The notes under the pieces are model-generated. The model did no database searches, had not been told where the DNA came from, and was given only the letters and a program-made list of their open reading frames with translations. 64,000 nt of DNA. Origin: Candidatus Levyibacteriota bacterium (GTDB taxonomy: Bacteria > Patescibacteriota > Microgenomatia > Levybacterales > GWA1-39-11). Of the stretch, positions 1 through 64,000 are shown piece by piece. The stretch spans positions 9,792 through 73,791 of the forward strand of contig JBCLLY010000002.1 in assembly GCA_039738415.1 (NCBI GenBank), in the 5' to 3' direction. Position numbers and translations under genes: made by a program. Positions within the stretch are counted from its first letter, which is position 1. Every line of letters begins with the position of its first letter.

Positions 1-1726
1 GTTCAGAAAATGGTTCAGTCGGATGCGAGTGGCGTAATATTTACAATTGACCCTATAACAAACAATAAGCAAAGGATTGTTATAGAGGCGATATTTGGGT
101 TAGGTGAATATATAGTTCAAGGCAGACTTACTCCGGATCACTACGAAGTAAATAAGGGGGACTTAAAGATTGTCAGTAAGAATATTGTCGAGCAACCGAT
201 AAGACTTGTGTATAAAAAAGGGGAAAATGTCCGTGATTTTGTACCTGAAAAAGCCAGAAAACTTCAGAAAATTTCAGATCCGCAAATAGAGAAATTAGCA
301 CGTATTGCAAGAGAAATTGAAGCTCATTATTATTTTCCTCAAGACATAGAATGGGCAATTGAAAAGGAGAAGATATATATTGTCCAGACAAGACCTATTA
401 CAACAATTCATAAAAGAGTTGAAAAAGCAGATGATGGAGTAAAAAAGATTAGTATTAGCACTGCCAAAAAAATTCTAGTGGGAGATCCTGCATGTCCGGG
501 AATAGGAATTGGTAGGGTAAAAATTATCCGTACGGTCAAGGATATTTCAAAAGTTGAACAGGGCGATGTAATGGTTGCACCGATGACAAATCCTGACTAT
601 GTTCCCGCTATGAAAAAAGCGGCTGCAATTGTGACCGAGCGGGGGGGGGAGAACATCTCATGCGGCAATTGTTTCAAGAGAATTCGGAATTCCGGCAATA
701 GTAGGTGCGGCAGGTGCAACTAGACGTTTGGTAGAAAATCAAATAGTAACCGTGGATGGGGGCAAGGGTGAAGTTTACCGCGGAAGTGTAGCTATAAAAA
801 GTGCTGAAGAAAGTAAGGGTTCTGAGAATCTAAAGACAGCAACAAGTCTAATGGTAAATATTTCAGAGCCTGAAATTGCAAAAACAGTTGCTTCCCTTCC
901 TGTTGATGGCGTAGGGCTTTTAAGAGCAGAGTTTATGATTGCACAAATCGGTATTCACCCTAAAAAACTAATTGAGGATAAACGCGAGAAGATATTTGTG
1001 GAAAAACTCTCTGAGTCACTAGAGAAAATTTGCTCGGCGTTTTACCCCAGACCCGTACTATATAGAGCAACGGATTTTAAGACAAATGAGTATAGAAATT
1101 TGGTAGGTGGAAAGCAATATGAGCCCGTCGAGAGCAATCCTATGCTAGGTTATAGGGGAGCGTATAGATATATGACAGACCCGGGGGTTTTTAATCTAGA
1201 ACTTCAGGCGATTAAAAATGTCCGAGAAAAAAAAGAATTTACAAATCTCAACTTGATGCTTCCTTTCGTAAGAACTGTTAATGAGCTAAGACAGGTAAAA
1301 AGCATTATTTACAACAGCGGTTTGCGCAGGTCTACGTTATTTAAGCTTTACATGATGGTTGAAATACCTTCAAACGTAATTTTAATTGACGATTTTATAG
1401 AAGAGGGAATAGATGGTGTGTCAATTGGCTCAAATGATTTAACAATGCTAATGCTTGGAATTGACCGCGACAATGAAGAGGTAGCACGTGAATTTGATGA
1501 GCGCGACAAGGCTCTTCTATGGGCTTATGAAAAAGTGATAAAAAGCGCTAACAAACATAAAATTAGCGTTGGAATTTGCGGACAAGCACCATCAAGCTTT
1601 CCCGATTTAGTACAAAAACTTGTTGATTTTGGAATAACTAGCATTTCGGTGTCTCCTGACGCAGTACATCATACCCGTGAAATTATTTATAGAGCAGAGC
1701 ATAATATAATAAAAAGAAATGGCTAA
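1..1726 (+). pseudogene. ppsA: PEP synthase / pyruvate,water dikinase (5' end outside window), frame broken by a 1-nt frameshift in a G9 run
   Basis: ORF 10..723 ends TERGGENISC. Shifting frame after the G run at 641-649 reads [26 protein letters not shown], the phosphohistidine motif. That reading continues into ORF 728..1726, the PEP-utilizing C-terminal domain. Confidence 0.8.
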
Positions 1727-2984
1727 GATAGAGAAAGTACATGCACGCGAAATATTAGATTCTAGGGCAAAGCCGACTGTCGAAGTAACGGTAATTTTAT
1801 CAGACGGAACAAATGCGAGCTCCTCAGTTCCATCTGGCGTGAGTCGTGGAACATATGAAGCGCATGAACTTCGGGATGATGACCAAAATAGATTTAAGGG
1901 AAATGGCGTCTTAAAAGCTGTTGAAGGGGTCAATTCTGTTATCGCCCCCGCAATAGTAGGAATGGAATCAACTGACCAGCAAAAGATAGATAAAAAAATG
2001 ATTGAAATGGATGGGACGCAAAATAAAAGTTCATTGGGTGGTAATGCAATCCTTGCCGTTTCGCAAGCTGTTGCCAAGGCTGCTGCAAAAAGCTCTCTTT
2101 TACCCCTGAGTGTATATTTGAGACAATTTCTTTCTATTCGCTTTGAGGGACACAAGATTCCTACCCCACTATTTAATGTAGTTGAGGGCGGAAAGCATGC
2201 CTATAACGGTGTCGATTTTCAAGAATTTTTAGTAATTCCAGCAAGCTCTTTTGATTATTCTGCAAGTCTTCAAATAGGAATAGGGATATATAATGCTTTA
2301 AGAGAGTATTTAAAAAGTTCAAATTTTTCTACAGGCGTTGCTGACGAAGGTGGCTTTGCACCGGATTTCTCATCAAATTTAGAGGCATTAAGAACGATAA
2401 GGACTGCAATAGAGACAACTTCATATAGTTTTTCAAAAGATGTTTTTCTGGGGCTAGATGTTGCCGCGAATAGTCTAGTCAATAACCGAAAATATACAAT
2501 TAAAGATAAGAGTGGACAAATAGATCATTCAGACCTTCAGGCTTTCTATAAAACAATTATTACAGATTTTTCAATTATTTACTTAGAAGACCCATTTGCG
2601 GAGGACGACTGGGAAGCATGGAAGGATCTTTATAACGATGTAGGTGGAAATACTTTAATAGTTGGAGATGATTTAACCAGCACTAATCCATATAGACTTC
2701 AAATGGCTATTAACAATAATGTAATAAACGCATTAATTGTTAAACCAAACCAAATAGGAACAATCACTGAAGCGTTGGCTGTTGTTGAAATTGCAAAATA
2801 TAAAAATTTGAAAATAATTGTTTCACACAGAAGCGGTGAAACTAGTGATGATTTCATAGCGGACTTTGCAGTTGCAGTTGGAGCCGACTATGTAAAATTT
2901 GGAGCTCCAGCACACGAAAGGATTATAAAATATAACCGCTTGCTTGTAATAGAGCAGGAACTTTTAGAACTTAATTCTCTTTAA
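1719..2984 (+). CDS. eno: enolase
   Basis: 421 aa. N-terminus MAKIEKVHAREILDSRAKPTVEV and the C-terminal SHRSGET motif are typical of enolase. Confidence 0.95.
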   Translation: MAKIEKVHAREILDSRAKPTVEVTVILSDGTNASSSVPSGVSRGTYEAHELRDDDQNRFKGNGVLKAVEGVNSVIAPAIVGMESTDQQKIDKKMIEMDGTQNKSSLGGNAILAVSQAVAKAAAKSSLLPLSVYLRQFLSIRFEGHKIPTPLFNVVEGGKHAYNGVDFQEFLVIPASSFDYSASLQIGIGIYNALREYLKSSNFSTGVADEGGFAPDFSSNLEALRTIRTAIETTSYSFSKDVFLGLDVAANSLVNNRKYTIKDKSGQIDHSDLQAFYKTIITDFSIIYLEDPFAEDDWEAWKDLYNDVGGNTLIVGDDLTSTNPYRLQMAINNNVINALIVKPNQIGTITEALAVVEIAKYKNLKIIVSHRSGETSDDFIADFAVAVGADYVKFGAPAHERIIKYNRLLVIEQELLELNSL

Positions 2985-3651
2985 CTACCGGATTTATTAC
3001 TAGAGTAAATTCACCTTTAGGGTTTTTAAAACTATAAATTTCTATTTGCTTTGTTATTGGTAGAGTATTTATCTCCTCAAATTTCTTAGTTAGTTCGCGG
3101 GAAATAGAAATATTTATATCTCCAAATATGTCCAGTAACGTTTTCAAAGTTTTTAAAACCCTGTGAGGAGATTCAAATAAAATTATTGTTTGGTTTTTAT
3201 TCCTGTAATTTTCAAGCATTTTAGTTTGTTTGGTAGATGATTTAGGAAGAAAACCTAAAAATAAAAATGAATTTGTGGGTAAGTTTGAGCTAACCAAGGC
3301 AGCCAAAATAGAAGATGCCCCAGGAATGGGAATAATTCTATGTCCAAGTTTGATTGCCGCTCTTATAAATTTGTAACCCGGATCTGACAAAAGAGGAGTT
3401 CCGGCGTCAGAAATCAGCGAAACATTCCCTAGATCTTTTATCAAATTAAGAATTTCATACGTCTTTAACTCTTCGTTAAATTCATTGAGGGCAATAAGCT
3501 TTGAGTCAATTTTATAAGTGTCAAAAAGCCTTTTGCTAACTCTGGTATCCTCACAAATAATGACTTCTGAATTTTTTAAAGTCTCAACAGCGCGATAAGT
3601 TATGTCTTTTAGATTGCCAATCGGCGTTGAAACAATGTAAATATTTGCCAT
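2971..3651 (-). CDS. rsmI: 16S rRNA (cytidine1402-2'-O)-methyltransferase
   Basis: 226 aa. IYIVSTPIGNLKDITYRAVETLK...ICEDTR and SDAGTPLLSDPG are tetrapyrrole-methylase-fold RsmI signatures. Confidence 0.85.
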   Translation of the reverse strand: MANIYIVSTPIGNLKDITYRAVETLKNSEVIICEDTRVSKRLFDTYKIDSKLIALNEFNEELKTYEILNLIKDLGNVSLISDAGTPLLSDPGYKFIRAAIKLGHRIIPIPGASSILAALVSSNLPTNSFLFLGFLPKSSTKQTKMLENYRNKNQTIILFESPHRVLKTLKTLLDIFGDINISISRELTKKFEEINTLPITKQIEIYSFKNPKGEFTLVINPVVKEN

Positions 3652-3699
3652 ATGCTATATTATACCCTAGAGTAAGAAGAGATTGAAGCTTTGGGGTTT

Positions 3700-4344
3700 T
3701 TAATTGAAGCGGCGTATGAGTCCTACAACTTTTCCCTGAATTTTAAGGTCATTTGGATAAATAGGTTCCATATCGCGGTTTGCCGGCATAAGTACAATAC
3801 GCCCATTCTCTTTCATATATCTTTTAAGTGTTGCTAAATTATCGTCTACCAAAGCAACAACTATATCTCCTTCATCAGCTATATCGGATTTTTCGATTAC
3901 CACATAATCTCCATCCAGTATTCCGTCTTCAATCATCGAATTTCCCTTCACTTGAAGCGCATAGGAAGTTTTTTTACCAGCTAACATGGTTGAAGCTATT
4001 TCAAGAGTTGCTTCAGGGTCTGTATGAGGCTCTAGCGGACTACCTGCTGCAATATATCCCATTAGAGGCAATGCAATAGTAGGTCCAACAGCTCTTGTAA
4101 TATTTCCCAGTATAGCCCCCAATTTATCCTTATTAAGTACCTTAAGAGTCCTGTTATTTCCGTCTACTTTTTGGATATATCCCTTGTCAACGAGTGAACG
4201 GATTAAATTGTGAATCGTAGCGGGGCTTCGCCTATTCATGGCTTTTGCCATTACACGTAGAGTAGGTGAATATCCGTTTCCTTCCTGAAATTGGATTATA
4301 TATTGAAGCAAATCGCGTTCTCTTCTGTATAGCACTGCAGTCAT
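3700..4344 (-). CDS. lexA: LexA repressor (S24 peptidase)
   Basis: It has an N-terminal winged-helix region (GYSPTLRVMAKAM). The C-terminal region carries VKGNSMIEDGILDGDYVVI and LKRY, the Ser/Lys dyad context. It is divergent from uvrB. Confidence 0.9.
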   Translation of the reverse strand: MTAVLYRRERDLLQYIIQFQEGNGYSPTLRVMAKAMNRRSPATIHNLIRSLVDKGYIQKVDGNNRTLKVLNKDKLGAILGNITRAVGPTIALPLMGYIAAGSPLEPHTDPEATLEIASTMLAGKKTSYALQVKGNSMIEDGILDGDYVVIEKSDIADEGDIVVALVDDNLATLKRYMKENGRIVLMPANRDMEPIYPNDLKIQGKVVGLIRRFN

Positions 4345-4379
4345 AAATTTAGGTAATAGATAATAGTGAATAGAAAATA
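4345..4379. repeat. tandem heptamer array abutting the lexA start codon
   Basis: The + strand reads AAATTTA GGTAATA GATAATA GTGAATA GAAAATA. On the lexA strand this is TATTTTC TATTCAC TATTATC TATTACC TAAATTT followed directly by ATG. Confidence 0.6.
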
Positions 4380-4554
4380 TTATTCATAATATTTGAATAT
4401 TATTGATAAAAACTATACTAAAAATATACGAAAAAAAGGCGAACATTGTCAACGGGACAAAACGCAACAAACTATGTCAATTTTACTACAGTTAGTATCT
4501 TTTTATTCCTTTTATGAACTTTATAATTTCAATCTTTGCTATAATAGAAGACTT

Positions 4555-6534
4555 ATGAAATTTAGACTTGAGTCCAAATATAAACCTACCGGTGATCAGC
4601 CGGAGGCAATAGAAAATCTAACTAAAGGTTTTAAAAGTGGTAAAAAAAATCAGGTTCTTCTGGGAGTAACGGGTAGTGGAAAGACTTTTACAATTGCTAA
4701 TGTAATTCAAAATATCCAAAAGCCAACGCTGGTTATTTCACACAATAAAACTCTTGCAGCCCAACTCTATCAAGAACTTAGGGACTTTTTTCCTGAAAAT
4801 GCAGTTAGTTATTTTGTATCATATTACGATTTTTATCAGCCCGAAGCATATATGCCGACAACTGATACTTATATCGCAAAAGAAACTGAAGTAAACGACG
4901 AAATTGATAGATTAAGGCTTAGCGCAACCACGAATATTCTAACCCGTCCTGACACGATAGTCGTCGCCTCGGTTAGTGCTATTTACAATTTAGGTTCTCC
5001 TGACGAGTACGGAAAAGTCGTATTGGAAGTTGCCCAAGGAATGAAAATAGGCAGGCACTCAATTTTAGACCGCTTACTTGACTTAATGTATGCGCGAAAT
5101 GACTACGACTTTAAAAGGAGCACGTTTAGAGTTCGCGGAGATACTATTGAAGTACTTCCCGGTTATGAAAATCGCGGGGTGAGAATTACTCTAGCGGGAG
5201 ATTTTGTGGAAAAAATTGAACGTTTCAATCCCTTGAACGGGGAGCTTTTTGAAAGTATAAAAAACATAGTTATTTATCCGGCAAAACACTATATAACAGA
5301 CCCTACTAGCTATGATAGGGTGTTTGTTCAAATAAGAGCTGATATGGAAGAGCAAGTGAATTTTTTTCTTAAAAAAGGAAAACTGCTGGAGGCAAGGCGA
5401 TTAAAGCAAAGAACTGAATACGATTTAAAAATGATAAAAGAGTTGGGATATGTAAATGGGATTGAAAATTATTCCAGATATTTTGATGGAAGAGCGCCTG
5501 GCGACCCGCCATATTCTTTACTCGAATTTTTTAATAAAGTATCTGATGACTGGCTTCTTGTAATAGATGAATCTCATATGACAGTTCCACAAATTAGAGG
5601 GATGTATAACGGAGATCGTTCCCGTAAAGAAACTTTAGTAAATTATGGATTCCGTCTTCCGGCAGCATATGATAACAGACCGCTTAAATTTGAAGAATTT
5701 GAGCAAAAGATTAAAAAAACAATTTTTATGAGTGCTACACCCAGTGAGTGGGAGAAGGAAAAGTCAGGGAGGAAAAATATAGTTGAGCAATTGGTTCGTC
5801 CTACGGGAATTATAGATCCTGAGATAGAAATAAGAAAAACCGAAGGGCAAATATCGGATTTGATAGAAGAAATAAAAAAGACAGCTGAAAAAAAAGAGAG
5901 AGTTTTGGTTACAACACTTACAAAGAGGATGGCTGAGGATTTGACTACCTTTATGGAAGAGAGAGAAATTAAGGTAAATTATTTGCATAGTGGTGTAGAC
6001 ACTCTAGCACGCCAGGACGTGCTGGATGATTTGCGAAGCGGAGTCTATGATGTAGTCGTGGGAATAAACTTGCTCAGGGAAGGACTCGATTTACCCGAAG
6101 TATCACTTGTTGCAATACTTGATGCAGATAGAGAGGGGTTTTTGAGAAGCAAAACGTCACTCGTTCAAATCATGGGTCGTGCTGCACGCAGAGTTGGCGC
6201 TAGAGTTATACTTTATGCTGATAAAAATACAAGATCGATGAATGAAGCGATTGAAGAGGTAGATAGGCGTCGGCAATATCAAATGGAATACAATAAAAAA
6301 AACGGTATTACACCGGAAACAATTGAAAAAGCAATCCGCGCGAAGTTAATTGAGCTAAAGGAGAAAACAATTGAGGATTTAAAACCGCTTATGGATAGGG
6401 AAGTTTTACTGCCTGATGATAGGGAGAAATTAATCAAGCGCTTGCGCAGTGAAATGAAAGCCGCAGCAAAGGATTTGGATTTTGAAACCGCTGCGCAGCT
6501 GAGAGATAAAGTCCGCTATTTACAACAGCGCTAG
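4555..6534 (+). CDS. uvrB: excinuclease ABC subunit B
   Basis: From M55 of ORF 4393..6534 the protein reads MKFRLESKYKPTGDQPEAI...GVTGSGKTF, the canonical UvrB N-terminus. A C-terminal UVR motif is present. TGCTATAAT lies at 4537-4545. Confidence 0.95.
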   Translation: MKFRLESKYKPTGDQPEAIENLTKGFKSGKKNQVLLGVTGSGKTFTIANVIQNIQKPTLVISHNKTLAAQLYQELRDFFPENAVSYFVSYYDFYQPEAYMPTTDTYIAKETEVNDEIDRLRLSATTNILTRPDTIVVASVSAIYNLGSPDEYGKVVLEVAQGMKIGRHSILDRLLDLMYARNDYDFKRSTFRVRGDTIEVLPGYENRGVRITLAGDFVEKIERFNPLNGELFESIKNIVIYPAKHYITDPTSYDRVFVQIRADMEEQVNFFLKKGKLLEARRLKQRTEYDLKMIKELGYVNGIENYSRYFDGRAPGDPPYSLLEFFNKVSDDWLLVIDESHMTVPQIRGMYNGDRSRKETLVNYGFRLPAAYDNRPLKFEEFEQKIKKTIFMSATPSEWEKEKSGRKNIVEQLVRPTGIIDPEIEIRKTEGQISDLIEEIKKTAEKKERVLVTTLTKRMAEDLTTFMEEREIKVNYLHSGVDTLARQDVLDDLRSGVYDVVVGINLLREGLDLPEVSLVAILDADREGFLRSKTSLVQIMGRAARRVGARVILYADKNTRSMNEAIEEVDRRRQYQMEYNKKNGITPETIEKAIRAKLIELKEKTIEDLKPLMDREVLLPDDREKLIKRLRSEMKAAAKDLDFETAAQLRDKVRYLQQR

Positions 6535-6626
6535 TATGGTTGATTAAAGTCTTAAGGATAGGCTATAATAGATGACTTTCCCTCCTTTCCCAAGGCTACG
6601 GAAGGGCAGGATCCCCAAAAATAAAT

Positions 6627-9503
6627 ATGTTGGATAAAATAGTCATTAAAGGTGCTCGCGAACACAATTTAAAAAATATAGATTTAGAGATCCCAAAGAA
6701 TAAACTCGTGGTCTTCACTGGATTGTCAGGAAGCGGAAAAAGTTCTCTCGCCTTTGACACAATTTACGCTGAGGGGCAAAGGCGGTATGTTGAGAGTTTG
6801 TCCTCTTATGCCAGACAATTTTTGGGAGTGATGAAAAAGCCTGACGTTGAATTTATCGACGGGCTTTCTCCCAGTATTTCGATAGACCAAAAAACAACCT
6901 CTCACAATCCACGTTCAACGGTTGGAACAGTTACTGAAATTTACGATTATCTCCGTCTTTTATTTGCCCGCGTAGGACATCCTCATTGTCCCGAGTGCGG
7001 ACGGGAAATAACTAGAACCACAAAGGAAAAAATAGTAGACGAGATAGCCCAAAAGTATGTAACAGGAAATCCTACAAAAATTATGATTTTAGCGCCACTT
7101 GTTAGAGGTAGAAAGGGTGAATATCAGGATTTATTCAAAGATTTACGAAAAAGAGGCTTTCAACAGGTGAGAATTGATAGTCAAGTATTTGATTTAACTG
7201 ATGATATAGCACTTATTAAAACCAACTCTCATACGATTGATGCAATAGTGGACAGGATGATAATTGATAAAAATTATGAAAGGCAGCGGCTTACAGATTC
7301 TGTTGAGCAGGCACTGACACTAGGCAGTGGGGAAATTATAGTGTCGTTGGTAAAAGATAAAAGTTTTACATTCCCGCAAAAGCCAACCGAAATGGAAGAC
7401 CTTCTTTATTCGGAAAAATTTGCGTGTCCTGTGGATGGAACATCTGTTTCTGAAATTGAACCGCGCCTTTTCTCATTCAATTCCCCATATGGGGCATGTC
7501 CTGTATGCAATGGTTTAGGTGAAATTTTAAAAGTAAATGAAGAATTAGTCTTGAATGGAAATTTAACGATTTTAGAGGGTGGGATAATGCCTTTTTCAAA
7601 TCTGGAAGAGAGGGATACATGGCTTACACGCACAATAAAACATGTACTTGAGGAAAATGATATTCCGCTTGATGTGTACATAAGCAGTCTAAAGCCAGAG
7701 CAGAGAAAAATAATTCTTCATGGAACGGGAGATAAAATTTATCAGATAAAAGGAAAAAATAGATTTGGAGAAGATACAAAAATTTATGAACCATATCCCG
7801 GAGTAATTAAGTACTTGGTGGATAGGTATCACGAGACTGATTCAGAAATGATAAAAAATGAAGTTGGTAAGTTCATGCGTCCTACGAAATGCCCGGACTG
7901 CAATGGTACAAGACTTAAAAAGGAAGCGGTTGCTGTAACTATTGCCGGTAAATCAATTGTAGATTTGACAGATCTACCGATAGACGAAGCTTTTAATTTT
8001 TTTGAGAAAATTGCGGTAAGTTTGAGCTCAAAGGAAAAAGAAATTGCACAAATGGTTCTAAAGGAAATTTCTACAAGACTTAAATTTTTAAACGATGTAG
8101 GGCTTTCGTATCTTACTCTAGCGCGTAGTGCAGGGAGTCTTGCAGGCGGAGAAGCACAAAGAATAAGACTAGCATCTCAAATTGGAAGCGGTCTTTCGGG
8201 GGTTTTGTATGTTCTTGACGAGCCTTCTATCGGGCTTCATCCCATAGACAATGCAAAACTTATAGCAACGCTAAAGCACCTTAGAGATATAGGAAATACT
8301 GTAATAGTCGTAGAACATGATCAGGAAATAATGGAGGAGAGCGATTATATTTTTGACATCGGACCCGGTGCTGGGGAACAGGGAGGAAGAGTTATTGCGC
8401 AAGGAACTCCTGAGGAAATTAAAAAAGACAAAAATTCGCTAACGGGTCAGTATATTTCCGGAAAAAAGAAAATTAAAATTCCAAATAACACTAAAATTGA
8501 AGTTGAACAGGAGTATCTGGAAATTAAAGGAGTTAACGAGCATAATTTAAAAAAAATTGATGTTTCCTTTCCTCTGAATAAATTTATTTGCATAACGGGA
8601 GTGTCAGGAAGCGGTAAGTCAACTCTTATAAATGATGTTTTATACCACGCCCTTGCCCGTGAAAAAAATCCTTTTCATAGGGAGGAACCCGGAGAATTTG
8701 AGGAGCTTATAAATGACGCTTTGATAAAAAGAGTATTTATGATAGATCAGAGTCCAATCGGACGCACACCACGTTCAAATCCTGCAACATATACAGGCGC
8801 GTTTACATTTATCCGCCAAATTTTTGCAAATTGCCGGGAGGCCCGAATGCGCGGATACACACAGGGAAGATTTTCGTTTAATGTAAAGGGGGGCAGATGT
8901 GAGACTTGCGAAGGTGATGGTCAAATAAAAATAGAAATGCAATTTTTGCCAGATGTGTATGTCACTTGTGAAGCTTGTAATGGAGCACGTTATACGAAGG
9001 ATACACTGGAAATAGAATTTGAGGGCAAAAACATTTCAGATGTTTTGAATATGAGTGTCAGTGAGGCCTTAAAATTCTTTTCCTTTCACGAGGGTTTATC
9101 TAATAAATTGAAGACGCTTGATGAGGTAGGGTTGTCATATGTAAAATTGGGTCAATTTGCAACAACTCTTTCAGGAGGAGAAGCACAGCGCATAAAGCTT
9201 TCAGCGGAGTTATCAAAAAAAGGAAATGGAAGAAGTATTTATCTTCTTGATGAACCTACAACAGGGCTTCATTTTGCGGATTTGGAAAAGTTAATTTTAG
9301 TCTTAAGAAAATTAGTTGAAAAAGGGAATACGGTAATTGTAATAGAGCATAATCTTGATTTAATAAAAAATTCAGACTATATAATAGATTTAGGTCCTGA
9401 TGGTGGAGATAAGGGGGGAGAAATCGTCGCGGTCGGTTCACCCAAGGAGATTGCGGCAAATGTCTCTTCCTATACCGGCCGGTATCTAAAAAAATATTTA
9501 TAG
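6627..9503 (+). CDS. uvrA: excinuclease ABC subunit A
   Basis: 958 aa with two ABC ATPase modules (GLSGSGKSS, GVSGSGKST), zinc-finger Cys clusters and two LSGGE signatures. Confidence 0.97.
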   Translation: MLDKIVIKGAREHNLKNIDLEIPKNKLVVFTGLSGSGKSSLAFDTIYAEGQRRYVESLSSYARQFLGVMKKPDVEFIDGLSPSISIDQKTTSHNPRSTVGTVTEIYDYLRLLFARVGHPHCPECGREITRTTKEKIVDEIAQKYVTGNPTKIMILAPLVRGRKGEYQDLFKDLRKRGFQQVRIDSQVFDLTDDIALIKTNSHTIDAIVDRMIIDKNYERQRLTDSVEQALTLGSGEIIVSLVKDKSFTFPQKPTEMEDLLYSEKFACPVDGTSVSEIEPRLFSFNSPYGACPVCNGLGEILKVNEELVLNGNLTILEGGIMPFSNLEERDTWLTRTIKHVLEENDIPLDVYISSLKPEQRKIILHGTGDKIYQIKGKNRFGEDTKIYEPYPGVIKYLVDRYHETDSEMIKNEVGKFMRPTKCPDCNGTRLKKEAVAVTIAGKSIVDLTDLPIDEAFNFFEKIAVSLSSKEKEIAQMVLKEISTRLKFLNDVGLSYLTLARSAGSLAGGEAQRIRLASQIGSGLSGVLYVLDEPSIGLHPIDNAKLIATLKHLRDIGNTVIVVEHDQEIMEESDYIFDIGPGAGEQGGRVIAQGTPEEIKKDKNSLTGQYISGKKKIKIPNNTKIEVEQEYLEIKGVNEHNLKKIDVSFPLNKFICITGVSGSGKSTLINDVLYHALAREKNPFHREEPGEFEELINDALIKRVFMIDQSPIGRTPRSNPATYTGAFTFIRQIFANCREARMRGYTQGRFSFNVKGGRCETCEGDGQIKIEMQFLPDVYVTCEACNGARYTKDTLEIEFEGKNISDVLNMSVSEALKFFSFHEGLSNKLKTLDEVGLSYVKLGQFATTLSGGEAQRIKLSAELSKKGNGRSIYLLDEPTTGLHFADLEKLILVLRKLVEKGNTVIVIEHNLDLIKNSDYIIDLGPDGGDKGGEIVAVGSPKEIAANVSSYTGRYLKKYL

Positions 9504-11318
9504 ATGAGGCTATTTTTTTCTTTCCTAACAATTCTAATTTTCTTGTTTGGTTATAATAAGGTGGTCTTTGCAGATGAGAATTTCGATATTTGGGCAAAAA
9601 CTACTTATAGGGTAAGTTCCGACAATAAAACTTATGTTAATCATAATATTTCCATTCTAAACAAGAAGGAATTTATATTTTCTCCAACCTACAGTATTTC
9701 CTTTGGACTTGAGAATATCGGAAATACCAGAGTATTTAATACGAGTGGGTCAATTCCATATGACCTGAAAAAAGAAAATGGAGTAATTAATTTAACGATT
9801 AATTTCCTAAATCCTCCCAAGGGTATAAATACAGTAAATAATTTTACGCTTAGTTATGAAACAGACGAGTTGTTAGAAAAAAAAGGAAGTATTTACGAAG
9901 TAGACATTCCGGGCATTTCAAATCCTGATAGCTTTACAGAGTATGAAACAGAAATTATTGTTCCAAACGCCTTTCCCCAAATAAAGATTATCAAACCCAA
10001 CTTGCCCGAGAAAAAAAACAACTTGGTCTTTTCAAAGGAAGAAACAAAGGGTGCGGGAGTTGTTTTAATTTTTGGAGATGCACAGTACTATTATTTGGAT
10101 TTAACCTACAATATTTCAAATCCAAATCTTTTTCCAATTGTAACAGAAGTAGCTCTCCCACCGGACACAAATTATCAGAAGGTTTTAATTGAAAGTCTGA
10201 GCCTTAAACCAAGTGGTGTGAAAATTGACACTGATGGAAATTGGTTAGCCCAGTATCCGCTTTTGCCACGTGAGAAAAAGACAATAAATGCGAAAGTTAG
10301 GGTAATGCTTTACTCAATGCCAAGAGAAATCTCCCTGAACAAGGCGCAAATATCCTTATACACTAAGCCAAATAAGTATTGGGAGGTAAATGATTTGCAG
10401 ATTAAAAAACTTGCTGATGAGCTAAAAACTCCCGGGAAAATATATGAATACGTGGTGGAAAAACTTAATTACGATTTTGAGAAAACTTCGTCAGACAATG
10501 AAAGATTTGGTGCAAAAAAGGCACTCGATAACCCGGATAATGCAGTTTGTCTAGAATATGCGGATCTTTTTGTTACTCTTGCAAGAAGCGCAGGGATTCC
10601 CGCCCGGACTGTCGAGGGTTACGCATATACTAGAAATTCAAAACTCCGCCCATTGTCGCTAAATGGTGATGTGCTGCACGCTTGGGCGCAGTATTATGAC
10701 TTTGAAAAAAAAGCGTGGATAATGGTTGACCCTACATGGGGAAGCACAACGAGGGGAATTGATTATTTTAATAATTTGGATTTAGACCATATAGCTTTTG
10801 TAATAAAGGGTGAGGAGAGTACTTACCCAATTCCTGCGGGCGGTTATAAATTTGAAAATGAATCAAAAGACTTAGAGGTTTCGTTTTTGAGCCAGGAGCA
10901 GTTTAAGGTTAAAGAAAATATTGTAATCAGTAATACTTTCTCAAAATTTAGCTTTGCCGGAATTCCTATTTCGGGATTTGTAAATGTAGTAAATAATGGT
11001 AACAGTTTTATTTCATCAAAATCCGTTACTGTTACAAATAGTTCAACCGGTCAGATTAAAGAATACGAGATAAAAAACATTCCTCCTTTTGGTCAAGAGT
11101 CATTTTTGGTGACTTTTGATACCTCATTTTTTACAAATTCAAGCCACAATATTAAAATCCAAATTGATGATTTGGAGGAAAATATTGAAGTTAAAGTTTC
11201 TTTAATTCCGGATTTAAATATAATTTTGATGGGAGGTGGTATTTTTGCTGCAACGGGAATTGTTACTTTCTTTACCTACAAAACCTGGCGTGTATATTTA
11301 CAAAGACGCAGGAAATAA
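9504..11318 (+). CDS. membrane-anchored transglutaminase-like domain protein
   Basis: It has an N-terminal signal/TM segment and a C-terminal TM segment. The core reads AVCLEYADLFVTLARSAGIPARTVEGYAY...HAWAQYYD...WIMVDPTW, matching a Cys-His-Asp transglutaminase-like core. Confidence 0.7.
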   Translation: MRLFFSFLTILIFLFGYNKVVFADENFDIWAKTTYRVSSDNKTYVNHNISILNKKEFIFSPTYSISFGLENIGNTRVFNTSGSIPYDLKKENGVINLTINFLNPPKGINTVNNFTLSYETDELLEKKGSIYEVDIPGISNPDSFTEYETEIIVPNAFPQIKIIKPNLPEKKNNLVFSKEETKGAGVVLIFGDAQYYYLDLTYNISNPNLFPIVTEVALPPDTNYQKVLIESLSLKPSGVKIDTDGNWLAQYPLLPREKKTINAKVRVMLYSMPREISLNKAQISLYTKPNKYWEVNDLQIKKLADELKTPGKIYEYVVEKLNYDFEKTSSDNERFGAKKALDNPDNAVCLEYADLFVTLARSAGIPARTVEGYAYTRNSKLRPLSLNGDVLHAWAQYYDFEKKAWIMVDPTWGSTTRGIDYFNNLDLDHIAFVIKGEESTYPIPAGGYKFENESKDLEVSFLSQEQFKVKENIVISNTFSKFSFAGIPISGFVNVVNNGNSFISSKSVTVTNSSTGQIKEYEIKNIPPFGQESFLVTFDTSFFTNSSHNIKIQIDDLEENIEVKVSLIPDLNIILMGGGIFAATGIVTFFTYKTWRVYLQRRRK

Positions 11319-12540
11319 TGTTATTTATGTTGGTAAGGCAAAGGATTTAAAAAAAAGGGTATCTTCTTATTTCTCAAATAAGCCACTTGATGCAAAAACT
11401 ATAAAGCTGGTAAGTGAGGTTAACTCACTTGATTTTATATTGACCGGATCTGAAATAGAGGCTTTCTTGCTTGAGTCTACGCTTATAAAAAAACATAAAC
11501 CTTTTTATAACATAAAGCTTATGGATGATAAGTCCTATCCATATATAGCAATTACCAAAGGAACAAACCCGGCTGTGCTTCTAGTTAGAAACACAAGTGA
11601 CAAAAATGCCTATTATTTCGGTCCGTATACACAGGCAAAAGCTGTAAAGACAGTTCTCAAACTTATCAGGAAAATATTTCCGTATCAGTCTGTCAAAAAT
11701 CATCCAAAAAAAAAGTGTTTGTATTTTCACTTAGGACTTTGTCCGTGTATTCGTAACGGCCCTGAGGGTTTGGAAATCTATAAAAAAAATCTAAACAGAA
11801 TTCGTAAATTTTTGAAAGGAGAGGTAAATTCTGTAATAAATGATTTAATGCGGGAGCAGAAAAAATTTGTAAAAAAGGAAAATTTTGAACAAGCCGCAGA
11901 GGTTCAACACAAAATGGATTTTATAAAATTAATTACCAGTGAGCAGTATGACCCTTTCCGCTATCTTGAGCAACCGGATTATTATTATCAGAGAATAACT
12001 GATGAAATTAAGTCTTTAGAAAATATTCTGGGAGGTTATTTTGAAAAGTTAAATTTAAAACGAATTGAATGTTATGATATTTCAAACTTTCAGGGAAAAG
12101 AAGCAACAGGCAGTATGGTTGTTTTTATAAACGGTGACAAAAGCGCCAAGGATTATCGCCGGTTTAAAATCCGCAGCAAAGATAGCCCTGATGACTTTTT
12201 AATGATGAAGGAAATGCTAACCAGAAGATTTAAAAATGATTCCTGGCAAGACCCTGATTTGATAGTAATAGATGGCGGTAAAGGACAGGTAAGTACTGCG
12301 CTTACTGCTTTAGTTTATTGCAAGAAAAATATACCATTGATAGGGCTTGCGAAGCGTGAGGAGACAATAGTAATGACGCAGAAGCAACTTGGGAAAAAAC
12401 TGCAATTTATAGAAATTAAACTTCCGAAAGATACGGGCGGAATAAATTTATTACGCGCAATCCGCGACGAGGCGCACAGATTTGCGATAACATATCATAG
12501 ACTACTACGAAAAAAACGCATGTTGTCGGATTTAAAATAA
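11236..12540 (+). CDS. uvrC: excinuclease ABC subunit C, short form lacking the C-terminal (HhH)2 domain
   Basis: It has a GIY-YIG N-terminus (PGVYIYKDAGNNVIYVGKAKDLKKRV), a UVR-like segment and an endonuclease domain ending EAHRFAITYHR. Length is 434 aa. The start is uncertain (GTG 11236, or TTG 11245 or 11260) and overlaps the upstream gene. Confidence 0.85.
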   Translation: MVFLLQRELLLSLPTKPGVYIYKDAGNNVIYVGKAKDLKKRVSSYFSNKPLDAKTIKLVSEVNSLDFILTGSEIEAFLLESTLIKKHKPFYNIKLMDDKSYPYIAITKGTNPAVLLVRNTSDKNAYYFGPYTQAKAVKTVLKLIRKIFPYQSVKNHPKKKCLYFHLGLCPCIRNGPEGLEIYKKNLNRIRKFLKGEVNSVINDLMREQKKFVKKENFEQAAEVQHKMDFIKLITSEQYDPFRYLEQPDYYYQRITDEIKSLENILGGYFEKLNLKRIECYDISNFQGKEATGSMVVFINGDKSAKDYRRFKIRSKDSPDDFLMMKEMLTRRFKNDSWQDPDLIVIDGGKGQVSTALTALVYCKKNIPLIGLAKREETIVMTQKQLGKKLQFIEIKLPKDTGGINLLRAIRDEAHRFAITYHRLLRKKRMLSDLK

Positions 12541-12577
12541 TATTGTTCTTATATTCTTACTGTGGTACGCTTATATT

Positions 12578-12982
12578 ATGAAAGGTTTTTTCCAGGAGAT
12601 TATCATAAATTCTGCTGCACTTTATATAACTTTAAGTATCTTTACAGGACTTGGTGTAAGCGGCGGATTTTGGGGAATTTTTACAGCTGCAGTTCTTATA
12701 ACCATAGGATTTAGAGTTTTAAAGCCGGTTATAAATATTATAACTTTACCTCTCAATGTAATTACATTTGGGCTTTTTCAGGCTTTAGTTGTTGCTTTTA
12801 TCGTATTTCTAATTACACTTATCTATCCCCAAATGCAGATTACTCCATTTCAATTTGTAGGCGCTCAATTTTTCGGAATAATAATTCAGCCATTTTTTGT
12901 AACTTTGTTTTTGTCTTACATAATAATTTCTGGTACAATATACCTCATTAACCGTAGCCTGTTCTGGCTTTTCGATTTATGA
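12578..12982 (+). CDS. small polytopic membrane protein (phage-holin-4/DUF360-like)
   Basis: 134 aa with four hydrophobic segments and an LKPVINIITLPLNVITFGLF pattern. Confidence 0.45.
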   Translation: MKGFFQEIIINSAALYITLSIFTGLGVSGGFWGIFTAAVLITIGFRVLKPVINIITLPLNVITFGLFQALVVAFIVFLITLIYPQMQITPFQFVGAQFFGIIIQPFFVTLFLSYIIISGTIYLINRSLFWLFDL

Positions 12983-13194
12983 GTATATTGACTTTTTTTC
13001 AGATTATAGTATCTCTGCTAATAGTAGCTACTGTAATTTTACAGTCACGTGGAAGTGATGCCGGAATGGCATTCGGAGGGGGAGGGGAGACATTTAGAAG
13101 TAAAAGGGGGCTTGAAAAAGTATTATTTTACGCGACAATTATTTTAGTCGTATTATTTGCTTCAAACTCAATTTTAGCACTTATTTCACGTTAA
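12979..13194 (+). CDS. secG: preprotein translocase subunit SecG
   Basis: 71 aa with two TM segments flanking a Gly-rich loop (GSDAGMAFGGGGETF). Confidence 0.8.
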   Translation: MSILTFFQIIVSLLIVATVILQSRGSDAGMAFGGGGETFRSKRGLEKVLFYATIILVVLFASNSILALISR

Positions 13195-13200
13195 AAAATT

Positions 13201-14550
13201 ATGGCGCTTCAAAACAAACGCTATTATACGTGGCTGGTAAAAGCGTATTTCAAGCGTTGGAAAAAAACAATTATTACTGCTATTGCGATAAGCATCTTCG
13301 TATCACTTGGGCTTATAGGTCTTAGCATTTTCTATATTATTCCTCTTCTTTCAAATGACGAAGTCCGTACGGGATACTGGGGTGCATACCGCGTTGAGGA
13401 CATACCTAACGAAGTTATAGGAGAAATCAGTATGGGGTTAGTTAAGGTTAACGATGACGGTAGTATTTCTCCTGCCGCTGCAAAAAGCTGGGATATAAAA
13501 GACAACAAAGAATACACTTTTTATCTAAGAGACGATTTGAGATTTCACAATAAAGTAAAATTTTCCGCAAAAACCGTTCCCTTTAATTTCGAAAACGTTA
13601 CGCGTGAGATTATTGATGAAAATACAATCCGTTTTACTTTAAAAGATCCTTACTCACCTTTTTTAACTGCGGTGTCCGAACCAATATTGCTAAAAGATTT
13701 ATCAGGGTTGGGGAAGTATAGGATACAAAATATCGAGCTTAACGCCGGGTTTGTTAAATCTCTTAAAATAAAAACTGTTGGAAAACCAAACGATGTTAAA
13801 ATAATAACTTTTTACCCGTCTGAAGAGGCGTTAAAGATCGCCTTTGCTTTGGGGGAAATTGATAGTGCTGAAAATATTTTCAATGTTAAATTACACAAAG
13901 AGTATGATTTGGATAAATGGCCATCTGTAAGAGTTGAAGAAAAAATTGACGAAGACATTGTCGTAACAGTTTTTTTTAATACGAGAGACAGTGTTTTGTC
14001 AGACAAAAGAATAAGACAGGCCTTGCATTACGCATTACCAAAAGAAACTACATTGGGGAAAAGGTCGTATTCTCCTATTAGAGAAAGTTCAATTTATTTT
14101 TCCAAACCGCCAAATTATGGGATAGCGGATAAAGAGCTTGCGCGTGAAATTTTGAAAACTACTGATGGAATTGAGGGTAAATTAAAAATTAAAGTTGCTT
14201 CCGATTTAGAGGAAGCCGGCAAGCTAGTTCAGAAAAGTTGGAGTCAGATAGGTGTAGATTCTGAAATAGAGCTGGTGGACGACTTACTTCAAAATTTTCA
14301 GGTTCTTATTTACGAAATGAGAGTACCTGTAGATCCTGATCAATATATTTTGTGGCATTCCGATCAGATGAACAATATCGTTGGTTACAAGAATCTAAGA
14401 ATAGACAAACTGCTTGAAGACGGACGTTCGATAACTAACGTAAGTGCGCGGAAGGAAATTTACGCGGATTTTCAAAAATACTTGATGGACGATTTACCTG
14501 CGTCATTTTTCTATCAACCTAAGGTCTATAGTCTCTATCGGGAGAGGTAA
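13201..14550 (+). CDS. ABC transporter substrate-binding protein, family 5 (peptide/nickel type), short form
   Basis: It has an N-terminal TM anchor. AAAKSWDIKDNKEYTFYLRDDLRFHN is typical of SBP_bac_5 proteins. Confidence 0.65.
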   Translation: MALQNKRYYTWLVKAYFKRWKKTIITAIAISIFVSLGLIGLSIFYIIPLLSNDEVRTGYWGAYRVEDIPNEVIGEISMGLVKVNDDGSISPAAAKSWDIKDNKEYTFYLRDDLRFHNKVKFSAKTVPFNFENVTREIIDENTIRFTLKDPYSPFLTAVSEPILLKDLSGLGKYRIQNIELNAGFVKSLKIKTVGKPNDVKIITFYPSEEALKIAFALGEIDSAENIFNVKLHKEYDLDKWPSVRVEEKIDEDIVVTVFFNTRDSVLSDKRIRQALHYALPKETTLGKRSYSPIRESSIYFSKPPNYGIADKELAREILKTTDGIEGKLKIKVASDLEEAGKLVQKSWSQIGVDSEIELVDDLLQNFQVLIYEMRVPVDPDQYILWHSDQMNNIVGYKNLRIDKLLEDGRSITNVSARKEIYADFQKYLMDDLPASFFYQPKVYSLYRER

Positions 14551-16912
14551 CTCTTTTAAAAATAACCAAATCTCTTGCATCAACCGTAACGGTAAATTCC
14601 TCGTTATAAAGTTTTAACTCTTCTATTAGGTTTGAATTGTTTTTAAAAAAAACTAAATAATCAGCGATATCTATACCATTTGGAATTATATAAATTCTCT
14701 CTCTTTGAACTAAATGCGCGGCAATATTATTTGTGGCAGTTACTATTGCTTCATTTGGTATTAAATTTATCGCTTTATAGACATCAGTTTTGTTTTTAAA
14801 TGTTTCAAAACCTGCAATATCTGAGTTTTTCAAACCGGGGAGTGGTGAAAATTTCCAAGTGGAGTAAAGTATAAAAAAGAGTAAATAGTAAAAAATAATA
14901 TTTAAAGCTAAATTCCTATTTTTAACTTTTGAAAGTATTTTTTTAACTCCATAAATTGATGATATGTATACAAAAGGAACTATTAAAGCTCCATAATGAT
15001 ACTGAATAGAACGTAAATTTGGATTACTGGAGAAAAGATTTATCATAAAATCCGGAAGAAGAAAAATAGCATAAAGTGGCGAAAACACTGAGAGAAAACC
15101 GACCGGAAGAAAGGTAATATAAATATAGTCAAGAGTCTGGGGACTTATTAACCGCGAAAAAAATGCACTGGGACGCAAAATTGGACTAAGTATAACTTCA
15201 ATAGTTGAATTACCTAAATAAGAGAGGTATTCCAGCGCAAAGTGATCTTCTCCCCGAAAGTTGGGAATTATGTAACTCATTAAAATTAAAAAAAACAGAA
15301 AAGAACCTATAAAAAGCAGTGAACCAAATATTTTTTCACCCTGCACGACAATACCTCGGCTTGCAGCCGCGAGGCGAACGGTAAGGTTGTGGGTACGGGG
15401 TTTACTCTTTATGAATAAAAAACCTCCAAAAATTGCGGAAACAAGATAAACGTTTTCTTTGGTTATAACTGCAAGAAATAGAAACAACGCAAATAACTTG
15501 TAACGTTTTTCTATCATAAAATAAAATGCACCTAGGAGAAAAGTAGTTGCAAGACTTACTGCGTGAAAGTCAAAAATATTTTGTTCCTGGACAAAATAAT
15601 TAAGGTAATATCCTATGCTAAATATTGCTGCAATTTTTTCCGAATTTAATATTTTCTTTGCTATTAGATATACAAATATTCCCCCCAAACCCAGCACGAC
15701 TGTTTGGGATATCAGTAATAAATTAACGCTTGGATAAATCGCGTACAATGGAGCAAATAGCAAAAGGATAAAGTCGGCATGCGCCGATAATCTGGATAAC
15801 TCGTTGGCACCGTCCGGATTTGAGAATATAAAGAAATTTCCATGTACGCTGTTCCATATTGTATTTTCCATATTTCCCAAATCAAACTTTCCGGAGTAGA
15901 AATTAAAGTGCCTTGAAATAGTAAAGAAAGTAAAATATGAAACGTATATAAAACTTGAAAGCAAAACTACAGTAAACCCGGAAAATTTAAAACGTAACCT
16001 TGCTAATTTTAGGAATCTATGACAAGCCCAAGCAAATGAAAGGAATATAATTTCACTTATTACTAAAAAAATACGGGTAAAAATAGCGACTGCGGCGGCG
16101 GCGTAGATAGGTAAAAAGGGGGCAAGCAGAAAGGCAGTTACAGCTTCTCTTACGCCAAGTCCCATCGGGGCGATGAAGGATAGGTACCCAATCAGCCAAC
16201 CTAAGACAAATATTGAAGAAAACAAAATTACCAGATTGGGACTGTTGGGAAATACTGCGGTCGCAAGGAAATAATTTGCAATTCCAAAAAATCCCCAAGC
16301 CAAAGAAGAGATTGAGATTACATTAAGATAGGAGAAAAAGTTTTTTGTTGGAAATAGTTTTTGGAAGTACTCAATTATCAACTTGCCTTTTTTAGGTAAA
16401 ACTTTAACCAATAGTATTACAATTACAAGCATAATTAAAAGAAACAGTATTATAAATTTAAAATATTTAAAATCTAAAATTTGAAGTATTGCGGGAGTAG
16501 AAATTAAAAGCGCTGATATTACCATTACAAACGCCTCGAGAATAATTGCTTTTACAAGTATTGTCTTTGAATAAGCTTTGCCGTTAAATTTGCCAGCTCT
16601 TGAAATAAAGGAAAAAATATTTCCGGGAACGTACCGTTTTGTCTCGGCAAGTGAGTATAAATAAACGCTTTCTGAAATACTTTTTTCTCTTTCTCCAAAT
16701 AATTCAAGAAGCTTTATCCACGAAAGAGACCTGATCAGGAAAAAACCGCTCATAAAAAAAACTCCTATGATAAGCAGGGTTGGATTTGCGGAAAAGATAT
16801 GCTTTTCAATTTCTTGCCAAGAAGTGAATAAAATTTTTCCTATGAAAAAAAATGAAATTAAAGTTAGGGGAATGCCCAATAGCATTTTTGCTATTTTTTT
16901 CATCCGGTTCAT
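14519..16912 (-). CDS. large polytopic membrane protein (flippase-like UPF0104 region fused to a DUF2079-like region)
   Basis: 797 aa with many TM segments and a GKFDLGNMENTIWNSVHGNFF motif. It is translationally coupled to the upstream GT2 gene. Confidence 0.5.
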   Translation of the reverse strand: MNRMKKIAKMLLGIPLTLISFFFIGKILFTSWQEIEKHIFSANPTLLIIGVFFMSGFFLIRSLSWIKLLELFGEREKSISESVYLYSLAETKRYVPGNIFSFISRAGKFNGKAYSKTILVKAIILEAFVMVISALLISTPAILQILDFKYFKFIILFLLIMLVIVILLVKVLPKKGKLIIEYFQKLFPTKNFFSYLNVISISSLAWGFFGIANYFLATAVFPNSPNLVILFSSIFVLGWLIGYLSFIAPMGLGVREAVTAFLLAPFLPIYAAAAVAIFTRIFLVISEIIFLSFAWACHRFLKLARLRFKFSGFTVVLLSSFIYVSYFTFFTISRHFNFYSGKFDLGNMENTIWNSVHGNFFIFSNPDGANELSRLSAHADFILLLFAPLYAIYPSVNLLLISQTVVLGLGGIFVYLIAKKILNSEKIAAIFSIGYYLNYFVQEQNIFDFHAVSLATTFLLGAFYFMIEKRYKLFALFLFLAVITKENVYLVSAIFGGFLFIKSKPRTHNLTVRLAAASRGIVVQGEKIFGSLLFIGSFLFFLILMSYIIPNFRGEDHFALEYLSYLGNSTIEVILSPILRPSAFFSRLISPQTLDYIYITFLPVGFLSVFSPLYAIFLLPDFMINLFSSNPNLRSIQYHYGALIVPFVYISSIYGVKKILSKVKNRNLALNIIFYYLLFFILYSTWKFSPLPGLKNSDIAGFETFKNKTDVYKAINLIPNEAIVTATNNIAAHLVQRERIYIIPNGIDIADYLVFFKNNSNLIEELKLYNEEFTVTVDARDLVIFKRVTSPDRDYRP

Positions 16913-17847
16913 TTGGAGCTTTCAGAGTCAAATTTAATAGGAAAATCAGAAATTTCCTTACGGTTAAAATTAACGATTAAATCAGCAACAAGCCCTGTTA
17001 ACATGACTTGAAATCCGGTAATTACAAAAAGCACACCAAATATTAAAAGTGGTCTTTGTCCTATTTGCGCACCAAAAAGCTTAATGACAAATAAATAGAA
17101 AAGTGCTGCCATTCCTATAAAAGCAATTGGAGCTCCTATTTTTGTAAAAAAATGAAGAGGGCGCTTAGTATATTTTGTAAGAAAATAAATCGTCATAAGA
17201 TCAGGGATGTCTGTTAAAATTTTTGTTGGCTTATATTTCGATACACCATAAAGTCTGGGGTGGTGTTTTATAGAGGCTTCGGAAACTTTAAATCCTAACT
17301 CTTTCGAAATAATAGGAATAAATCTGTGCATTCCGCCATATAGAAATAATTCTTTTGCAACATCATTTTTCATTACTTTTAATCCGCAGTTGAGATCATG
17401 AACCTTTACATTAAATAGAGATGACATTAATGAATTAAAAAACTTCGAAGAAATTACTTTTAGAATTGAGTCTCGTCTTTTTTCTCTCCAGCCGGAGACA
17501 AGATCGTAACCCTCATCAAGCTTGTTGGTAAGTTTTACTATTTCTGCAGGATCGTCTTGGAGATCTGCATCCATCATTACCACCAGTTTGCCTTTGGCTT
17601 TTTGAAAACCCAATGTTAATGCCGGTGACTTGCCCAAATTTCTTCTTAAGGAAATTAGTCTAATGTTGTCATTTTTTTTGCTTATTTCTTTTAAAATCTC
17701 TACTGATTTATCAGTAGACCCGTCGTCAATGAAAATTATCTCAAAAGAATCTTTTTCCAAAGCATTTTCTATTTGCTTTAACAGGACATGTAAGCTTTCT
17801 TCTTCATTTAAAACAGGTATTACCAGAGAGTATTTATAACTTATCAT
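16909..17847 (-). CDS. family 2 glycosyltransferase (polyprenyl-phosphate sugar transferase type)
   Basis: SLVIPVLNEEESL...IFIDDGSTDKS...MDADLQDDP, followed by two C-terminal TM helices. Confidence 0.85.
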   Translation of the reverse strand: MISYKYSLVIPVLNEEESLHVLLKQIENALEKDSFEIIFIDDGSTDKSVEILKEISKKNDNIRLISLRRNLGKSPALTLGFQKAKGKLVVMMDADLQDDPAEIVKLTNKLDEGYDLVSGWREKRRDSILKVISSKFFNSLMSSLFNVKVHDLNCGLKVMKNDVAKELFLYGGMHRFIPIISKELGFKVSEASIKHHPRLYGVSKYKPTKILTDIPDLMTIYFLTKYTKRPLHFFTKIGAPIAFIGMAALFYLFVIKLFGAQIGQRPLLIFGVLFVITGFQVMLTGLVADLIVNFNRKEISDFPIKFDSESSK

Positions 17848-17931
17848 ACGAATATTATAGCAAGAATTGAATTTATTTGTAGCTTAAGGATAAATTCTGT
17901 TAAAATAACAATACTCTCATTTGGGAGAAGG

Positions 17932-18004
17932 GCGCCTGTAGCTTAATGGATAGAGCACCTCGCTTCGGACGAGGCGGTTGGGGGTTCGACTCCCTTCAGG
18001 CGCG
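17932..18004 (+). tRNA. tRNA-Arg(UCG)
   Basis: Hand-folded cloverleaf: acceptor GCGCCTG/CAGGCGC, anticodon arm CCTCG CTTCGGA CGAGG, T loop TTCGACT. No encoded CCA. Confidence 0.85.
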
Positions 18005-18053
18005 CCTCACTTTGTTCGGCGTAAACGCCTTTAATAGTTGAACAGGTTTATAT

Positions 18054-18299
18054 ATGTGGTTCGTTTACATACTCGAGTGTTCCGACAGAACTCTCTTTAC
18101 AGGAATAATAACTAATGTTTTGCGGAGAATTAACGAGCATAATTTAAAAATTGGTGCGAAGTCTTTAAGAGGAAAGTTGCCCGTTAAACTAGTATATAAA
18201 GAATTGTATAATAGTCAAACCAAAGCCGCACAAAGAGAGCGAGAAATTAAAGGGTGGAGGCGAGAAAAGAAATTAAATTTAATTCAGGGTTTACCCTGA
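18054..18299 (+). CDS. GIY-YIG nuclease superfamily protein (UPF0213-like)
   Basis: 81 aa. WFVYILECSDRTLFTGIITNVLRRINEHN...REREIKGWRREKK. It lies between two tRNA genes. Confidence 0.8.
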   Translation: MWFVYILECSDRTLFTGIITNVLRRINEHNLKIGAKSLRGKLPVKLVYKELYNSQTKAAQREREIKGWRREKKLNLIQGLP

Positions 18300-18315
18300 A
18301 TAGCGCAGCTATGAA

Positions 18316-18388
18316 GGGCGACTAGCTCAATTGGTAGAGCAATTCCCTCTTAAGGAATCGGTTCAGGGTCCGAGTCCCTGGTCGCTCA
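18316..18388 (+). tRNA. tRNA-Lys(CUU) with atypical T loop (TCCGAGT, C at position 55)
   Basis: Acceptor GGGCGAC/GTCGCTC, anticodon arm ATTCC CTCTTAA GGAAT, T arm CAGGG TCCGAGT CCCTG. Confidence 0.8.
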
Positions 18389-18504
18389 CACTTTAACAAT
18401 CTCAGTGTTTCACACTGAGATTGTTGGAGATTGGTCGGGACGAGGAGTTTATCCCGCTGAGCAAAGCGAAGGAACTGAAAGCGGGAAGTCCCTGGTCGCT
18501 CACA
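18373..18504 (+). repeat. direct repeat of the tRNA-Lys 3' end flanking a structured 96-nt spacer
   Basis: AGTCCCTGGTCGCTCACA occurs at 18373-18390 and again at 18487-18504. The spacer holds a perfect 14-bp hairpin (18395-18425) and the motif GGGAC GAGGAGTTTAT CCCGC...GCGGG. Confidence 0.85.
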
Positions 18505-18568
18505 AAATTCCGCCGATATGCTTTAATATATTGACAGGAATGTTGAGATCAATGGTATAATATTTTAC

Positions 18569-18976
18569 ATGGTAAAAAACTCTACTTCAAACAAACCACT
18601 CTCAAAAGACGATTTGGATACAGCCCTTAAGGCATATGCAACTAAAGCAGATTTGAACAAAGCAGTTAAGGGCTCTGAAAGAATTTTAAGAGCTGAAATT
18701 CTAAAAGTTGAAGGAAAAGTAGAGAATGTTGAAGTTGTCCTGAAAAGACTTGAAGGAAAAGTAGAGAATGTTGAAGATGGTCTGAAAAGACTTGAAGGAA
18801 AAGTAGACAAAATGGATTCCACAATTGAAAAGATTTCAAATCAATTGGATGGTTTTGTTGGAAGAGTTGACGATTTAACCAACGATAACGAGATTGGCGC
18901 TGACCAAATTCATCGACTGCGTGAAGATGTTAAAGAACGCGGTAAAAGAATCGCAAAACTTGAATCCCCAAATTAA
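18569..18976 (+). CDS. coiled-coil protein with 14-aa (42-nt) tandem repeats
   Basis: Repeats read EGKVENVEVVLKRL / EGKVENVEDGLKRL / EGKVDKMD. TTGACA (18531-18536) and TGGTATAAT (18553-18561) sit 7 nt before the ATG, so the mRNA is apparently leaderless. Confidence 0.6.
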   Translation: MVKNSTSNKPLSKDDLDTALKAYATKADLNKAVKGSERILRAEILKVEGKVENVEVVLKRLEGKVENVEDGLKRLEGKVDKMDSTIEKISNQLDGFVGRVDDLTNDNEIGADQIHRLREDVKERGKRIAKLESPN

Positions 18977-19186
18977 TAAACGTTTTATAACATTTTTTAT
19001 AACTACATTAAGCTCCTGAAAAGTCTCATAAATTCTGTTGAAGATGATCTTCAAGGGTGTTCCACACTAAGAACACTCGCTCACAGATATTGACTCACAA
19101 TATTTGTATTGCAAACAGTTCTTCGATAAAAACTCCTTAGCTAAATTGCTTGACCTTTTATAGCTTTTATGGTTATTATATAAATA

Positions 19187-19735
19187 ATGGTATTATCGAT
19201 GAGAAGAATATTAATTATTGTTTTTGCTTGCGTAACCTTTTTTAGCATTTCTTCAGTTGCAAATGCCCAAGTTCCGGGTATAGTTACGGGAGTACTTGTT
19301 GAATACCCTGAGTGTGTTGGAGAAAGTTGCTCTTTTGTTCAAGCCAGCTGCTCATGGGCAGCAGTAACCGGTGTCGCATCCTATAACTATGTTATTACTG
19401 AGGTAGACACGAGTACACAAATTCAAACAGCAACCGTTGATACCTCAACTCTTAGAGTAGTATTTCCGGTAACACAGGAAAAAACGTATAAATGTGATGT
19501 TTTTGCTACAAATTCCAGCGGACAGTCGGGAGGAATAGGCACTCACTCGTTACTTTGTTCTGCGGAAGGACTTCTAGAACCTACGGTAACAGTAGCACCT
19601 ACTGTGGGTCCGACTTCAACGCGAATCCCTACAAAACCTCCTATAGAAGCTCCGGGAATATTTACAAACACTGTGCTAATTTTAGGAGGGGTTACTCTAA
19701 TCATAATTGCCGGTCTAGCACTAATCCTTCTTTAA
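19187..19735 (+). CDS. secreted, C-terminally membrane-anchored protein with an FN3-like domain
   Basis: It has a signal peptide (MRRILIIVFACVTFFSISSVANA; an alternative start is at 19199), a Cys-containing beta-rich middle, a Pro/Thr linker and a C-terminal TM helix. Confidence 0.55.
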   Translation: MVLSMRRILIIVFACVTFFSISSVANAQVPGIVTGVLVEYPECVGESCSFVQASCSWAAVTGVASYNYVITEVDTSTQIQTATVDTSTLRVVFPVTQEKTYKCDVFATNSSGQSGGIGTHSLLCSAEGLLEPTVTVAPTVGPTSTRIPTKPPIEAPGIFTNTVLILGGVTLIIIAGLALILL

Positions 19736-19739
19736 AATT

Positions 19740-20714
19740 ATGGATGAGAACGATCCTACGCTAACACAGGAAAGCACTCCGAATGCCACGTTGAATAACC
19801 TACCAGAAGAGAGGAAAACTTTTTTTAAAAAGAAAAAAGTAATGATAATTGCAGGAATCCTGCTGGCTCTTATTGTCGGGATTATTGCTTTTCTTCAATT
19901 GAGACAGAGTCCTGATACTGTTGCTAATCTCCCACCACCTGAACCTGAAAATGTGTTGCTCGCTACAGTAGGTGAGAAACAAATTTACTGGCGGGATGTT
20001 AACAATTTAGCCTTAGAGAATTATCTGGCGAGTGCCATTGATAACAACGTTCTGAAGTTGTATTTAAATATAGCAATTGAGCGAGCAATTCTTGATAAGG
20101 AGGCAGAGAGGCTTAAAATTAGTATAACTAGTGCTGAAATCGAATTGCGCAAGAAGTCAGCTGCAGCCAAGAAGACTGATTTACTCATTAAATACGACTT
20201 GCTAAAAGAGAAAGTGATGAAGGCTCAAATAAAAAATGTAGTCGCTTATACCGTTGGTTTTTGGATAGCCTCTTTTGATTACCCTCAATTACCCGAATAT
20301 ACCGTGCAAAGAGAGAAAGGTAAAATTGCACTTGCGGAAATCCAGCTTAAATTTATAGCGAATGAGAAAGCAGTTGACATCGCTAAGTACACGGCAGAAT
20401 CTTACCCAGAGCTAAGCGAGATTGTTGCGATAAATGGTCTAATTTATGTTAAAACAACAGATTTAAATCTATTGGAAAATCCCAGAACGTACACTCTTAA
20501 CCCCACAGATAAGGGTAAACCATATAATGATGATGAGGTGTTTGATGCTCTGTCGAAAATTAAAGCCGGGGAGGTTGTAAAAGTGGAGAGAAAAAATGGC
20601 TCCGGTGGAACTGTCATAAAGGCAGTATCAATAAATAACAGTGGATTTGCATCATATGAAGATTTTTTAACCGCACGTAAGAAAGAAATAGTTAAGATAA
20701 TAAGTAATTTATGA
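19740..20714 (+). CDS. membrane-anchored SurA/PpiD N-terminal-like chaperone-domain protein
   Basis: It has an N-terminal TM segment. VGEKQIYWRDVNNLALENYL...ILDKEAERLKISITSAEIE resembles the SurA N-terminal domain. No clear PPIase motif was seen. Confidence 0.4.
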   Translation: MDENDPTLTQESTPNATLNNLPEERKTFFKKKKVMIIAGILLALIVGIIAFLQLRQSPDTVANLPPPEPENVLLATVGEKQIYWRDVNNLALENYLASAIDNNVLKLYLNIAIERAILDKEAERLKISITSAEIELRKKSAAAKKTDLLIKYDLLKEKVMKAQIKNVVAYTVGFWIASFDYPQLPEYTVQREKGKIALAEIQLKFIANEKAVDIAKYTAESYPELSEIVAINGLIYVKTTDLNLLENPRTYTLNPTDKGKPYNDDEVFDALSKIKAGEVVKVERKNGSGGTVIKAVSINNSGFASYEDFLTARKKEIVKIISNL

Positions 20715-22243
20715 AAAGTGTTTTAATATTTGTATCATTCTTATTCACGGTCTTATCATTTCTAATTTTTCCAGGCGATGCGAATGCACAATGTGCAACT
20801 ATGCAGGGAACTATTGGAGGGTCTAATTTCCCTTCAGGGGGTAAAGTGGTAATAAAATGCGATGGGGACGATCCAGTCGGAGATTCAAATTGTGGTGGAA
20901 ACAGTGAGGCACTCGTACCAGGAGAAACGTATAATTTCCAGAATTGCAGTTGTCGTCTTGGAACTGGAAGATGTATGCAGGTGGTTTCAGTACCGACCGG
21001 ATGTACTTACAGTCTAACAGGTCAGATTTGTGGTACCAATGGTCAGACTAATTATCCTGATATAAGCGTTTCATGCCCTGCGCCTAGTACTCCATGTCCG
21101 AAGGGAAGAGGATATTGTGGCGATCCAAATGGCATTGGTGCCACGGATTGCACTTATGGAGCCGAGCCTGGTAGTTGGTTAAGTTCGCAGGGTTATACGG
21201 ATTGGTGTGCTGCTAATACAGGTGGTAGTACGAGTTATTGTTTCAATACTTGTAAACCTGCTCCAACTGCTACACCCACGCCTACGCCTACGCTTACACC
21301 CACAGCAACAGCCACCCCCACAAGTACACCCACATCATCACCCACCCCCACAAGTACTCCCGGGGCAACAGCCACTCCTACGAGGACACCTACGCCTACA
21401 AGTACGCCTGGTCCTACAAGTACGCCTGGTCCTACAAGCACGCCTAGACCTGTTTGTGGTGATCCATGTGCTATCAAAACTGAGTGTGATGGTGCAGCAT
21501 TAGGTTGTACAGAATGTCTTCTAAGTAGTGGGGGAGGGAAAACTTGCCAACCACTGGCTACGGGTACGCCTGTGCCGACAGCTACACCTCCTCCCGCACC
21601 TACGCCTACGCCTGACTTTAAAGAAGCTATGTGTAAGTGTGACCTAATGAATGTAGGGCAAATAACGATGGGGGAGCCTATTAAAATTGAGGCTTTCGCA
21701 AAAGTAGTAGGCGATGACGTCAAAAAAGCATATGTTAGAAATATGAATTTTAAGATTTACGAAGGCAACCCTTCTGGCGGAAGAAGGGTGCCTTTTATAG
21801 ATGAAGCCACACGGCCAGTAGATGTAGTAGGTAATTCGTCGGCAACCTTGGTGCGCTATAGAGCAGAGTGGACAGTTAGCCCTAATCAGATAAAAATAGG
21901 GGAAGAATATAGAATAGTCGCAACTCCGGATTGTGCTCCTAGAGTTGCGGCAATTCAACGTCAAAATCAGAGCGTAGTGCTTGCCGCAAGAGACGAAAAT
22001 ATTGGATTTTTCGAACAAATCGCAAACTTCTTTGCGGGACTTTTTGGGCAGGGTAGTGAGCCGGAAGATCAGGGTGTTCAGACAGCAGAGGAAGATCAGG
22101 GCCCACTTTCATTTATAACAAATTTCTTCAGACCTCAAACGGAAGTTAGGCGTCAGATTCAGATGCAAACATTTATTCCATCTCAAATGGAGAAAGAGGC
22201 TTGTAATATTGTGAAATTCAAATTTGACTTCATAGCTCAGTAA
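20711..22243 (+). CDS. secreted Cys-rich protein with a long Pro/Thr-rich linker
   Basis: It has a signal peptide, many Cys residues, and a PTATPTPTPTLTPTATATPTSTPTSSPTPTSTPG... low-complexity block (about 21250-21450 and 21555-21615). Confidence 0.6.
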   Translation: MKSVLIFVSFLFTVLSFLIFPGDANAQCATMQGTIGGSNFPSGGKVVIKCDGDDPVGDSNCGGNSEALVPGETYNFQNCSCRLGTGRCMQVVSVPTGCTYSLTGQICGTNGQTNYPDISVSCPAPSTPCPKGRGYCGDPNGIGATDCTYGAEPGSWLSSQGYTDWCAANTGGSTSYCFNTCKPAPTATPTPTPTLTPTATATPTSTPTSSPTPTSTPGATATPTRTPTPTSTPGPTSTPGPTSTPRPVCGDPCAIKTECDGAALGCTECLLSSGGGKTCQPLATGTPVPTATPPPAPTPTPDFKEAMCKCDLMNVGQITMGEPIKIEAFAKVVGDDVKKAYVRNMNFKIYEGNPSGGRRVPFIDEATRPVDVVGNSSATLVRYRAEWTVSPNQIKIGEEYRIVATPDCAPRVAAIQRQNQSVVLAARDENIGFFEQIANFFAGLFGQGSEPEDQGVQTAEEDQGPLSFITNFFRPQTEVRRQIQMQTFIPSQMEKEACNIVKFKFDFIAQ

Positions 22244-22352
22244 TTTCTTTATCCCGAACACAAAAACCCGTTTGCAAGAACGAGTGTGAGGGATTTATAA
22301 AAAAACCTTTTTCTAGTATAATATCCTACAAATCCTAATTTATTTAGGTTAT

Positions 22353-22428
22353 GGTGGTGTTAGCTCAATTTGGTTAGAGCATCAGATTGTGGATCTGAAG
22401 GCTGCCGGTTCAAGTCCGGTACACCACC
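22353..22428 (+). tRNA. tRNA-His(GUG) with encoded G-1
   Basis: G-1 precedes acceptor GTGGTGT/ACACCAC and discriminator C73. Anticodon loop TTGTGGA, T loop TTCAAGT. Confidence 0.85.
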
Positions 22429-22459
22429 CACCGTAATTTATTACACGTATTTAAGCTTA

Positions 22460-23557
22460 TTAAACAAATTCTTTAATACTATCGCATATATATGCAACGT
22501 CTTGTTTTGTCATCCATGGATGACAAGGAAGAGTTAACGTTTCCCTAATCATTTTCCTCGCCTCAGTTAGTTCATAAATCTTATATTTCATATATCTCAT
22601 GAAGGGTTGATCTGGTATTAGCATGGGATAATGAATTCCAGTTTCTATTCCTTTTCGCTTAAGATGATTCTTTAATTGATTACGCTTTTTGGCCCTAATT
22701 ACAAATAGATGAAAATTTGCAAATGTCATTTTATTGTAATCTAAAAAATTTATATACTTAAAACCTGAAAGGTTATTCATGTATTCTCTAGCTAAATTTC
22801 TACGTTTTTCGTTATCAGAGTCCAAATATTTTAATTTTATTAATAAAATACCCGCCTGAATTTCATCCAATCGGCTATTTAAACCATACTCTGTATGCAA
22901 ATTTTTCCTTTTTTGTCCATAATCCCTAAGTTTATAAGCCAAAGTTGCAAGTTTAGCGTTATTTGTAACTATTGCCCCACCATCCCCAATTGCACCTAAA
23001 TTTTTTGTAGGATAAAAACTAAAGCAACCTACATCTCCAAATTTACCCAACTTTTTGTTTATAAAGATAGATCCGTGGCCCTGCGCTGCATCTTCAATTA
23101 AAAATATTTTGTTGACTTTGCAAATTTTTTTAAGTTTAATCAAATCACATGATATTCCATAAAGATCAACGGGAATGATAGCTTTTGTGTGTTTATTTAT
23201 TTTTTTTTCAAGTATATCTAAATTAATTTGTCCATTTTTATCTACGTCAATAAATACCGGTTTAGCAGACACTGCTAAAATTGCGAGAGTAGTGGCAACC
23301 GCTGAGAGAGGAGTTGTAATCACCTCATCGTTTTCACCAATACCTAACACCATTAGGGATATTTGTAGAGCTTCAAGTCCATTTGCCACACCAATGCAAT
23401 ATTTAACATTCAAGTAACTTGCGAATTCTCTTTCAAACTTTTTAACTTCGTTGCCCAAAATATAATAGCCAGATGAGAGTATCCTATCAAAAGCAGTTCT
23501 ATATTCTTCGCCTCTATACTGTACCTCTTTTGTAAAATCGTTTAATTTGATATTCAT
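22460..23557 (-). CDS. DegT/DnrJ/EryC1/StrS-family sugar aminotransferase (PLP-dependent)
   Basis: 365 aa. The N-terminal pattern YYILGNEVKKFEREFASYL and the general family layout fit this family. Confidence 0.85.
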   Translation of the reverse strand: MNIKLNDFTKEVQYRGEEYRTAFDRILSSGYYILGNEVKKFEREFASYLNVKYCIGVANGLEALQISLMVLGIGENDEVITTPLSAVATTLAILAVSAKPVFIDVDKNGQINLDILEKKINKHTKAIIPVDLYGISCDLIKLKKICKVNKIFLIEDAAQGHGSIFINKKLGKFGDVGCFSFYPTKNLGAIGDGGAIVTNNAKLATLAYKLRDYGQKRKNLHTEYGLNSRLDEIQAGILLIKLKYLDSDNEKRRNLAREYMNNLSGFKYINFLDYNKMTFANFHLFVIRAKKRNQLKNHLKRKGIETGIHYPMLIPDQPFMRYMKYKIYELTEARKMIRETLTLPCHPWMTKQDVAYICDSIKEFV

Positions 23558-23949
23558 TTTGTATTTGCTATTTTTAAAAAATCATTGTAATCCCTAATGT
23601 AATCATTCTCATCATAAAATTTTGAAGCAAAGACTAGAAGAATTGTATTTTTATTCATGTCATGCATTTCGTGCCAGATCATTTTATCTAAAAATAAGCC
23701 CACTTCTGACTTATCTAAAACTACTACCTCTTTTTTATTACCGTCATCTATCACCATTTTAACTTTACCTTGAATACAAAAAATTACCTGTTTGTTTTGA
23801 TAGTGAGCATGTTTGCCTCGATATAAATCTGCGTTGGGTTGAGTAATGTAGTAGACCCGTTTCGTTGCAAAGGGAATATGCTTATTATTTTCTACAAAAT
23901 GCAAGAAGCAATCGTCATTTATTTTTGGAATTTTTATCAATTTTATCAT
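23554..23949 (-). CDS. WxcM/FdtA-like sugar 3,4-ketoisomerase (cupin)
   Basis: 131 aa. FATKRVYYI...GKHAHYQNKQVIFCIQGKV. It is coupled to the aminotransferase gene. Confidence 0.75.
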   Translation of the reverse strand: MIKLIKIPKINDDCFLHFVENNKHIPFATKRVYYITQPNADLYRGKHAHYQNKQVIFCIQGKVKMVIDDGNKKEVVVLDKSEVGLFLDKMIWHEMHDMNKNTILLVFASKFYDENDYIRDYNDFLKIANTK

Positions 23950-23980
23950 TGTTTCTTTTAAGATGATGATTAATCAGGAT

Positions 23981-25051
23981 TCATTTTGATGTCCTCGTGC
24001 CAACATCTGTTCGTTGTCGATATTTGCCTAATGGTTGAATTGATGTTACTTGTTGATCTGGAGTCATTGCCAAAAACGTCTCGTATTGTCTTTTATTCTC
24101 ATCCATCATTGCGAAATAATCTGCTCTATTTGTTGTAGAATGCCAGAGATGAATTATTGGATAATTTGTAGAAACTGATTGATTATCAAAATACATATCT
24201 CCGTCTCTTGCTCGTTTATAATCATATAGGGCTTGAGCTCTTGCCCAAAAACCCAAATCTTCGTATCCCCATCCTACATAGCTTGGCGAACCACCCATTC
24301 TGTCATACTCAGCTGATCTAGTTAAATAAGATGCCTTAGCTCTCCCTCCTGGTCTATATTTCAAAAGAGTTTCACTTGGTTGTACTACTCTAAAGGAGTC
24401 ACCAAAATATGTAAAAGTCCCCTCATTTATTCCCCAAATTTCCTCAGGATTTAATCCCAATAGACTTTCTACCTGTAATTCTGGTGGCAAAGCAAGAACT
24501 AATGGAGATAACTCATCAGGGCTAAAATATTTTCTGTCAACGATACCCACCTGATGCGTATCTAAACGAACGCCTGTGTTAATTGTTTCAAGTGCGGCTA
24601 AAACTTTTGTCCAATCTACTCTGCCCTGTGTGATTGCTTCAGTTAAAGGTTTTGATAAATTTACGGAAGAAAAAAATGGAAAAATAACTGGTGCATTTAA
24701 CTCTTTCATTTTTTCCAATGATCTTTCAACCATTTCGGGAGGTAAAATAAAATCAGCTTGATGAATATAAGTAAACTCAGAGTTCGTTGCTCTAAGAAAT
24801 CCTTCATTTTGAACTATCGCTGGACTATATATACCATTTTGAAGAGGTAAAAAAATATATTCGTCGCAATAGTTTTTTGCATAATTTGCCTGAGTTGGTG
24901 AATTGCTGGATTCTACTAAAATCGTACGAATATTAGGATAAGTTTGGGTATTCACACACTCTTCAACTACAAAATGTAACAAGGTTTCTCTTTCCGGCTG
25001 AGTTTCTGAATAACCGAAAGGAACTATTATATTAACATCTTCTTTGCTCAT
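23981..25051 (-). CDS. GT-A-fold glycosyltransferase-like protein (GT2 / beta-1,4-galactosyltransferase-like C-terminal motif)
   Basis: NIIVPFGY start, an HQADFILP acidic motif, VGWGYEDLGFWARA, and a late IIHLWH motif. Confidence 0.5.
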   Translation of the reverse strand: MSKEDVNIIVPFGYSETQPERETLLHFVVEECVNTQTYPNIRTILVESSNSPTQANYAKNYCDEYIFLPLQNGIYSPAIVQNEGFLRATNSEFTYIHQADFILPPEMVERSLEKMKELNAPVIFPFFSSVNLSKPLTEAITQGRVDWTKVLAALETINTGVRLDTHQVGIVDRKYFSPDELSPLVLALPPELQVESLLGLNPEEIWGINEGTFTYFGDSFRVVQPSETLLKYRPGGRAKASYLTRSAEYDRMGGSPSYVGWGYEDLGFWARAQALYDYKRARDGDMYFDNQSVSTNYPIIHLWHSTTNRADYFAMMDENKRQYETFLAMTPDQQVTSIQPLGKYRQRTDVGTRTSK

Positions 25052-25656
25052 TTTTCTTCTTCCTCCATTTTTGTATAAATTAGATTTCTAATATAATCAG
25101 CCTTACTTATACCACTCTCTCTTGCAATGTCATTTAGAAAATTATCCATATTTTCGCTTATCATTAAATTGAATCTTTTATCCAGGCCTTTCTTTTCAAC
25201 AAAACTTAGGAAGTTTTTAATCGTTTTCCTTAAACTATCTTTTTCTGATGATGAGTATTGTTTGATTCTGAGCAATCTATTATATGAAGCCAGGTATAAT
25301 CCCCTATATTCTTCTTGGATTAAAAAAAGCACAGGGATTCCTCGTTGTAATGCCATCGATAGATAATATCCACCACCAGTGGTAGGTTGTGTTCCTTCAA
25401 AAACAACACAATCGCTTTTTACCATATCTTTTAATAACTCTTTTGCTCTTTTTTCACTGCTTTTTACACTTCTCCTTAATATCTCTCTTGGTTTGATAAG
25501 GGATTGACGTGAATTAACCATGTGACCTTCCGATTCAAGAATCGAAATAATATCTATGTACGAAGACCGCAAATTTTTAGACGCAGCAATGCTTGCTAAG
25601 AAAAATATTTTCATACATTGAATATTGTTGTATAATACATATGTTTTATATGTCAA
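25048..25656 (-). CDS. nucleoside 2-deoxyribosyltransferase-like domain fused to a C-terminal ribbon-helix-helix domain
   Basis: MKIFFLASIAAS...DCVVFEGTQPTTGGGYYLSMALQRGIPVLFL shows the NDT-like pattern. The C-terminus KRFNLMISENMDNFLNDIARESGISKADYIRNLI is CopG/RHH-like. The likely start is M15 at 25614. Confidence 0.5.
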   Translation of the reverse strand: MTYKTYVLYNNIQCMKIFFLASIAASKNLRSSYIDIISILESEGHMVNSRQSLIKPREILRRSVKSSEKRAKELLKDMVKSDCVVFEGTQPTTGGGYYLSMALQRGIPVLFLIQEEYRGLYLASYNRLLRIKQYSSSEKDSLRKTIKNFLSFVEKKGLDKRFNLMISENMDNFLNDIARESGISKADYIRNLIYTKMEEEEK

Positions 25657-25824
25657 ATCGACTGAAATTTGTCAAAAGTATTATATCACTTTTTTGTTTA
25701 GATTTATTAAAAAGCATCAAAAATGCAACTTTAGCAGATTTTGAGCGAGTTTTAATAACTAGAGACGAATTAATTTTGTTATGTTTAACGAATCGCTTTT
25801 TATCAAATCTCGAAAGGAGAAGGA

Positions 25825-26508
25825 ATGATTATAGATAGGTTTGATGCCAAACCAGTTCAGTTACTTCTAGCACGGCATAGAGAGCATCAAGAGTCATATT
25901 TGCAAGATTTTCGGGGAATCCCTTTGATTATATTTCCGGATGTATTTAACCCTGCATACACAAAAGTGTCAAGTTATTTAGCTGATAACTTAGTTATTCA
26001 ACCCGGGTCAACAGTATTAGAAATGTTCAGCGGAAGTGGAGCATTATCCTTTATAGCTGCTGGGAAAGCAAGAGAAGTAACAGGGGTAGATATCTCACCG
26101 AATTCTGTTGACTGCGCAAAGTTAAATGCGGCTAAACTAGGTTTATCTGATAGAACTAAATTTAGAGTAGCTAATTTATGGGAGGGTGTTAGAGAAGGTG
26201 AGAAGTTTGACGTGATAATTGCTAATCCTCCATTACTACCGGCAATACCAGAAAGTTGGCTGGAAATGACCATTGCCGATAGTCCAGACATGCTAACTAC
26301 AATTAAATTTATCCAGGGCTGTTCCTCTCATCTAACTGATTCGGGTCGTGTTTTTATGGCTTTTTCCAATGCTTGTGGGGTATATTTTGCAAATCCTCTT
26401 GGATTAATTAACAAAACAGCAGATGAATCAGGGCTAATAATGCAAGTTAAATCCGAATGGGATGTTGGATATGAAATATATAGAATACTTGAATTTACAA
26501 AAAAATAA
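25825..26508 (+). CDS. class I SAM-dependent methyltransferase (HemK/RsmC-like small-domain type)
   Basis: VLEMFSGSGALS is SAM motif I, and DVIIANPPLLP is an NPPY-like motif. Confidence 0.7.
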   Translation: MIIDRFDAKPVQLLLARHREHQESYLQDFRGIPLIIFPDVFNPAYTKVSSYLADNLVIQPGSTVLEMFSGSGALSFIAAGKAREVTGVDISPNSVDCAKLNAAKLGLSDRTKFRVANLWEGVREGEKFDVIIANPPLLPAIPESWLEMTIADSPDMLTTIKFIQGCSSHLTDSGRVFMAFSNACGVYFANPLGLINKTADESGLIMQVKSEWDVGYEIYRILEFTKK

Positions 26509-26510
26509 AT

Positions 26511-27665
26511 ATGGCAAAAATAATAGCTACAGCTGAAAATTATGCATTTGGGCCTGCAAGCAAATTGGTAACTGTTTGCAAACGTCTTATAGACGAAGGG
26601 CATGAGGTTACGTTTATTGGTGAGGGTACAGCTTATCAACTTGCAAGCAAGCTTAATTTTCAAAAAATTTACAAATTTGATACTGATTCTAAGGAATTTA
26701 TGAATTGGGGTACAGAAATTTTTAAGAGTGCTGATTCCCTACTTTCGAGTGTTGATCGTTCGAGTGTAATCCTTGCTAAAAAGCTTAACTTACCTGTTAT
26801 TTGGCTTGATATGTTATTCTGGTGGTGGGATACGATACCAGATTACCTTTTTGATATTAGTTTATATATACAACAAAACTCTATTAAAAACGAACTTAAC
26901 ATAGAAAGATATAAAAATAAAATAAAGAACATGAAGATAGTCGGCCCAATTATTGACACTTCTTACAAAAATTTACCAATAAAGAAACAGCTTCTTATCG
27001 CATTTGGTGGAACGGAAGCCGCCGGCTGGTACAAAATTGGGAAAGATAGTAATTATCCATATACAATCTCAAAAATGATTATTGAAAAGGTTAATACTAG
27101 TAGATACGACAAAGTTATTTTTGCAGGAAATGAGAAAATAATGGTAGATCTGAATAAAAAATATGGAAATACAAAATTTCAGTTTAAAATACTGTCTCAT
27201 GATGATTGGCTTAGGGAAATGGCATCATCACAGGATTTATTAATTCATCCTGGACTCGAAACCGTATTAGAGATAATCTCGTATGAGAGACCAGCATTTT
27301 TCTTGCCCCCGGACAATAGTAGTGCTTATGTAGAATTGGACGAATTTAGACGTAAAGGTATTGCAACGAAAGAGAATTCTGTTCACTTCGCTGATTATTT
27401 TCCGTGCAAGAATTTTTTAGGTCGTGATTTGCGAGTAATTATGGAAGAATTCATGGGCGAAATGCGAGAATTTGAAGCTTCTAGGGAAATTTTGGATAAT
27501 TGCGCAAAAAGAATTAATTTATTTATCGATATGTCGCAAGAAAGAAAAAATACTCAGATACTAAAACAGAGGGAATATATGCAGGATTTTGGTAAGAATG
27601 GGTTAGAACAAACCATGAAAATAATAAACGAATTTTTAGAAAATATAAATAATAAACATGTCTGA
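26511..27665 (+). CDS. GT-B-fold glycosyltransferase-like protein (GT1/GT28-like)
   Basis: The N-terminus AENYAFGPASKLVTVCKRLIDEGHEVTFIG and the C-terminal LIHPGLETVLEIISYERPAFFLPP resemble the GT1 donor-binding motif. Confidence 0.5.
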   Translation: MAKIIATAENYAFGPASKLVTVCKRLIDEGHEVTFIGEGTAYQLASKLNFQKIYKFDTDSKEFMNWGTEIFKSADSLLSSVDRSSVILAKKLNLPVIWLDMLFWWWDTIPDYLFDISLYIQQNSIKNELNIERYKNKIKNMKIVGPIIDTSYKNLPIKKQLLIAFGGTEAAGWYKIGKDSNYPYTISKMIIEKVNTSRYDKVIFAGNEKIMVDLNKKYGNTKFQFKILSHDDWLREMASSQDLLIHPGLETVLEIISYERPAFFLPPDNSSAYVELDEFRRKGIATKENSVHFADYFPCKNFLGRDLRVIMEEFMGEMREFEASREILDNCAKRINLFIDMSQERKNTQILKQREYMQDFGKNGLEQTMKIINEFLENINNKHV

Positions 27666-28740
27666 ATTCGTAGAGAGAGTTTTAAATAGATCGCTAGGAA
27701 ATCAGGACACAAGTAGTAATTGCTCTAGGCTTTCAAGTGGTATTAGTAACGAAACATATAGGGTTACTAGGCCCATCGATGGACTAACAACTGACTTAGC
27801 AGTAACAATTATTAGAGACCCATCATCTTGGTGGAAAATAGAACAGGAGTATTCTCTTCGAGAGATATTACATGAAGATCAAGAGGTGTCTATTCCTAAG
27901 CTATATAACGCTGGTTTTGATCATTTAGATGATCAAAAATTTGCATTTATCATTAGAGAATTTTTGCCAGGTCAAGACCTTGACGCTATTTTTACTTTAC
28001 TTATGACATCTTCTAGTTCTTCAGAAAGAGATGTAAAATCATTAGCTACCGATTTAGGTAGGCGTTTGGCTACGCTTCATCGCCACCAGTCATCTGCATT
28101 TGGCCTTGTAGGAAGAGCATCTGAAGTTATTTATCCGCAATGGGGAGACTATGTTTTGGGAGAGATTGAAAATAAATCTCGGTTACTCGCTCAACTTCCC
28201 TCTGACCAACAGGTTGGATCCGTGAAAGTCGCAGAAATTTTGAGTATTCTTCCAGCATTAGATGGATTAATCGGATCAAAGCAATGGTCATTGTTTGAAC
28301 AAAACTCTCCATCGTTAAGCCATGGAGATGCTCATTTTCATAATTTTATTGCTAATTCGAACGAAGATGGAATATGGAAAATAAACGGTATGATTGATAC
28401 AGATGAAGCGCTAGGTAGTGATCCAGAAATAGATATAGCTTTTATCGAAAATTGGCTACACTTTGCGTCCTATGGTCAAAGGTTTTACCAACACAAAGGA
28501 GAATTTTTAACGGGTTATGAGTCCGTACGAGAAATTTCAGATCACTATTCAAGTCGTAGATTAATATATCATGTGCTAAGATCCCTATCTTACCTGCAGG
28601 TCGTATCAACTCTTGATCAAAATGAATTTGCAAGTATGAATTCGCAAAATTTAAATTACATTTCAAAACATTTGGGCATATTAAGATCATTAGCAAGAGG
28701 TAATGGCTTAGAAGATCTTGACATATTATCATTAGCATAA
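27658..28740 (+). CDS. aminoglycoside-phosphotransferase/choline-kinase-family small-molecule kinase
   Basis: It carries a Brenner-type motif LSHGDAHFHNFI and a downstream IDTDE motif. It overlaps the upstream gene by 8 nt. Confidence 0.75.
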   Translation: MSEFVERVLNRSLGNQDTSSNCSRLSSGISNETYRVTRPIDGLTTDLAVTIIRDPSSWWKIEQEYSLREILHEDQEVSIPKLYNAGFDHLDDQKFAFIIREFLPGQDLDAIFTLLMTSSSSSERDVKSLATDLGRRLATLHRHQSSAFGLVGRASEVIYPQWGDYVLGEIENKSRLLAQLPSDQQVGSVKVAEILSILPALDGLIGSKQWSLFEQNSPSLSHGDAHFHNFIANSNEDGIWKINGMIDTDEALGSDPEIDIAFIENWLHFASYGQRFYQHKGEFLTGYESVREISDHYSSRRLIYHVLRSLSYLQVVSTLDQNEFASMNSQNLNYISKHLGILRSLARGNGLEDLDILSLA

Positions 28741-28746
28741 TCTAAT

Positions 28747-29172
28747 ATGAAAGTATTTATCGCAGGTATAATGCAGGGAAATAAAAAAGAATATGGAATT
28801 CATTCTCAGGGTTATCGAAGTGAAATTTCGAAACATTTACAACAGATTATTCTTGATATAAAAATAATTGATCCTGACAAAACAGATCCGGAAAGACTCT
28901 CCTATGATCAAAATGAAGAAGCGAATATGTTTTTTAAATACTGTTCTATGGCTGGAAAAGTTGACCTAATGATTTCCTATATTCCTGAAGCAAGTATGGG
29001 CTCAGCAATAGAAATGTGGATAGCGTATAAAGCTAATGTCCCGATAGTCAGCATTTCACCTCTCACGCACAATTGGGTTATTAAGTTACTTTCTAAAAAA
29101 ATATACTCCGACTTGGATAGTTTTAAAAATAAATTTAATTTCCAGATACTTAAGGAGTTAGATCTTATCTAA
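28747..29172 (+). CDS. nucleoside 2-deoxyribosyltransferase-like protein
   Basis: 141 aa. MKVFIAGIMQG...DLMISYIPEASMGSAIEMWIAYKANVPIV. Confidence 0.5.
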   Translation: MKVFIAGIMQGNKKEYGIHSQGYRSEISKHLQQIILDIKIIDPDKTDPERLSYDQNEEANMFFKYCSMAGKVDLMISYIPEASMGSAIEMWIAYKANVPIVSISPLTHNWVIKLLSKKIYSDLDSFKNKFNFQILKELDLI

Positions 29173-29763
29173 ATGCTTTGTTGAAACCAGTTCAATTAGA
29201 GTATATTTATAGGTTTTGGGGTCAAAATCGATAATAGTTATAGAGCACTCAAGAATACTAGAATCTTTTAAATTTGCGAAATTAGGAAACTTAATATTAA
29301 GCTTATCTTCATCAAAAATGTTACATAAAAAATCAGTAATAATTCCACCGTGCGTAACTAGTATTGTGTGTACAAATTCATCGTCTTGCGATGAAATAAA
29401 ACTACTTAATCTTTCTCCAGCTTTTCTTGAAGAATCTCCAATTTGTGGAATCCAATCTCTTTCAATTGAAGCTTTTTTCCACATTACAAGAAAATTCTCA
29501 AATTTTTGATTTGGATCATCACCCCAATTAACTCTTTCCTTTAATAAAGGTTTTATAGCAAATTCAAGTTTTAATGCGTTTGCGATAACTTGAGCAGTTT
29601 GTTTAGATCTCAAAGCTGGACTGGTAATTATTTTTTGAATCGAAAGATTTTTGAAATAATAACCCGTAGATTTTGCTTGAGCTAAACCTTTTTCTGAAAG
29701 AGAAGGATCACCAATTTTTTTGACCGTTTCTCCATGGCGAACTAAATAAAAACGTTTTGTCAT
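29158..29763 (-). CDS. histidine phosphatase family protein (phosphoglycerate-mutase-like)
   Basis: FYLVRHGET carries the RHG motif, and a downstream TILVTHGGII motif is present. Confidence 0.8.
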   Translation of the reverse strand: MTKRFYLVRHGETVKKIGDPSLSEKGLAQAKSTGYYFKNLSIQKIITSPALRSKQTAQVIANALKLEFAIKPLLKERVNWGDDPNQKFENFLVMWKKASIERDWIPQIGDSSRKAGERLSSFISSQDDEFVHTILVTHGGIITDFLCNIFDEDKLNIKFPNFANLKDSSILECSITIIDFDPKTYKYTLIELVSTKHLDKI

Positions 29764-30196
29764 TGTCAGTTATTATAATATAGAATTTGTTGAAAACAAA
29801 CTATACGCAAAATGTAACAGAACTCTTCGTAATAAAATTTAAGGGAAATTCAAGAGAAATTAAAAACGAAAGCGCAATCTAAAATTGTTTATTATCTACG
29901 CATAAATCAGGCTACTACCTTATTCCGAGTATGGTAACATTAGGACTCCCGGAAGGTTTTAAATATACTATCCCCCCAGTGGATAAATAAAGAGTGCAAT
30001 CATTAAATAGTTTACAACGAAGCAAAAAATGTTCTATAAAACTCCCTTTCCTCCAAGGATATTGCGCTGAAGTAAATTCGAACGTCGGTCACCAGCCGAC
30101 CCCAAATATCATTAGGAATAACTATATTTTTTGAACTATTTATAGAAATTTCACCCCCGACATAATCAACTTTATCGATTGTGTTATAATTTCTAT

Positions 30197-30448
30197 ATGA
30201 ACCAATCAATACTAAAATATGATGTTATTTTTGAAGAACAGGAAGTTGGTGGGTATACGGCTACTGTACCATCATTGCCGGGATGCATAAGTGAAGGCGA
30301 TACATTCGAAGAAGCAAAAATAAATATTGCTGAGGCAATAACTGCATACTTAGAAAGTCTTGCTATAGACGGTGAAGAAATTCCCAATCCGGACATGAAT
30401 ATATTTATCGGTAAAATTACTGTTGAGAAACCCATTATTGCTATATAG
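30197..30448 (+). CDS. hicB: HicB-family antitoxin
   Basis: YDVIFEEQEVGGYTATVPSLPGCISEGDTFEEAKINIAEAI. TGTTATAAT (30182-30190) sits 6 nt before the ATG. Confidence 0.8.
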   Translation: MNQSILKYDVIFEEQEVGGYTATVPSLPGCISEGDTFEEAKINIAEAITAYLESLAIDGEEIPNPDMNIFIGKITVEKPIIAI

Positions 30449-30456
30449 CAGATTTT

Positions 30457-30669
30457 ATGCCCTCGACAACCTCAAAGAAACTTCTTAAATTTCTCAAGAA
30501 AAGAGGATTTTACCTTCATCACCAAGTAGGAAGCCATATGGTTTTAAAATCTTCTACTGACGTAGCGAGAAGAGTTACACTTCCAATGCACAATAAAGAC
30601 ATAAAACCCGGAACATTATCTTCGGTTCTTAAACAAGCGGGTATTGATAAGATAGATTTTTTTAAATAG
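30457..30669 (+). CDS. hicA: HicA-family mRNA interferase toxin
   Basis: 70 aa. KKLLKFLKKRGFYLHHQVGSHMVLK. Confidence 0.85.
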   Translation: MPSTTSKKLLKFLKKRGFYLHHQVGSHMVLKSSTDVARRVTLPMHNKDIKPGTLSSVLKQAGIDKIDFFK

Positions 30670-30782
30670 GAAAGTCTGAAATAATGATAAAAACCTAGAA
30701 GATCGGCACAAACTGACCCCAGCCCAACAAAAGAACGCTTAATCATCAATTCTATATTTCTGCCTGTACTTGCTACATACTT

Positions 30783-31463
30783 CTAACCAACAATTTCCCC
30801 CTCTATATAATCTTTTGGGGGTTTGGTCATTAGTTTTGCAAGTAAATATCCCACGCCAAATCCTCCAACGTGGGCAAAGAACGCAACGCCACCTGTTTGG
30901 ATACTCAAAGACGGTAGACTGGCTACTCCTTGAAAAAGCTGCAAGATAAGCCAATAGAATATATAAATTCCTGCAGGAATATTTATTGTTGTTATTGCAA
31001 AAAAAAGTAGGACAATTGACTTTATGTAGTGATGTTTGAATAGTACGAAATAAGCTCCCAGAACGCCCGATACGGCACCTGAAGCACCTAACATGGGGAT
31101 TAGTGACTCGGTACTTAATAAATACTGAAATAACGCGCCAATAGCACCTGCGACTAAATACAAACCTAAGTATTTAATTCTCCCAATTCTTTCCTCCACA
31201 TTATCTCCAAACACCCAGAGAAACCACATATTTGAAAGTATGTGAAAAAATCCCCCGTGTAGAAATTGTGAAGTTATGAAAGGGTAGAGGGTTTTATAAT
31301 CCAAAAAGTCAATTTTATCGGGAGTCAGTGCATATTCAGCAACAAAATTGTCTGTATCGCCGAGTAATAAATATCGAATAAAAATATAAACATTTATCGC
31401 AATGATAATAATTGTGATAAATGGTTTTTTGTTAGTTTTAACACTATCTGAAATAGGAAACAT
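30783..31463 (-). CDS. rhomboid family intramembrane serine protease
   Basis: HGGFFHILSNMWFLWVFGDNVE, GASGAVSGVLGAY and HVGGFGVGY motifs, with six TM segments. Confidence 0.9.
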   Translation of the reverse strand: MFPISDSVKTNKKPFITIIIIAINVYIFIRYLLLGDTDNFVAEYALTPDKIDFLDYKTLYPFITSQFLHGGFFHILSNMWFLWVFGDNVEERIGRIKYLGLYLVAGAIGALFQYLLSTESLIPMLGASGAVSGVLGAYFVLFKHHYIKSIVLLFFAITTINIPAGIYIFYWLILQLFQGVASLPSLSIQTGGVAFFAHVGGFGVGYLLAKLMTKPPKDYIEGEIVG

Positions 31464-31682
31464 GATGATTAAATTGCTATATTGTTAAAATGTTATATTG
31501 CTGATTTTTAAGTTACAAATCATAATTCAAAAATCAAATGTCAAAATTAAAAATTTGCAAAAAAACTTCTCTTTTAAAATTGCGAAGCAATTTATTACAG
31601 TATGCGAAACGTAATGAATCAGCGTTCAGACGTTTGCGCAACGTTGAACGTAATTCTACTTTGTAAAAACGCTCTTACGTTG

Positions 31683-31755
31683 CGCGCCTGGCGGGAGTCG
31701 AACCCACAACCTAATCGTTAGAACCGATGTGCTCTATCCATTGAGCTACAGGCGC
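31683..31755 (-). tRNA. tRNA-Arg(UCU)
   Basis: Acceptor GCGCCTG/CAGGCGC, anticodon loop GTTCTAA, T arm GTGGG TTCGACT CCCGC. It is preceded by the leader TTTGCCCGCTATGTAGAT. Confidence 0.8.
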
Positions 31756-31913
31756 ATCTACATAGCGGGCAAATCTATTCTTGTCAGCCAAGGCTGATCC
31801 GCCTCTGGCGGAAGCTACTAGAGCATATGTTATATTTTACCTAAAAAAAATGTAATTTGAAAGTTTTTAAAGCCTAGCAGTTTTTTTAATATGATGCCAA
31901 GTCGGACTCCTTG

Positions 31914-31984
31914 AGCGGGATAGGAGAATTGAACTCCTTACCTCAGATTGGAAATCTGATGTTTTACCGGTAAACTAATCCCGC
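31914..31984 (-). tRNA. tRNA-Gly(UCC)
   Basis: Acceptor GCGGGAT/ATCCCGC with U73, anticodon arm TCAGA TTTCCAA TCTGA, T loop TTCAATT. TGTATAAT lies 13 nt upstream. Confidence 0.85.
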
Positions 31985-32060
31985 GACTCGTAAGTAATTA
32001 TACAAAAAAAGGTGGCTTTTCACAATTTCAAAAAAATCCAGTATGGTTTAATATAAAGCA

Positions 32061-33488
32061 ATGAAAGGAAAAGTTTTTCCGGTTCTTTTTTGGGGATTTA
32101 TTATTCTACTTCTTTTAAATTTTCATCTCAGAGGAGCAATTCCTCATGATGAAGGACAAATGCTTAATGCAGCGTCAAAACTTTTAGCGGGACAAATTCC
32201 CTACAAAGACTTTCAATTCTTTTATACCCCTTTCTCAATTTTTCTTCTCTCACTTACATTTAAAGTGTTTGGGGAGAGTATTTTAATAGAAAAATTGCTT
32301 GCTTTTGCGATTTCTCTGGGTAGCTCTTATTTAATCTGGGAAATTACGTATCAAACATCGAAGAAAATATTTTGGGGTATTTTGTCTGTCCTGCTTTTTA
32401 TTTTTTGGGGAAGCGCTGTGATAAATTTCGTTTGGCCTGTTATGCTTTGCATTTTTTTGGGACTTTTGAATCTAAAATTTGTTCTTGCATATCAACAGAA
32501 AAGCAAAACTGCTACTATTCTTCTAATTGGTTTTACTGCTGCGCTAGTTCTTTTAACTAAGCAAAATTTTGGTATTGCCATACTGGTTGTAAATTTTTTG
32601 ACTTTAATACTTAACTCAAAATTTCATAGTAAAGAAGTTGTCAAACACTATTTATTTGGGTTCATTCTGCCTATTTTACTATTTTTCTCTTATTTGTTGG
32701 TAAATAATTCGCTTGCAATTTTTTTTAAGGAGATGTACTACATAATGTTTGTAAAAATTGCGGGGGAGGGTATGCTTGCAACTCCCTTTGTTTACACCGA
32801 TGTCTTTTTAAATCAGATTGTTAGAACAGGATTTTATTTGTTGCCACTGTTGGTTGGAATCACCGCACTTTTTGTTTGTAAAGAGAAAAAGACGCTGTAT
32901 CCCATTATTTTACTTCCAACAGCTTACTATCTGCTTGGAATTAGACCGACTACGGATTTTGTTCACTTGGCGCCATTTATAGCAATGCTTTCGCTACCTT
33001 TGTCGGTTTTATTTTTAAAAAAAAAGAAGTTATCAATTGTTTTTTTAATAGCTCTTCTAATTTTAGGAGTACATTCAGTGCTTTTTAGGGGTCTATACAA
33101 ATGGGAAGCTCCAATTCTAATGCATAATAATTACGCCGGCTCTTTTAAAACCAATGTTTTTATAGACGACAAGCATAAAATTGTCTTTGATACGGTTATT
33201 CCTATCATTAGGAACTCAAGCTCGGAATATATATTTATATATCACTACTCGCCAATATTTTACTTTCTTTCTGATAAAAAAAATCCAACAAGGTATGACA
33301 ATCTCCCTCCTGAAATATTTACGGAAAATGTTCAAATTGAGGTGATAAAAGATATTACTAATGCTAGCGTAGACACAATTGTAATTGATAAGAAATTCGG
33401 GGATAAAACTCTCTTTGCTAAATTTATAAATGAAAATTTTACCCCAGTGCTTCAGTTAAGCGAACTGAGTATTTGGAAAAAAAAGTAA
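32061..33488 (+). CDS. polytopic membrane protein, GT-C-like (ArnT/PMT-family-like) glycosyltransferase candidate
   Basis: 475 aa with about 12 TM segments. The N-terminal loop reads IPHDEGQMLNAASKLLAGQIPYKDF. Confidence 0.4.
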   Translation: MKGKVFPVLFWGFIILLLLNFHLRGAIPHDEGQMLNAASKLLAGQIPYKDFQFFYTPFSIFLLSLTFKVFGESILIEKLLAFAISLGSSYLIWEITYQTSKKIFWGILSVLLFIFWGSAVINFVWPVMLCIFLGLLNLKFVLAYQQKSKTATILLIGFTAALVLLTKQNFGIAILVVNFLTLILNSKFHSKEVVKHYLFGFILPILLFFSYLLVNNSLAIFFKEMYYIMFVKIAGEGMLATPFVYTDVFLNQIVRTGFYLLPLLVGITALFVCKEKKTLYPIILLPTAYYLLGIRPTTDFVHLAPFIAMLSLPLSVLFLKKKKLSIVFLIALLILGVHSVLFRGLYKWEAPILMHNNYAGSFKTNVFIDDKHKIVFDTVIPIIRNSSSEYIFIYHYSPIFYFLSDKKNPTRYDNLPPEIFTENVQIEVIKDITNASVDTIVIDKKFGDKTLFAKFINENFTPVLQLSELSIWKKK

Positions 33489-33819
33489 TCAATCTGTTTT
33501 TCTCACAAATAATAAAATATCGTTAAAAAATCTTCAAATCATGCCCTGAAAAAAATGCGGAAAGGACGATAATGCCCAGAATGACAGTTTGTGATCTCGT
33601 GCTTATTTTGCGCTTATTCCAAGCGAATTTATTCGCGATTATTCGGGGCGGGGCGGGAGAGCAATCAATATCGTCTCAATTTTCAAAATATCTAACTTGG
33701 TCGAGATTTACGAAAAAATTAGAACCGAATTCCGCAAAGATTAGCTCGGCCGCTTCGCGGCCTCGCTTCCGTTATTTTTCGCGCGCGCGATTTGCGATTG
33801 CGAAGCAATCGCTACTTGT

Positions 33820-34485
33820 TTAATTCGTAAATTTTATTGTGGAAATAATCCGATCAAATGTTTCACTCATTTGTTTATTTTCACTATTATCATTAAAAAA
33901 TGACGGGATCATGATTGAATAACTTCTCTGATCTGGATATTGGATTAAAACTATATATGTTGTTGTTTTTTCTACTTTATTGTAAAGTTTTGTTTTTTGG
34001 ATCGCTTTACTCTCTATGATTACCTGCTTTCCATCAACCATGAGAGGAACGGTGGTTATTTCAACGTCTGGATTCTCAAATCCAATACCTTGTTGTTCAG
34101 GTCTAATGGTCATTATCTTAATGTTACCATCAAAGAGACCGACTACGAAATTTGATTCGTAGGGATCGGGTCTTTCTTTGAGAATCAGAGTGTCGGGATA
34201 TTTGAATTCTAAAGGGTAACTTGTAAACTTATAAGTTTTCCAACTTTGTGTCTGATCTGTAATAGGGGTAGTGACTGTTGTTTGTTCATTACTAACCGCT
34301 GGAGTAGTTTTTGGAGTATTTGGTAGTATATTTTCGTTTATTTGAGAAAGAAAATTTCCCGACTTTTTGCTACTCAGCACGTAATAAGCACTACTTGAAA
34401 CCAGAAGAATAGATAAAATTATGGTTGAAATCATCCAATAGTTTACTTTTGGTTTTTCCGGAATTTGAACTGGTTGACTATCCAT
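33820..34485 (-). CDS. hypothetical membrane-anchored extracytoplasmic protein
   Basis: 221 aa with a single N-terminal TM helix. No recognisable motif. Confidence 0.4.
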   Translation of the reverse strand: MDSQPVQIPEKPKVNYWMISTIILSILLVSSSAYYVLSSKKSGNFLSQINENILPNTPKTTPAVSNEQTTVTTPITDQTQSWKTYKFTSYPLEFKYPDTLILKERPDPYESNFVVGLFDGNIKIMTIRPEQQGIGFENPDVEITTVPLMVDGKQVIIESKAIQKTKLYNKVEKTTTYIVLIQYPDQRSYSIMIPSFFNDNSENKQMSETFDRIISTIKFTN

Positions 34486-34520
34486 ATGTATTTATATGAA
34501 AAAGTATAGCATATTTTTGA

Positions 34521-35006
34521 AATTCAAGCATTGCGCAATTTAAAATTGTAACTGTCCAGACTCCTGATAGATCCAATCTCTTAATGCTTGACATAGACAA
34601 GAAAACCACGTTTAAGTATGATTTGATCGCCAGGTATAATACAGAAATGAAGAAAATTGACAGTAAGCTAAACGTATTGCTGGAACTTCGGGCAGGGAAA
34701 GAGATTACGCCGGAAGAATATCTTTCAAAGAAGAACAAATATATAGACGCAAGAAGGAGTTATTACGGCAAGATTTCAGACTTGAGGGGTCATTATGACG
34801 AAAAGTTTGAACGCCTTGAAAATTTCGCAGAGATTATCTTACAGGCTCAGGACATAATGGAAAGTGACGATGCTGTCAAAAAGCGTCAGCTTCTACAATC
34901 AATAAGTTTCAACCTCTCAATTTCAGAAGGAAATTTGCAAATTGAGTTCAAAAAACCCTTCAGTTTCTACTTTAAAGAGGAAAAACAGCTCACTCCGTCT
35001 ACTGTG
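34521..35006 (+). pseudogene. C-terminal remnant of a large serine recombinase
   Basis: The open frame has no upstream catalytic or zinc-ribbon domains. LLELRAGKEITPEEYLSKKNKY...KKRQLLQSISFNLSISEGNLQIEFKKPF matches the conserved tail of large serine recombinases. The frame then reads through into tRNA-Pro. Confidence 0.55.
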
Positions 35007-35080
35007 TCGGGGAGAGAGGACTTGAACCTCCGGCCTCACGCTCCCAAAGCGCGCGCTCTAGCCAACTGAGCTACTCCCCG
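35007..35080 (-). tRNA. tRNA-Pro(UGG)
   Basis: Acceptor CGGGGAG/CTCCCCG with A73, anticodon arm CGCGC TTTGGGA GCGTG, T arm GGAGG TTCAAGT CCTCT. Confidence 0.85.
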
Positions 35081-35464
35081 TCGTCGAATGCAGGATAGCG
35101 TTTTCAATCTGATCAGTAAATCAGATATTCAACATTTATCCTCCTTCTCCTTACTTCAAAAAGCTATCGCTTTTTGACAAATTGCTTTGCAATTTAAACT
35201 ATCATTCCTCCTTACTTAATCCCGCTTTGCGGGATTAAGTGAACAAAAGCAGGCTGAAAAACCGAAGTTCGATTATATATCGAACAAAGGTCAAAGGCCT
35301 AAGCTCTTGCGTATATTCTAACGATTTCACCTTAAAAACACAATAAAGAGTTATTATAGGTTCAAAATCATAGGTTTAGTACTTGACAAAATTAATTTGA
35401 ACGTGCATATTAGTATGGTAAGTTCAATTGAACCTATTTGAACTGAAGGGGGGTGAATAACAAT

Positions 35465-35641
35465 ATGAAAATGCAATTTTACGACGTAAAAACAAGAGCA
35501 AAAGTTGACGCAGAAGTAACTGAAAGAACTACTTATCAGGTTAAGGGACAAACAAAATATGCTGTTAAAGCAAAAACTTCAGACGGACGAAACTTAACTA
35601 GATTTGTAAGCAAAGACGCATACGATTCTGTAAACGTATAA
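35465..35641 (+). CDS. small basic protein (58 aa), possibly nucleic-acid binding
   Basis: MKMQFYDVKTRAKVDAEVTERTTYQVKGQTKYAVKAKTSDGRNLTRFV. A strong GGGGGG/GGTG SD is present. The promoter is TTGACA (35383-35388), 17 nt, then TGCATATT. Confidence 0.55.
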   Translation: MKMQFYDVKTRAKVDAEVTERTTYQVKGQTKYAVKAKTSDGRNLTRFVSKDAYDSVNV

Positions 35642-35735
35642 CAGACGTTTTTGCACGCGTTGCTAGCAGACCTCTTTTTGGGGTCTGTTAGTGTTTATTT
35701 GATTAATTTGTTAAGTTTAGAGTAAACTTTAACTA

Positions 35736-36500
35736 ATGAATTTACTGGGCTACATTATTTTATTTACATTAATAGGAAGCGTTTTTTCTCTTATTGGGGG
35801 TATATTCTTATTGCTTAATAAAAAAGTAAATAAGATTACCCACATTCTATCATCATTTGCGGCAGGAGCATTATTAGGAGCAGTCTTCTTTGATTTATTT
35901 CCCGAAGGAATTCACCAGGCAGAAAGCTCCATTGGGATATTTAACTTTTTCTTGTTTGTCCTGGGAGGAATTGTAGTTTTCTACTTACTTGAAAGAGTAT
36001 TACATTGGCAACATAATCACGACGCGATAAGTACGAAAGAACCAGTAGTTCCCATGATAATAATAGGAGATACTATTCATAATTTTGTAGACGGAATTGC
36101 AATTGCTGCTGCATTTTTAGTTAACATTCCTCTGGGAATTGTGACTGCGCTGGCGGTAGGGCTTCATGAAATTCCACAGGAAATTGGAGATTTTGGAGTT
36201 TTACTCAAAAAAGGCTTGTCAAGAAAAAAAATATTGCTTGTTAACTTGTTCAGCGCCTCGGTTTCTTTATTGGGTGCACTTTTAGCTTTTTACTTAGGAG
36301 TTTCTTTCGGGGACATTTCCATAATCTTTGTAGCAATAGCGGCGGGCTTTTTTCTATATATTTCGTTGTCAAACCTCATTCCTGAAATTCATCATGAAAA
36401 TAGACGCGGCTTTGCAATTGCCGAAACGACAGCTTTAATAACAGGAATATTAATTACCTTTATAGCGATACAGACTCTTCATTCATTCCTTCCCTCCTGA
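35736..36500 (+). CDS. ZIP family metal (zinc) transporter
   Basis: HNFVDGIAIA and GLHEIPQEIGDFGVLL motifs, with 8 TM segments. Confidence 0.85.
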   Translation: MNLLGYIILFTLIGSVFSLIGGIFLLLNKKVNKITHILSSFAAGALLGAVFFDLFPEGIHQAESSIGIFNFFLFVLGGIVVFYLLERVLHWQHNHDAISTKEPVVPMIIIGDTIHNFVDGIAIAAAFLVNIPLGIVTALAVGLHEIPQEIGDFGVLLKKGLSRKKILLVNLFSASVSLLGALLAFYLGVSFGDISIIFVAIAAGFFLYISLSNLIPEIHHENRRGFAIAETTALITGILITFIAIQTLHSFLPS

Positions 36501-36717
36501 ATGCGTAGAAAAGCGGGAAAGTGAACATTGTCCAAGGTTATTTACAAACAGAACAAAACTAGAAAGAGTTCGTGATTTATAGATTGAAGCTCACATGACC
36601 TTACGATCGGGGAATCGGTCAAACGCTTCGTCGAGCGCAAATCCGCCGAAGCGGAAAATCGCTCTGCATCCCACGGACTTACGTCCAGGGAATTCCGCGA
36701 AGGAGGATTAGAAAGAT

Positions 36718-37158
36718 TTACTGCGTAACTGTAAGAGTTCCTACCATTCCCATTTTTCTGTGGTTACCGATACTACAGTAGTATTCAAATTCTCCAACCT
36801 TATCTGCTACAAATGTAACAGAAGAGCTGTCTCCGGTATTTACCTGACTGGTTGCCGCATTAAAATCATCAAGCGTCCAATCATGAAGACCATCCTCGCT
36901 AGTAAAATTTATTGTCACTGTTTGACCTTTTTTTACTTCAATAGTGTCTTGGGAGAATTCAAAATTCTTACCAGTAATATTAAAAACTGCTACATTCTCA
37001 TCTATTTTTTCCTCTTCAACTACTGTTTCTTGTACGCCATCAACTCCAGGCACAGGCATTCCGGAAGTAGGTTGAGCAGATGGTCTCGTTAGTAAATAGG
37101 CAGCACCCCCTAAAACTATTATTACTACTGCTATGATAGTGATTTTAGTTCCGTTCAT
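36718..37158 (-). CDS. membrane-anchored cupredoxin-like (type-1 copper site) protein
   Basis: It has an N-terminal TM helix, an upstream GLHDW motif, and a C-terminal YYCSIGNHRKMGM (Cys-x4-His-x4-Met) motif. Confidence 0.7.
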   Translation of the reverse strand: MNGTKITIIAVVIIVLGGAAYLLTRPSAQPTSGMPVPGVDGVQETVVEEEKIDENVAVFNITGKNFEFSQDTIEVKKGQTVTINFTSEDGLHDWTLDDFNAATSQVNTGDSSSVTFVADKVGEFEYYCSIGNHRKMGMVGTLTVTQ

Positions 37159-37223
37159 ATTTACTATTATTAAAGCATTATCAATATTTTGTCAACCCCC
37201 TGTTTACCCCGTATATTTGAGTG

Positions 37224-37281
37224 TGGACTCGAGGGGATTCGAACCCCTAATCTGTCCGACGTACATCGGGCCGCTCTATAC
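37224..37281 (-). pseudogene. 3' tRNA fragment (D-arm 3' strand to discriminator), degenerate anticodon arm
   Basis: The minus strand reads TATAGAGCG GCCCGATGTACGTCGGAC AGATT AGGGG TTCGAAT CCCCT CGAGTCC A. No matching 5' acceptor strand is present nearby. Confidence 0.5.
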
Positions 37282-37341
37282 TGTGGACCGGATCCCGCTT
37301 AGCGGGACAACCCCTCCATTTTCGCCCCCTAGATTTAACTG

Positions 37342-37414
37342 TGGACCTTAGGGGATTCGAACCCCTCACCTTTTCTATGCCATAGAAACGCTCTACCAAA
37401 TGAGCTAAAGGCCC
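37342..37414 (-). tRNA. tRNA-Ala(GGC)
   Basis: Acceptor GGGCCTT/AAGGTCC (with G3:U70), anticodon arm TTTCT ATGGCAT AGAAA, T arm AGGGG TTCGAAT CCCCT. TACAAT lies 12 nt upstream. Confidence 0.85.
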
Positions 37415-37479
37415 TCTGGTCAAATTGTATCAAAACTGAAAACTTATTCCTAGACAAGCAGTGGTAAAATATAGTTCAG

Positions 37480-38682
37480 ATGCACATACCACTAGCAAAA
37501 AAATTAAGGCCTCAAAATTTGGACGAATTTGTAGGGCAGGAACATTTGGTCGGAAAAGGAAAACCTATTCAGAGAATGATTCAGACTGGAAATGTAACCA
37601 GTATGATTCTGTGGGGCCCTCCCGGTTGTGGCAAAACAACACTTGCGACAATTATCGCAAATTCAATTGATGCGAATTTTGAATTCTTTTCAGCCGTAAC
37701 CAGCGGAGTAGACCACGTTAGAAAAATTATTAAAGAAGCTGAAAGTATAATAAAGGAAAAAGAACGGAAAACAATTCTTTTTGTAGATGAAATTCATAGA
37801 TTTAATAAGGCACAGCAGGATGCATTTTTACCCCACGTTGAAAATGGAACGATAATACTCATTGGTGCGACAACTGAAAATCCTGGCTTTAGAATTAACG
37901 CGCCTCTACTCTCACGCAGCCAGCTATTTGTACTTAAAGAACTTACAAAGGAAGATATAGAAAAAGTGGTCAAAAGAGCTATTTCATTTTATCCAAAGGC
38001 AACAATTGACAGAGAAGCGCTCAGCCACATCGTGCATTTTTCAAATGGTGATGCCCGCTTTGCAATAAATGCAGTTGAAACGGCTGTTACTCTAAAGAAC
38101 AAAATTAACTTAAAAGTGGCTGAGGAGGCAATGCAGAAAAGGGCAGTATATTATGATAAGAAAGGGGACTATCACTACGATACAATTTCAGCATTTATAA
38201 AATCTATGCGTGGCGGAGACCCTGATGCAACACTTCATTATCTTGCTAGGATGATAAAAGCGGGCGAGGACCCGATTTTTATAGCACGAAGAATGGTTAT
38301 ATTTGCATCTGAAGATATTGGAAATGCTCAACCGACAGCACTAGTTCTTGCTACAAGCTCTATGCAGGCAGTTCATATGATAGGACTTCCCGAGGCGCAG
38401 CTAATTTTAGCCCAGACCGCAACCTATCTGGCAACAGCTAAAAAATCCATAGCATCCACTGTCGGAATAGGAGCAGCAATGAATGACGTGGAGATGGAAA
38501 ATCTTCCGCAAATTCCTATGCATCTTCGAAATGCTGCAAATAAAGTTATGAAAAATCTAGGATATGGAAAAGGACACGAGCGCTACGCTTGGAAAACTGA
38601 GCGCGAAACAGGAAAAAAAGTAGAACAGGAATATCTACCCGAAAAGTTAAGGGGCAAGAAGTACTATAGGAAAGACTGGTAA
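37480..38682 (+). CDS. rarA: replication-associated recombination protein A (AAA+ ATPase)
   Basis: LRPQNLDEFVGQEHLVG...WGPPGCGKTTLA, with a C-terminal MgsA domain. Confidence 0.9.
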   Translation: MHIPLAKKLRPQNLDEFVGQEHLVGKGKPIQRMIQTGNVTSMILWGPPGCGKTTLATIIANSIDANFEFFSAVTSGVDHVRKIIKEAESIIKEKERKTILFVDEIHRFNKAQQDAFLPHVENGTIILIGATTENPGFRINAPLLSRSQLFVLKELTKEDIEKVVKRAISFYPKATIDREALSHIVHFSNGDARFAINAVETAVTLKNKINLKVAEEAMQKRAVYYDKKGDYHYDTISAFIKSMRGGDPDATLHYLARMIKAGEDPIFIARRMVIFASEDIGNAQPTALVLATSSMQAVHMIGLPEAQLILAQTATYLATAKKSIASTVGIGAAMNDVEMENLPQIPMHLRNAANKVMKNLGYGKGHERYAWKTERETGKKVEQEYLPEKLRGKKYYRKDW

Positions 38683-38693
38683 CAAAAAAAGAC

Positions 38694-38885
38694 AAACTCT
38701 TAATATTTCATGGAGATGCGGATACTTTTATTACACCTGATAATAGTAGAAGGATTTTGGAGGCATCCTCAAGCGAAAGCAGACTGGTTCTTTTCCCCGG
38801 CTCAAAGCACGTCAAAACCTTTATAGACCATCCCAAGCTCTATACAGATGAGGTTCTACGGTACATGGAGCAGGAATTGAAGTAA
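38694..38885 (+). pseudogene. C-terminal remnant of an alpha/beta hydrolase
   Basis: The frame reads ...LLIFHGDADTFITPDNSRRILEASSSESRLVLFPGSKHVKTFIDHPKLYTDEVLRYMEQELK*. There is no start codon and no nucleophile-elbow region upstream. Confidence 0.5.
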
Positions 38886-38945
38886 GCAAAAAACAAATAG
38901 TATTGAAGCCTGATTTGAATTCGAGTAAAATACATAGACACCCAT

Positions 38946-39026
38946 GCCTGGGTGGTGGAATGGTATACACGCACGCCTTAAGAGCGTGTGGGGCAACTCA
39001 TGCGGGTTCGAGTCCCGCCCCAGGCA
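38946..39026 (+). tRNA. tRNA-Leu(UAA)
   Basis: Acceptor GCCTGGG/CCCAGGC, anticodon arm CACGC CTTAAGA GCGTG, long variable arm, T arm GCGGG TTCGAGT CCCGC. Confidence 0.85.
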
Positions 39027-39112
39027 CTTGAAATTCAATTGGGACGAGAAGTTTATCCTGCTGTGCCCGCCTCTGGAGGGAACGAAGTTGAAGGAAGTCC
39101 CGCCCCAGGCAC
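39011..39112 (+). repeat. direct repeat of the tRNA-Leu(UAA) 3' end flanking a 68-nt spacer with the GAGAAGTTTAT motif
   Basis: AGTCCCGCCCCAGGCAC occurs at 39011-39027 and again at 39096-39112. The spacer contains GGGAC GAGAAGTTTAT CCTGC (39041-39061). Confidence 0.85.
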
Positions 39113-39163
39113 ATGTCTATTTACTATTACCTACTACCTAATGTCTAATACCTATTCTCTAAA

Positions 39164-40105
39164 TTACTCGTGTTCGGGAGGTGTTTGCCCAAGTTCGATT
39201 AATGTATAGTCCAGCAAATCCTTCATTTCCTGCCGCCTGTTTTGACTATTTAAAAGAACTGCGATAACTTTTCTGTCATTGTACTCCAAGTATGTAATCA
39301 GACAAAAACCTGCTTCCCAAGTGAACCCTGTTTTGACACCTTTCACCCCCGGATAAGAAGTTAATAAATTTGTATCGTTGAATAATCTAAAATATTTGTG
39401 ATTATTTGAATAAGGCAATTCCTTTTCATAAGTTCCAACTACTTCTCTGAATGTAGGATTTTCCATAGCAATTCTTGTAAGCTTTAATAGGTCAACCGCT
39501 GTAGAGTATTGCTCTCCGTCTCCCTCAAGTCCGCTTGGATTTGTAAAATTAGTATCGGTTAAACCAAGTTGCTTGCCGCGTTTATTCATTTCATTAACAA
39601 ATCCGTCTCTTCCATAACGGCTTCCCTCGGCAATTACTTCAGCTGCATCATTTCCTGAAGGTAATAGCAGACCATACAATAATTCTTCCAAAGTAAACAC
39701 TTCACCTTCAGTTGCCCTCATCGCATTCTCACCAACCGCAGTTGCGCTTTTGCTTACTCTGTAACGTTTATCTACCCCTTCCTCAAGCGCAATTACCGCA
39801 GTCATAATTTTTGTAAGAGACGCCATGGGAAGTTTTTCTACAGAATTTTTTTCAAAAATTAACGTGTCGGTCGAAATATCGTAAGAAAGAGCAGCCTTTG
39901 CTGAAAGAATAATCTTTTTAGTAGAAGCACCTTCAACCTGAGCAACATTTGGAGTCCAAAGAGGGTAAAGAGGCGAGAGTTCTTCTTTAGTATCGGGCAC
40001 CGGTGAAATTATTGAGCTCAGCGATAAATTATTTTTGTTTAAAAAGAATTGAAGTAAGAATAATCCAACTGCCAATACAAATGCTGCAAATAGTCCTTTT
40101 GCCAT
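39164..40105 (-). CDS. D-alanyl-D-alanine carboxypeptidase (peptidase S11, PBP5-like)
   Basis: MASLTKIMT (SxxK), LPSGNDAA (SxN) and GVKTGFT (KTG) motifs, with an N-terminal anchor. Confidence 0.85.
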   Translation of the reverse strand: MAKGLFAAFVLAVGLFLLQFFLNKNNLSLSSIISPVPDTKEELSPLYPLWTPNVAQVEGASTKKIILSAKAALSYDISTDTLIFEKNSVEKLPMASLTKIMTAVIALEEGVDKRYRVSKSATAVGENAMRATEGEVFTLEELLYGLLLPSGNDAAEVIAEGSRYGRDGFVNEMNKRGKQLGLTDTNFTNPSGLEGDGEQYSTAVDLLKLTRIAMENPTFREVVGTYEKELPYSNNHKYFRLFNDTNLLTSYPGVKGVKTGFTWEAGFCLITYLEYNDRKVIAVLLNSQNRRQEMKDLLDYTLIELGQTPPEHE

Positions 40106-40174
40106 TTAAATATTATAGAAAGATTAGATTAGTGTTGCAACAAAATATAGCAATATGTAATATAAATATACAAG

Positions 40175-41461
40175 ATGTCAAAACACGAGGAAGTTTTCAG
40201 GGAGACAACGGACCTACTTAGGATTGTTGGAAAAAAGTATAAATATTCCACAGACGTTCTAGAAAGCTTTTTATCACCTGATAGAATTGTGCAAATATCT
40301 ATTCCTCTTAGGATAAACAACAAAATTAAGATTTTTAGCGGTTTTAGAGTACAACACAACAATAAAAGAGGTCCTTATAAGGGTGGAATTCGCTTCCACG
40401 AGGACGTTACGCGAGATGAAGTAATGGCTTTGTCTTTGTGGATGAGCCTAAAGACAGCTTTGGTTGACATTCCATTCGGTGGAGGAAAGGGCGGGATAAC
40501 TGTAAATCCAAAAGAACTAACCGAGGCGCAACTGGAAGAATTATCACGTGAATACGTTAGGCGTCTTTATGATGTCATAGGACCGGATAAGGACGTGCCC
40601 GCACCAGACGTTAATACAAACCCGAAAATAATAAGCTGGATGGTAGACGAGTATATAAGGATTGCAAAAGAAAGAGGTACTAGTTTTTCCGAGGAAGCAC
40701 TTTACGGTGCATTTACCGGTAAGTCTTTAAAAAGCCATGGACTGGATGGCCGTGAAGATGCAACAGGCTTTGGAGGCGCTGTAATTTTAAAGGAGCTTTT
40801 TAAAAAGTTAGGCAAAAATCCAAATGAAATTACTGTTGCAATTCAAGGATTTGGAAATGTAGGATACTTTTTCGCTAAATTTGCCTCTGATTTTGGATTT
40901 AGGGTTGTAACAGTTAGTGATTCAAAAGGTGGAATAACCGGGAGAAAAGCAACGCTTCAAAATGGACTTGATGTTGAAAAAGTTCTTGCTTGCAAGCTTG
41001 AAAAAGGAGTTCTTGCCGGTTGTTATTGCGTGGGAGGGGTCTGTGATATTAATGAGGGTAGAAATTTATCAAACGAGCAGCTTTTAAGTCTTGACGTTGA
41101 CGTTCTAGTGCCCGCAGCGCTGGGAAATGTAATTACAAAAGAAAATATGAAAAATATTAAAGCAAAAGCAATTATAGAAATGGCAAACGGTCCAACAAGT
41201 CCTGAAGCTCATAAATATTTATCTGAAAAGGGCGTAATTATTATTCCCGATATACTTGCAAATGCAGCAGGAGTAACTGCTTCATATCTTGAGTGGAGAC
41301 AAAATATAGAGGGAGTAAAGATGCAAAAGAAAGAGGTTTTTAATGAACTTGAGAAAATTATGGCAAAAGCTTTTTCCAGCGTTTGGAAAGAGTCTGAGAA
41401 AAGCAAAGTTGATTTGAGATACGCCTCTTACGCAATTTCACTCAAAAGACTTCTGGAATAA
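40175..41461 (+). CDS. gdhA: glutamate dehydrogenase (Glu/Leu/Phe/Val dehydrogenase family)
   Basis: YKGGIRFH...DIPFGGGKGG, with a GFGNVG NAD(P)-binding motif. Confidence 0.9.
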   Translation: MSKHEEVFRETTDLLRIVGKKYKYSTDVLESFLSPDRIVQISIPLRINNKIKIFSGFRVQHNNKRGPYKGGIRFHEDVTRDEVMALSLWMSLKTALVDIPFGGGKGGITVNPKELTEAQLEELSREYVRRLYDVIGPDKDVPAPDVNTNPKIISWMVDEYIRIAKERGTSFSEEALYGAFTGKSLKSHGLDGREDATGFGGAVILKELFKKLGKNPNEITVAIQGFGNVGYFFAKFASDFGFRVVTVSDSKGGITGRKATLQNGLDVEKVLACKLEKGVLAGCYCVGGVCDINEGRNLSNEQLLSLDVDVLVPAALGNVITKENMKNIKAKAIIEMANGPTSPEAHKYLSEKGVIIIPDILANAAGVTASYLEWRQNIEGVKMQKKEVFNELEKIMAKAFSSVWKESEKSKVDLRYASYAISLKRLLE

Positions 41462-41470
41462 ACTTTTATT

Positions 41471-42064
41471 ATGAGCAGCACAACAAACTACAATAAGCAC
41501 ATCTCCCAAAATCCTATTCAAAAAGCATTAATAGAGAATTTTTATAAAAATTTAATTCAGATAATAAAGCCGTTAAAAGTAAAAAAAATATTAGATGTAG
41601 GATGTGGCGAGGGATTTACTTTAGATAAGTTCAAAAAGGAGCGCATAGGTTACGAATTGGTAGGCATTGACTATTCAGACGATGCGCTAAAACTGGGTAA
41701 AAAAGCGTATCCTGGCCTAAATTTGAAAAAAGGAGATATTTATAAAATAAAAGAGCCCGACAATGCTTATGATTTGGTTCTTGCAACAGAAGTTTTGGAA
41801 CATCTTGAAGACCCTTCGAAAGCCTTGGAGGAGCTTATTCGTGTGAGTAATAAATATATAGTTCTCTCAGTACCAAATGAACCTTTTTTTATAATTGCAA
41901 ATTTTCTCAGGGGCAAATATGTTAAAAGGTTTGGAAATCATCCTGAGCATATTAACCATTGGACATTTATAAGTTTCGAGAGTTTTTTAAAAAAACACGG
42001 TTTAAGAATTGTTAAAAGTGTTCACCCCTTTGCTTGGACCTTAATTTTGGCTCAAAAAAAATAA
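41471..42064 (+). CDS. class I SAM-dependent methyltransferase
   Basis: ILDVGCGEGF is motif I, and ATEVLEHLEDP is also present. Confidence 0.8.
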   Translation: MSSTTNYNKHISQNPIQKALIENFYKNLIQIIKPLKVKKILDVGCGEGFTLDKFKKERIGYELVGIDYSDDALKLGKKAYPGLNLKKGDIYKIKEPDNAYDLVLATEVLEHLEDPSKALEELIRVSNKYIVLSVPNEPFFIIANFLRGKYVKRFGNHPEHINHWTFISFESFLKKHGLRIVKSVHPFAWTLILAQKK

Positions 42065-42083
42065 TCCAAACGGAAATTTCAAG

Positions 42084-42116
42084 AAAAAAACCCATCGGTT
42101 TTACGATGGGTTTTTA
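42084..42116. terminator. intrinsic terminator hairpin between convergent genes
   Basis: AAAAAAA CCCATCG GTTTTA CGATGGG TTTTT. The flanking A and T runs allow function on both strands. Confidence 0.7.
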
Positions 42117-42246
42117 TCATTAAGGTAGCCCACATATTTTCTAAAAAACTACTTCAGAAAATATGACTACCCTAATATTATTTCTGAAAACCGCTTATGT
42201 CAAGAAGTAAAAAAACAATCCGACAATTTACATTAAAAAAGCTTAA

Positions 42247-43191
42247 CTACAGCCATTTTTTGTAGTAGAAGATTAAAAATGCTGCAGTGCAAATTATAAT
42301 AGTAATCCAAATTAAGTAAGCAAATATTAACGGATTTTCCTGGAAGGGGAGTGCTATGTTCATCCCATAAAGTCCTCCTATCATTGTGGGAATGGATAAA
42401 AGAATTGTCATAACTGTCAAAATCTTAATAATTTTATTCAAATTATTAGTAAAAATAACCTGATATGAGTCTCTTATTCCCCGAATGCTTTTTATACTCA
42501 TGTCACAAAGATCAGCAGATTGTCTAAAGCCAATCATTAGGTCTTCAAAAATATCCTTGTCTTCTTCATAGATACTGATATATTTTTTAGAAATAACAGT
42601 CTCAAGTGAGTTATTCATAAGAACAAGTGCTGAGATATACTGATTTAGTATTTCCTCACTCTCAGCAAGTACTATAAAGTCCTTGCTGTCAATTCTCTTA
42701 AGCTCGCGTCTACCTCTAGGAACCCTATTACTTACTTGTTTTGTTTTGAGAGTATAGTCCTGTGCAACTTTTAGGAGAAGCTTTAAAACTAGCTTTATTT
42801 TCTGAGTCGTTGCGATTTTTGTAGCCTGCTCAATCATTTTATCGATAAGGGGGTTTTTGGTGGGAGAAATAGTGATCAAATACTTATCGGTAAGTATTAT
42901 GGCCATAAGCTGTGTATAGAGCTCTTCGTTTTCCTCAGTAGGATAACGCGTATAAATAATAAGACCCTCTTCTTGTCTTTCTACACGAGGCAGCTCGTAG
43001 CGGTCAAGTGTATCTCTAAGATCCGCAACCTGGAAGCCTGTTATCTGCGCAATCCGCTCAATGTCTTCATTTGTTGCTTCTTCGACATTTATCCAGCTTC
43101 CGGGTCTTACTTGTGCTGATTTCTTAAATTTTTTATCTTTTAGAGTTTTATAAAGTATTGATATCATAGGCAATCGTACCAAAAAAACCAA
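42247..43191 (-). CDS. corA: CorA-family magnesium/cobalt transporter
   Basis: A C-terminal YGMNIALPF (GMN) motif lies between two TM helices. The true start may be M9 at 43167. Confidence 0.85.
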   Translation of the reverse strand: MVFLVRLPMISILYKTLKDKKFKKSAQVRPGSWINVEEATNEDIERIAQITGFQVADLRDTLDRYELPRVERQEEGLIIYTRYPTEENEELYTQLMAIILTDKYLITISPTKNPLIDKMIEQATKIATTQKIKLVLKLLLKVAQDYTLKTKQVSNRVPRGRRELKRIDSKDFIVLAESEEILNQYISALVLMNNSLETVISKKYISIYEEDKDIFEDLMIGFRQSADLCDMSIKSIRGIRDSYQVIFTNNLNKIIKILTVMTILLSIPTMIGGLYGMNIALPFQENPLIFAYLIWITIIICTAAFLIFYYKKWL

Positions 43192-43213
43192 AGGGTCAAT
43201 AAATGTAGAAAAT

Positions 43214-43675
43214 CTAGGAGCGCTTAACGAGCTTTGCCGTATAAATTATTTCCTGAACTTGACCTTCTGCTGTTTCGAATTGTCTTTGTCCTGTAAGTCT
43301 ACCATATTCCTGTAGATATTCCGACAAGGACTCTTTTGCCTCTTTAATATTTATTCTTTTATCCTTTACCTTACTATACACGTTGGAAACATCAGGTCTT
43401 TTTATTATTTCTGTTTTTGTTGCCTGTTTTTTCTTACTTGCAATCTTTGCCTCTTCTGCATGATTTTTGTAAACCTCATCGTTTTCAAGAACGCTATTTA
43501 TCATCTCGTCGAGCGGTTTTACCTCCTCTGTAATAGTATCAATACGCATAAGAGTTTCGTTAATTAAGCTTCGGAGGTTCGTTATAACAATTACATCTGA
43601 ACCTCCAGCTGACATAGATTCGTCCACAACTTCTCCTTCCTGTATTTGCTCCTGTGTATTGTTAGAATCATCCAT
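43214..43675 (-). CDS. hypothetical acidic / coiled-coil protein
   Basis: 153-aa ORF with no recognisable motif. Confidence 0.35.
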   Translation of the reverse strand: MDDSNNTQEQIQEGEVVDESMSAGGSDVIVITNLRSLINETLMRIDTITEEVKPLDEMINSVLENDEVYKNHAEEAKIASKKKQATKTEIIKRPDVSNVYSKVKDKRINIKEAKESLSEYLQEYGRLTGQRQFETAEGQVQEIIYTAKLVKRS

Positions 43676-43758
43676 AGATTAATACTTTAAATGAAATTAA
43701 ATATAAAAATCAACCCCTAAAATATTTTTTTGATGCATTAGGGTATAATATAAAGATT

Positions 43759-45126
43759 GTGAAGCGTTATTTGGTTTTATTTGTTCTATCTTTCTTACGG
43801 TTTTTCGCAAAAAGAGCTTTAGTGAAAAACCGTCCGGTTGTTATCGGAATTGCTGGTTCAGTAGGAAAATCTTCGTTGAAAAACGCGCTTTATGCAATAC
43901 TACAAAAAGAGGGAAGCAAAACTAAATCACTGGAGGGAAATTCAGAGACAGGCATTCCTTTAGGAATTTTAAACCTTGATGCTCAGGATTACTCGTACAA
44001 AAACTGGTTTTTAATCTTAATTAAGGCGCCATTTAGAACAAACTCGCTTGCAGGAGTAAAGTATCTGATTGCTGAGATGGGAATTGACGATCCGTATCCT
44101 CCGAAAAATATGGATTATCTCCTAAGTATAATCAAGCCCGATATCGCAATAAATTTGAATGTTTCAGCAACCCACACCATGCAATTTGAAAAAGCAATTC
44201 CCCAAAATAAGAAAAAAACTTTACAGAATTTAGTCGATGCTATAGCTTACGAGGATACAAAAATTATTACAAAGTCTAACTGCAAAGTCGGGATTTATAA
44301 TTCGAACAACTCCCATATCGTAAAATATATTAATATATTTAGAAAAGAGCGCACCGATACTGATTTAAGATCATTTGGAAATGCAAGAACTGACTCTATC
44401 AGGCTTACTTCCTACGAAGTTGGAATTAAAAAGACTAAGTTTACTTTTAAATTGAATGAGAAAAATTCTAAGGAACTTACAATTACTCTTCGCGGATTTT
44501 GCCTTCCAAAAGCTTATTCCCAGACTTTTGAAGCAGCAATTTTAGCGGCAAGAAGTCTTAAAATTCCATTAAAGACTATTGCTGAGGGGCTTGAGGAGAA
44601 ATTTTTTCTCCCAAGAGGAAGAGCTAGTGTATTTGAGGGAATTAAGAAAAGCACTATTATTGATAGCACCTATAACGCCTCTAAAGAATCTATGCTAACC
44701 TTTCTCGAGCTGCTAAGCAATCTAAAAAAACAAACCAAAAGGCCTGCGGTATTTGTTTTTGGAGATATGCGGGAGTTGGGACCAGCTGCAAAAGAAGAAC
44801 ACGCGCAGGTAGCAGAATACGCAAAAGAGGTTGCTAATTATGTATATTGTGTAGGACCGCAAACTGAGGAATTCGTACTACCTATTTTAAAATCTTCAAA
44901 CAAAAGAATTTATAAAGACTCTTCAAAAAATTCTGTTCAGCTGGGACTTCATCTTAAAGAAAGTTTACCTGAAAACGCCATAATTTTATTCAAAGGGTCT
45001 CAGAATGAAATCTTTCTTGAGGAGGCTGTAAAATTTATCTTGACAAATCAAAGTGATGAAAAAAAACTTTGCAGGCAATCAGAATACTGGATAAATACTA
45101 AAGCTCAATTTTTTAATCTAATCTAA
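43759..45126 (+). CDS. Mur ligase family protein (MurF-like)
   Basis: VIGIAGSVGKSS is a P-loop, and the ORF has the Mur ligase middle and C-terminal layout. TATAAT (43744-43749) sits 9 nt before the GTG. Confidence 0.7.
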   Translation: MKRYLVLFVLSFLRFFAKRALVKNRPVVIGIAGSVGKSSLKNALYAILQKEGSKTKSLEGNSETGIPLGILNLDAQDYSYKNWFLILIKAPFRTNSLAGVKYLIAEMGIDDPYPPKNMDYLLSIIKPDIAINLNVSATHTMQFEKAIPQNKKKTLQNLVDAIAYEDTKIITKSNCKVGIYNSNNSHIVKYINIFRKERTDTDLRSFGNARTDSIRLTSYEVGIKKTKFTFKLNEKNSKELTITLRGFCLPKAYSQTFEAAILAARSLKIPLKTIAEGLEEKFFLPRGRASVFEGIKKSTIIDSTYNASKESMLTFLELLSNLKKQTKRPAVFVFGDMRELGPAAKEEHAQVAEYAKEVANYVYCVGPQTEEFVLPILKSSNKRIYKDSSKNSVQLGLHLKESLPENAIILFKGSQNEIFLEEAVKFILTNQSDEKKLCRQSEYWINTKAQFFNLI

Positions 45127-45128
45127 TG

Positions 45129-45509
45129 TTATTTTTTGGGCTTGAAATCAAGTGCTAATGAATTGATACAGTATCTTAACCCCGTAGGTCTTGGTCCGTC
45201 AGTAAAAACGTGTCCCAAGTGGGCGTTGCAGTTTTTGCATAAAACTTCTGTGCGACTCATTCCCAAAGCATCTTCTTGTTCAAGTTTAATATTCGCCTTT
45301 TGCGTATCCCAAAAACTAGGCCAGCCAGTACTACTATCAAATTTAGTATCAGACTTGAACAACTTTCTCCCGCAATTCACGCATACATAAGTACCTTCTC
45401 TCTTATTATCAGTATATTTTCCGCTAAATGGCGGCTCTGTGCCTTTTAGAAAACAAATATTATACTGCTCGGGCGTTAGTTTGGTTATGGGAGTAGGGGA
45501 ATTATTCAT
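45129..45509 (-). CDS. msrB: peptide-methionine (R)-S-oxide reductase
   Basis: [11 protein letters not shown]...GWPSF...[12 protein letters not shown]. Confidence 0.9.
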
Positions 45510-45861
45510 TCGTCTTCATCTTTACATAGACAGGACGAAGCAATTGCGTACCCAAAGAAGCAATTTTTCCTCCCGCGATTATTATAATCGACATAAGCAT
45601 GGCATTAAGCGCCAGATTAAGTACGGTATTAACTAATTCTGCGGGAAATATTTCTACTTTCAAATCCTTAGTTAAATTACTTGGAAGTTGTGGAAAAAGA
45701 GAAGCACCACTAATCGCAAAATCACTATTGCTAAATGAAAACAATCCTACGGGTGAAATATTGCCCGAAAATACCAGCAACATTTGAATAACTGCACCTA
45801 GAATCATTATCAAACCTAGAGCCAAAAGCGCATATCCCGTTCTTTTTAAATCACTATCCAT
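45502..45861 (-). CDS. hypothetical small membrane protein
   Basis: 119 aa with two to three hydrophobic segments. It overlaps the msrB start by 8 nt. Confidence 0.4.
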
Positions 45862-45943
45862 TTATCATAAAGTATAACAAAAAAATGTCTGATAGAATAT
45901 TTATACTAAATAAAAAACTAAAACTGTTGGACGATTATAAAAA

Positions 45944-47461
45944 ATGATAAGAATAGTTGACAATTTTTTAAACTCTATAACGATGTACAGACTGGTTCTG
46001 TACGCGCTTATGGTGCTTTTTATTATATCGATAACTTTTGGCTTATTTGGATTGATAATTTACAATCCGTTAAGCCAAATTATCTCGCTCATGGTGTTTG
46101 TTGCCACCTGTTATGTAGCAAACAAAATATTTGCTCATCTTTTTAAAGCACCTACAAATATAGAATCTTTTGCGATAACTTCGCTAATTCTTTTTTTCAT
46201 AGTGCCTCCCATAAAAGATATACAAAATATTATTCCGATTATTATAATTTCCATAATTGCGATGGCCTCAAAATATATTCTTGCTATTAACGGTAAGCAT
46301 ATTTTCAACCCTGCTGCGTTTGCTGTGTTTGCAATAGCACTTACAGGATTGACCGGTGCCAGTTGGTGGGTCGCTTTACCTGCTTTTACTATTCCGACAC
46401 TTATCATGGGCTTATTAGTAGTAAGAAAGTTAAGGCGATTTTCTATGTTCTTTGCATTTTTTATAACTGCGCTTTTACAGATGCTTATTTATGGACACTT
46501 ATCGAATACTCCGGTTTTTCAAACTCTAAATCTTGCCCTAACGGCGTATCCGCTTCTTTTTTTAGGAACAATAGTGCTTACCGAACCGCTAACAACCCCT
46601 CCAAAAAGAAAACTGCAGATAATTTATGGAATAATTGTAGGTTTTATCTTTACAACAAGACAAAACTTTGGTTTTTTGTATCCGTCAGCAGAACTTGCCC
46701 TAATAATTGGAAATGTTTTTTCATACATTGTTAGTTCAAAGCAAAGAATTATTTTAACTTTGGAAGAAGTGGAGAAGCTTTCCCCAACGATTTATAACTA
46801 CGTTTTTAAACCCAGTCAAAAGCTAAATTTTACAGCTGGACAATACATAGAGTGGACGCTCCCGCACAAAAAGGCGGATAGTAGGGGGAATAGAAGATAT
46901 TTCACTATTACATCGTCTCCTACTGAGGAAAAAATTATGCTAGGCGTAAGAATTGAAGAGAATGGGAGTAGTTTTAAAAAAGCCCTTCGTAAATTGCAGG
47001 CAAATGACAAGCTTTCCGCAGGAAGCCTTGGAGGAGACTTTGTATTAGCTAAAAACACACGAGAAAAATTGGTTTTTCTAGCAGGGGGGATAGGGATAAC
47101 TCCTTTTCGAAGTATGATTAGGTATCTTCTAGATACAAACGATAAAAGGGACATAGTTTTATTTCATTCATGCGCAACTGTAAATGATTTTGTCTATGGT
47201 GATGTATTTAGTGAAGCACAAAGAAAAATGGGGCTTAAAATAGTTCATATGCTAAGAAATAAGGAGAATGCACCTGCAGATCTTAGGGGGGAATTTGGTC
47301 ATTTGACACATGAGCTGCTGAAAAAAAGAGTGCCTGATTACAAAGATAGAAGATTTTATATTTCAGGGTCTAATATTTTGGTTGACGAATATAAAGATAC
47401 TCTCAAAAAGAGTGGAGTAGAGAAGAAAAAAATCATGACTGATTATTTTCCAGGTTATTAA
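45944..47461 (+). CDS. polytopic membrane domain fused to a ferredoxin-reductase-like FAD/NAD(P)-binding domain
   Basis: The N-terminal half has about 8 TM segments. The C-terminal half carries RRYFTITSSP (RxYS/T FAD motif) and LAGGIGITPF (NAD motif). Confidence 0.7.
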   Translation: MIRIVDNFLNSITMYRLVLYALMVLFIISITFGLFGLIIYNPLSQIISLMVFVATCYVANKIFAHLFKAPTNIESFAITSLILFFIVPPIKDIQNIIPIIIISIIAMASKYILAINGKHIFNPAAFAVFAIALTGLTGASWWVALPAFTIPTLIMGLLVVRKLRRFSMFFAFFITALLQMLIYGHLSNTPVFQTLNLALTAYPLLFLGTIVLTEPLTTPPKRKLQIIYGIIVGFIFTTRQNFGFLYPSAELALIIGNVFSYIVSSKQRIILTLEEVEKLSPTIYNYVFKPSQKLNFTAGQYIEWTLPHKKADSRGNRRYFTITSSPTEEKIMLGVRIEENGSSFKKALRKLQANDKLSAGSLGGDFVLAKNTREKLVFLAGGIGITPFRSMIRYLLDTNDKRDIVLFHSCATVNDFVYGDVFSEAQRKMGLKIVHMLRNKENAPADLRGEFGHLTHELLKKRVPDYKDRRFYISGSNILVDEYKDTLKKSGVEKKKIMTDYFPGY

Positions 47462-47524
47462 TTTAACAAAAAAAACATACTGCTATAAACACAGGTTACA
47501 ACATTCAAGCTAAAGGCTTAGGAA

Positions 47525-47860
47525 TTATTTCTTTACAGCTTTTTTAACAGCTTTTGCCTTAACTTTGGTTTTGACTTTCAACTGCTTTTTTGCAATCTTT
47601 AGGACTTTCTTTTTTGTTTTATTGCCTTCCTTTCTGGCTCCATCCGCAGCTTTTTTTGCTTGAATCCTTACTTCTGCTATTAACTTACTTCCTTCTTTTT
47701 TGACATCATTTAGCAACTTTTCAGCTTTCTTACGATTCTTTTTATTTGAAAGCGCTGCTGCTGCTGCACCCATTACGACTGCTGCTCCTGCAACTCCTGC
47801 TGCAAGCGCGACTTTTCCAACCGATTGATTTTTCTTTTTCTTTAATTTCATGTTATTCAC
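47525..47860 (-). CDS. Lys/Ala-rich small protein with one hydrophobic segment (YtxH-like or histone-H1-like tail)
   Basis: 111 aa. It contains VALAAGVAGAAVVMGAAAAAL followed by KK-rich repeats. A GAGGAGG SD lies upstream. Confidence 0.45.
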   Translation of the reverse strand: MNNMKLKKKKNQSVGKVALAAGVAGAAVVMGAAAAALSNKKNRKKAEKLLNDVKKEGSKLIAEVRIQAKKAADGARKEGNKTKKKVLKIAKKQLKVKTKVKAKAVKKAVKK

Positions 47861-47998
47861 CTCCTCTCACTTTTCTATAAACACTATTATATTAACAAAA
47901 ATTGAAAAATATGAAAGAGGTATTACTATTTATGTAAAACTACAGCAATAAGTAAGTTACGTCAAAAGAGAAACGGAGAATACTGTATAATATAGGAT

Positions 47999-48982
47999 AT
48001 GGCATTAATTGATGACATCGTAATAAAAGTAAAAGCAGGCAGAGGTGGAAATGGCGGGAGGTCTCACAAAGTCTACTACGGTAGTACAAATATCCACCCT
48101 GACGGAGGAAATGGGGGTAATGGTGGAAATGTATACTTTGAAGGAACAGCAAATCTGAATGATCTAAGTGAATTTCGATATAAAAAAGAAATTAAGGCGG
48201 GAGACGGTGAGAAGGGGATGAACAAAGATCTTGACGGAAAATACGGAGAAGACGTTACGGTTCTGGTGCCGCTTGGTACTACAATTATAGATACTGAAAC
48301 ACGAGTTGCCGTAGAAATTCTAGATGAGGAAAGAGCGGTAAAAATTGCCGGAGGAGGACGTGGTGGAGTAGGGAACCATGATCAAAAAATTACACCTGGA
48401 AGAATTACAAAAACCCAAACAGAAGGAGCACCTGGTGAGGTAAAACAGCTACATTTAATTTTAAATTTGATAGCGGACATTGGTCTAATTGGTCTTCCAA
48501 ACGCAGGTAAAAGTTCTCTTTTAAAAAAATTAACCCGTGCCACTCCAAAAATCGGGGACTATCCGTTCACAACACTCGAGCCAAATTTGGGAACAATGTT
48601 ACAGGAGGGTAGCACGGACAAACAAAATATAGTGCTTGCAGATATTCCGGGTCTAGTCGAAGGTGCTTCAAGGGGAAAAGGGCTAGGTATTCAATTTCTC
48701 AAGCATATTCAAAAAACCAAAGTGCTCCTCCACTGCATAGATATAACAGGTGAAAATCTGCTGCAAACCTACGATACGGTGCGTAAAGAATTTGAGGAGT
48801 ATGATCCAACACTGCTTGAAAAGAAGGAAATAATTTTACTTACAAAAATTGATTTAGTAGATAATTTGCAAATTAAAAATGCCCTAAAAAAACTTAAAAA
48901 AACTAAAAAGGAAGTAATTACTGTTTCTATTTATAACGAAGAGAGTATAAATGCTTTAAGAGATTTTTTAACCAATAGTTAG
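47999..48982 (+). CDS. obg: GTPase Obg/CgtA
   Basis: It has a Gly-rich Obg fold (KAGRGGNGG...GGNGGNGGNV) and G motifs GLPNAGKSS and DIPGLV. Confidence 0.9.
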   Translation: MALIDDIVIKVKAGRGGNGGRSHKVYYGSTNIHPDGGNGGNGGNVYFEGTANLNDLSEFRYKKEIKAGDGEKGMNKDLDGKYGEDVTVLVPLGTTIIDTETRVAVEILDEERAVKIAGGGRGGVGNHDQKITPGRITKTQTEGAPGEVKQLHLILNLIADIGLIGLPNAGKSSLLKKLTRATPKIGDYPFTTLEPNLGTMLQEGSTDKQNIVLADIPGLVEGASRGKGLGIQFLKHIQKTKVLLHCIDITGENLLQTYDTVRKEFEEYDPTLLEKKEIILLTKIDLVDNLQIKNALKKLKKTKKEVITVSIYNEESINALRDFLTNS

Positions 48983-49048
48983 CTAAAAACAAAGCAAACG
49001 TAGCCTCTCTTTGTTTTAGTTGACTTAATAATATAGAATAGAACTAAT

Positions 49049-49393
49049 ATGGAAAAGCATAATAAAAAACCAAGAATGACCACGCCATTTGGAAAATATT
49101 TCCGTAAGCTTGATGAAATTGATTCTGAGCTTAAAAGCTCCAAAGAATTCGGTTCAATTCTAATTTTGTCGCTAGTGGAAGAGATTGGGGAAATGGCACG
49201 GGCATACCTGTCAGAGCATGGACGCAAAAAAACAAATATTGCGGCTCAGAAAGATGAAAGTTATGAACAAGAGCTAGGAGATGTTCTAGTAACCATAATC
49301 CGCTTTGCTAGAATTAAAAATATAGATTTGGATAAAAGAATTCAATATACGCTAGACAAAATTAAAAAAAGAAAAATATCCCCGAAGATATAA
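49049..49393 (+). CDS. MazG-like nucleotide pyrophosphohydrolase domain protein
   Basis: 114 aa. LVEEIGEMARAY...ELGDVLVTIIRFA shows an EExxE/ExxD-type pattern. Confidence 0.55.
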   Translation: MEKHNKKPRMTTPFGKYFRKLDEIDSELKSSKEFGSILILSLVEEIGEMARAYLSEHGRKKTNIAAQKDESYEQELGDVLVTIIRFARIKNIDLDKRIQYTLDKIKKRKISPKI

Positions 49394-49522
49394 CGACTGA
49401 TTTAACAAAATCTTAAATTTCTCCGCCTGCTGCTGGACATGGATCCCCTTCGATTCGCTCAGGGTAAACGAACCGAGATAAACAGCTCCAAAGGCTATCC
49501 CGCCAATTTGTCTTTACCAGAG

Positions 49523-49593
49523 CTACCGGACTTGGATTCGAACCAAGATAAACAGCTCCAAAGGCTGTTGTCCTACCATTAGACGATCCGGTA
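49523..49593 (-). tRNA. tRNA-Gln(UUG)
   Basis: Acceptor TACCGGA/TCCGGTA gives U1:A72, with G73. Anticodon arm ACAGC CTTTGGA GCTGT, T arm CTTGG TTCGAAT CCAAG. Confidence 0.85.
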
Positions 49594-49793
49594 GCCCCAA
49601 CAAAGACAATCTTTAATTGGCGGGACCATTAGACCTGCCCGTAATGCCAACCATTGTTCTTACGTGGCGGGCGGGCGACATCCCAATATCAATTAATCAA
49701 GCGAGTATTAATTGAACTCAAATATTATATCAGCTAACGACTAATTTACCAAAAGTAGCTAACGCCTATAGATAACACCTACGAGGCGATAGT

Positions 49794-50393
49794 TTACTTC
49801 TTCCCTTTATTCTTTCTATAAAAAATTCCAATTAAAACAGAAATTATTACAATATATAACAACTGGTGCGTGGCTCCCTGATATAGATAATTATAACCAA
49901 ATAGATTTAGCTCCAACGGCTTTTGAATTACGTGAATTGAGTATTCTTGAAGCATCTTGGGAAGTGTCACTATTAGAATAAAAATTAAAGCGCCCAGATA
50001 ACGGATTTTTGGTTCATACGAGGCTACAGTTTTTAGGATGTAGTAAAAAAAGAAAAAGTTCTCAAAAATATTTGGGAAGAAAAAAAGAAAAACTCTAACA
50101 TGTGTTACCTCGAATAGCAAAACTCCAATTAATCGAAATGCGAATAAACCCAATGCAACATTTCTTATTAGCTTATTCCCAAATTTGAAAGCAATTATAG
50201 CAAGTAGTGCTAAATAATAAGTATCAAGTATTTTATCAATCGCCTGATATTCAAAAATCGGTTGTATTCCAAACAGCTCCTTTGTGTGCCAATCAATATT
50301 GTCAAGCCATATAGATATTCCTCCACCTATAAGCGGAAATTTAAGAATTGAAAGAGGAAGTATTAGACGAAAAAGTATTATGACGGGATTCAT
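49794..50393 (-). CDS. hypothetical polytopic membrane protein
   Basis: 199 aa with 5-6 TM segments. Confidence 0.4.
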   Translation of the reverse strand: MNPVIILFRLILPLSILKFPLIGGGISIWLDNIDWHTKELFGIQPIFEYQAIDKILDTYYLALLAIIAFKFGNKLIRNVALGLFAFRLIGVLLFEVTHVRVFLFFFPNIFENFFFFYYILKTVASYEPKIRYLGALIFILIVTLPKMLQEYSIHVIQKPLELNLFGYNYLYQGATHQLLYIVIISVLIGIFYRKNKGKK

Positions 50394-50497
50394 CTTTAAC
50401 TCCCATTATATATAATTTCATCTGCATAATTAAGTTTGAGGAGAAATTTTTTTCTATTATCCCCCATATCACTATAATATTCGTGGTATAATGGGTT

Positions 50498-50902
50498 GTG
50501 ACTGATTTCACTTCAATTCTTCTTACCTACAAGGGAAAAGTATTATTAACTTTCCGTGAGAGCACTCCAAATATAATAAATAACGCCATCTGGCATTTTA
50601 TCGGGGGAATAAAGCAAAAAAATAAGTCGGAAAAGGAAACAATCACAAAAATTATTGAAAAAGAGACGGGTATAAAACTTACTTCAGTAGAATTTTTACT
50701 AAAACAAGATATTGAAAATATTACTGAACATTTTTATGGAGCAAAACTAACTGACCAGGATGTTAATAATATGCAGCGCGGAGAAGGGCAGTTAATAAAT
50801 TTCTATTCTATTTCAGAGCTTAAAAATCTTTCACTTGCACCTTCCACAAAACATTTTATTTCAAAGTATCCTGAGCTACTGGAAGACTTCCACAGAAACT
50901 AA
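50498..50902 (+). CDS. NUDIX-fold protein with degenerate Nudix box
   Basis: GGIKQKNKSEKETITKIIEKETGI resembles GX5EX7REUXEEXGU but lacks the RE..EE residues. Confidence 0.35.
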   Translation: MTDFTSILLTYKGKVLLTFRESTPNIINNAIWHFIGGIKQKNKSEKETITKIIEKETGIKLTSVEFLLKQDIENITEHFYGAKLTDQDVNNMQRGEGQLINFYSISELKNLSLAPSTKHFISKYPELLEDFHRN

Positions 50903-51143
50903 AAGCATTTAGAGGTTTAAGTCCCTATGTTATAACGCCCTATAGTTAATAGCTATTATTTTAATTATGTGCTATAATACTTTTAGTTACAGATAGTGCA
51001 CGAGCACATCTGCTTATATTTTGATTTAGTTTATTAAAGATAAAGAAAGCTTAATTTCTACTTTGCATCTTCATATATCTAAAACCACTTCATCTTTGAG
51101 CAGACGTTCTTGTGTATTCAGACAAAATTAAATAAAATAAAAT

Positions 51144-52346
51144 ATGTACAATTACAAAAGAAATAACCGTAGTCATAAAAGAAATGATTCACATTCCTAT
51201 GATTCCAGGTCAAACTCTAGAAATAGACCTCGCGGAGCTGCAAAAAAGCTTAATTCAAGCCTTTTCATAAATAAATCTAATGGGCAAAGCGCTGGAGAGG
51301 CTTTTGTCTCAACAGTGAAATTTTCCGACTACAATATCGTGGATAAACTAAAACGCAATATTACTGATCACGGATATGTACTTCCTACGGAAATTCAGGT
51401 AAAAACAATTCCTGAGATACTAGCAGGTCGTGACGTAATTGGGATTGCAAATACCGGTACTGGAAAAACGGCTGCATTTTTAATAACTTTAATAAATAAG
51501 TGCTTTTTAGACCGCAACCAGAGAGTCCTAATCGTCGTTCCTACCCGCGAACTTGCGATACAAATTTGCGATGAATTCCGTATATTTGCAAAAGGAATGG
51601 ATTTGGAAGCAGTTGCAACCATAGGTGGCGCAAATATAAGGAAACAAACATATGAATTAAGACACAGACCCCATTTTGTCATAGGAACACCCGGAAGACT
51701 TAAAGATTTAATTCAAAGAAGAGAACTAAATCTAGCGCTATTTCAAAATATTGTCCTAGATGAGGTAGACCGCATGGTAGATATCGGATTTATAAATGAT
51801 ATAAAGCAGATAATTGCGCTTTTACCTAAAGTCCGCCAGTCGCTATTTTTCTCAGCAACTGTTGATGGAAAAACAAAAGAAATTCTTCAGGGATTTGTTA
51901 AAAATCCGGTAACTGTTTCTGTTAAAAAACAGGATACTGCGGAAAATGTGCAGCAGGATATCGTAGAGCTTACGGGCAATAGACAAAAAATTGACGTCCT
52001 TCACGATCTGATTATTCAACCGGGATTTGAAAAAGTTTTGGTTTTCGGGAGAACTAAATGGGGAATGGAAAAATTGGCTCGTGCGCTAGTAGACCGCGGA
52101 TTTAGAGCAGCGGCAATTCACGGAAATAAGTCTCAAAACCAACGTCAAAAAGCCCTACAAGACTTTAAAAATAATCATTTACAAATTCTAATTGCAACAG
52201 ACGTCGCATCACGTGGACTTGATATAGAGAATGTCACTCACGTAATAAATTATGACGCACCGACCTCATATGATGACTATGTACATAGAATAGGTAGAAC
52301 AGGTAGAGCTGGTAAGCGTGGGGTTGCTTTAACTTTCGTAGAGTAA
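51144..52346 (+). CDS. DEAD-box ATP-dependent RNA helicase
   Basis: It has a Q-motif region and the motifs NTGTGKTAAF, DEVD, SAT and HRIGRTGRAG. The N-terminal tail is Arg/Ser/Asn-rich. Confidence 0.9.
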   Translation: MYNYKRNNRSHKRNDSHSYDSRSNSRNRPRGAAKKLNSSLFINKSNGQSAGEAFVSTVKFSDYNIVDKLKRNITDHGYVLPTEIQVKTIPEILAGRDVIGIANTGTGKTAAFLITLINKCFLDRNQRVLIVVPTRELAIQICDEFRIFAKGMDLEAVATIGGANIRKQTYELRHRPHFVIGTPGRLKDLIQRRELNLALFQNIVLDEVDRMVDIGFINDIKQIIALLPKVRQSLFFSATVDGKTKEILQGFVKNPVTVSVKKQDTAENVQQDIVELTGNRQKIDVLHDLIIQPGFEKVLVFGRTKWGMEKLARALVDRGFRAAAIHGNKSQNQRQKALQDFKNNHLQILIATDVASRGLDIENVTHVINYDAPTSYDDYVHRIGRTGRAGKRGVALTFVE

Positions 52347-52418
52347 GACAAATCGTCAATTAGTTCTAGAATGTCCTTAAAAGAATCATAATTTGGAATA
52401 AAATCGCAGAGTATGGGA

Positions 52419-52859
52419 TTACTCTCTGGTATAAAGTCCAACCAAAGTCGCTTCATCAATAACATGAGGCTTTATAGCTTCTTCTATTTCATCAGTAGTC
52501 ATATCTTCCTCAAGGCCAGGTTCGCCGTCGAGCGCAAATAGTCTGAAACGATATCTATGAGTACCTCTAGGGGGGCAAGGACCTCCCCATTGGGCATGTC
52601 CGAAGTCATTCATGGTTAAAATTGCATCATCAGGTACCGAATCCTCGTAAATTTCCTCAGTTTCAGGCGGAATATTTAGAACCACCCAGTGAGTCCATGT
52701 TTTTCCTACCGCATCAGGATCGTCAACTATTAACGCGAGGGACTTAATATCCTCAGGTACGTCGATAAACTTTAACGGCGGATTTACATCTGCGCCGTCA
52801 CAAGTATATTCTGCAGGAATCATTTCATTGTTTCCGAATGCACTACTAGTTATCTTCAT
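52419..52859 (-). CDS. YbhB/YbcL-family phosphatidylethanolamine-binding (Raf kinase inhibitor-like) protein
   Basis: DDPDA...HWVVLNIP...GGPCPPRGTHRYRFRLFALD. Confidence 0.85.
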   Translation of the reverse strand: MKITSSAFGNNEMIPAEYTCDGADVNPPLKFIDVPEDIKSLALIVDDPDAVGKTWTHWVVLNIPPETEEIYEDSVPDDAILTMNDFGHAQWGGPCPPRGTHRYRFRLFALDGEPGLEEDMTTDEIEEAIKPHVIDEATLVGLYTRE

Positions 52860-53106
52860 AATTTATTTATACATTATTTCGTATGTCTTTTACAAAAAAG
52901 ACCCGAATTATCCATTGTAACCAAAAATGATTAATTGTCAACCCGTTCGGCCCGCTTCGACTCAGCGAGGCGAGCAGGCTCAGGGCAAGCAGGGTTGATA
53001 CTGAATGAACGTAGTGAACCGAATGTATCAACCCAAAGGTATCAAGTCTTATAGGATATAGATTGTAATATCTTTAATATTTGCTACAATATGAAGGTGT
53101 AATTTT

Positions 53107-53187
53107 GCCGAGGTGGTGAAATGGTATACACGCAGCCTTGAGGTGGCTGTGCCGCAAGGCGTGCAGGTTCAAGTCCTGTTCTCGGCA
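53107..53187 (+). tRNA. tRNA-Leu(GAG)
   Basis: Acceptor GCCGAGG/TCTCGGC, anticodon arm CAGCC TTGAGGT GGCTG, long variable arm, T loop TTCAAGT. A TTGTAA-N16-TACAAT promoter lies upstream. Confidence 0.85.
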
Positions 53188-53381
53188 CACTTCGCTTCGT
53201 TCAGTGTAAACTGATTGAGTGAAAGCTTTGGTTTGTAAACTAAAGAATAATGAAGCTTGCTACTTTTAAAATTGCAACGCAATTTGTCATCCCTCCTAGG
53301 CGGGATGAAATGAGGAGAAATGACGAAGCGTAAAGGTTTTAAGCTCTGCTTAAAACCGCTAAGCGGAGTCCACTAGGACAC

Positions 53382-53456
53382 GCGGGGGTAGTTCAGCGGT
53401 AGAACGCTTCCTTGCCAAGGAAGAGGTCGCCGGTTCGAATCCGGTTCCCCGCTCCA
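53382..53456 (+). tRNA. tRNA-Gly(GCC), with encoded CCA
   Basis: Acceptor GCGGGGG/TCCCCGC with U73, followed by CCA (53454-53456). Anticodon arm CTTCC TTGCCAA GGAAG. Confidence 0.85.
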
Positions 53457-53593
53457 GAATTAGAGGTGGGGAATTGGCTTATTGGACATCTTATGACGAT
53501 GGATCAGAAATATGTGCAGTGCTTCCATTGATTAGGAATTTTCGAAAAAGTAGGTTCGAGCCATTATTTTCTACGCACGATAAAAAAATATTT

Positions 53594-53640
53594 TCCTGGT
53601 GATGGGATTCGAACCCATTTGTAAACTGAGACTGAGCTAA
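53594..53640 (-). pseudogene. internally deleted tRNA-like remnant
   Basis: The minus strand reads TTAGCTCAGT CTCAGTTTACAA ATGGG TTCGAAT CCCAT CACCAGG A. The D-arm start, a TAC-containing loop and the T arm are present, but no 5' acceptor strand. Confidence 0.4.
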
Positions 53641-53662
53641 ACAATTTTGGTATACTGCTAAT

Positions 53663-54301
53663 GTGGTAATTGATATACATATTCTTCTTGGTTCGGGACG
53701 CCTTCTTCCATACCAGAGTCAAATTAAAAATCGATTTGATAAATTAATCACAATAGTAAAAAAACAACTGTCGTTAGGCAATGTTGACGTAGTAGTTTAC
53801 GATAACCCTGAAGGTGCTATTCCTGAAATAGGGGTTGGAGGGTATTCGCCTAACGCACATTTAATTTTTATATCTCTTGATCCACAGTTTCCCAATTTTC
53901 AACAGACTATTGATGAAGAATTAAAACGAACAATAGCGCATGAATTACATCACACATTAAGGTGGAGAGATCCAGGATATGGAGAAACCTTATTTGAGGC
54001 GTTAATTACTGAAGGATTAGCTGACCATTTTGATATGGAAGTGAATAATATAGATAATCCTGAGCCTTGGGATACAGCTTTAAGCGACAAACAGCTAGTT
54101 GAGATTAAAGCTAAGGCGCAAAAAGAGTTTGATAATAAGAACTATAATCACAATGAATGGTTTTTTGGATACAAAGAAAAAAATATTCCAAGATGGGCCG
54201 GATATACATTAGGATTTAAACTCGTAGAAGATTATTTGAAAAGGAATCCACATAAAAAACCGTCACAACTCTATAGTGCTCACCCGGAAGATTTTAGATA
54301 A
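53663..54301 (+). CDS. predicted Zn-dependent peptidase (DUF2268/YjaZ-like, HExxH)
   Basis: IAHELHHTLRW...ALITEGLADHF. It has a GTG start 6 nt after TATACT. Confidence 0.55.
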   Translation: MVIDIHILLGSGRLLPYQSQIKNRFDKLITIVKKQLSLGNVDVVVYDNPEGAIPEIGVGGYSPNAHLIFISLDPQFPNFQQTIDEELKRTIAHELHHTLRWRDPGYGETLFEALITEGLADHFDMEVNNIDNPEPWDTALSDKQLVEIKAKAQKEFDNKNYNHNEWFFGYKEKNIPRWAGYTLGFKLVEDYLKRNPHKKPSQLYSAHPEDFR

Positions 54302-54331
54302 TTAGTTTCTAATAAATAAAAGTCGATCCCT

Positions 54332-54498
54332 ACTTCTCGCCCTGCGCTATGTAGGGTGCAACAGCAAACACTAAGTTTATCGAAGTGTGGGCGCTAGAGG
54401 GCTCCCCGATGTTCATCGGGATAAACTTCTCGCCCTCAACTATGTAGGTTGCAACAGCAAACACTGAGTTTATCTAAAGTGTGGGCGCTAGAGGGCTC
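54332..54498 (-). repeat. two-copy tandem repeat (period about 93-94 nt) of the tRNA-Val(UAC) 3' end plus trailer
   Basis: Units 54332-54404 and 54425-54498 differ at about 7 positions. Each ends (tRNA sense: begins) with GAGCCCTCTAGCGCCCACACTT. They are separated by the hairpin CCCGATGAACATCGGG. Confidence 0.85.
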
Positions 54499-54554
54499 GA
54501 ACCCCTGACATTTTCGGTGTAAACGAAACGCTCTACCAGCTGAGCTAAGCGCCC
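54482..54554 (-). tRNA. tRNA-Val(UAC)
   Basis: Acceptor GGGCGCT/AGCGCCC, anticodon arm TTTCG TTTACAC CGAAA, T arm AGGGG TTCGAGC CCTCT. Confidence 0.85.
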
Positions 54555-54639
54555 GACGTCAAAATTAATTTCGCACGTTCGTTTATCGCAAAGCAATAAA
54601 CTTTTCACTCAATCAGTTTACACTGAACGAAGTGAAGTG

Positions 54640-54712
54640 TGCTGAGACCAGGAATCGAACCCGGATAACTTGTTCTTCAGACAAGCGCCTTGACCAACTT
54701 GGCAATCTCAGC
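54640..54712 (-). tRNA. tRNA-Phe(GAA)
   Basis: Acceptor GCTGAGA/TCTCAGC, anticodon arm CTTGT CTGAAGA ACAAG, T arm CCGGG TTCGATT CCTGG. The D arm is atypical (GCCAAGTTGGTCAAGGC). Confidence 0.75.
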
Positions 54713-54824
54713 ATGACTATTGGTTTTTATCAAAAAACTACTTTTAGAATTATACAAAAAGTTAAGCTCAATATCCATATGAACTAATGCATGATGCTAA
54801 AATTGAGGCTATTTGTAAAGGTGT

Positions 54825-55187
54825 TCAGGATAGTTTTCGGGCTCTTCTATAATGAAATATGAACAGAACTGTTCCTACGACTATAAAAGTAATTGCACTC
54901 GCAACATCCGTAACTTTTTTAACTTCTCGCTCGCGGACGAGGTCTTCCTCGCATCTTTTTAATAGGTCGATATTGGATGGAGTTTCTGAACCCTCAACCT
55001 TAACGGGAGCGGGTTCTAAGTAGCTACATCTTCCAGCCTCATAATCAAGATAATAATTATCCAGGAAAAAATTTCTAACCGCAAAATCCGAAAGTTTGAA
55101 TATCCCCATGACCAAAAGGATTATCCCAATTGCTGAAAAAACGTAAAAATAAGCAGTCTTTATAGAATGTCCGAAATCTTTTGCCAT
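54825..55187 (-). CDS. hypothetical two-TM membrane protein
   Basis: 120 aa with N- and C-terminal hydrophobic helices. Confidence 0.4.
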   Translation of the reverse strand: MAKDFGHSIKTAYFYVFSAIGIILLVMGIFKLSDFAVRNFFLDNYYLDYEAGRCSYLEPAPVKVEGSETPSNIDLLKRCEEDLVREREVKKVTDVASAITFIVVGTVLFIFHYRRARKLS

Positions 55188-55244
55188 AAATTAATAATAG
55201 TAAATTCAAACACCAACCGCAATAGCTTTGTTGCCTTTGCGCTG

Positions 55245-55327
55245 TGCTCGAGGGGAGAGTTGAACTCCCACATCATTACTGACACTGGCTCCTGAAGCCA
55301 GCGCGTCTACCATTTCGCCACTCGAGC
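55245..55327 (-). tRNA. tRNA-Leu(CAG)
   Basis: Acceptor GCTCGAG/CTCGAGC, anticodon arm CTGGC TTCAGGA GCCAG, long variable arm, T arm GGGAG TTCAACT CTCCC. Confidence 0.85.
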
Positions 55328-55471
55328 ATTGCGGGCAAGCCATTTAAGCTTATATCAAATTGTATCAATCAAATGCAGTCGAAACAAATCTGAATTTATG
55401 GCTTTATTTTAGTGTTTATCGCGCCCTATCAAGCTAATTTTTTCTTGATTTTCTGTCCTCAATGTGCAACT

Positions 55472-56074
55472 ATGGAAGTTATGGGTAAGAAAATAGCATT
55501 TATAGCCGGGTATTTTTTTAGCTCACTTGTTCTTTTTCTAATTTTAACTTTTGCGCTTTTATCTACTTTATTTAATTCTGGGCAGCTTCACAAAACTCTT
55601 ATTTACGAAAGCACCGCTCAAAAACCCAGATATCAAGCCTTGCCCGACAAAACACGCGAAGTTCTTTCCGAAACTACAATTGAAGATGGAAGAGTAACAG
55701 CGCTACAAAAGTTTTTTGCCCAATACGAATCGCCATTAGAACCCCATGCCCAACTAATAGTGGAGCAAGCTGATAACTACGGACTGGATTATAGACTTTT
55801 ACCGGCAATTGCAATGAAGGAGAGTACCTTGTGTCATAAAATTCCAGAGAATTCATATAACTGCTGGGGGTATGGGATTTACGGCGATAAGGTAACTCGC
55901 TTTGAAAATTTCGAAGAAGCAATTTCTACCGTGTCAAAGGGACTAGGGGAGAGATATATAGACATAGGACTTGTTGATCCATTCGAAATAATGACTAAGT
56001 ATAATCCAGTAAGCACTGGTTCTTGGGCTGAAACGGTAAGTTATGTGATGGATAGGATATCCACACGTCTATAA
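55472..56074 (+). CDS. membrane-anchored SLT-like (lytic transglycosylase-like) domain protein, paralog 1
   Basis: ADNYGLDYRLLPAIAMKESTLC...CWGYGIYG. It is a paralog of 56358..56900. The start was chosen at M21 of ORF 55412. Confidence 0.5.
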   Translation: MEVMGKKIAFIAGYFFSSLVLFLILTFALLSTLFNSGQLHKTLIYESTAQKPRYQALPDKTREVLSETTIEDGRVTALQKFFAQYESPLEPHAQLIVEQADNYGLDYRLLPAIAMKESTLCHKIPENSYNCWGYGIYGDKVTRFENFEEAISTVSKGLGERYIDIGLVDPFEIMTKYNPVSTGSWAETVSYVMDRISTRL

Positions 56075-56114
56075 TTAGCCTCAAAACAGTCCCAACAGCC
56101 TGTAGTTTTACCCC

Positions 56115-56143
56115 TTGACAAACCTATAGTCACGTGCTATACT
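56115..56143 (+). promoter_or_regulatory. near-consensus sigma70-type promoter
   Basis: TTGACA (56115-56120), 17 nt, then TGCTATACT (56135-56143). Confidence 0.6.
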
Positions 56144-56357
56144 TCGCAATAGGTCCTAAGGTAGCCCAAAACTACTTTAGGATTTTTTAAAGGCGAAAGC
56201 CTAACCCTGAGCTTGCTCGCGGTGAGTTTGCGCAATCCGTCGAAGGGTATAACCAATTAGTCTCCACTTCCCCACAAGTTTTAGTAATCCTCAAGTTTCG
56301 TTTTAAAAACGCAGCTTGAACAATTACAAAAACTTTCGCCTCATCGGCGAACTATTT

Positions 56358-56900
56358 ATGAATAAACTAATAATCATAGCAGTGATAATTATTGCTGCAT
56401 TAGTATTACCCAATAAAATTGAGGCTTATCAGAATGAACAAACTTCATCTGCAAAGCTTGCGTTTAACGTGGAAAGAATAAGCTCCGAAGATATCCGTGT
56501 TCAGGCTCTGCGGAGGATGTTTGAAAAGTACAGCTCTCCTCTTGCAGACATGGCTGGTTCTTATGTGGAGTTTGCCGACAAAAATGGAGTAGACTGGAAA
56601 TTACTTCCTGCGATTTCAGGTCTTGAATCATCTTTTGGTAAAAGACTTATGCCTAACTCGCACAATGCGTACGGTTGGGGTGGCGGATATATTTACTTTG
56701 ATTCGTGGGAACATGGAATTGACACGATTACTAAAGCGCTTTCTGCAAAGTATTATGCTAGGGGTGCTGATACAGTGTGGACCATTGGTCCAATTTACGC
56801 TGAATCTCCCACATGGGCTATTCGTGTTAATAGCTTTATGCAGAAAATTGAACAGGAATATGTAACATTACTTCGTGATGAAGTAAAGATAACTATCTAA
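56358..56900 (+). CDS. membrane-anchored SLT-like domain protein, paralog 2
   Basis: ADKNGVDWKLLPAISGLESSFG...AYGWGGGYIYF. The start was chosen at ATG 56358 (MNKLIIIAVIII). Confidence 0.5.
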   Translation: MNKLIIIAVIIIAALVLPNKIEAYQNEQTSSAKLAFNVERISSEDIRVQALRRMFEKYSSPLADMAGSYVEFADKNGVDWKLLPAISGLESSFGKRLMPNSHNAYGWGGGYIYFDSWEHGIDTITKALSAKYYARGADTVWTIGPIYAESPTWAIRVNSFMQKIEQEYVTLLRDEVKITI

Positions 56901-57003
56901 TCCCTGTGGAAATCATGCCCTCACGCATTGTATAATACCACTAAAGATAACTTTGAAGTTTGATTTTCATAATTCTTGCTTCATAATTCATGATTCTTTT
57001 TTT

Positions 57004-57086
57004 GCCCGGGTGGTGAAATGGTATACGCGCTGGTTTTAGGAACCAGTGTCCGTAAGGACGTGGAGGTTCAAGTCCTCTCCCGGGCA
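57004..57086 (+). tRNA. tRNA-Leu(UAG)
   Basis: Acceptor GCCCGGG/CCCGGGC, anticodon arm CTGGT TTTAGGA ACCAG, long variable arm, T arm GGAGG TTCAAGT CCTCT. Confidence 0.85.
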
Positions 57087-57288
57087 CAAATAGTCTTACC
57101 CATAAAAAAGCACATATATGTCAGCTGAGTCTACAATGTCATTAATAAATCTGGAAACCGAACGCGGAGCCAAATATTTTAAAGTGGAATAGTCAATGCT
57201 GCTCAAGTTGAGCCCAATAAGTGAAATAAAAAGTTGAAATATTTGCTGACAAATTTAAACTACAGGAAATTTCAGTTATAATAGCCAA

Positions 57289-58161
57289 ATGGTAAAAAAA
57301 GGAGAGACTCAAACACAAAAAACCACTTCTCCAAAAAGGGAAATATTACGACACCTTGACGGAACAATTGAACTCAATATAACTGTTTCTTCTCAAGATG
57401 TTGAAAAACAACGCGCTAGAATAGAGGAAAAGCTAATAGAAAACGTTGTTATTTCCGGTTTTAGAAAAGGCAAAGCACCGAAAGAACTTGCAAAAAAAGC
57501 AATTTCTGAGGAAAAAGTACGAGAAGAACTACTTAGAGTTGTTATCACCCGAGAGTACGGCAAGGCGGTAGAGAAGCATAAGCTTAAGCCTATTTTAACC
57601 CCACAGGTCCACATCGAAGCATTTGAAAATGGACAGGATCTTAAATTTAGCGCTGAAGTTGCTGAGGAACCTAAAGTAAAGCTGGGAGACTACAAGAAAG
57701 CTATAAAGGATTTGAAAGTAAAATCTAAAATCGTTACTGAAAAAGGGAAGGATTCGCAAGAACCTTCAATTGATGCGATAATTACTGCAGGCATATCACA
57801 AGCAAGGATTGTAATTCCAAATGTAATAATTGAAAGAGAAGTCGCAAGACTTTTATCCCAACTAATAGATGAAATAAAAGCACTTGGAATGACTCTCGAG
57901 CAATACCTAGAATCTAAAAAAATAACCGCCGAACTACTACGCGATGAGTATAAAATACGGGCACAGCGTGATATAAAACTGGAATTTTTCTTGAGAAAAG
58001 TTGCTGATGAACAAAATTTGACAGTAACAGCAGGGGAAATTACTGCGTCTATTGCAAAGATAGAAAACGTTACCCAAAAAGAGGAAGTAAAGAAAAATCC
58101 ATATTTGGTTGCAAGTATCATAAGACAACAAAAAACCATAGACTTTCTGACTCAAATTTGA
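57289..58161 (+). CDS. tig: trigger factor lacking the central FKBP/PPIase domain
   Basis: The N-terminal domain carries the GFRKGKAP signature. A short linker joins it directly to a C-terminal-domain-like region, for 290 aa total. TATAAT (57277-57282) sits 6 nt before the ATG. Confidence 0.75.
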   Translation: MVKKGETQTQKTTSPKREILRHLDGTIELNITVSSQDVEKQRARIEEKLIENVVISGFRKGKAPKELAKKAISEEKVREELLRVVITREYGKAVEKHKLKPILTPQVHIEAFENGQDLKFSAEVAEEPKVKLGDYKKAIKDLKVKSKIVTEKGKDSQEPSIDAIITAGISQARIVIPNVIIEREVARLLSQLIDEIKALGMTLEQYLESKKITAELLRDEYKIRAQRDIKLEFFLRKVADEQNLTVTAGEITASIAKIENVTQKEEVKKNPYLVASIIRQQKTIDFLTQI

Positions 58162-58192
58162 AAAAATAGCCTCAATATGCTATAATCGCAAC

Positions 58193-58801
58193 ATGAAACC
58201 AAATACCAACATAGTAGGCTCAAGCCTTGCTGAAGCAGGCGCCGGACTTTCAAGCAGCATTAGGGGACTATTTGAACAAACCAATAAAACTGCAAAGGGT
58301 CAGCTAAGCGAAGCGTTAAAAAACGCCCAATCTCAAGTTTTTGGACTTGAAACAGAACTTTCTGAAGGTGACGAAATGACATTGGGCGAAAAAAAGGAAC
58401 AGTCAAAGGGAATAAGCGCAGAACACCAAGCATATTTCAGGGAAATAATCACTGCACCAGTTAGATCTGAAAATGAAGACAGACAGCAACTAAAGGCTCA
58501 AATCGAGGAAATTAGAATAGAAATTAAAAAACTTAAAGACGCATCCTCTGAAATGGAGGTTATTTTTAAGCAAGTTTCCATCCAACAAGCACCTGAAAAA
58601 CCAGGCAAGTATCACTTAAATTTTTATGAGTGGGTATTTCTAACTATTCAAAACGTGCACAAAAAAATGGAAGAAGTTAACACTCTTGGTTCTATTTTTC
58701 AAAATAGACGCCAAGAGAAGCAGTATCTTGCTATGAGTAAAAAACACGGAACAAGTTTTTCAATGCATCATGATAGGGCAATAGCTCGTCAAACCGGTTA
58801 A
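58193..58801 (+). CDS. hypothetical protein
   Basis: 202-aa ORF. TGCTATAAT (58178-58186) sits 6 nt before the ATG. Confidence 0.4.
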   Translation: MKPNTNIVGSSLAEAGAGLSSSIRGLFEQTNKTAKGQLSEALKNAQSQVFGLETELSEGDEMTLGEKKEQSKGISAEHQAYFREIITAPVRSENEDRQQLKAQIEEIRIEIKKLKDASSEMEVIFKQVSIQQAPEKPGKYHLNFYEWVFLTIQNVHKKMEEVNTLGSIFQNRRQEKQYLAMSKKHGTSFSMHHDRAIARQTG

Positions 58802-58926
58802 TTTTTTCCTCAGGGCAAGTCAAAACTTATTGACATATATTCTATAAAATGCTATTCTAGCCTTAATGCAAAGAATACTTTCTAACAAGCTGTTACAAAG
58901 AGTCCTGCTGGGACTCTAGTTAAGCT

Positions 58927-58980
58927 TGGGAGGAAAGTATTTTTCTTTAAATTTAAACCTCCCACAGGGGAGGTTTTTTT
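58927..58980 (+). promoter_or_regulatory. terminator/antiterminator-like element in a 5' leader
   Basis: TGGGAGG (58927-58933) and GGGAGG (58968-58973) can each pair with CCTCCC(A) (58958-58964). The second pairing is followed by T7 (58974-58980). Confidence 0.5.
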
Positions 58981-59023
58981 ATGGTGTAATCCCGCCTGGC
59001 GGGGAAGAAAGGAGGTGTTAAAT

Positions 59024-59257
59024 ATGATTGAAAGAAGTAATTTACCAAACTCTGAAGGAGAAATTGCAGTAAGTATTGATAGTGATACTATCGGAGAAGA
59101 AGAGTTTAGACAAAAACCAAAAGTTTCATATGAGACCAGATTGGAAGAGGCTGGTGGCGATCCAAGAGTTCTAGCAGCAAGAGCTGCTGAAATCGAACGG
59201 GCGAGTTTCGACATGAATGCCCAACGGGAGTATCGAGTTGGAGACGTCACAGAATAA
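59024..59257 (+). CDS. hypothetical small acidic protein (77 aa)
   Basis: A strong SD (AAAGGAGGTG, 59008-59017) sits 6 nt before the ATG. No motif was recognised. Confidence 0.5.
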   Translation: MIERSNLPNSEGEIAVSIDSDTIGEEEFRQKPKVSYETRLEEAGGDPRVLAARAAEIERASFDMNAQREYRVGDVTE

Positions 59258-59302
59258 TATTGAATTGTTACATATTCTTTATTCTGTTAAAATTACCTCG
59301 TT

Positions 59303-59483
59303 GCGCGCATAGCTCAGTGGTAGAGTACTTCATTGACACCTGCCCGCTATGTACTTGGATCTATAGCTCAGTTGGTTAGAGCGTTGCATTGACATTGCAA
59401 AGGTCAGTGGTTCGAGTCCACTTAGATCCACAAGCAAGGCAGGCGGGTCGAAGGGGTCCATGGTTCAAACCCATGTGCGCGCA
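59303..59483 (+). tRNA. tRNA-Val(GAC) interrupted after the anticodon loop by a 109-nt insert (outer gene)
   Basis: The 5' half 59303-59339 and 3' half 59449-59483 share a 7/7 acceptor stem (GCGCGCA/TGCGCGC), an anticodon loop TTGACAC and a T arm CATGG TTCAAAC CCATG. Joined, they give 72 nt. Confidence 0.65.
59357..59430 (+). tRNA. tRNA-Val(GAC) (inner gene, complete)
   Basis: Acceptor GGATCTA/TAGATCC, anticodon arm TTGCA TTGACAT TGCAA, T arm AGTGG TTCGAGT CCACT. Confidence 0.85.
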
Positions 59484-59547
59484 CTACTCCAAGGTCATCC
59501 CGCTAAGGGGGATCAGGCGAGCATTTTTAATTTTTAATTATTCTTCA

Positions 59548-59582
59548 TACTTTATACTTACTACTTTATACTTTATACTTAT
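59548..59582 (+). repeat. five tandem heptamers (TACTTTA-like) abutting a start codon
   Basis: TACTTTA TACTTAC TACTTTA TACTTTA TACTTAT, then TCT and ATG (59586). Unit junctions create repeated TATACT hexamers. Confidence 0.7.
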
Positions 59583-59585
59583 TCT

Positions 59586-60161
59586 ATGACTCGAGACGGG
59601 GCATACCAAACTCTTACTGTTTATACACAGTCGCAAAATCTAATAAGACATAATTTGGCAGTAGAAGCTGCAATGAGGACTCTTGCGAAATATTTGTCAA
59701 CTGTAAAAAATCAATATTTTGATACTGAGCAGTGGGGAATAACAGGACTTTTGCACGATGCGGATTACGAGCTAACCCGTAAAACTCCGGAGCAACACAC
59801 TTTGTATCTGGAGGAAAAACTCGGCGAACAAATCCCACCCGAAATTATGTACGCCATAAAAGCCCATAATTTTGCTTATACGAAAGTTGAACCGATATCT
59901 CTTATGGATTGGTCATTATATACTTGTGACGAGACAACGGGTTTTATCGTCGCCTGTGCTTTAGTCCTACCCGATAAAAAACTAAAAAGCGTAACGGTCG
60001 AGTTTGTTATAAAGAAAATGGAGGATTTATCATTTGCAAGCAATGTTAACCGCGATCAAATAAAATTATGCGAAAAAAGCTTGAATATTCCTCTTCCTGA
60101 GTTTACCAAAATTGTACTTACTTCTATGCAAAGTATTGATAGTGAACTCGGACTCGCGTAA
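59586..60161 (+). CDS. HD-domain metal-dependent phosphohydrolase
   Basis: GLLHDADYE and KAHN motifs. Confidence 0.7.
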   Translation: MTRDGAYQTLTVYTQSQNLIRHNLAVEAAMRTLAKYLSTVKNQYFDTEQWGITGLLHDADYELTRKTPEQHTLYLEEKLGEQIPPEIMYAIKAHNFAYTKVEPISLMDWSLYTCDETTGFIVACALVLPDKKLKSVTVEFVIKKMEDLSFASNVNRDQIKLCEKSLNIPLPEFTKIVLTSMQSIDSELGLA

Positions 60162-60170
60162 AATAAAGTT

Positions 60171-60431
60171 ATGGACAAAAAGAAATCTGCAAATGAAGGG
60201 GCTCTTGATGTAATTGGGACAGATTATAGAAGTGCCTACAAACCGCTCAAAAAGATTATTTTTAATAATTTTATAGGTGGAATAGCATGGACACTAGGTG
60301 TTGCGACCGGTTCAACGATAATTATTGCTCTTTTGTCTTACTTTCTAGGTCAAATTAATCTTGTGCCTTTTGTTGGAAATTTTGTACTGAAAGTGGTGGA
60401 ATTTGTGCAGCAAAATAACCCCAACTTGTGA
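60171..60431 (+). CDS. hypothetical small membrane protein
   Basis: 86 aa with two hydrophobic helices. Confidence 0.4.
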   Translation: MDKKKSANEGALDVIGTDYRSAYKPLKKIIFNNFIGGIAWTLGVATGSTIIIALLSYFLGQINLVPFVGNFVLKVVEFVQQNNPNL

Positions 60432-60448
60432 TATAATACCAACCTCAA

Positions 60449-61693
60449 ATGGATTCAAATAATTTAAAAGATCACAAACAAATAGGACTAGAACAGGAGT
60501 TGTTCTTTACTGATGAGATTGCCCCCGGTGCCCCTTTCTGGCTTCCAAATGGAATGATTATTTTTAAAGAGCTTGAAAAGTATATCCGCGAGATAACTCT
60601 TCAAAACGGTTATCTGGAAACTTCAACCCCAATAATGGTTAAAAGCGATTTGTTCAAGCAGTCTGGGCATTGGAGCAAATTTGGCGAACATAATATGTAC
60701 AATTTGGAACTAAAAGATGATGAAAACGATGAACATCCGCAAAGCTATACGCTAAAACCCATGAATTGTCCGGAATCAACAGTATTGTACCGTTTCCGCC
60801 CAAGAAGCTATAAAGAACTACCTCTAAGGTTTTCAGAAATAGGCAGACTTCACAGACGCGAAAAGTCGGGCGAAGTAAATGGACTTTTGAGAGCTAGGCA
60901 AATTACTATGGATGATGCGCATATATATGCCACTGAGGAGCAAATTTTTGATGAAATAGACCGAATTCTTAAGATGATGATGGAATTTTATGACAAACTA
61001 GGATTCGAATATGATTTTAGACTCGCAACACGCCCCCAAGTCTATGCGGGTAATGAAGAGAATTGGAAAAGAGCGGAAAAAGATTTAGAAAAAGCGCTTA
61101 CGAAAAACAATCTTAAATTCAGCATAAAAGATCAAGATGGCGCCTTTTATGGTCCTAAAATCGACGTTCATATCAAAGATTCACTCGGACGCGAATGGCA
61201 ACTGGCAACAGTCCAACTGGACTTTCACCAACCCGAGGCATTTAACCTAACATATATTGATAGTGACGGCAGGCAAAAGCGCCCCGTTATGATACACCGC
61301 GCGATAATTGGTTCATTTGAAAGATTCATCGGAATTCTTACCGAACACTTCCAAGGAGCATTTCCTGTATTCTTATCACCAATTCAGGTAGTAATAGTGC
61401 CAATTAGCGAAAAACAAAACGACTACGCTAAAAAAATTGAGACTGAGCTCAAAAAAGCTAATATACGGGTAAAACTAGACGATAGAAATGAAACAATGCA
61501 GGGTAAAATTAGAGATGCGACTTTACAAAAAGCACCTGTAATCTGTATAATAGGCGGTCAGGAAGAAAAAGAGGCTGATGAGAAGAAAGAATTAATAGTT
61601 ACGGCAAGGCACAGAAATGGAGAACAAGAGAAGGAAGTTAAGCTTAAAACTCTAATTGAAAAAATAATAAAAGACATTGAGAAAAAAAAGTAA
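60449..61693 (+). CDS. thrS: threonyl-tRNA synthetase, catalytic plus anticodon-binding domains only
   Basis: It begins at HKQIGLEQELFFTDEIAPGAPFWLPNG, the start of the class II core. Length is 414 aa, with no TGS or editing domains. Confidence 0.85.
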   Translation: MDSNNLKDHKQIGLEQELFFTDEIAPGAPFWLPNGMIIFKELEKYIREITLQNGYLETSTPIMVKSDLFKQSGHWSKFGEHNMYNLELKDDENDEHPQSYTLKPMNCPESTVLYRFRPRSYKELPLRFSEIGRLHRREKSGEVNGLLRARQITMDDAHIYATEEQIFDEIDRILKMMMEFYDKLGFEYDFRLATRPQVYAGNEENWKRAEKDLEKALTKNNLKFSIKDQDGAFYGPKIDVHIKDSLGREWQLATVQLDFHQPEAFNLTYIDSDGRQKRPVMIHRAIIGSFERFIGILTEHFQGAFPVFLSPIQVVIVPISEKQNDYAKKIETELKKANIRVKLDDRNETMQGKIRDATLQKAPVICIIGGQEEKEADEKKELIVTARHRNGEQEKEVKLKTLIEKIIKDIEKKK

Positions 61694-62210
61694 CACACAG
61701 AACAAACTGCCCTTCTACAAAAGGAATCAACAGATTAGGGCAAATGAGGTAAGGCTTATCGACAACGAAGATAAGCAGATTGGAATAATGAGCTTAAGTG
61801 AGGCATTCTCAATGGCACGCGAGAAAGAACTTGATTTAGTTGAAATCGCACCGCAGGCAAAACCACCTGTTGTAAAAATTATAGACTTCAGCAAGTTTCT
61901 TTACTATCTAAACAAGAAAAAGAAAGAAGAGAAAAAGAATACAAAAACGTCGCAGACAAAGCAGATTAGATTTGGACCATTTATCGGAGAACACGATTTA
62001 GAAATAAAGCTAAAGAAGGCAAGGGCGTTTTTAGAAGACGGAGATAAGGTAAAATTTGCAGTAAGATTTGCAGGACGTCAGATTACTAAAAAAGAGCTGG
62101 GCGGACAAGTACTTAAAAAAGTACTTTTAAACCTTGACGATATAGCAAAACAGGAAAAAGAGATGAGAATGGAAGGAAGACAATTAGTCGTGATATTAAC
62201 AAAAAAATGA
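61677..62210 (+). CDS. infC: translation initiation factor IF-3
   Basis: IRANEVRLIDNEDKQIGIMSLSEAFSMAREKELDLVEIAPQAKPPVVKIIDF. The start codon is uncertain; IF-3 genes often use atypical starts. Confidence 0.85.
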   Translation: MRKKSNTQNKLPFYKRNQQIRANEVRLIDNEDKQIGIMSLSEAFSMAREKELDLVEIAPQAKPPVVKIIDFSKFLYYLNKKKKEEKKNTKTSQTKQIRFGPFIGEHDLEIKLKKARAFLEDGDKVKFAVRFAGRQITKKELGGQVLKKVLLNLDDIAKQEKEMRMEGRQLVVILTKK

Positions 62211-62416
62211 ATATGTCAAAAAATAAGATAAAAATTAAAAAATCAGTTAGAAACCGTTTTAGGGTAACTAAAAACGGAAAGGTGCTTCGTGGAAGCCAAA
62301 ATCTTTCACATTTACGTTCAAAACACTCAAAAAGAACTTTGAGACGCATGAAGGAGCCAAAGCAACTTGAAGGCAAATTCGCAAAAAAAATAAAACAAAT
62401 GCTCGCAATGGCATAG
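62207..62416 (+). CDS. rpmI: 50S ribosomal protein L35
   Basis: KIKIKKSVRNRFRVTKNGKVLRGSQNLSHLRSKHSKR. It has an ATGA overlap with the infC stop. Confidence 0.9.
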   Translation: MNMSKNKIKIKKSVRNRFRVTKNGKVLRGSQNLSHLRSKHSKRTLRRMKEPKQLEGKFAKKIKQMLAMA

Positions 62417-62493
62417 CTAGAAACTAGATGCTAGAAGCTAGATACTAGAAACTAGAAACTGGATACTGAATACTGAATACTGAATACTGAATA
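62417..62493 (+). repeat. eleven tandem heptamers filling the rpmI-rplT spacer
   Basis: CTAGAAA CTAGATG CTAGAAG CTAGATA CTAGAAA CTAGAAA CTGGATA CTGAATA x4, then T and ATG (62495). Confidence 0.85.
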
Positions 62494-62494
62494 T

Positions 62495-62845
62495 ATGACA
62501 AGAATAAAAAGAGGGACAATATCCCGACAAAAACACAAAAAAATACTGGTTCTTGCAAAAGGCTATAGAGGAACACGAAGCAAACTTATAAAAACTGCTC
62601 ATGAGGCGGTTTTACATGCTGACCAATATTCTTTTCATGGCAGAAAAAGAAAAAAACGCGATATTAGACGCCTTTGGATTACCAGAATTAACGGCGCACT
62701 TGACGAAAAGGGGCACTCATACAGTAAATTTATAAACGTTTTAAAGAAGAAGAATATATTGCTTGATAGAAAAATTATGGCAAATATTATTGTTGACGAT
62801 CCGAAAACATTTGAAACAATTATAGACAAAGCCTTCGGAAAATAA
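62495..62845 (+). CDS. rplT: 50S ribosomal protein L20
   Basis: MTRIKRGTISRQKHKKILVLAKGYRGTRSKL. Confidence 0.95.
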   Translation: MTRIKRGTISRQKHKKILVLAKGYRGTRSKLIKTAHEAVLHADQYSFHGRKRKKRDIRRLWITRINGALDEKGHSYSKFINVLKKKNILLDRKIMANIIVDDPKTFETIIDKAFGK

Positions 62846-62891
62846 CCTCCTTATCCTTTTTTTTCACTCATTCACGTGTATAATATAAAAC

Positions 62892-63950
62892 GTGGAAGAA
62901 GAATTACTGAATATAAAAAATAACGCGATGGCGCTTCTCATGGAGGCAGAAAGTCTCCCTGAGGTAAATCAGATTTATATTCAATTTCTAGGAAAAAACG
63001 GAAATTTGACCAAAGAATTGAAAAATCTTAAAAAAGTTCCTGAGCAAAAGCGTCCCGAAGTGGGAAAGCTTGCAAACGAAATAAAACTTACTCTGGAAAA
63101 TATCATTAACGATAAAAAAAATGACTTAAAACAAGGCAAGAACGATGAAAGGGCAAAAAAAATGGATATAACCCGTCCCGGTGTAAAACAGGAATTAGGC
63201 TCACTGCATTTGGTAACTCAAGCAATAAGAGAAATTTCACAAATTTTTGAAAGTATAGGATTTGAGCGTGTCCGTTATCCCGAAGTCGAATGGGACTGGT
63301 ATGCATTTGAGGCTCTAAATTTTCCCGAAAATCACCCGGCAAGAGACGCGTGGGAAACGTTTTTTATCGATGTAAAAGCAGATGCAAAAATGGGACCAAT
63401 GATACTTACTCCACACACCTCATCAGGTCAAGTGAGGGAGATGTTAAGTAGTGCAAAATCCCGCCCAGCGGGACATAAAACATCAATCCGGATGCTTAAC
63501 CTTGCAAAATGTTACAGAAGGCAAAGTGACGTTTCACATACTGAGATGTTCCACCAGTTTGAGGGATTAGTGGTTGATGAGGATATCACAATCGGACACT
63601 TAAAGGGAGTTCTGGAATACTTTGTGAAATCCTACTTTGGGCAAAACAGAACTTCAAGAATTAGACCTTATCAATTTCAATTTACCGAGCCGTCCTTTGA
63701 GGTTGATATAAGCTGTGGAATTTGCAATGGCAAAGGATGCAAGTTGTGCAAGGAGGGCTGGGTAGAGCTAGGAGGCGCAGGAATGGTTCACCCAAATGTT
63801 TTACGTGCAGGAAAAATCGACCCTGGAAAATACACCGGATTTGCTTTTGGCTGGGGAGTAGAACGCGTTCTTATGATGAAAGAGGGGCTGAGTTTGCCTG
63901 ATTTAAGGCTCATTTATTCAAACAGAATAGAGTTTTTAAAACAGTTTTAG
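62892..63950 (+). CDS. pheS: phenylalanyl-tRNA synthetase alpha subunit
   Basis: FPENHPARDAWETFFI, HTSSGQVR and GFAFGWGVERV motifs. It has a GTG start 7 nt after TATAAT (62879-62884). Confidence 0.9.
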   Translation: MEEELLNIKNNAMALLMEAESLPEVNQIYIQFLGKNGNLTKELKNLKKVPEQKRPEVGKLANEIKLTLENIINDKKNDLKQGKNDERAKKMDITRPGVKQELGSLHLVTQAIREISQIFESIGFERVRYPEVEWDWYAFEALNFPENHPARDAWETFFIDVKADAKMGPMILTPHTSSGQVREMLSSAKSRPAGHKTSIRMLNLAKCYRRQSDVSHTEMFHQFEGLVVDEDITIGHLKGVLEYFVKSYFGQNRTSRIRPYQFQFTEPSFEVDISCGICNGKGCKLCKEGWVELGGAGMVHPNVLRAGKIDPGKYTGFAFGWGVERVLMMKEGLSLPDLRLIYSNRIEFLKQF

Positions 63951-63972
63951 TTTTATGAAAAATAATAATTTT

Positions 63973-64000
63973 TATCATTTACCATATACCATTTATCATT
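63973..64000 (+). repeat. tandem heptamers at the window edge
   Basis: TATCATT TACCATA TACCATT TATCATT. The array is truncated by the window end. Confidence 0.55.

Follow-up and report, generated by a model that had tools for sequence, protein, structure and literature searches.

The 3' ends of tRNA genes are classic landing sites for mobile DNA, and the known actors are integrases with kilobases of cargo. In islands and prophages that integrate into tRNA genes via tyrosine integrases (the T-loop-3' end sublocation), the tRNA gene stays intact, an insert follows, and a repeat runs to the tRNA 3' end. The unit behind the tRNA-Leu(UAA) gene described here has the same plan and also shares with such islands that the insert often supplies a terminator and that gain or loss spares the tRNA. 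However, the inserts of its family are only 58-137 bp long, without integrase, cargo, or a kb-sized remnant (68 nt at tRNA-Leu), and have a conserved hairpin that adjoins the repeat at more than 20 tRNA species, while island attR sites at the same loci lack it.

Closer parallels in structure come from systems that use folded single strands. Like the unit, integron attC sites fold into an imperfect hairpin of two stems, which has a conserved unpaired spacer and ends in a variable structure; the opening bases of the following unit complete the outer stem of our unit (P1), like R''/R', and arrays form beside one fixed site. The unit nevertheless lacks the RYYYAAC/GTTRRRY boxes (it has GGGAC...AGTCCC) and usually a gene, and we found no IntI or attI among the window ORFs examined and approximately ten ORFs near long-distance cases at other loci; the "attI" would be the tRNA T-arm. 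The ends of IS200/IS605 elements, PATEs, and REP/RAYT systems are similar in having a strand-specific hairpin, in being non-autonomous and very small, and in having a short sequence 5' of the hairpin that pairs beside the junction. The class-B P2 sequence of our family even equals a high-copy REP-like repeat in Sphingomonas parapaucimobilis replicons, where it is not tied to tRNA copies. Those elements insert next to a 4-5-nt motif at any genomic position and leave the target unduplicated, whereas the unit duplicates at least 17 nt of tRNA and is confined to tRNA genes; neither TnpA nor RAYT was seen in the 64 kb of this genome.

Casposons duplicate 14-15 bp of target at a tRNA 3' end. They and CRISPR repeat duplication resemble the unit in the long duplication of a defined segment (here, of the tRNA 3' end) and in array growth from one end, but the unit has no terminal inverted repeats, ORF, casposase, cas genes, or variable spacers, and its duplication is at least 17 nt. 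In contrast to CRISPR/guide-RNA and type III toxin-antitoxin arrays, its array units are near-identical and the neighbours are unrelated host genes. Finally, tRNA mimics such as the tRNA-like domain of tmRNA, YrlA, and viral tRNA-like structures likewise have a T-stem-based helix, behind which comes the same acceptor 3' strand as in a real tRNA. The unit differs by having no acceptor 5' strand at most loci and no mimic of the T-loop or D-arm, and by always lying beside the cognate tRNA gene. By this comparison, the unit resembles attC and IS200/IS605 guide pairing in its logic and island att sites in its outcome, and meets the defining features of none of them.

The window analysed here is the whole stretch of 64,000 nucleotides from a Candidatus Levyibacteriota bacterium; its relevant features are collected in Table 1. 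The original prediction that the 3' end of tRNA-Leu recurs 85 nt downstream together with a GGGAC-GAGAAGTTTAT module was confirmed: the repeat AGTCCCGCCCCAGGCAC is exact over 17 nt, starts at T-loop position 58, ends one base beyond the discriminator, and has an offset of 85 nt (39011-39027 versus 39096-39112), with a gap of 68 nt between the two copies. The intervening sequence also has the predicted layout, TTGAAATTCAATT GGGAC GAGAAGTTTAT CCTGC...GAAGG A, and GGGAC does match the GTCCC of the repeated T-arm segment, since 39041-39045 is complementary to 39097-39101. The hairpin, P2, is a long and imperfect member of its family in which the CC/GG base pairs are retained, and it is GC-rich. 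Depending on its boundaries, the insert measures 72-85 nt and consists of the folded module and the exact 17-nt tRNA tail copy. Alignment of the 13-nt spacer with the relative L121 is ambiguous (score 23 with the spacer versus 20 without), and from the sequence, the spacer could be either native trailer or part of the insert. The ORFs 38944..39141 (65 aa) and 38988..39209 (73 aa), which overlie the tRNA-Leu gene and the module, are mechanical only; given this overlap, and since length steps in the family are not multiples of 3, it is reasonable to regard both as artefacts, as had been proposed.

Table 1. Positions of the tRNA-Leu(UAA) unit and of the two other units in the window
Feature	Position	Strand	Basis
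tRNA-Leu(UAA) gene	38946..39027	+	ARAGORN call; Rfam tRNA model 38946-39026, 59.7 bits; sequence
First copy (c), tRNA-Leu nt 58-74, AGTCCCGCCCCAGGCAC	39011-39027	+	T-loop and 3' end read ...GGTTCG, then AGTCCCGCCCCAGGCAC
Spacer (T) between tRNA-Leu and module, TTGAAATTCAATT	39028..39040	+	sequence
P1 5' strand GGGAC, pairs with GTCCC 39097-39101 (tRNA nt 59-63)	39041..39045	+	covariance model R1 alignment
Conserved unpaired segment J1/2, GAGAAGTTTAT	39046..39056	+	invariant or nearly invariant columns, alignment A1
Variable hairpin P2, CCTGC...GAAGG	39057..39094	+	R1 alignment; family P2 covariation; fold
Junction A (39095) and second copy AGTCCCGCCCCAGGCAC (39096-39112), with P1 3' strand GUCCC inside (39097-39101)	39095..39112	+	exact 17-nt repeat
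Lys unit, behind tRNA-Lys(CUU) 18316-18389	18390..18503	+	repeat and R1 match
Lys spacer T with 14-bp hairpin	18390-18436	+	
Lys GGGAC	18437-18441	+	
Lys core GAGGAGTTTAT	18442-18452	+	
Lys P2	18453-18485	+	
Lys junction A	18486	+	
Lys copy AGTCCCTGGTCGCTCAC	18487-18503	+	
Val unit, behind tRNA-Val(UAC) 54481-54554	54332..54480	-	repeat and R1 match
Val spacer	54480-54436	-	
Val GGGC	54435-54432	-	
Val core GAGAAGTTTAT	54431-54421	-	
Val P2	54420-54405	-	
Val 18-nt copy GAGCCCTCTAGCGCCCAC	54404-54387	-	
Val truncated module GGGCGAGAAGT, after the copy and a diverged second spacer	54342-54332	-	

To describe the module (M) as a family, we aligned 43 modules (alignment A1) and built a covariance model (R1). 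Searching the window with R1, the check suggested by the original prediction, gave exactly three units, at tRNA-Leu, tRNA-Lys, and tRNA-Val, with scores of 47-49 bits. All of these good matches are located just 3' of a tRNA, whose 3' end recurs behind the module as an exact copy of 17-18 nt. The Leu module had been put forward as the second instance of a recurrent module, with an 11-nt core one purine off the Lys copy; both points stand, with three units in the window and at least 120 contigs elsewhere, and with a single purine separating GAGGAGTTTAT (GAGGAG at Lys) from GAGAAGTTTAT. Both window tRNAs with GAGTCCC in the T-loop/T-stem carry a unit, and, tRNA-Val excepted, the remaining window tRNAs have no intact one. 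The T-loop of tRNA-Val reads GAGCCC, and the pairing strand there is GGGC, not GGGAC. Decayed relatives of the module are present behind tRNA-Ala(GGC) and tRNA-Gln(UUG). We rejected copying from Lys to Leu inside this genome, as the P2 similarity of the two is unexceptional (rank approximately 10 of 30). The genes in the window are housekeeping genes (uvrA, uvrB, rarA, and gdh among them) plus one small GIY-YIG ORF upstream of tRNA-Lys; the housekeeping genes and the source names of homologues mark the window as chromosomal DNA of a CPR bacterium near Candidatus Levybacteria. A general link between the GIY-YIG ORF and the module was also rejected, as a similar order of ORF, tRNA, and module was met at only one other locus, L066. 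The original prediction did not extend to the Val unit, to the spread across phyla, to the dependence of the GGGAC strand on the tRNA sequence, or to any mechanism.

Relatives of this genome were reached via homologues of the neighbouring penicillin-binding protein (70-73% identity). In the two syntenic ones (L121 and L124), the gene order and tRNA-Leu(UAA) are kept and the unit is absent. We also scanned metagenomes for tRNA-Leu(UAA) genes with identical last 29 nt, which yielded 16 contigs; none of the 16 has the unit, and three of them (L190, L194, and L205) resemble Levybacteria relatives. Model R1 had no match in any of L121-127 and L190-209. The Leu unit is therefore an indel relative to both orthologous and identical-target tRNA-Leu loci. 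For the Lys unit, the relative L206 has a tRNA-Lys(CUU) without a unit, and its trailer and promoter (AAATTTTTATTATTGACA...) directly behind the tRNA match the window sequence after 18503, i.e., behind the Lys copy. This match defines the inserted Lys block as T+M+c, of 114 nt, which on sequence grounds may equivalently be read as copy, spacer, and module entering at nt 57/58.

We then asked how widely the module occurs by scanning species genomes (one genome per species) with the exact pattern GGGACGAGRAGTTTATCC, a gap of 12-42 nt, and then AGTCCC, and matched it in at least 120 contigs. This survey is biased, as the exact 18-mer and AGTCCC were required, so that P1 is fixed by the search pattern, and counts refer to the matches listed. 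Among these, carriers are, by record title, mostly Bacteroidota (Flavobacteriaceae, Bacteroidales, Chitinophagaceae, Prolixibacteraceae, and others); listed CPR carriers are Peribacterales, Shapiro-, Roizman-, and Curtissbacteria, and Paceibacterota, and further listed record titles include Neomarinimicrobiota, Marinimicrobia, Fidelibacterota, Verrucomicrobiota, Kiritimatiellia, Victivallales, and Balneolia. Some of the listed carriers are Gammaproteobacteria and Synechococcus MAGs; individual MAG labels may be erroneous. Cultured carriers include Mariniflexile fucanivorans DSM 18792, Salinimicrobium catena CGMCC 1.6101, and Arenibacter palladensis DSM 17539. Approximately 120 of the 145 listed modules (131 with upstream sequence) lie 8-70 nt, or array multiples of this, 3' of an intact tRNA. 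These modules are on the same strand as the tRNA, the 3' end of which is repeated behind each of them, and the tRNA species concerned number more than 20 across several phyla among the matches listed. Over the family loci listed, tRNA and copy are identical over a stretch whose length peaks sharply at 17-19 nt, corresponding to nt 58 to 74, and the copies include CCA only where the tRNA gene encodes it.

In many Flavobacteriaceae genera, the module, including its P2 sequence, is kept at the same tRNA-Thr(UGU)-tRNA-Tyr position of a Thr-Tyr-Gly-Thr tRNA cluster, with diverged spacers and flanks. Elsewhere, modules at different tRNAs of a single genome have idiosyncratic P2 sequences in common (L032 with L049, and L075 with L104). 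No module was found in E. coli genomes and no convincing match in plasmids, where only P2-like sequence was seen. Among 2.9 million viral contigs (IMG/VR), the 18-mer GGGACGAGAAGTTTATCC had no exact match, and the 60 matches to a looser pattern were all chance occurrences in coding sequence (DE(E/K)FI). A literature search by sequence strings and keywords, limited to open-access text, returned nothing relevant, and the family is apparently undescribed.

Two helices are supported by the alignment: P1, formed by the first five bases of the module with nt 59-63 of the copy, and the hairpin P2. Paired cells make up 90.6% of the alignment, none of 500 shuffles reaches the observed values, and shifted registers collapse. 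All six pairs of P2 covary with changes on both sides, and in one module, the base of P2 is swapped from CC/GG to GG/CC. R1 additionally recovers P1 variants at other tRNAs of the same loci, namely GAGGC/GCCUC and GAGAC/GUCUC at tRNA-Trp and GGGU/ACCC at tRNA-Gly(UCC). The P1 5' strand thus tracks nt 59-63 of the adjacent tRNA, as GGGAC/GUCCC, GAGGC/GCCUC, GAGAC/GUCUC, GGGU/ACCC, and GGGC/GCCC. Between the helices, the unpaired segment has a nearly invariant GAGAAG followed by UUUAU or CCUGU (variants are GAGGAG at Lys and GAGAAG-CCTGT), making an internal loop of 11 nt versus 1-2 nt. P2 varies from 14 to 44 nt and takes lineage-typical forms, either CCCGAU-loop-AUCGGG or CCUGAGC...GUCGAAGG with tandem G.A pairs. 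Module lengths range from 36 to 66 nt in 1-nt steps, and these steps, together with the covariation of the helices, led us to reject a coding explanation.

The top (tRNA-sense) strand of P2 is the more stable one in 103 of 108 cases, and the loops are C-GNA-G, purine-rich, and GNRA-like, with 105 G.A versus 5 C.T; C-GNA-G loops and tandem G.A pairs stabilise DNA hairpins too. G.U pairs show no excess over A.C (11 versus 10), and we discarded this comparison as an uninformative discriminator of RNA from DNA. At some loci, P1 is extended by 3-8 bp into a minihelix-like stem. The excess of such pairing between flank and acceptor strand is real (mean extension 1.49 versus 0.79); with 51 of 127 units lacking the pairing, however, it was not retained as a core feature. 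A search of the whole window against Rfam at the gathering score returned tRNAs only. With Rfam 15 at E up to 10, neither the Leu module nor one class-B example matched a family, ribozymes and tRNA-like RNAs included; the best sub-threshold match was the archaeal C/D sRNA sR60, at 12-15 bits versus a gathering score of 50.

Units also occur in tandem arrays of 2-7 (seven at L036, in the Prolixibacteraceae record OY782766, four at L108 and L119, and three at L033). At L036, only single bases in the last two spacers distinguish the units, and copy number varies between genomes that are approximately 90% identical. In 62 of 85 loci, what follows the copy bears no relation to the spacer; the remaining 23 show a duplicated spacer in addition. 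Many arrays finish with a module that has no tRNA copy behind it and is often truncated, and our search further downstream of these truncated modules found none. A terminator-like hairpin is present between tRNA and M in 38 of 91 loci, so that the tRNA transcript often excludes M; 49 of the 91 have such a hairpin behind the copy. Longer distances are seen at L104, where 1.5 kb with three genes and no integrase separates the tRNA from M-c, and at L074, where a 4.7-kb block with a large serine recombinase does. From the sequences, this latter island is probably a later insertion, since in a related genome (L015), M is only 47 nt away from the same tRNA-Pro. Classical islands at L017 and L062 have their own attR repeat, which starts at T54/55 and has no M adjoining; M units are found further downstream. 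The genes downstream of units are unrelated host genes.

Our preferred reading, which we hold tentatively and consider just short of probable, is that the unit is a non-autonomous insertion or duplication element directed to the tRNA T-loop, with the hairpin acting as a folded recombination site. Its mechanism is inferred. The unit would be c-T-M, in which c is the copy of tRNA nt 58-74, T a short spacer often containing a terminator, and M the module; the latter, comprising the P1 5' strand, the unpaired GAGAAG-UUUAU, and the variable P2, would serve as a folded single-stranded recombination site. The P1 strand would pair with nt 59-63 of the tRNA gene copy, bringing the end of M beside nt 57/58. 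Strand exchange at this point would insert or remove c-T-M, leaving the tRNA intact and the displaced native 3' end behind M, and repeated exchange events would generate tandem arrays. The recombining enzyme is not encoded in the unit, and a host or trans-acting recombinase of the HUH or tyrosine type is a guess. It is likewise inferred that the unit acts as DNA, that joining occurs at 57/58, and that P1 serves as a guide. Such an element would explain why the boundaries are exact, why the tRNA is intact, and why the native trailer comes after the second copy, as well as the terminators within units, the arrays, the differences among relatives, and the tuning of P1 to its target.

Several observations may be counted in favour of this element: the relatives without the unit, the Lys T+M+c block, the sharp 17-19-nt mode of the copy, and the tracking by P1, and in addition the arrays, the copy-number differences, the strand asymmetry of P2, the P2 sequences shared within genomes, and the cargo at L104. 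By analogy, a unit that supplies c and a terminator behaves as integrative elements do. Against it, no circular or excised form has been observed, and no recombinase, transposase, or reverse transcriptase was linked to units among the window ORFs examined and approximately ten ORFs near long-distance cases elsewhere. The copy-less terminal modules are not predicted by simple T-loop integration and are unexplained. Carrying its own c should confine a unit to one tRNA species, and how new tRNAs are colonised and P1 is re-tuned is unexplained as well. Moreover, the persistence at tRNA-Thr(UGU)-tRNA-Tyr in Flavobacteriaceae looks like long-term selection on a resident function. A bolder formulation, possible yet doubtful in our view, is that M is the recognition part of undescribed, base-pairing-directed elements specific for the tRNA T-loop, either as a single-strand recombination site for an unknown enzyme or as a joining RNA, which duplicate nt 58-74 of tRNA genes and have either spread through or been maintained in Bacteroidota, CPR, and several further phyla.

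The Flavobacteriaceae persistence, the co-orientation with the tRNA, and the small-RNA-like layout keep a serious rival in play, although we think it unlikely: M-c could be a functional RNA that mimics the 3' half of the neighbouring tRNA, with P1 as T-stem, a free acceptor 3' strand, and GAGAAG-UUUAU plus P2 in place of the T-loop. Made by read-through or from its own promoter, it would act as decoy, sponge, or guide, directed at a factor recognising tRNA 3' ends or at the 5' strand of the tRNA itself, having arisen by local duplication and been kept by selection. Covariation of both helices speaks for such an RNA, as does the way in which the P1 strand and the copy follow tRNA sequence changes across genera, and the unit is always downstream of its tRNA. 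The same Thr-Tyr-Gly-Thr cluster position is occupied in many Flavobacteriaceae despite diverged flanks, a terminator-like hairpin after the copy completes a structured 5' domain and single-stranded segment as in small RNAs, and the minihelix-like extensions and GNRA-like loops fit too. However, no Rfam family matches even at permissive E values, no promoter has been shown, terminators often separate the tRNA from M, G.U pairs are not in excess, and close relatives dispense with the unit; selfish DNA is the more usual source of identical tandem arrays and decayed copies. RNA might instead have been involved only in the origin of the unit, with the M RNA pairing with nt 59-63 of the tRNA or pre-tRNA, being joined to the 3' fragment at 57/58 by ribozyme-like transesterification or template switching of a reverse transcriptase, and then being copied into DNA beside the tRNA gene. 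The precise boundaries in the T-loop (left) and at the tRNA end (right) and a guide-like P1 adjoining the junction would suit this scenario, and if the Leu spacer is native, the insert would be M+c placed 13 nt after the tRNA. We nevertheless give it very little credence. Copies contain no non-encoded CCA, and those in arrays run on into the gene's own trailer, so that the template was DNA or a precursor, not mature tRNA; moreover, the spacer belongs to the insert at Lys, no reverse transcriptase was seen in the window, and no known ribozyme family matches.

In its outcome, an intact tRNA followed by a short insert, a direct repeat of the 3' part, and the native trailer, the unit is formally an attL-attR pair, and the repeat stops at the tRNA 3' end as integrase core sites do. 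It could thus be the scar of an integrase-borne island or prophage that lost its cargo, leaving attL and attR side by side with M as a conserved attP arm, and the serine-recombinase block between tRNA and M-c at L074 would fit this reading. The comparison with L015, however, makes that island look like a later insertion, the classical islands at L017 and L062 have attR sites without M, and approximately 120 of 131 modules are found in arrays or no more than 70 nt from the tRNA, instead of at far island ends. The 18-mer is missing from viral contigs, with the looser matches being coding coincidences, and more than 20 tRNA species across several phyla share one identical module, with P1 adapted to each; we know of no integrase arm sites that serve many tRNA species with an adapting pairing strand. 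A scar is therefore improbable. As for a chance repeat or a one-off duplication by replication slippage without any shared element, the window alone gives it some room: a 16-mer motif has 3 matches (up to 3 mismatches) versus 0.6 expected, a number reached by 3 of 100 shuffles, which is weak evidence against chance, while a 13-mer motif has 7 matches versus 2.1 expected and is not equalled in any of 100 shuffles. It is the context that excludes chance, i.e., the position next to tRNAs, the exact tail copies, and the same architecture behind three different window tRNAs and in at least 120 unrelated contigs. With an identical 18-mer in the same setting in these contigs and with covarying helices, the motif greatly exceeds chance when other genomes are counted too, and we consider this explanation refuted, with hardly any residual doubt.

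The Leu unit is one member of a large conserved family, for which a mechanism has been inferred, not shown. What sets the family apart is a module of approximately 40 nt with an unpaired core conserved at the level of single bases and a pairing strand re-tuned for each tRNA, found in many phyla including the tiny genomes of the CPR. On either reading, the unit explains spurious ORFs and tRNA debris near tRNA genes, masking or annotation in genome pipelines is warranted, and P1 provides a defined, testable structure. As a mobile element, the module would exemplify target choice by a minimal, guide-like mechanism and could hint at a recombinase activity that has gone unrecognised; as an RNA, it would constitute a widespread new family of tRNA mimics.

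Unit arrays often finish with a module behind which the tRNA 3' copy is missing. This was seen in the locus with the seven-unit tandem array (L036, 2354-3310), in four more loci outside the window (L097, L087, L033 and L118) and in the window at 54332-54342. These array-terminal modules are often truncated, at a variable point, and a search for a tRNA 3' copy further downstream of them found none. Modules without a copy are unexplained by every model that we considered for the units.

Decayed copies lie behind two further tRNA genes (see table). In the copy of tRNA-Gln(UUG), the T-loop holds a 24-nt insertion, TTTACCCTGAGCGAATCGAAGGGG, which is module-like from TTTAY on, and genuine tRNA sequence stands where the module would have GGGACGAGAAG. 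One of the two partial copies of tRNA-Ala(GGC) is preceded by a degenerate module-like hairpin (GGGGGCGAAAATGG...CCCGCTAAGCGGG), and the other comprises the entire T-arm and a diverged acceptor strand; the tRNA-Ala locus is clean in L121, a syntenic relative without the Leu unit.

Features at tRNA loci, in window positions
Feature	Position	Strand	Context
Stand-alone GIY-YIG nuclease-domain ORF, 81 aa	18054-18299	+	Between tRNA-Arg(UCG) and tRNA-Lys(CUU)
Two partial 3'-end copies of tRNA-Ala(GGC)	37224-37340	-	Behind tRNA-Ala(GGC)
Alpha/beta hydrolase remnant, C-terminal ~60 codons only	38700-38885	+	Between rarA and tRNA-Leu
Decayed copy of tRNA-Gln(UUG) nt ~29-76	49429-49496	-	Behind tRNA-Gln(UUG)
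Inner tRNA-Val(GAC), intact	59357-59431	+	Between 5' and 3' halves of outer tRNA-Val(GAC)

Module-like sequence also occurs at the end of the GIY-YIG ORF, where the final codons and stop, GGTTTACCCTGA, are similar to GTTTATCCTGA of the module. This ORF end is also kept upstream of tRNA-Lys in L206, the relative without the Lys unit, and a comparable order of ORF, tRNA and module was found only in L066, a locus from another genome. At the tRNA-Leu locus, L121 has a 297-aa hydrolase gene in the place of the remnant. The class-B P2 sequence CCTGAGCGAAGTCGAAGG belongs to a high-copy inverted REP-like repeat, CCGTTCAGCCTGAGCGAAGTCGAAGGCCAC, in Sphingomonas parapaucimobilis replicons, at up to 23 places per replicon (L188, 1440-1530; L189, 1340-1530); L189 additionally carries four identical tRNA genes in tandem.

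Several tRNA flanks have conserved sequences in common (54555-54638 (-); 53189-53260 (+); L121 7430-7497). The trailer of both tRNA-Phe and tRNA-Leu(GAG) is ACTTC.CTTCGTTCAGTGTAAACTGATTGAGTGAAA. The leader directly 5' of tRNA-Val(UAC) has the pattern RAAGTTTAT-hairpin-AAACGAACG..GAAAT....TGACG.C, and a leader with this pattern is also present 5' of tRNA-Ala in L121. The motif TGCCCGCTATGTA lies directly upstream of both tRNA-Arg(UCU) (31756-31775 (-)) and the inner tRNA-Val(GAC) (59340-59356 (+)).

The latter gene is part of a tRNA within a tRNA, one tRNA-Val(GAC) being interrupted by another at 59303-59484 (+). The inner gene has short flanks that are mutually able to pair (CCUGCCCGC with GCAGGCGGG); the outer gene is broken in the anticodon loop, at approximately nt 37/38, and its halves, once joined, are recognised by ARAGORN as a 73-nt tRNA-Val(GAC).

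Follow-up and report, generated by a model that had tools for sequence, protein, structure and literature searches.

The window examined here (the whole analysed stretch of DNA, 64,000 nt) contains on its minus strand an intact tRNA-Gln(UUG) gene lodged, together with a pair of complementary flanking arms, within the remains of another tRNA-Gln gene. The features of this locus, in the direction of transcription, followed by those of a second nested locus and of a nuclease gene elsewhere in the window, are:

49724..49752, minus strand: promoter-like site of the native tRNA-Gln gene, TTGGTA-17 nt-TATAAT, with TG before the -10 hexamer
49689..49717, minus strand: hairpin of the native leader, GTTCAATTA...TAATTGA, located downstream of the promoter and ahead of the first native tRNA base, collinear with relatives
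49676..49685, minus strand: outer tRNA-Gln nucleotides 1-10, TGGGATGTCG, at the same position after the leader as in relatives
49634..49675, plus strand: cargo-less 42-nt GC-rich hairpin, CCTGCCCGTAATGC...ACGTGGCGGGCGGG (plus-strand letters), MFE -14.6
49625..49633, minus strand: outer tRNA-Gln nucleotides 11-19, TCTAATGGT, 3' part of the D stem-loop
49594..49624, minus strand: 5' arm (leader) of the cassette, CCCGCCAATTAAAGATTGTCTTTGTTGGGGC
49523..49593, minus strand: inner intact tRNA-Gln(UUG), acceptor stem TACCGGA/TCCGGTA, found by ARAGORN and Rfam
49499..49522, minus strand: 3' arm (trailer) of the cassette, CTCTGGTAAAGACAAATTGGCGGG, paired with the leader
49469..49498, minus strand: outer tRNA-Gln nucleotides ~26-57, ATAGCCTTTGGAGCTGTTTATCTCGGTTCG, including the 28-nt repeat; aligns to the native tRNA of L110 with the insert removed
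49429..49468, minus strand: outer-gene tail, gapped alignment to the native 3' end, compared with L090 and L120
59303..59484, plus strand: nested locus, tRNA-Val(GAC) inside tRNA-Val(GAC)
59303-59338 and 59448-59484, plus strand: outer tRNA-Val(GAC), broken at position 37/38
59339-59447, plus strand: 109-nt Val cassette, CCTGCCCGCTATGTACTT...AAGCAAGGCAGGCGGG, with the inner tRNA-Val(GAC) at 59357-59431
18054..18299, plus strand: gene of an 81-aa GIY-YIG nuclease between tRNA-Arg(tcg) and tRNA-Lys(ctt) (PF01541, E = 7.7e-17)

The tRNA-Gln(UUG) gene proposed by the sequence-only reading was borne out by ARAGORN (tRNA-Gln(ttg) at 49522-49593, minus strand) and by the Rfam tRNA model (49523-49593, minus strand, 63.5 bits). 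This inner gene, which is presumed to be functional, has a U1:A72 pair and G73 and does not encode CCA. A search of the whole window against Rfam (at the gathering score, then at E <= 1) yielded 16 tRNAs and otherwise weak chance matches only. Bacterial marks of the window are the U1:A72 pair of tRNA-Gln, an encoded G-1 on tRNA-His and Obg.

The inner gene and its arms form a helix-bounded unit of 126 nt (49499-49624) with a leader/trailer helix of ~26 bp. RNAfold applied to 49495-49630 (minus strand) predicted a cloverleaf with an acceptor stem extended by 15-16 pairs, followed by a 6-nt bulge and 10-12 further pairs, at -64.7 kcal/mol vs. -35.6 +/- 3.6 kcal/mol for shuffled sequences (n = 200, z = -8.1, with 0/200 as good). 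The ~16 pairs and the 6-nt bulge described earlier were thereby reproduced, but the outer part of the helix exceeds the 9 pairs assigned to it and includes a perfect 11-nt inverted repeat, TCCCGCCAATT/AATTGGCGGGA, at 49498-49508 and 49615-49625. The leader/trailer duplex of tRNA-Gln (about -30 kcal/mol) is stronger than those of the other 15 tRNAs of the window (-5 to -25 kcal/mol). It is also the strongest in a comparison with 130 tRNAs of related contigs (median -12.5 kcal/mol), where values below -26 kcal/mol are confined to nested genes (-41.0 kcal/mol for the window Gln, -39.7 for L112, L115 and L122, -34.5 for L089 and -26.9 for the window Val). On the sense strand the arms form 25 pairs, five of them G:U (-29.7 kcal/mol), vs. 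18 pairs (-24.0 kcal/mol) on the antisense strand. The helix is stronger on the sense strand because it is rich in G:U pairs, and it very likely matters at the RNA level too. No RNase III signature was detected within the 64-kb window.

The native tRNA-Gln gene of this lineage is recognisable from its own promoter and leader (49752-49689). The promoter-like site at 49724-49752 is the sole one in 49350-49850, none being present inside the cassette, and the block TTAGCTGATATAAT is kept upstream of plain tRNA-Gln genes in four syntenic relatives (L083, L094, L103 and L110), to which the 100 nt upstream together with nucleotides 1-10 of the native tRNA are 73-84% identical. Outer nucleotides 1-10 are identical to the plain tRNA-Gln 5' end in L094, L103, L110, L093 and L090. 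The 42-nt hairpin lies between outer nucleotides 10 and 11, antisense to the outer tRNA-Gln, and the fragment of nucleotides 11-19 that follows has the same arrangement in L090 and L129. These two 5' pieces (49685-49676 and 49633-49625) were absent from the sequence-only reading, which had recognised a 28-nt direct repeat (49469-49496 vs. 49539-49566) and regarded it as a partial copy of the gene's own interior. The repeat itself is real (27/28 identical) and corresponds to tRNA positions 28-55 (anticodon arm, variable region, T-stem 5' strand and the start of the T-loop); it is, however, one fragment of the interrupted, displaced native tRNA-Gln. When joined, the three outer pieces reconstitute the native tRNA-Gln minus ~7 nt of the target (AGGACAA), absent at the cassette junction, and with a decayed 3' end. 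Since the outer pieces are collinear with the plain loci of relatives, the unit at 49499-49624 is an insertion that interrupts the native gene in its D-loop and carries a complete tRNA-Gln(UUG) between complementary arms; the inner acceptor stem (TACCGGA) differs from the native one (TGGGATG). The 126-nt unit contains no ORF. For the tail at 49429-49468, whose assignment is uncertain, two origins are considered, namely the T-loop and 3' end in a decayed state, or what is left of a GIY-YIG 5' UTR and ATG; in relatives, a GIY-YIG gene downstream of tRNA-Gln is preceded by a 5' UTR and ATG (CCTGAGCG..TCGAAGG..ATG). Two other interpretations of the locus were discarded. The upstream stretch, considered as a diverged second leader with a TTACGGGC acceptor strand, is the 42-nt hairpin, the true outer 5' end being the one listed above. 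A tandem duplication disagrees with pieces that are nested in order, acceptor stems that differ at 5/7 positions and spacers that are not repeated (e.g., in L258).

Nesting is not limited to this locus. Besides the tRNA-Val(GAC) nest of the window, tRNA-Gln inside tRNA-Gln occurs in other Patescibacteria contigs, with up to three layers. In these parallel nests, the cargo of the insert and the interrupted gene share their anticodon, and the complementary GC-rich ends of the insert (CCYGCCCG...GCAGGCGGG) run on into the acceptor stem of the complete cargo tRNA. For the window Val, L089 and L112, cutting the CCYGCC...GGCRGG insert out exactly, by manual splicing of the sequences, restored an outer tRNA with the same anticodon that ARAGORN accepts; in its intron mode, ARAGORN reported none of the outer genes. 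A comparison of the window Val nest with that of L261 shows that outer copies decay and inner copies evolve under tRNA constraints. The inner tRNAs are identical at 72/75 positions, with two of the three changes forming a compensatory T-stem pair, vs. 29/36 plus an indel for the outer 3' halves; the outer gene of L261 has lost U33, the T arm and its recognition by ARAGORN. Generations are stacked in L260 (three Val) and L112 (three Gln layers), and the outermost layers in both are wrecks. Partial tRNA copies, extending from a loop (T-loop 56-58, D-loop 20/21 or anticodon loop) to the gene end, were found at ~20/105 loci, with spacers that begin like ordinary tRNA trailers; these frequencies are biased because the loci were gathered via a tRNA-Gln probe and tRNA-rich neighbourhoods. 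Several window tRNAs (Lys, Leu-taa and Val-tac) have perfect 17-18-nt copies of their 3' ends 68-97 nt downstream.

The terminal motif CCYGCCCG...GCAGGCGGG also bounds cargo-less hairpins of 32-66 nt (consensus CCTGCCCGC[A/T]ATGC..GCGTTGCAGGCGGG). Of 11 such hairpins, nine sit in the 5' fragment of a dead tRNA, with either orientation represented; none was found to interrupt an otherwise live tRNA in 450 kb. Family members are also found at position 10/11 of tRNA-Gln in L090 and L129, of Leu-tag in L259 and of Leu-gag in L260, and the conserved 9-10-nt ends recur in different genomes and with Val as well as Gln cargo. In the window, the Val cassette and the 42-nt insert (49634-49675) clearly belong to this family. 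In the Gln cassette, the arms (CCCGCCAATT.../...AATTGGCGGG) only resemble the family consensus; its ends (CCCGCCAAT/ATTGGCGGG) agree with the inner portion alone (CCCGC-AAT / TTG..GCGGG), and no second copy of the arms occurs in the window or in related loci. We infer that the Gln cassette may be a member or a derivative of a family of hairpin-bounded elements that insert into the loops of tRNA genes.

Small GIY-YIG genes are found in or beside the tRNA genes concerned, 12/23 of such ORFs lying within 150 nt of a tRNA. The encoded proteins (65-90 aa) comprise the catalytic domain only. In L129 (degraded), L259 and L260, the GIY-YIG gene lies within the old tRNA copy and the new copy follows it; elsewhere such genes stand beside tRNAs. 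There is no GIY-YIG gene at the window Gln locus, the nearest being that at 18054, and its 81-aa product is a candidate trans-acting nuclease of the system. The link between GIY-YIG genes and tRNA-gene inserts is suggested by their co-location.

The sequence-only reading had offered two classes to which the flanking helix might belong, rRNA-like processing stems and inverted-repeat cassettes. An ordinary tRNA gene with a processing stem of this kind, accompanied by a partial duplication due to chance or slippage, would agree with the high stability of a helix that prolongs the acceptor stem and with the G:U pairs, which point to a role at the RNA level. The sequence-only reading had proposed to look for the same inverted repeats around tRNA-Gln in relatives; in L083, L094, L103 and L110, the same promoter and leader precede a plain tRNA-Gln without the helix, so that the helix cannot count as a conserved processing stem of the gene. 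With the helix confined to nested genes and the "duplicate" bordered by further, correctly ordered pieces of a second tRNA-Gln, this account fails as a primary explanation and appears extremely unlikely, and it is the cassette class that holds, the helix-bounded unit being an insertion at a promoter where close relatives are plain. Equally unlikely is an intron-like insert, with the outer tRNA being spliced (in the archaeal style, or by RNase III and a ligase), two tRNAs released per transcript and the helix serving as a signal. Patescibacteria are intron-rich (PMC13011429), the inserts occupy loops at intron-like positions (36/37, 37/38 and D-loop), the helix closes the insert and leaves the outer cloverleaf foldable, and the outer genes of L089, L112 and the window Val are intact after exact removal. 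However, the outer Gln of the window is without ~7 nt of the D arm, is decayed at its 3' end and harbours one more insert; the outer Val of L261 lost its T arm and U33 as its inner counterpart stayed conserved with a compensatory change; the outermost layers of L112 and L260 are wrecked; and the cargo-less hairpins occur in both orientations and, throughout 450 kb, in dead copies only. This decay of outer genes, along with the compensatory changes of inner ones, argues that the inserts are not spliced introns. Nor was a bulge-helix-bulge seen at the junctions of L089, L112 and the window Val as inspected by eye (no dedicated tool): the CCUGCC/GGCGGG helix abuts the exons with unequal single-stranded segments of 5 nt and 2 nt, and there is no pair of 3-nt bulges 4 bp apart. 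Likewise, no group I intron was matched by Rfam at E <= 1 in these regions, the inserts being 42-126 nt vs. the >~200 nt expected. Hammerhead and other small ribozymes in the spacers were considered by eye and dropped.

Loops of tRNA flanked by symmetric stems are classic integrase crossover sites, so that the tRNA copies might be att sites left by a prophage or integrative element whose body has been deleted, and the 17-18-nt 3'-end copies downstream of several window tRNAs would fit this origin. Such a remnant is, in our assessment, very unlikely: the two junctions of the Gln or Val nest show no duplicated core, the displaced Gln piece is internal (28-55) with no intact 3' end, an insert of no more than 109-126 nt holds a whole tRNA, no integrase ORF was found in 7 kb around the Gln locus, and phage and plasmid collections show generic tRNA similarity alone. 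A direct repeat to the tRNA 3' end accompanied by an integrase is absent at the Gln nest. An att-like form is seen only in the 3' copies of Lys, Leu-taa and Val-tac. A better, although still rather improbable, alternative is that the nests are scars of break repair, with no self-contained mobile cassette and with incidental hairpin ends. A nuclease (e.g., GIY-YIG) or a replication accident would break a tRNA gene, and a homologous gene would then be copied from the DNA of a related cell by one-ended homology followed by end joining, which would leave partial or complete foreign tRNA copies beside displaced native pieces. The loop-to-end partial copies with trailer-like spacer starts at ~20/105 loci and the GIY-YIG genes adjoining tRNAs are consistent with this scenario, and tRNA genes would be the best homology anchors between diverged genomes. 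On the other hand, the nested inserts are clean, their exact removal restoring the outer gene, the 9-10-nt ends are common to Val and Gln cargo in several genomes, and the cargo-less hairpins are bounded by the same ends. Random repair junctions would not give conserved ends shared between cargo and cargo-less inserts.

Taken with moderate confidence, our preferred explanation is that the Gln locus represents a mobile hairpin-bounded tRNA replacement cassette inside the native tRNA-Gln gene. A small hairpin-bounded DNA element would enter the loop of a tRNA gene that is single-copy and essential, and the insertion would survive only if it brought a substitute tRNA (or part of it) of the same identity, which may be the reason why the cargo always matches the target. 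Having no promoter of its own, the inner tRNA would depend on the native promoter and be transcribed within a precursor that starts ~125 nt upstream. The helix probably insulates the inner cloverleaf from the near-identical outer fragments and probably provides an entry site for a double-strand RNase (of RNase III type), leaving the final maturation steps to RNase P, RNase Z and the CCA-adding enzyme. The DNA breaks admitting these units would most plausibly come from the small GIY-YIG nucleases in or beside the same tRNA genes, proteins that may act, by analogy, like mobile endonuclease ORFs bringing a replacement piece of their target gene. The locus is an instance of recurring invasion and replacement of tRNA genes in small-genome (CPR) bacteria by an apparently undescribed route.

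Within one species, a search for filled and empty sites revealed no polymorphism; a single further assembly holds the Gln locus and is identical to the window, and a contig from another sample ends just short of the locus. A scan of a genome collection with Obg gave best matches of 50% identity (Levyibacteriota) and no usable orthologous loci, and no RAYT or other transposase was found. BLAST of the cassette against phages and plasmids returned generic tRNA-Gln similarity over the tRNA part, with the arms unmatched, and the tRNA-Gln core had 0 matches in viral contigs. The pattern CCTGCCCG-N85-115-GCAGGCGGG did match viral sequences 120 times, but these were set aside as chance matches because all are in GC-rich phages and none has a tRNA inside. 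Full-text searches of the literature turned up neither nested tRNA genes nor these hairpins.

More tentatively, Levybacteria-like Patescibacteria might harbour an undescribed kind of tRNA-parasitic selfish DNA composed of GC-rich CCYGCCCG...GCAGGCGGG hairpins and minimal GIY-YIG nucleases of 65-90 aa, which together would introduce breaks into the D, anticodon or T loop of tRNA genes. Such elements would persist by supplying a same-identity substitute tRNA or a part of it, usually with a different acceptor stem, on which the cell would then depend. Repeated rounds would produce "Russian-doll" tRNA genes and a fast turnover of acceptor stems, and the leader/trailer helix would correspond to the hairpin of the element itself, which at the RNA level would serve a second time, to release the cargo tRNA.

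Among known systems, the closest in outline are mobile endonuclease ORFs (mORFs), which bring along a substitute for one end of the gene they target, as described for atp6 of Allomyces macrogynus and for atp6, atp9, cox2 and nad3 of Glomus, with the native gene end displaced by the brought-in copy and a GIY-YIG endonuclease in the atp9 unit (PMC3630166). In both situations, an essential gene is disrupted, a foreign copy of the displaced part is supplied and the native remnant diverges unused; a displaced native part beside a foreign copy, taken to be functional, is what the Gln locus displays. A small endonuclease gene belongs to the mORF unit, as it does here in L129 (degraded), L259 and L260, whereas the Gln unit of the window is without one and is bounded by a hairpin-forming repeat. 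The cases reported here differ further in being on a bacterial chromosome, in targeting tRNAs and in that the replacement can be a whole gene nested in the old one. Phage T4 SegB is a longer protein than the GIY-YIG proteins considered here and is thought to have a DNA-binding part. It is a free-standing GIY-YIG homing endonuclease encoded in a tRNA gene cluster (PMC2330249). The shared feature is a GIY-YIG gene among tRNA genes, in the case of SegB thought to cleave the rival allele and so to favour transmission of the tRNA region in which it lies; in contrast to this phage protein, the GIY-YIG proteins here are cellular and only 65-90 aa long, and nested tRNAs or hairpin elements are undescribed for T4.

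In archaea, tRNA introns and split or permuted tRNA genes feature short helix-closed inserts at several positions, in some cases more than one in a gene, with conserved ends and variable interiors, as well as flanking sequences that form long helices extending the acceptor stem of split and permuted genes. The splicing endonuclease cuts these introns at a bulge-helix-bulge, and the exons stay under selection. Helix-closed short inserts and acceptor-extending flank helices are thus common to both, but here the host is a bacterium, no bulge-helix-bulge is seen and the outer genes decay, being truncated in the window Gln and no longer a tRNA in the L261 Val, where the inner copy is conserved. Self-splicing Patescibacteria introns come from the same phylum and likewise interrupt tRNA genes in the anticodon loop; they are, however, ribozymes with precise self-splicing, in contrast to the inserts of 32-126 nt described here, and their published account makes no mention of nested tRNAs or duplications. 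REP/REPIN and MITE-like repeats are GC-rich imperfect palindromes of ~35 nt found in many copies and in either orientation, and the intervening sequences of bacterial 23S rRNA are excised by RNase III, for which a helix-closed insert is a natural substrate. A fragmented 23S rRNA can stay functional, unlike a tRNA cut in a loop. The hairpins described here resemble both groups as GC-rich palindromes in structured RNA genes in either orientation, and differ from REP/REPIN and MITE elements in targeting tRNAs, mainly in the D arm, and in that some copies hold a complete tRNA in the loop. Of the features of a TIR transposon or MITE, the Gln cassette has terminal inverted repeats (11 nt, perfect); its junctions show no target-site duplication, and its arms are single-copy in the window and absent from related loci.

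Overall, tRNA genes of these bacteria emerge as being replaced repeatedly and not as stable heirlooms, at least one replacement being younger than the split from relatives with 70-85% identical proteins. Existing tRNA finders list the inner gene alone, leaving outer wrecks, hairpins and partial copies unannotated or taken for att sites or duplications. Replacement of this kind would account for the finding that, between close relatives, orthologous tRNA-Gln genes diverge chiefly in their acceptor stems, and would complicate the study of tRNA identity elements and tRNA phylogeny in CPR bacteria. Release of the cargo tRNA from a precursor with a ~26-bp acceptor extension provides a concrete substrate for the question of CPR tRNA maturation. 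If the tentative hairpin/GIY-YIG interpretation is true, the system would constitute a bacterial RNA-gene counterpart of mitochondrial mobile endonuclease ORFs and would point to a testable role for stand-alone GIY-YIG proteins of ~80 aa, which are very common.

The window comes from a member of the Patescibacteria (CPR); it has ~36% GC and 16 scattered tRNA genes, and its Obg and HD-hydrolase proteins have named homologues in Levybacteria/Patescibacteria. We compared its tRNA loci with those of two syntenic relatives (L083 and L081, protein identity 70-85%) and with a number of metagenome contigs that share the tRNA-Gln core, a sample (L-numbered loci below) biased toward loci fished by a tRNA-Gln probe and toward tRNA-rich neighbourhoods. 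The sole other assembly with the Gln locus is identical to the window.

The tRNA-Gln(UUG) described in the sequence-only reading was borne out by ARAGORN and Rfam as a canonical bacterial tRNA (49522/3-49593, minus strand; U1:A72 and G73, CCA not encoded), as was its long leader/trailer helix. Folding of 49495-49630 (-) with RNAfold yields a cloverleaf and prolongs its acceptor stem into the flanks by 15-16 extra pairs (several G:U), a 6-nt bulge and a GC-rich terminal helix, the two arms of which form an 11-nt inverted repeat without mismatch, at -64.7 kcal/mol vs. -35.6 +/- 3.6 for shuffled sequences (z = -8.1). Among the other 15 window tRNAs, only tRNA-Val(GAC) approaches this level of pairing. 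The 28-nt direct repeat beside the gene also stands (49469-49496 vs. 49539-49566, 27/28 identical), but not its description as a partial copy of the gene's own interior: judged by sequence comparison, it is a fragment of an older tRNA-Gln gene, other pieces of which flank the insert.

The inverted repeats that the earlier reading proposed to look for around tRNA-Gln in relatives are not a general feature of this gene. Four loci (L083, L094, L103, L110) have a plain tRNA-Gln (acceptor TGGGA[T/C]G) whose upstream region holds a conserved promoter (TAGCTGATATAAT) followed by a small hairpin in the leader; neither a flanking helix nor a partial copy is present. The same promoter and leader are present in the window at 49752-49689 (73-84% identity to these four), the sole promoter-like site of the region, and are followed by an interrupted gene.

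Pieces of the Gln locus, in the direction of the tRNA
49685-49676, minus strand: native tRNA-Gln nt 1-10, TGGGATGTCG
49675-49634: GC-rich hairpin, 42 nt
49633-49625, minus strand: native tRNA-Gln nt 11-19, TCTAATGGT
49624-49499, minus strand: helix-bounded unit with the complete tRNA-Gln (Gln cassette)
49498-49469, minus strand: native tRNA-Gln nt ~26-57, including the 28-mer
49468-49429, minus strand: decayed tail

Joined, the outer pieces rebuild the relatives' tRNA-Gln, minus ~7 nt and with a damaged 3' end; the helix-bearing tRNA has therefore been inserted into the D-loop of a pre-existing tRNA gene with the same anticodon. Short copies of tRNA-Gln ends also occur in other contigs: 9-10 nt of the 5' end are repeated 10-21 nt upstream of the gene (L096/L118/L126/L127, L104/L132, L136, L108/L111/L117; e.g., TGCGGGATC-ACCCTTTTGA-TGCGGGATCG), and in L096 and L100 the 3' end is repeated perfectly 163-170 nt downstream. 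A 15/16-nt match, TCGAAGGGG(A)TCCATG, between the Gln tail (49453-49438 (-)) and the outer tRNA-Val 3' exon (59448-59463 (+)) is unlikely to be due to chance.

Nesting recurs at other loci. The window tRNA-Val(GAC) (59357-59431) lies within a 109-nt insert at 59339-59447 (+), position 37/38, with ends CCTGCCCGC...GGCAGGCGGG; cutting it out exactly leaves a second well-formed tRNA-Val(GAC) (59303-59338 + 59448-59484), and the whole nest, 59303-59484 (+), folds as a cloverleaf inside a cloverleaf. At L089 and L112/L115/L122, a tRNA-Gln occupies a 118-nt insert at positions 36/37 of an intact outer tRNA-Gln, and in L112 a third, wrecked tRNA-Gln is outermost. The state of tRNA-Val(GAC) varies among related contigs.

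State of tRNA-Val(GAC) in related contigs
L259: plain gene
L258: complete gene, then a decayed old 3' half
L261: ortholog of the window's Val nest
L260: three generations, the middle copy having a 36-nt hairpin without a tRNA in its D-loop

Across 130 tRNAs of the window and related contigs, leader/trailer pairing below -26 kcal/mol is found at nested genes only, so that the helix belongs to the inserted unit and not to tRNA-Gln as such.

The Val and Gln inserts of these parallel cases start with CCTGCCCG(C/A)(C/T) and end with GCAGGCGGG. Short GC-rich hairpins without a tRNA (cargo-less hairpins, 32-66 nt; consensus CCTGCCCGC[A/T]ATGC-loop-GCGTTGCAGGCGGG) have these ends too, 9 of the 11 distinct examples lying inside dead 5' fragments of tRNA genes. 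Position 10/11 is the site of these nine in the fragments of Gln (window, L090 and, twice, L129), Leu-tag (L259) and Leu-gag (L260), the others being at 13/14, 18/19 and 20/21 in L260. Both orientations relative to the tRNA are observed, which points to insertion at the DNA level. The Gln cassette probably belongs to this family, judging from its arms (CCCGCCAAT.../...ATTGGCGGG), which resemble only the inner part of the consensus and have no second copy in the window or in the relatives' sequences compared. The leaders of two window genes, tRNA-Arg(tct) (TTTGCCCGCTATGTAGAT; 31756-31830 (-)) and tRNA-Leu(cag) (CTTGCCCGCAAT; 55328-55345 (-), with ATTGCGG 20 nt past the gene), resemble the family 5' arm, and upstream of Arg(tct) is what may be the decayed 5' end of a tRNA, together with a mini-hairpin (GCTCTAGTAGCT / TCCGCCAGAGGCGGA / TCAGCC).

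A reading of the inserts as introns was considered and rejected, as the outer copies decay and the inner copy is conserved. When the window's Val nest is compared with its L261 ortholog, 3/75 positions differ in the inner gene, two of them forming a compensatory T-stem pair, whereas the outer 3' half differs at 7/36 positions plus an indel, with loss of U33. A tRNA is no longer detected by ARAGORN in the spliced outer Val of L261, and the window's outer Gln is unable to make a tRNA. No cargo-less hairpin was found within an otherwise live tRNA gene in ~450 kb, and the inserts gave no Rfam match to an intron or ribozyme. The outer copies are pseudogenes of varying age, and the inner copy is presumably the working gene.

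Partial copies running from a loop to a gene end accompany ~20 of 105 distinct tRNA loci, and we read them as probable products of the same turnover process at other breakpoints. Window examples are Lys(ctt), Leu(taa) and Val(tac), each with a perfect 17-18-nt repeat of its T-loop-to-3'-end stretch 68-97 nt downstream, and Ala(ggc), with a 17-nt T-arm copy 92 nt downstream.

Window regions with downstream partial tRNA copies
18390-18503: Lys
39028-39112: Leu(taa)
54387-54480: Val(tac)
37232-37340: Ala

Small CCCGC/GCGGG hairpins are common to the spacers after Lys, Leu(taa) and Val(tac), as is a motif, GRCGAGRAGTTTATCC / GGGACGAGRAGTTTATCC (GAGGGCGAGAAGTTTATCC in Val-tac). In L083, Leu(gag), Val(tac), Phe(gaa) and Gly(gcc) are packed closely together on one strand (16901-17229, spacers 3-17 nt); in the window the same four genes extend over 1.6 kb within the region 53107-55327, two inverted and with inserts between, Phe(gaa) and Leu(gag) having in common a 35-nt trailer hairpin, ACTTC[A/G]CTTCGTTCAGTGTAAACTGATTGAGTGAA.

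Of 23 small GIY-YIG genes on the contigs compared (products of 65-90 aa with the catalytic domain only; PF01541, E as low as 1e-18), 12 lie <=150 nt from a tRNA gene, and the nuclease is a candidate partner of the hairpins, linked to them by position only. The window encodes an 81-aa GIY-YIG-only protein at 18054-18299 (+), between tRNA-Arg(tcg) and tRNA-Lys(ctt); the start of this gene, ATGTGGTTCGTTTAC, has 11 nt in common with the old Gln T-loop break point (CGGTTCGTTTAC, ~49477-49466). Such genes also occur in or beside tRNA genes in L090, L112, L120, L129, L259 and L260, and their presence varies among orthologous sites. In L129 (where the gene is degraded), L259 and L260, the GIY-YIG gene lies inside an old tRNA copy, broken in or just past the D arm and with hairpin inserts in that arm, and is followed by a new complete tRNA. 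Mobile endonuclease ORFs of mitochondria have the same layout, supplying a new end for the gene that they invade while the native end stays behind (PMC3630166); GIY-YIG genes among tRNA genes also recall T4 SegB in a phage tRNA cluster (PMC2330249). In L090 and L120, tRNA-Gln is followed by a GIY-YIG gene whose 5' UTR and start codon are similar to the window Gln tail, a likeness suggesting that such a gene may have been lost from the Gln locus.

Further arrangements were seen on individual contigs. L129 has two copies of a module (tRNA-Gln nt 1-10, a 64-66-nt hairpin, TTTAATGGT) on opposite strands 3.6 kb apart (320-410 (-) and 3975-4062 (+)), the second preceding the degraded GIY-YIG gene and a complete tRNA-Gln. 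L260 has three consecutive hairpin elements at 5535-5700 (+), two of them within an old tRNA-Leu(tag) 5' fragment; directly after them come a GIY-YIG gene and an entire tRNA-Leu(tag) that has a TATAAT box of its own. Another variable small insert of the lineage is a '23S rRNA intervening-sequence protein' gene (PF05635) between pheS and pheT in L259 (14309-14677 (+)), not at the same site in L258 and L260.

These comparisons establish that the unit was inserted, that it displaced the native gene, that the ends are conserved among the parallel cases and that outer copies decay; the unit itself would be, or derive from, a small hairpin-bounded mobile element entering tRNA-gene loops. In every nest the cargo has the anticodon of its target: for Gln this holds in two insert families and three layers, for Val in three generations. 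The agreement could reflect selection, if disruption of a single-copy tRNA is tolerated only when the invader supplies the same tRNA, or the spread of an existing nest by homologous recombination in the conserved tRNA halves. The cassette contains no promoter of the inner tRNA-Gln's own, the only candidate being upstream of the outer gene, so that the tRNA is presumably excised from a precursor holding near-identical outer fragments. Leader and trailer form 25 pairs on the sense strand (5 of them G:U) vs. 18 on the opposite strand, and a strong sense-strand helix would stop the inner cloverleaf from mispairing with these fragments. A 26-bp acceptor-stem extension would be a poor substrate for RNase P or RNase Z and a good one for a double-strand RNase, and a first cut of RNase III type is predicted because of it.

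A full-text literature search found no description of nested tRNA genes or of these hairpins. Group I introns occur in tRNA genes of Patescibacteria (PMC13011429), and organelles provide the precedent for an invader that brings a duplicate of the part it disrupts (PMC3630166); the extension of this principle to bacterial tRNA genes, the nesting of whole genes and the hairpin family are apparently new.

Follow-up and report, generated by a model that had tools for sequence, protein, structure and literature searches.

Two tRNA genes on opposite strands of the 64,000-nt stretch of DNA analysed here (the window), tRNA-Leu(GAG) (53107-53187, + strand; no encoded CCA, with a promoter-like site at 53063-53090) and tRNA-Phe(GAA) (54640-54712, - strand; promoter-like site at 54777-54749), are each followed by nearly the same 37 nt, and the two copies face each other across a segment of 1.4 kb. 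What is this trailer, and did it take part in rearranging the segment that it brackets? Our best reading is that the 37 nt form the left end of small elements, a family that is found directly 3' of tRNA genes in the ultra-small Patescibacteria (CPR). We put at roughly 55% the probability that the trailers are remnants of a tRNA-end-targeting, SegB-like family of nuclease cassettes whose repeats drove rearrangement, the mechanism of which we infer.

The two trailers and their relatives in the window

With tRNA boundaries taken from Rfam, both copies begin at position 74, immediately after the discriminator A73, as a sequence-only reading of this DNA had placed them. Copy 1 (53188-53224, +) and copy 2 (54603-54639, -) agree at 36 of 37 positions, so the near-identical inverted copies described in that reading are real, and a pattern search of the window returned exactly these two (0 and 1 mismatch, respectively), with no match in 100 shuffles. 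The minimum-energy fold of both is a 13-bp imperfect hairpin, UUCGCU.CG.UCAGU[GUAA]ACUGA.UG.AGUGAA (-13.3 and -13.7 kcal/mol, z about -4), and the sole difference between them, G versus A, leaves its base pair intact (G-U versus A-U). The trailer is therefore structured, as had been proposed, but the hairpin is longer than the CACTT/GAGTG stem around TCAGT GTAA ACTGA first drawn for it.

The conserved part of the trailer is its first 24 nt, CACTTCRCTTCGTTCAGTGTAAAC (module A). In copy 1 (53188-53211, +) module A reads CACT TCGCTTCGTTC AGTG TAAAC, that is, a 4-bp stem, an 11-nt loop and a TAAAC tail, and the partner arm behind it (53212-53224, +; TGATTGAGTGAAA) pairs back onto the module to give the 13-bp hairpin. 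Copy 2 has its module, CACTTCACTTCGTTCAGTGTAAAC, at 54616-54639 (-) and its partner arm at 54603-54615 (-). The partner arm TGATTGAGTGAAA is specific to the two copies of this genome; the 24-mer of copy 2 is found unchanged after tRNAs at the loci L054, L085 and L092. The exact trailer 22-mer had no match in the GTDB representative genomes, a set to which the source species does not belong.

The regular expression CACTT-N6-12-YAGTG has 5 matches in the 64 kb, all of which adjoin a tRNA 3' end or tRNA 3' fragment, and only 5-6 of the 16 window tRNAs carry the module. Looser relatives had been suspected behind four other tRNA ends, all said to begin with CACT after the discriminator. Three of them, after tRNA-Lys(CUU) (18389), tRNA-Val(UAC) (54481) and tRNA-Arg(UCG), belong to the family, and the Val 3' fragment at 54387 is followed by a true member; the fragment near 37224, with only CACT...GTAAAC, is doubtful. 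The common start does not hold for tRNA-Arg(UCG): its module variant (18003-18026, +; CGCC TCACTTTGTTC GGCG TAAAC) has the stem CGCC/GGCG, which overlaps tRNA positions 72-73, so that no CACT follows the discriminator and the original parse was wrong.

Module A also forms the left end of an ORF-less element of ~84 nt (81-86 nt), the right end of which is an inverted module copy, and 3' of the element lies a direct repeat of the last 16 nt of the tRNA (A58-N73). After tRNA-Val(UAC), an ORF-less element of 78 nt (54404-54481, -; module A, GAGAAGTTTATCC, right-end hairpin CCCGAT/ATCGGG) is followed by the repeat of tRNA positions 58-73 (54388-54403, -; AGCCCTCTAGCGCCCA) and by a second, distal copy of the Val trailer (54322-54387, -; starting with module A, CACTTCGATAAACTTAGTG...). 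An ORF-less element of 98 nt follows tRNA-Lys(CUU) (18389-18486, +; 18-bp hairpin of module A and its inverted partner, GGGACGAGGAGTTTATCC, right-end hairpin), with the repeat of positions 58-73 at 18487-18502 (+). The copy after tRNA-Leu(UAA) is degenerate (39027-39111, +), with 69 nt of element and a 16-nt repeat of positions 58-73 (39096-39111).

A conserved module at tRNA 3' ends across Patescibacteria

The consensus of module A is CACTTCGACAAGCTCAGTGTAAAC; throughout the family, a 4-bp stem (CACT/AGTG) encloses a conserved loop of 11-12 nt, TCGNNNNNCTC (also written GAGCNNGTCGA), and is followed by the tail TAAAC. A genome scan placed the module directly 3' of more than 20 tRNA species (isoacceptors) in 97 Patescibacteria loci from many lineages, against about 3 loci expected by chance (our own estimate, from 1.2e12 positions and the pattern probability), and the positions left unspecified in the search pattern are conserved too. 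The idea that the trailer recurs after other tRNAs thus extends well beyond this genome. The 97 loci are those of the 123 motif matches that adjoin a tRNA called by ARAGORN; the others are mostly tandem copies or lie beside tRNA fragments.

In a set pre-selected for complementarity, the stems occur in at least 9 distinct complementary versions, with double changes at all four stem pairs (covariation). Because of this pre-selection, we lean on the independently defined right ends, which are fully paired in 16 of 18 cases, and on the unselected inner loop pair, which is G-C, A-U or G-U in 24 of 24 sequences. The sense-strand fold is the more stable one in 18 of 18 elements (G-U pairs, 68 versus 19), and given this G-U-rich pairing, the strand from which the hairpins are read is probably that of the tRNA sense, in the form of either transcript or single-stranded DNA. 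With the Rfam 15 covariance models, only tRNAs reached the gathering score, and at E<=10 only tRNAs and noise were returned over 53000-54800 and 17900-18600. A hammerhead-like ribozyme in GGGAYGAGAAGUUUA...CGAAGGG was considered and dismissed (mismatched core positions, no Rfam match), as was leader-trailer pairing around the tRNAs, which is inconsistent between copies. The hairpin presumably resembles the widespread repeats of the form GCCCT GAGCTTGTCGA AGGGC in other phyla; no repeat of this type is present at L123, the sole non-CPR homologue locus. Literature searches on CPR tRNA trailers, on peptide-like translations of the hairpin and on MITEs at tRNA T-loops returned no description.

Several of these properties would also be expected of a host-encoded, RNA-level 3' trailer of tRNAs that is vertically inherited in CPR and provides a signal for processing, stability or termination, or forms a panhandle that defines the ends of inter-tRNA transcripts, with GIY-YIG nuclease genes merely lodged beside or inside it, much as homing endonuclease genes lodge in the loops of structured RNAs. 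The start of the module falls precisely on position 74, the orientation is always that of the tRNA, and the sense-strand fold, with its G-U-rich pairs, is favoured; the right-end hairpin adjoins or overlaps +1 of the next tRNA, which would make the element the interval from RNase Z to RNase P; and ORFs, where present, are found either behind the second hairpin or within the loop that the long one forms. Solo copies make up 75 of 106 (71%), have a uniform end at 24 nt and in several cases precede the next tRNA by only 5-10 nt; they are as compatible with a functional trailer in its own right as with a remnant. We nevertheless regard this explanation as doubtful. It would have to accommodate the minority of window tRNAs that carry the module and the orthologous tRNA-Phe genes of close relatives that lack it, and it leaves unexplained the duplicated 16-nt tRNA end, the tandem arrays of the module (L017, L071) and the inverted-repeat termini. 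As to termination, no U tract or terminator-like site was found in 52900-54850, the module runs into TAAAC and not into T runs, and it corresponds to no Rfam family.

The module is distributed patchily over orthologous tRNAs. Of 13 metagenome tRNA-Phe loci, L104 and L106 alone carry it, both together with an ORF, and L112, with a tRNA-Phe identical to that of the window, has only CAGC before tRNA-Gly. At the tRNA-Phe site, an ORF is found in L007, L074, L104 and L106, the module without an ORF in the window, and neither in L112.

Direct repeats of 16-17 nt (A58-N73/C74) accompany 20 of 20 full elements; they start at A58 in all 20 and stop at the tRNA boundary in every case, and one A58 lies 97-102 nt from the other in 16 of the 20. 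In 15 of 18 copies, 15-19 of about 25 nt are common to the left and the right end (terminal inverted repeats), and the sequence of the ~84-nt element recurs at more than 10 tRNA species in about 20 independent loci. In being short and ORF-less with terminal inverted repeats, the elements resemble MITEs. ORF-bearing versions with the same two ends (L060, L104, L007 and 18003-18318 of the window) have a GIY-YIG nuclease as their sole gene, not a known transposase. For neither the module nor the 84-nt element did we find an empty site whose flanks are identical to those of a filled one, so that the direct repeat is a putative target-site duplication and the case for mobility rests on patchiness and architecture.

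A tRNA gene whose 3' part, from the T-loop onwards, is directly repeated behind it is the classic signature of a tRNA-targeting tyrosine integrase. Together with the several tRNA 3' fragments in the window, it might suggest that the trailers and fragments are attL/attR scars of integrase-type islands or prophages that inserted in the T-loop region and were later deleted. Such an origin is unlikely in view of an 'island' of uniform size (~84 nt) at all these independent loci and of identical sequence at so many tRNA species. The repeat ends at the tRNA boundary every time, the gene tables list no adjacent integrase gene and only 84 nt lie between the repeats, and a scan of 2.9 million viral contigs with the tRNA-plus-module pattern gave 0 matches.

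The element versions of ~350-400 nt, again with the module as left end, enclose a gene for a GIY-YIG (UPF0213) nuclease of 81-95 aa that is co-oriented with the tRNA. In the window, an 81-aa GIY-YIG-only nuclease gene (UPF0213/YhbQ type; 18054-18299, +) lies between tRNA-Arg(UCG) and tRNA-Lys(CUU), as does a right-end module, GGTTTA CCCT GAATAGCGCAGCTATGA AGGG (18288-18318, +), whose stem overlaps G1-G3 of tRNA-Lys(CUU). This ORF and the ORFs of three further loci match Pfam PF01541 (E=8e-17 to 4e-19), and PDB matches are the UPF0213 proteins 1ZG2 and 1YWL. The GIY-YIG domain occupies residues 1-75; no further domain, and no separate DNA-binding domain, was found in the 81-95-aa proteins. All 23 of the 23 GIY-YIG ORFs within module loci are <=160 nt from a tRNA, ten of them directly 3' of the module. 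In an unbiased look-up, 4 of 4 CPR homologues lay between tRNA-Arg(UCG) and tRNA-Lys(CUU) with the module adjoining the tRNA, and the gene has this position in L115, L117, L119 and L121 (5 of 5 genomes including the window). The order Arg-GIY-YIG-Lys is kept although the nuclease is only 60-75% identical between genomes, which looks like stable vertical inheritance and not like active homing. A search for relics of nuclease genes near tRNAs (tblastn of 11 window tRNA flanks, including Leu-Gly, Val-Phe and Lys) gave noise only. Literature searches on GIY-YIG with CPR, tRNA or inverted repeats, and on UPF0213/YhbQ, returned no description.

Inversion of the 1.4-kb segment

The contents of the bracketed segment are those first read from the sequence: tRNA-Gly(GCC) (53382-53456, +), the sole window tRNA that encodes CCA; a pseudo-tRNA (53594-53642, -) made up of a D-arm-like piece, a TAC anticodon-loop-like piece, an intact T-arm and the acceptor 3' strand; a gene for a DUF2268 putative Zn-peptidase (53663-54301, +; Pfam PF10026, E=1e-32), the cargo of the segment, with an 80% identical homologue in an unrelated context in L101; and tRNA-Val(UAC) (54482-54554, -). 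The spacer and leader of tRNA-Gly(GCC) occupy 53225-53381 (+), the Gly-proximal part being like the Phe-to-Gly spacers of L102, L108 and L109, and the conserved leader of tRNA-Val(UAC) (54555-54602, -) is homologous to the leader 3' of tRNA-Leu(GAG) in L102. Two stretches were at first misread: AAGTTTATTGCTTTGCGATAAAC after the Phe copy, taken for a decayed GIY-YIG start, is the conserved Val leader, and AGTCCACTAGGACAC before tRNA-Gly, taken for a foreign tRNA fragment, is part of a leader module also present in L108 and L112.

The flanks are collinear with the related contigs L102, L107 and L109, relative to which tRNA-Gly(GCC) and tRNA-Val(UAC) with its leader are swapped and in opposite orientation (tRNA-Gly inverted versus L102 and L107, tRNA-Val versus all three). 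The right breakpoint is at about 54602-54604, at the inner edge of the right copy and the outer edge of the Val leader, and the left one falls within 53225 to about 53266. Recombination between trailers, which had been offered as one possible origin of the segment, thus gains comparative support, the breakpoints of the flipped segment lying at the copies; since these are 37-bp repeats that converge, the 1.4 kb would have been inverted by homologous recombination between the two. The L102-type relatives have a different trailer family, so the two copies could also postdate the inversion instead of causing it. In the flipped orientation, the sequence that Leu(GAG) plus trailer would join is AGTTTATTGCTTTGCG....

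The other possibility raised from the sequence, a segment that is still invertible, found no supporting evidence: the segment is oriented alike in strain L099, which is 98.6% identical, and this gives no hint of ongoing switching; nor does a recombinase gene lie nearby. A programmed switch that flips the Gly-DUF2268-Val segment, with the trailers as recombination sites, would account for inverted repeats of 37 bp and 97% identity exactly bordering a segment whose orientation is the reverse of that in related genomes. We consider it very improbable, as a second contig with the same DUF2268 protein shares the orientation of L099 and the window, an invertase gene is likewise missing from the surroundings, and the inner genes have their own leaders, so that a flip would not obviously alter expression.

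Proposed SegB-like cassettes and other known systems

If the trailers are remnants of SegB-like nuclease cassettes, the family would spread as SegB of phage T4 does: the nuclease would break the DNA at a tRNA end, and repair with cassette DNA would place the hairpin module at position 74, in some cases together with a duplicate of 58-73. The Leu(GAG) and Phe copies would then be ORF-less remnants of one variant, spread or homogenised in this genome. The nuclease consists of the catalytic domain only, without a DNA-binding domain of the SegB type, which speaks against cassettes of this kind, as does the 16-nt duplication, which stops precisely at the tRNA boundary and whose origin they leave unaccounted for. 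It is conceivable, but highly speculative, that the GIY-YIG nuclease is targeted by RNA or structure, with the transcript hairpins as scaffold, the 16-nt copy of positions 58-73 as guide and the T-loop GGTTCRA as a target-adjacent-like motif (an OMEGA-like homing on tRNA genes).

The module is a unit of sequence and structure conserved across a huge and poorly understood bacterial radiation and placed with nucleotide precision at tRNA 3' ends. By analogy, it suggests a candidate function, SegB-like action on tRNA genes, for the abundant and uncharacterised UPF0213 GIY-YIG proteins. In the tiny CPR genomes, the family accounts for the fragments and duplicated ends of tRNAs as well as for the shuffling of tRNA clusters, and its copies coincide here with the ends of a real inversion. 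For annotation, short ORFs and 'tRNA remnants' beside CPR tRNAs should be regarded as products of this element system.

Among known systems, the right-end guide RNAs of IS200/IS605-TnpB share one-strand hairpin ends and a structured end with about 16 nt of flanking target sequence behind it, a likeness of architecture only; the CPR elements have neither TnpA nor TnpB, and their hairpins are inverted copies of each other. Tyrosine-integrase islands of the T-loop sublocation class also restore the gene and carry a duplicate of its 3' part that begins in the T-loop and runs to the end of the gene, whereas the CPR elements have no integrase, measure 84-400 nt and place one sequence at many tRNA species. 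Casposons (Cas1-dependent transposons) have terminal inverted repeats, some with internal palindromes, and long target duplications (median 15 nt), and five casposons of archaea have target sites that overlap tRNA genes by their 3'-distal 4-7 nt and leave these genes intact (PMC4046053). They are multi-kilobase and encode Cas1 and PolB; the CPR elements lack Cas1, and their duplication begins in the T-loop.

MITEs and palindromic repeats (Correia elements, Rickettsia palindromic elements, REP/BIME) are similar in being ORF-less, with ~84 nt and terminal inverted repeats, in having several copies per genome and a flanking direct repeat, and in being able to drive rearrangements. The CPR elements differ from them in lying strictly at tRNA position 74, with a 16-17-nt repeat that is always tRNA 58-73, in that each terminal repeat is a covarying hairpin, in being conserved superphylum-wide instead of genus-wide, and in their candidate partner enzyme, which is a GIY-YIG nuclease and not a DDE or HUH transposase.

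SegB, a free-standing GIY-YIG homing endonuclease from the tRNA gene cluster of T4, docks on GGTTCRANTCC, a motif of the T-arm, cleaves many tRNA genes of different kinds at their 3' end and, in homing, co-converts neighbouring tRNA genes (PMC2330249). It is phage-borne, whereas the CPR genes are chromosomal and cellular, and cleavage by the CPR proteins (81-95 aa, UPF0213 type, catalytic domain without a DNA-binding domain) is suggested by analogy; the conserved hairpin inverted repeats of the CPR cassettes, sometimes with the 16-nt duplication, have no counterpart in SegB. In both systems a GIY-YIG gene is lodged among tRNA genes, and the docking motif and cut site of SegB match two landmarks in the CPR elements: T-loop position A58 and the junction N73/C74.

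The paired trailers and the segment between them

The window is bacterial (36.6% G+C, 16 tRNA genes, UvrA, UvrB and a Mur ligase among its genes) and matches the NCBI MAG GCA_039731645.1 (contig JBCLLX010000001.1, with DUF5660 and DUF5665 domains among its genes); its nearest named relatives are Candidatus Levybacteria, which places the source among the Patescibacteria (CPR). The near-identical 37-nt trailer pair noted in the sequence-only reading was recovered, with exactly two occurrences in the window and one mismatch: 53188-53224 (+ strand, after A73 of tRNA-Leu(GAG)) and 54603-54639 (- strand, after A73 of tRNA-Phe), both beginning at position 74. No shuffled sequence contained a match. 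The minimum-energy fold is longer than the structure proposed in that reading: each copy forms a 13-bp imperfect hairpin capped by a GUAA loop, at -13.3 and -13.7 kcal/mol (z about -4), and the sole difference between the copies preserves pairing (G-U vs A-U). Five matches to the relaxed motif CACTT-N6-12-YAGTG lie in the window, all of them adjoining either the 3' end of a tRNA gene (Lys, Leu-GAG, Phe, Val-UAC) or a 3' fragment of tRNA-Val.

In loci of CPR bacteria (Patescibacteria), a single strand usually carries, in this order, Leu(CAG), Leu(GAG), Val(UAC), Phe and Gly(GCC). Four related contigs (L102, L107, L108 and L109) show the order Leu(GAG)+ Val(UAC)+ ... Gly(GCC)- Phe-, and the window and a near-identical strain (L099) show Leu(GAG)+ Gly(GCC)+ ... 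Val(UAC)- Phe-. In blastn comparisons with L102, the flanks were collinear (52397-53188 and 54638-57013), and the matches between them had exchanged places and ran in reverse: tRNA-Gly at 98.7% identity, and tRNA-Val plus its leader (window 54480-54603) at 88% over 128 nt. On the right, the breakpoint coincides with the inner edge of the 37-nt copy; on the left, it falls no more than 40 nt from the copy. These alignments give good support to an inversion in evolutionary time with the repeats at its borders. The suggestion of an invertible segment is thus supported as a past event and not as a switch, the L099 strain (98.6% identical over 14 kb) having the same orientation and identical 37-nt copies. 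Because the relatives carry another trailer family, the repeats could have arrived after the inversion.

Part of the segment (window 53594-54301) has a counterpart in a Levybacteria MAG (L101, 9900-10639): the DUF2268 gene recurs there with about 25 nt of upstream sequence (CTAAACAATTTTGGTATACTGCTAA), at 80% protein identity and in an unrelated gene context. In the window, a pseudo-tRNA immediately precedes the gene, which has the look of movable cargo. Two hairpins lie at 52935-53040, ahead of the promoter of tRNA-Leu(GAG) and not adjoining a tRNA end: one is module-like, with an enlarged loop (CCCGC TTCGAC...GCTCAGGG CAAGC), and the second, after it, has 10 bp (GGGTTGATAC/GTATCAACCC). Compared with L099, this region differs by an indel at about 52960.

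Distribution of the trailer module

One genome per GTDB species was scanned for a T-loop, A73 and CACTT-N6-11-TYAGTGT. The scan returned 97 loci (about 3 expected by chance, by our own estimate), with the module downstream of more than 20 isoacceptors, in agreement with the earlier claim that the trailer recurs after other tRNAs. Nearly all loci carry CPR labels (Levy-, Woese-, Davies-, Roizman-, Blackburn-, Chisholm-, Staskawicz-, Yanofsky-, Portnoy-, Wolfe-, Wildermuth- and Liptonbacteria, Paceibacterota, Saccharibacteria). The remainder are mainly MAGs labelled "uncultured Gammaproteobacteria" (L003, L006, L007, L009, L074 and others), and these labels look unreliable; the CPR tRNA cluster order is present in at least L074 and L007. 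The matched tRNA genes of these MAGs are followed by CAC, not CCA, which is imposed by the search pattern.

The module consensus is CACTTCGACAAGCTCAGTGTAAAC, pattern positions left free being conserved as well, and an exact copy of the window's Phe version occurs at three other loci. Motif matches without an adjoining ARAGORN tRNA were mostly tandem copies or lay next to tRNA fragments. No matching family was found in Rfam, no occurrence in viral contigs and no description in literature searches. The 106 module copies after tRNAs comprise 75 solo modules, 20 full ORF-less elements, 10 with an ORF, and one tandem array without repeat or ORF.

When metagenome contigs were searched with the 3' end of the window's tRNA-Phe, leaving the trailer free, 13 loci were obtained. 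Two have the module, both with a GIY-YIG ORF (a small nuclease gene), five have a different structured trailer of about 70 nt, and six others lack the module (in one, L105, the contig stops at the tRNA and the trailer is not visible). In L112, a tRNA-Phe identical to the window's is followed by four bases and then tRNA-Gly. The module is accessory, not universal. In L102, L103, L107, L108 and L109, the converging Leu(GAG) and Phe genes have this ~70-nt trailer in common; it consists of CAGCGAAA..., a long hairpin with a second one nested in it, and TCATTCCG..CGGAATGACAG.

Of 269 tRNA genes (window and loci L002-L098), 266 have C at position 74 (16/16 in the window), yet CCA is encoded by only 29 of them, CA at positions 74-75 being common, a pattern suggesting that CPR bacteria mature tRNA 3' ends by an unusual rule.

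Structure of the module and the full element

The module has a 4-bp stem, an 11-12-nt loop and then TAAAC, and stem changes are compensatory across copies: CACT/AGTG downstream of A73 tRNAs, CGCT/AGCG or CGCC/GGCG after tRNA-Arg(UCG), where tRNA positions 72-73 are part of the stem, and CCCT/AGGG, TGGT/ACCA, TCCT/AGGA, TTCT/AGAA, CTCT/AGAG or CATC/GATG in inverted copies. This stem set was pre-filtered for pairing; in an unbiased count, with right ends defined by the flanking repeat alone, 16 of 18 were fully paired, and an inner loop pair not selected for was G-C, A-U or G-U in 24/24 sequences. The tRNA-sense RNA fold was more stable than the antisense fold in all 18 full elements (mean gain 7 kcal/mol; 68 vs 19 G-U pairs), as in the window's 37-nt copies (-13.3/-13.7 vs -6.0/-9.9). 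The stability and the G-U excess point to hairpins selected in the tRNA-sense strand, either as transcript or as single-stranded DNA.

The full ORF-less layout occurs at about 20 loci and after the window's Lys(CUU), Leu(UAA) and Val(UAC) genes: the tRNA is followed by the module, its inverted partner (forming a long hairpin), a conserved stretch GGGAYGAGAAGTTTA, a second, inverted module copy and a direct repeat of the tRNA's last 16 nt, both ends of the element being inverted repeats. The direct repeat starts at A58 in 20/20 elements, extends only through C74 in half of them, and lies 97-102 nt away (A58 to A58) in 16/20. Mismatches sit in the distal repeats, which argues that the functional tRNA end is the proximal one. 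Two tandem units are present in L071, and nine tandem modules in L017.

Other tRNA genes in the window show a strain polymorphism or partial copies. The tRNA-Val(GAC) gene, intact in L099 (10053-10125), is split in the window (59303-59483), its anticodon loop interrupted by a 111-nt insert (59339-59449) that holds a different, complete tRNA-Val(GAC) between CCTGCCCGCTATGTACTT and CAAGCAAGGCAGGCGGGTC; the insert's left flank resembles the sequence before tRNA-Arg(UCU) (31756-31773, minus strand). At 49445-49521 (minus strand), downstream of the gene, a partial second tRNA-Gln(UUG) copy (anticodon arm to G57) is followed at T-loop 57/58 by a right-end hairpin module, TTTACCCTGAGCGAATCGAAGGGG, and a decayed 58-73 segment. 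The tRNA-Ala(GGC) 3' half and trailer are duplicated (37198-37253 vs 37316-37371, 77% identity), and a CCCGC TAA GCGGG hairpin there is followed by a further shortened 3' fragment.

The GIY-YIG form and the origin of the elements

The small GIY-YIG-only ORFs (Pfam PF01541; UPF0213 by PDB 1ZG2 and 1YWL) lie at most 160 nt from a tRNA in 23 of 23 cases, 17 just downstream of a same-strand tRNA and 10 directly after the module; in L022 and L060, the 16-nt repeat is also present downstream of the ORF. The window's ORF (18054-18299) is located between tRNA-Arg(UCG) and tRNA-Lys(CUU). A module-independent lookup of homologues of its protein found this slot occupied by a homologue in 4/4 CPR contigs, with a module variant abutting the tRNA (immediately followed by the start codon in L117 and L121) and the right-end hairpin overlapping the opening bases of tRNA-Lys. 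A non-CPR homologue (58% G+C) has no tRNA close by. L115 has the right-end hairpin unit (GTTTACCCTGA..GAAGGG) five times in tandem (1450-1590), with the GIY-YIG gene on one side and tRNA-Lys on the other, whereas in L117 and L121 the ORF runs into the tRNA-Lys gene. A second small GIY-YIG gene type lies upstream of tRNAs (L064, L067, L070, L049 and L101 6218-6523). Ahead of the gene come about 17-19 nt duplicated from the 5' part of the tRNA and broken in the D-loop, then a G+C-rich hairpin, a mirror of the 3'-end elements.

We favour a nuclease-driven cassette family that would lodge at tRNA ends, the 84-nt elements being ORF-less derivatives and the solo modules remnants. A host RNA-level function of the module stays the main rival because of four observations that weaken the cassette reading: no empty site with flanks identical to a filled site was found, inheritance of the Arg-Lys copy is stable, the nuclease lacks a DNA-binding domain, and solo modules are uniform in length. 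Among known systems, casposons show that staggered integration can give long duplications at tRNA ends (PMC4046053), but they depend on Cas1, which is absent here. T4 SegB is the nearest precedent: this GIY-YIG homing endonuclease, encoded within a tRNA gene cluster, recognises GGTTCRANTCC and cuts at the 3' end of many tRNA genes (PMC2330249). Its recognition and cut landmarks are the exact ends of the CPR 16-nt repeat, and this coincidence argues for the nuclease-driven cassette.
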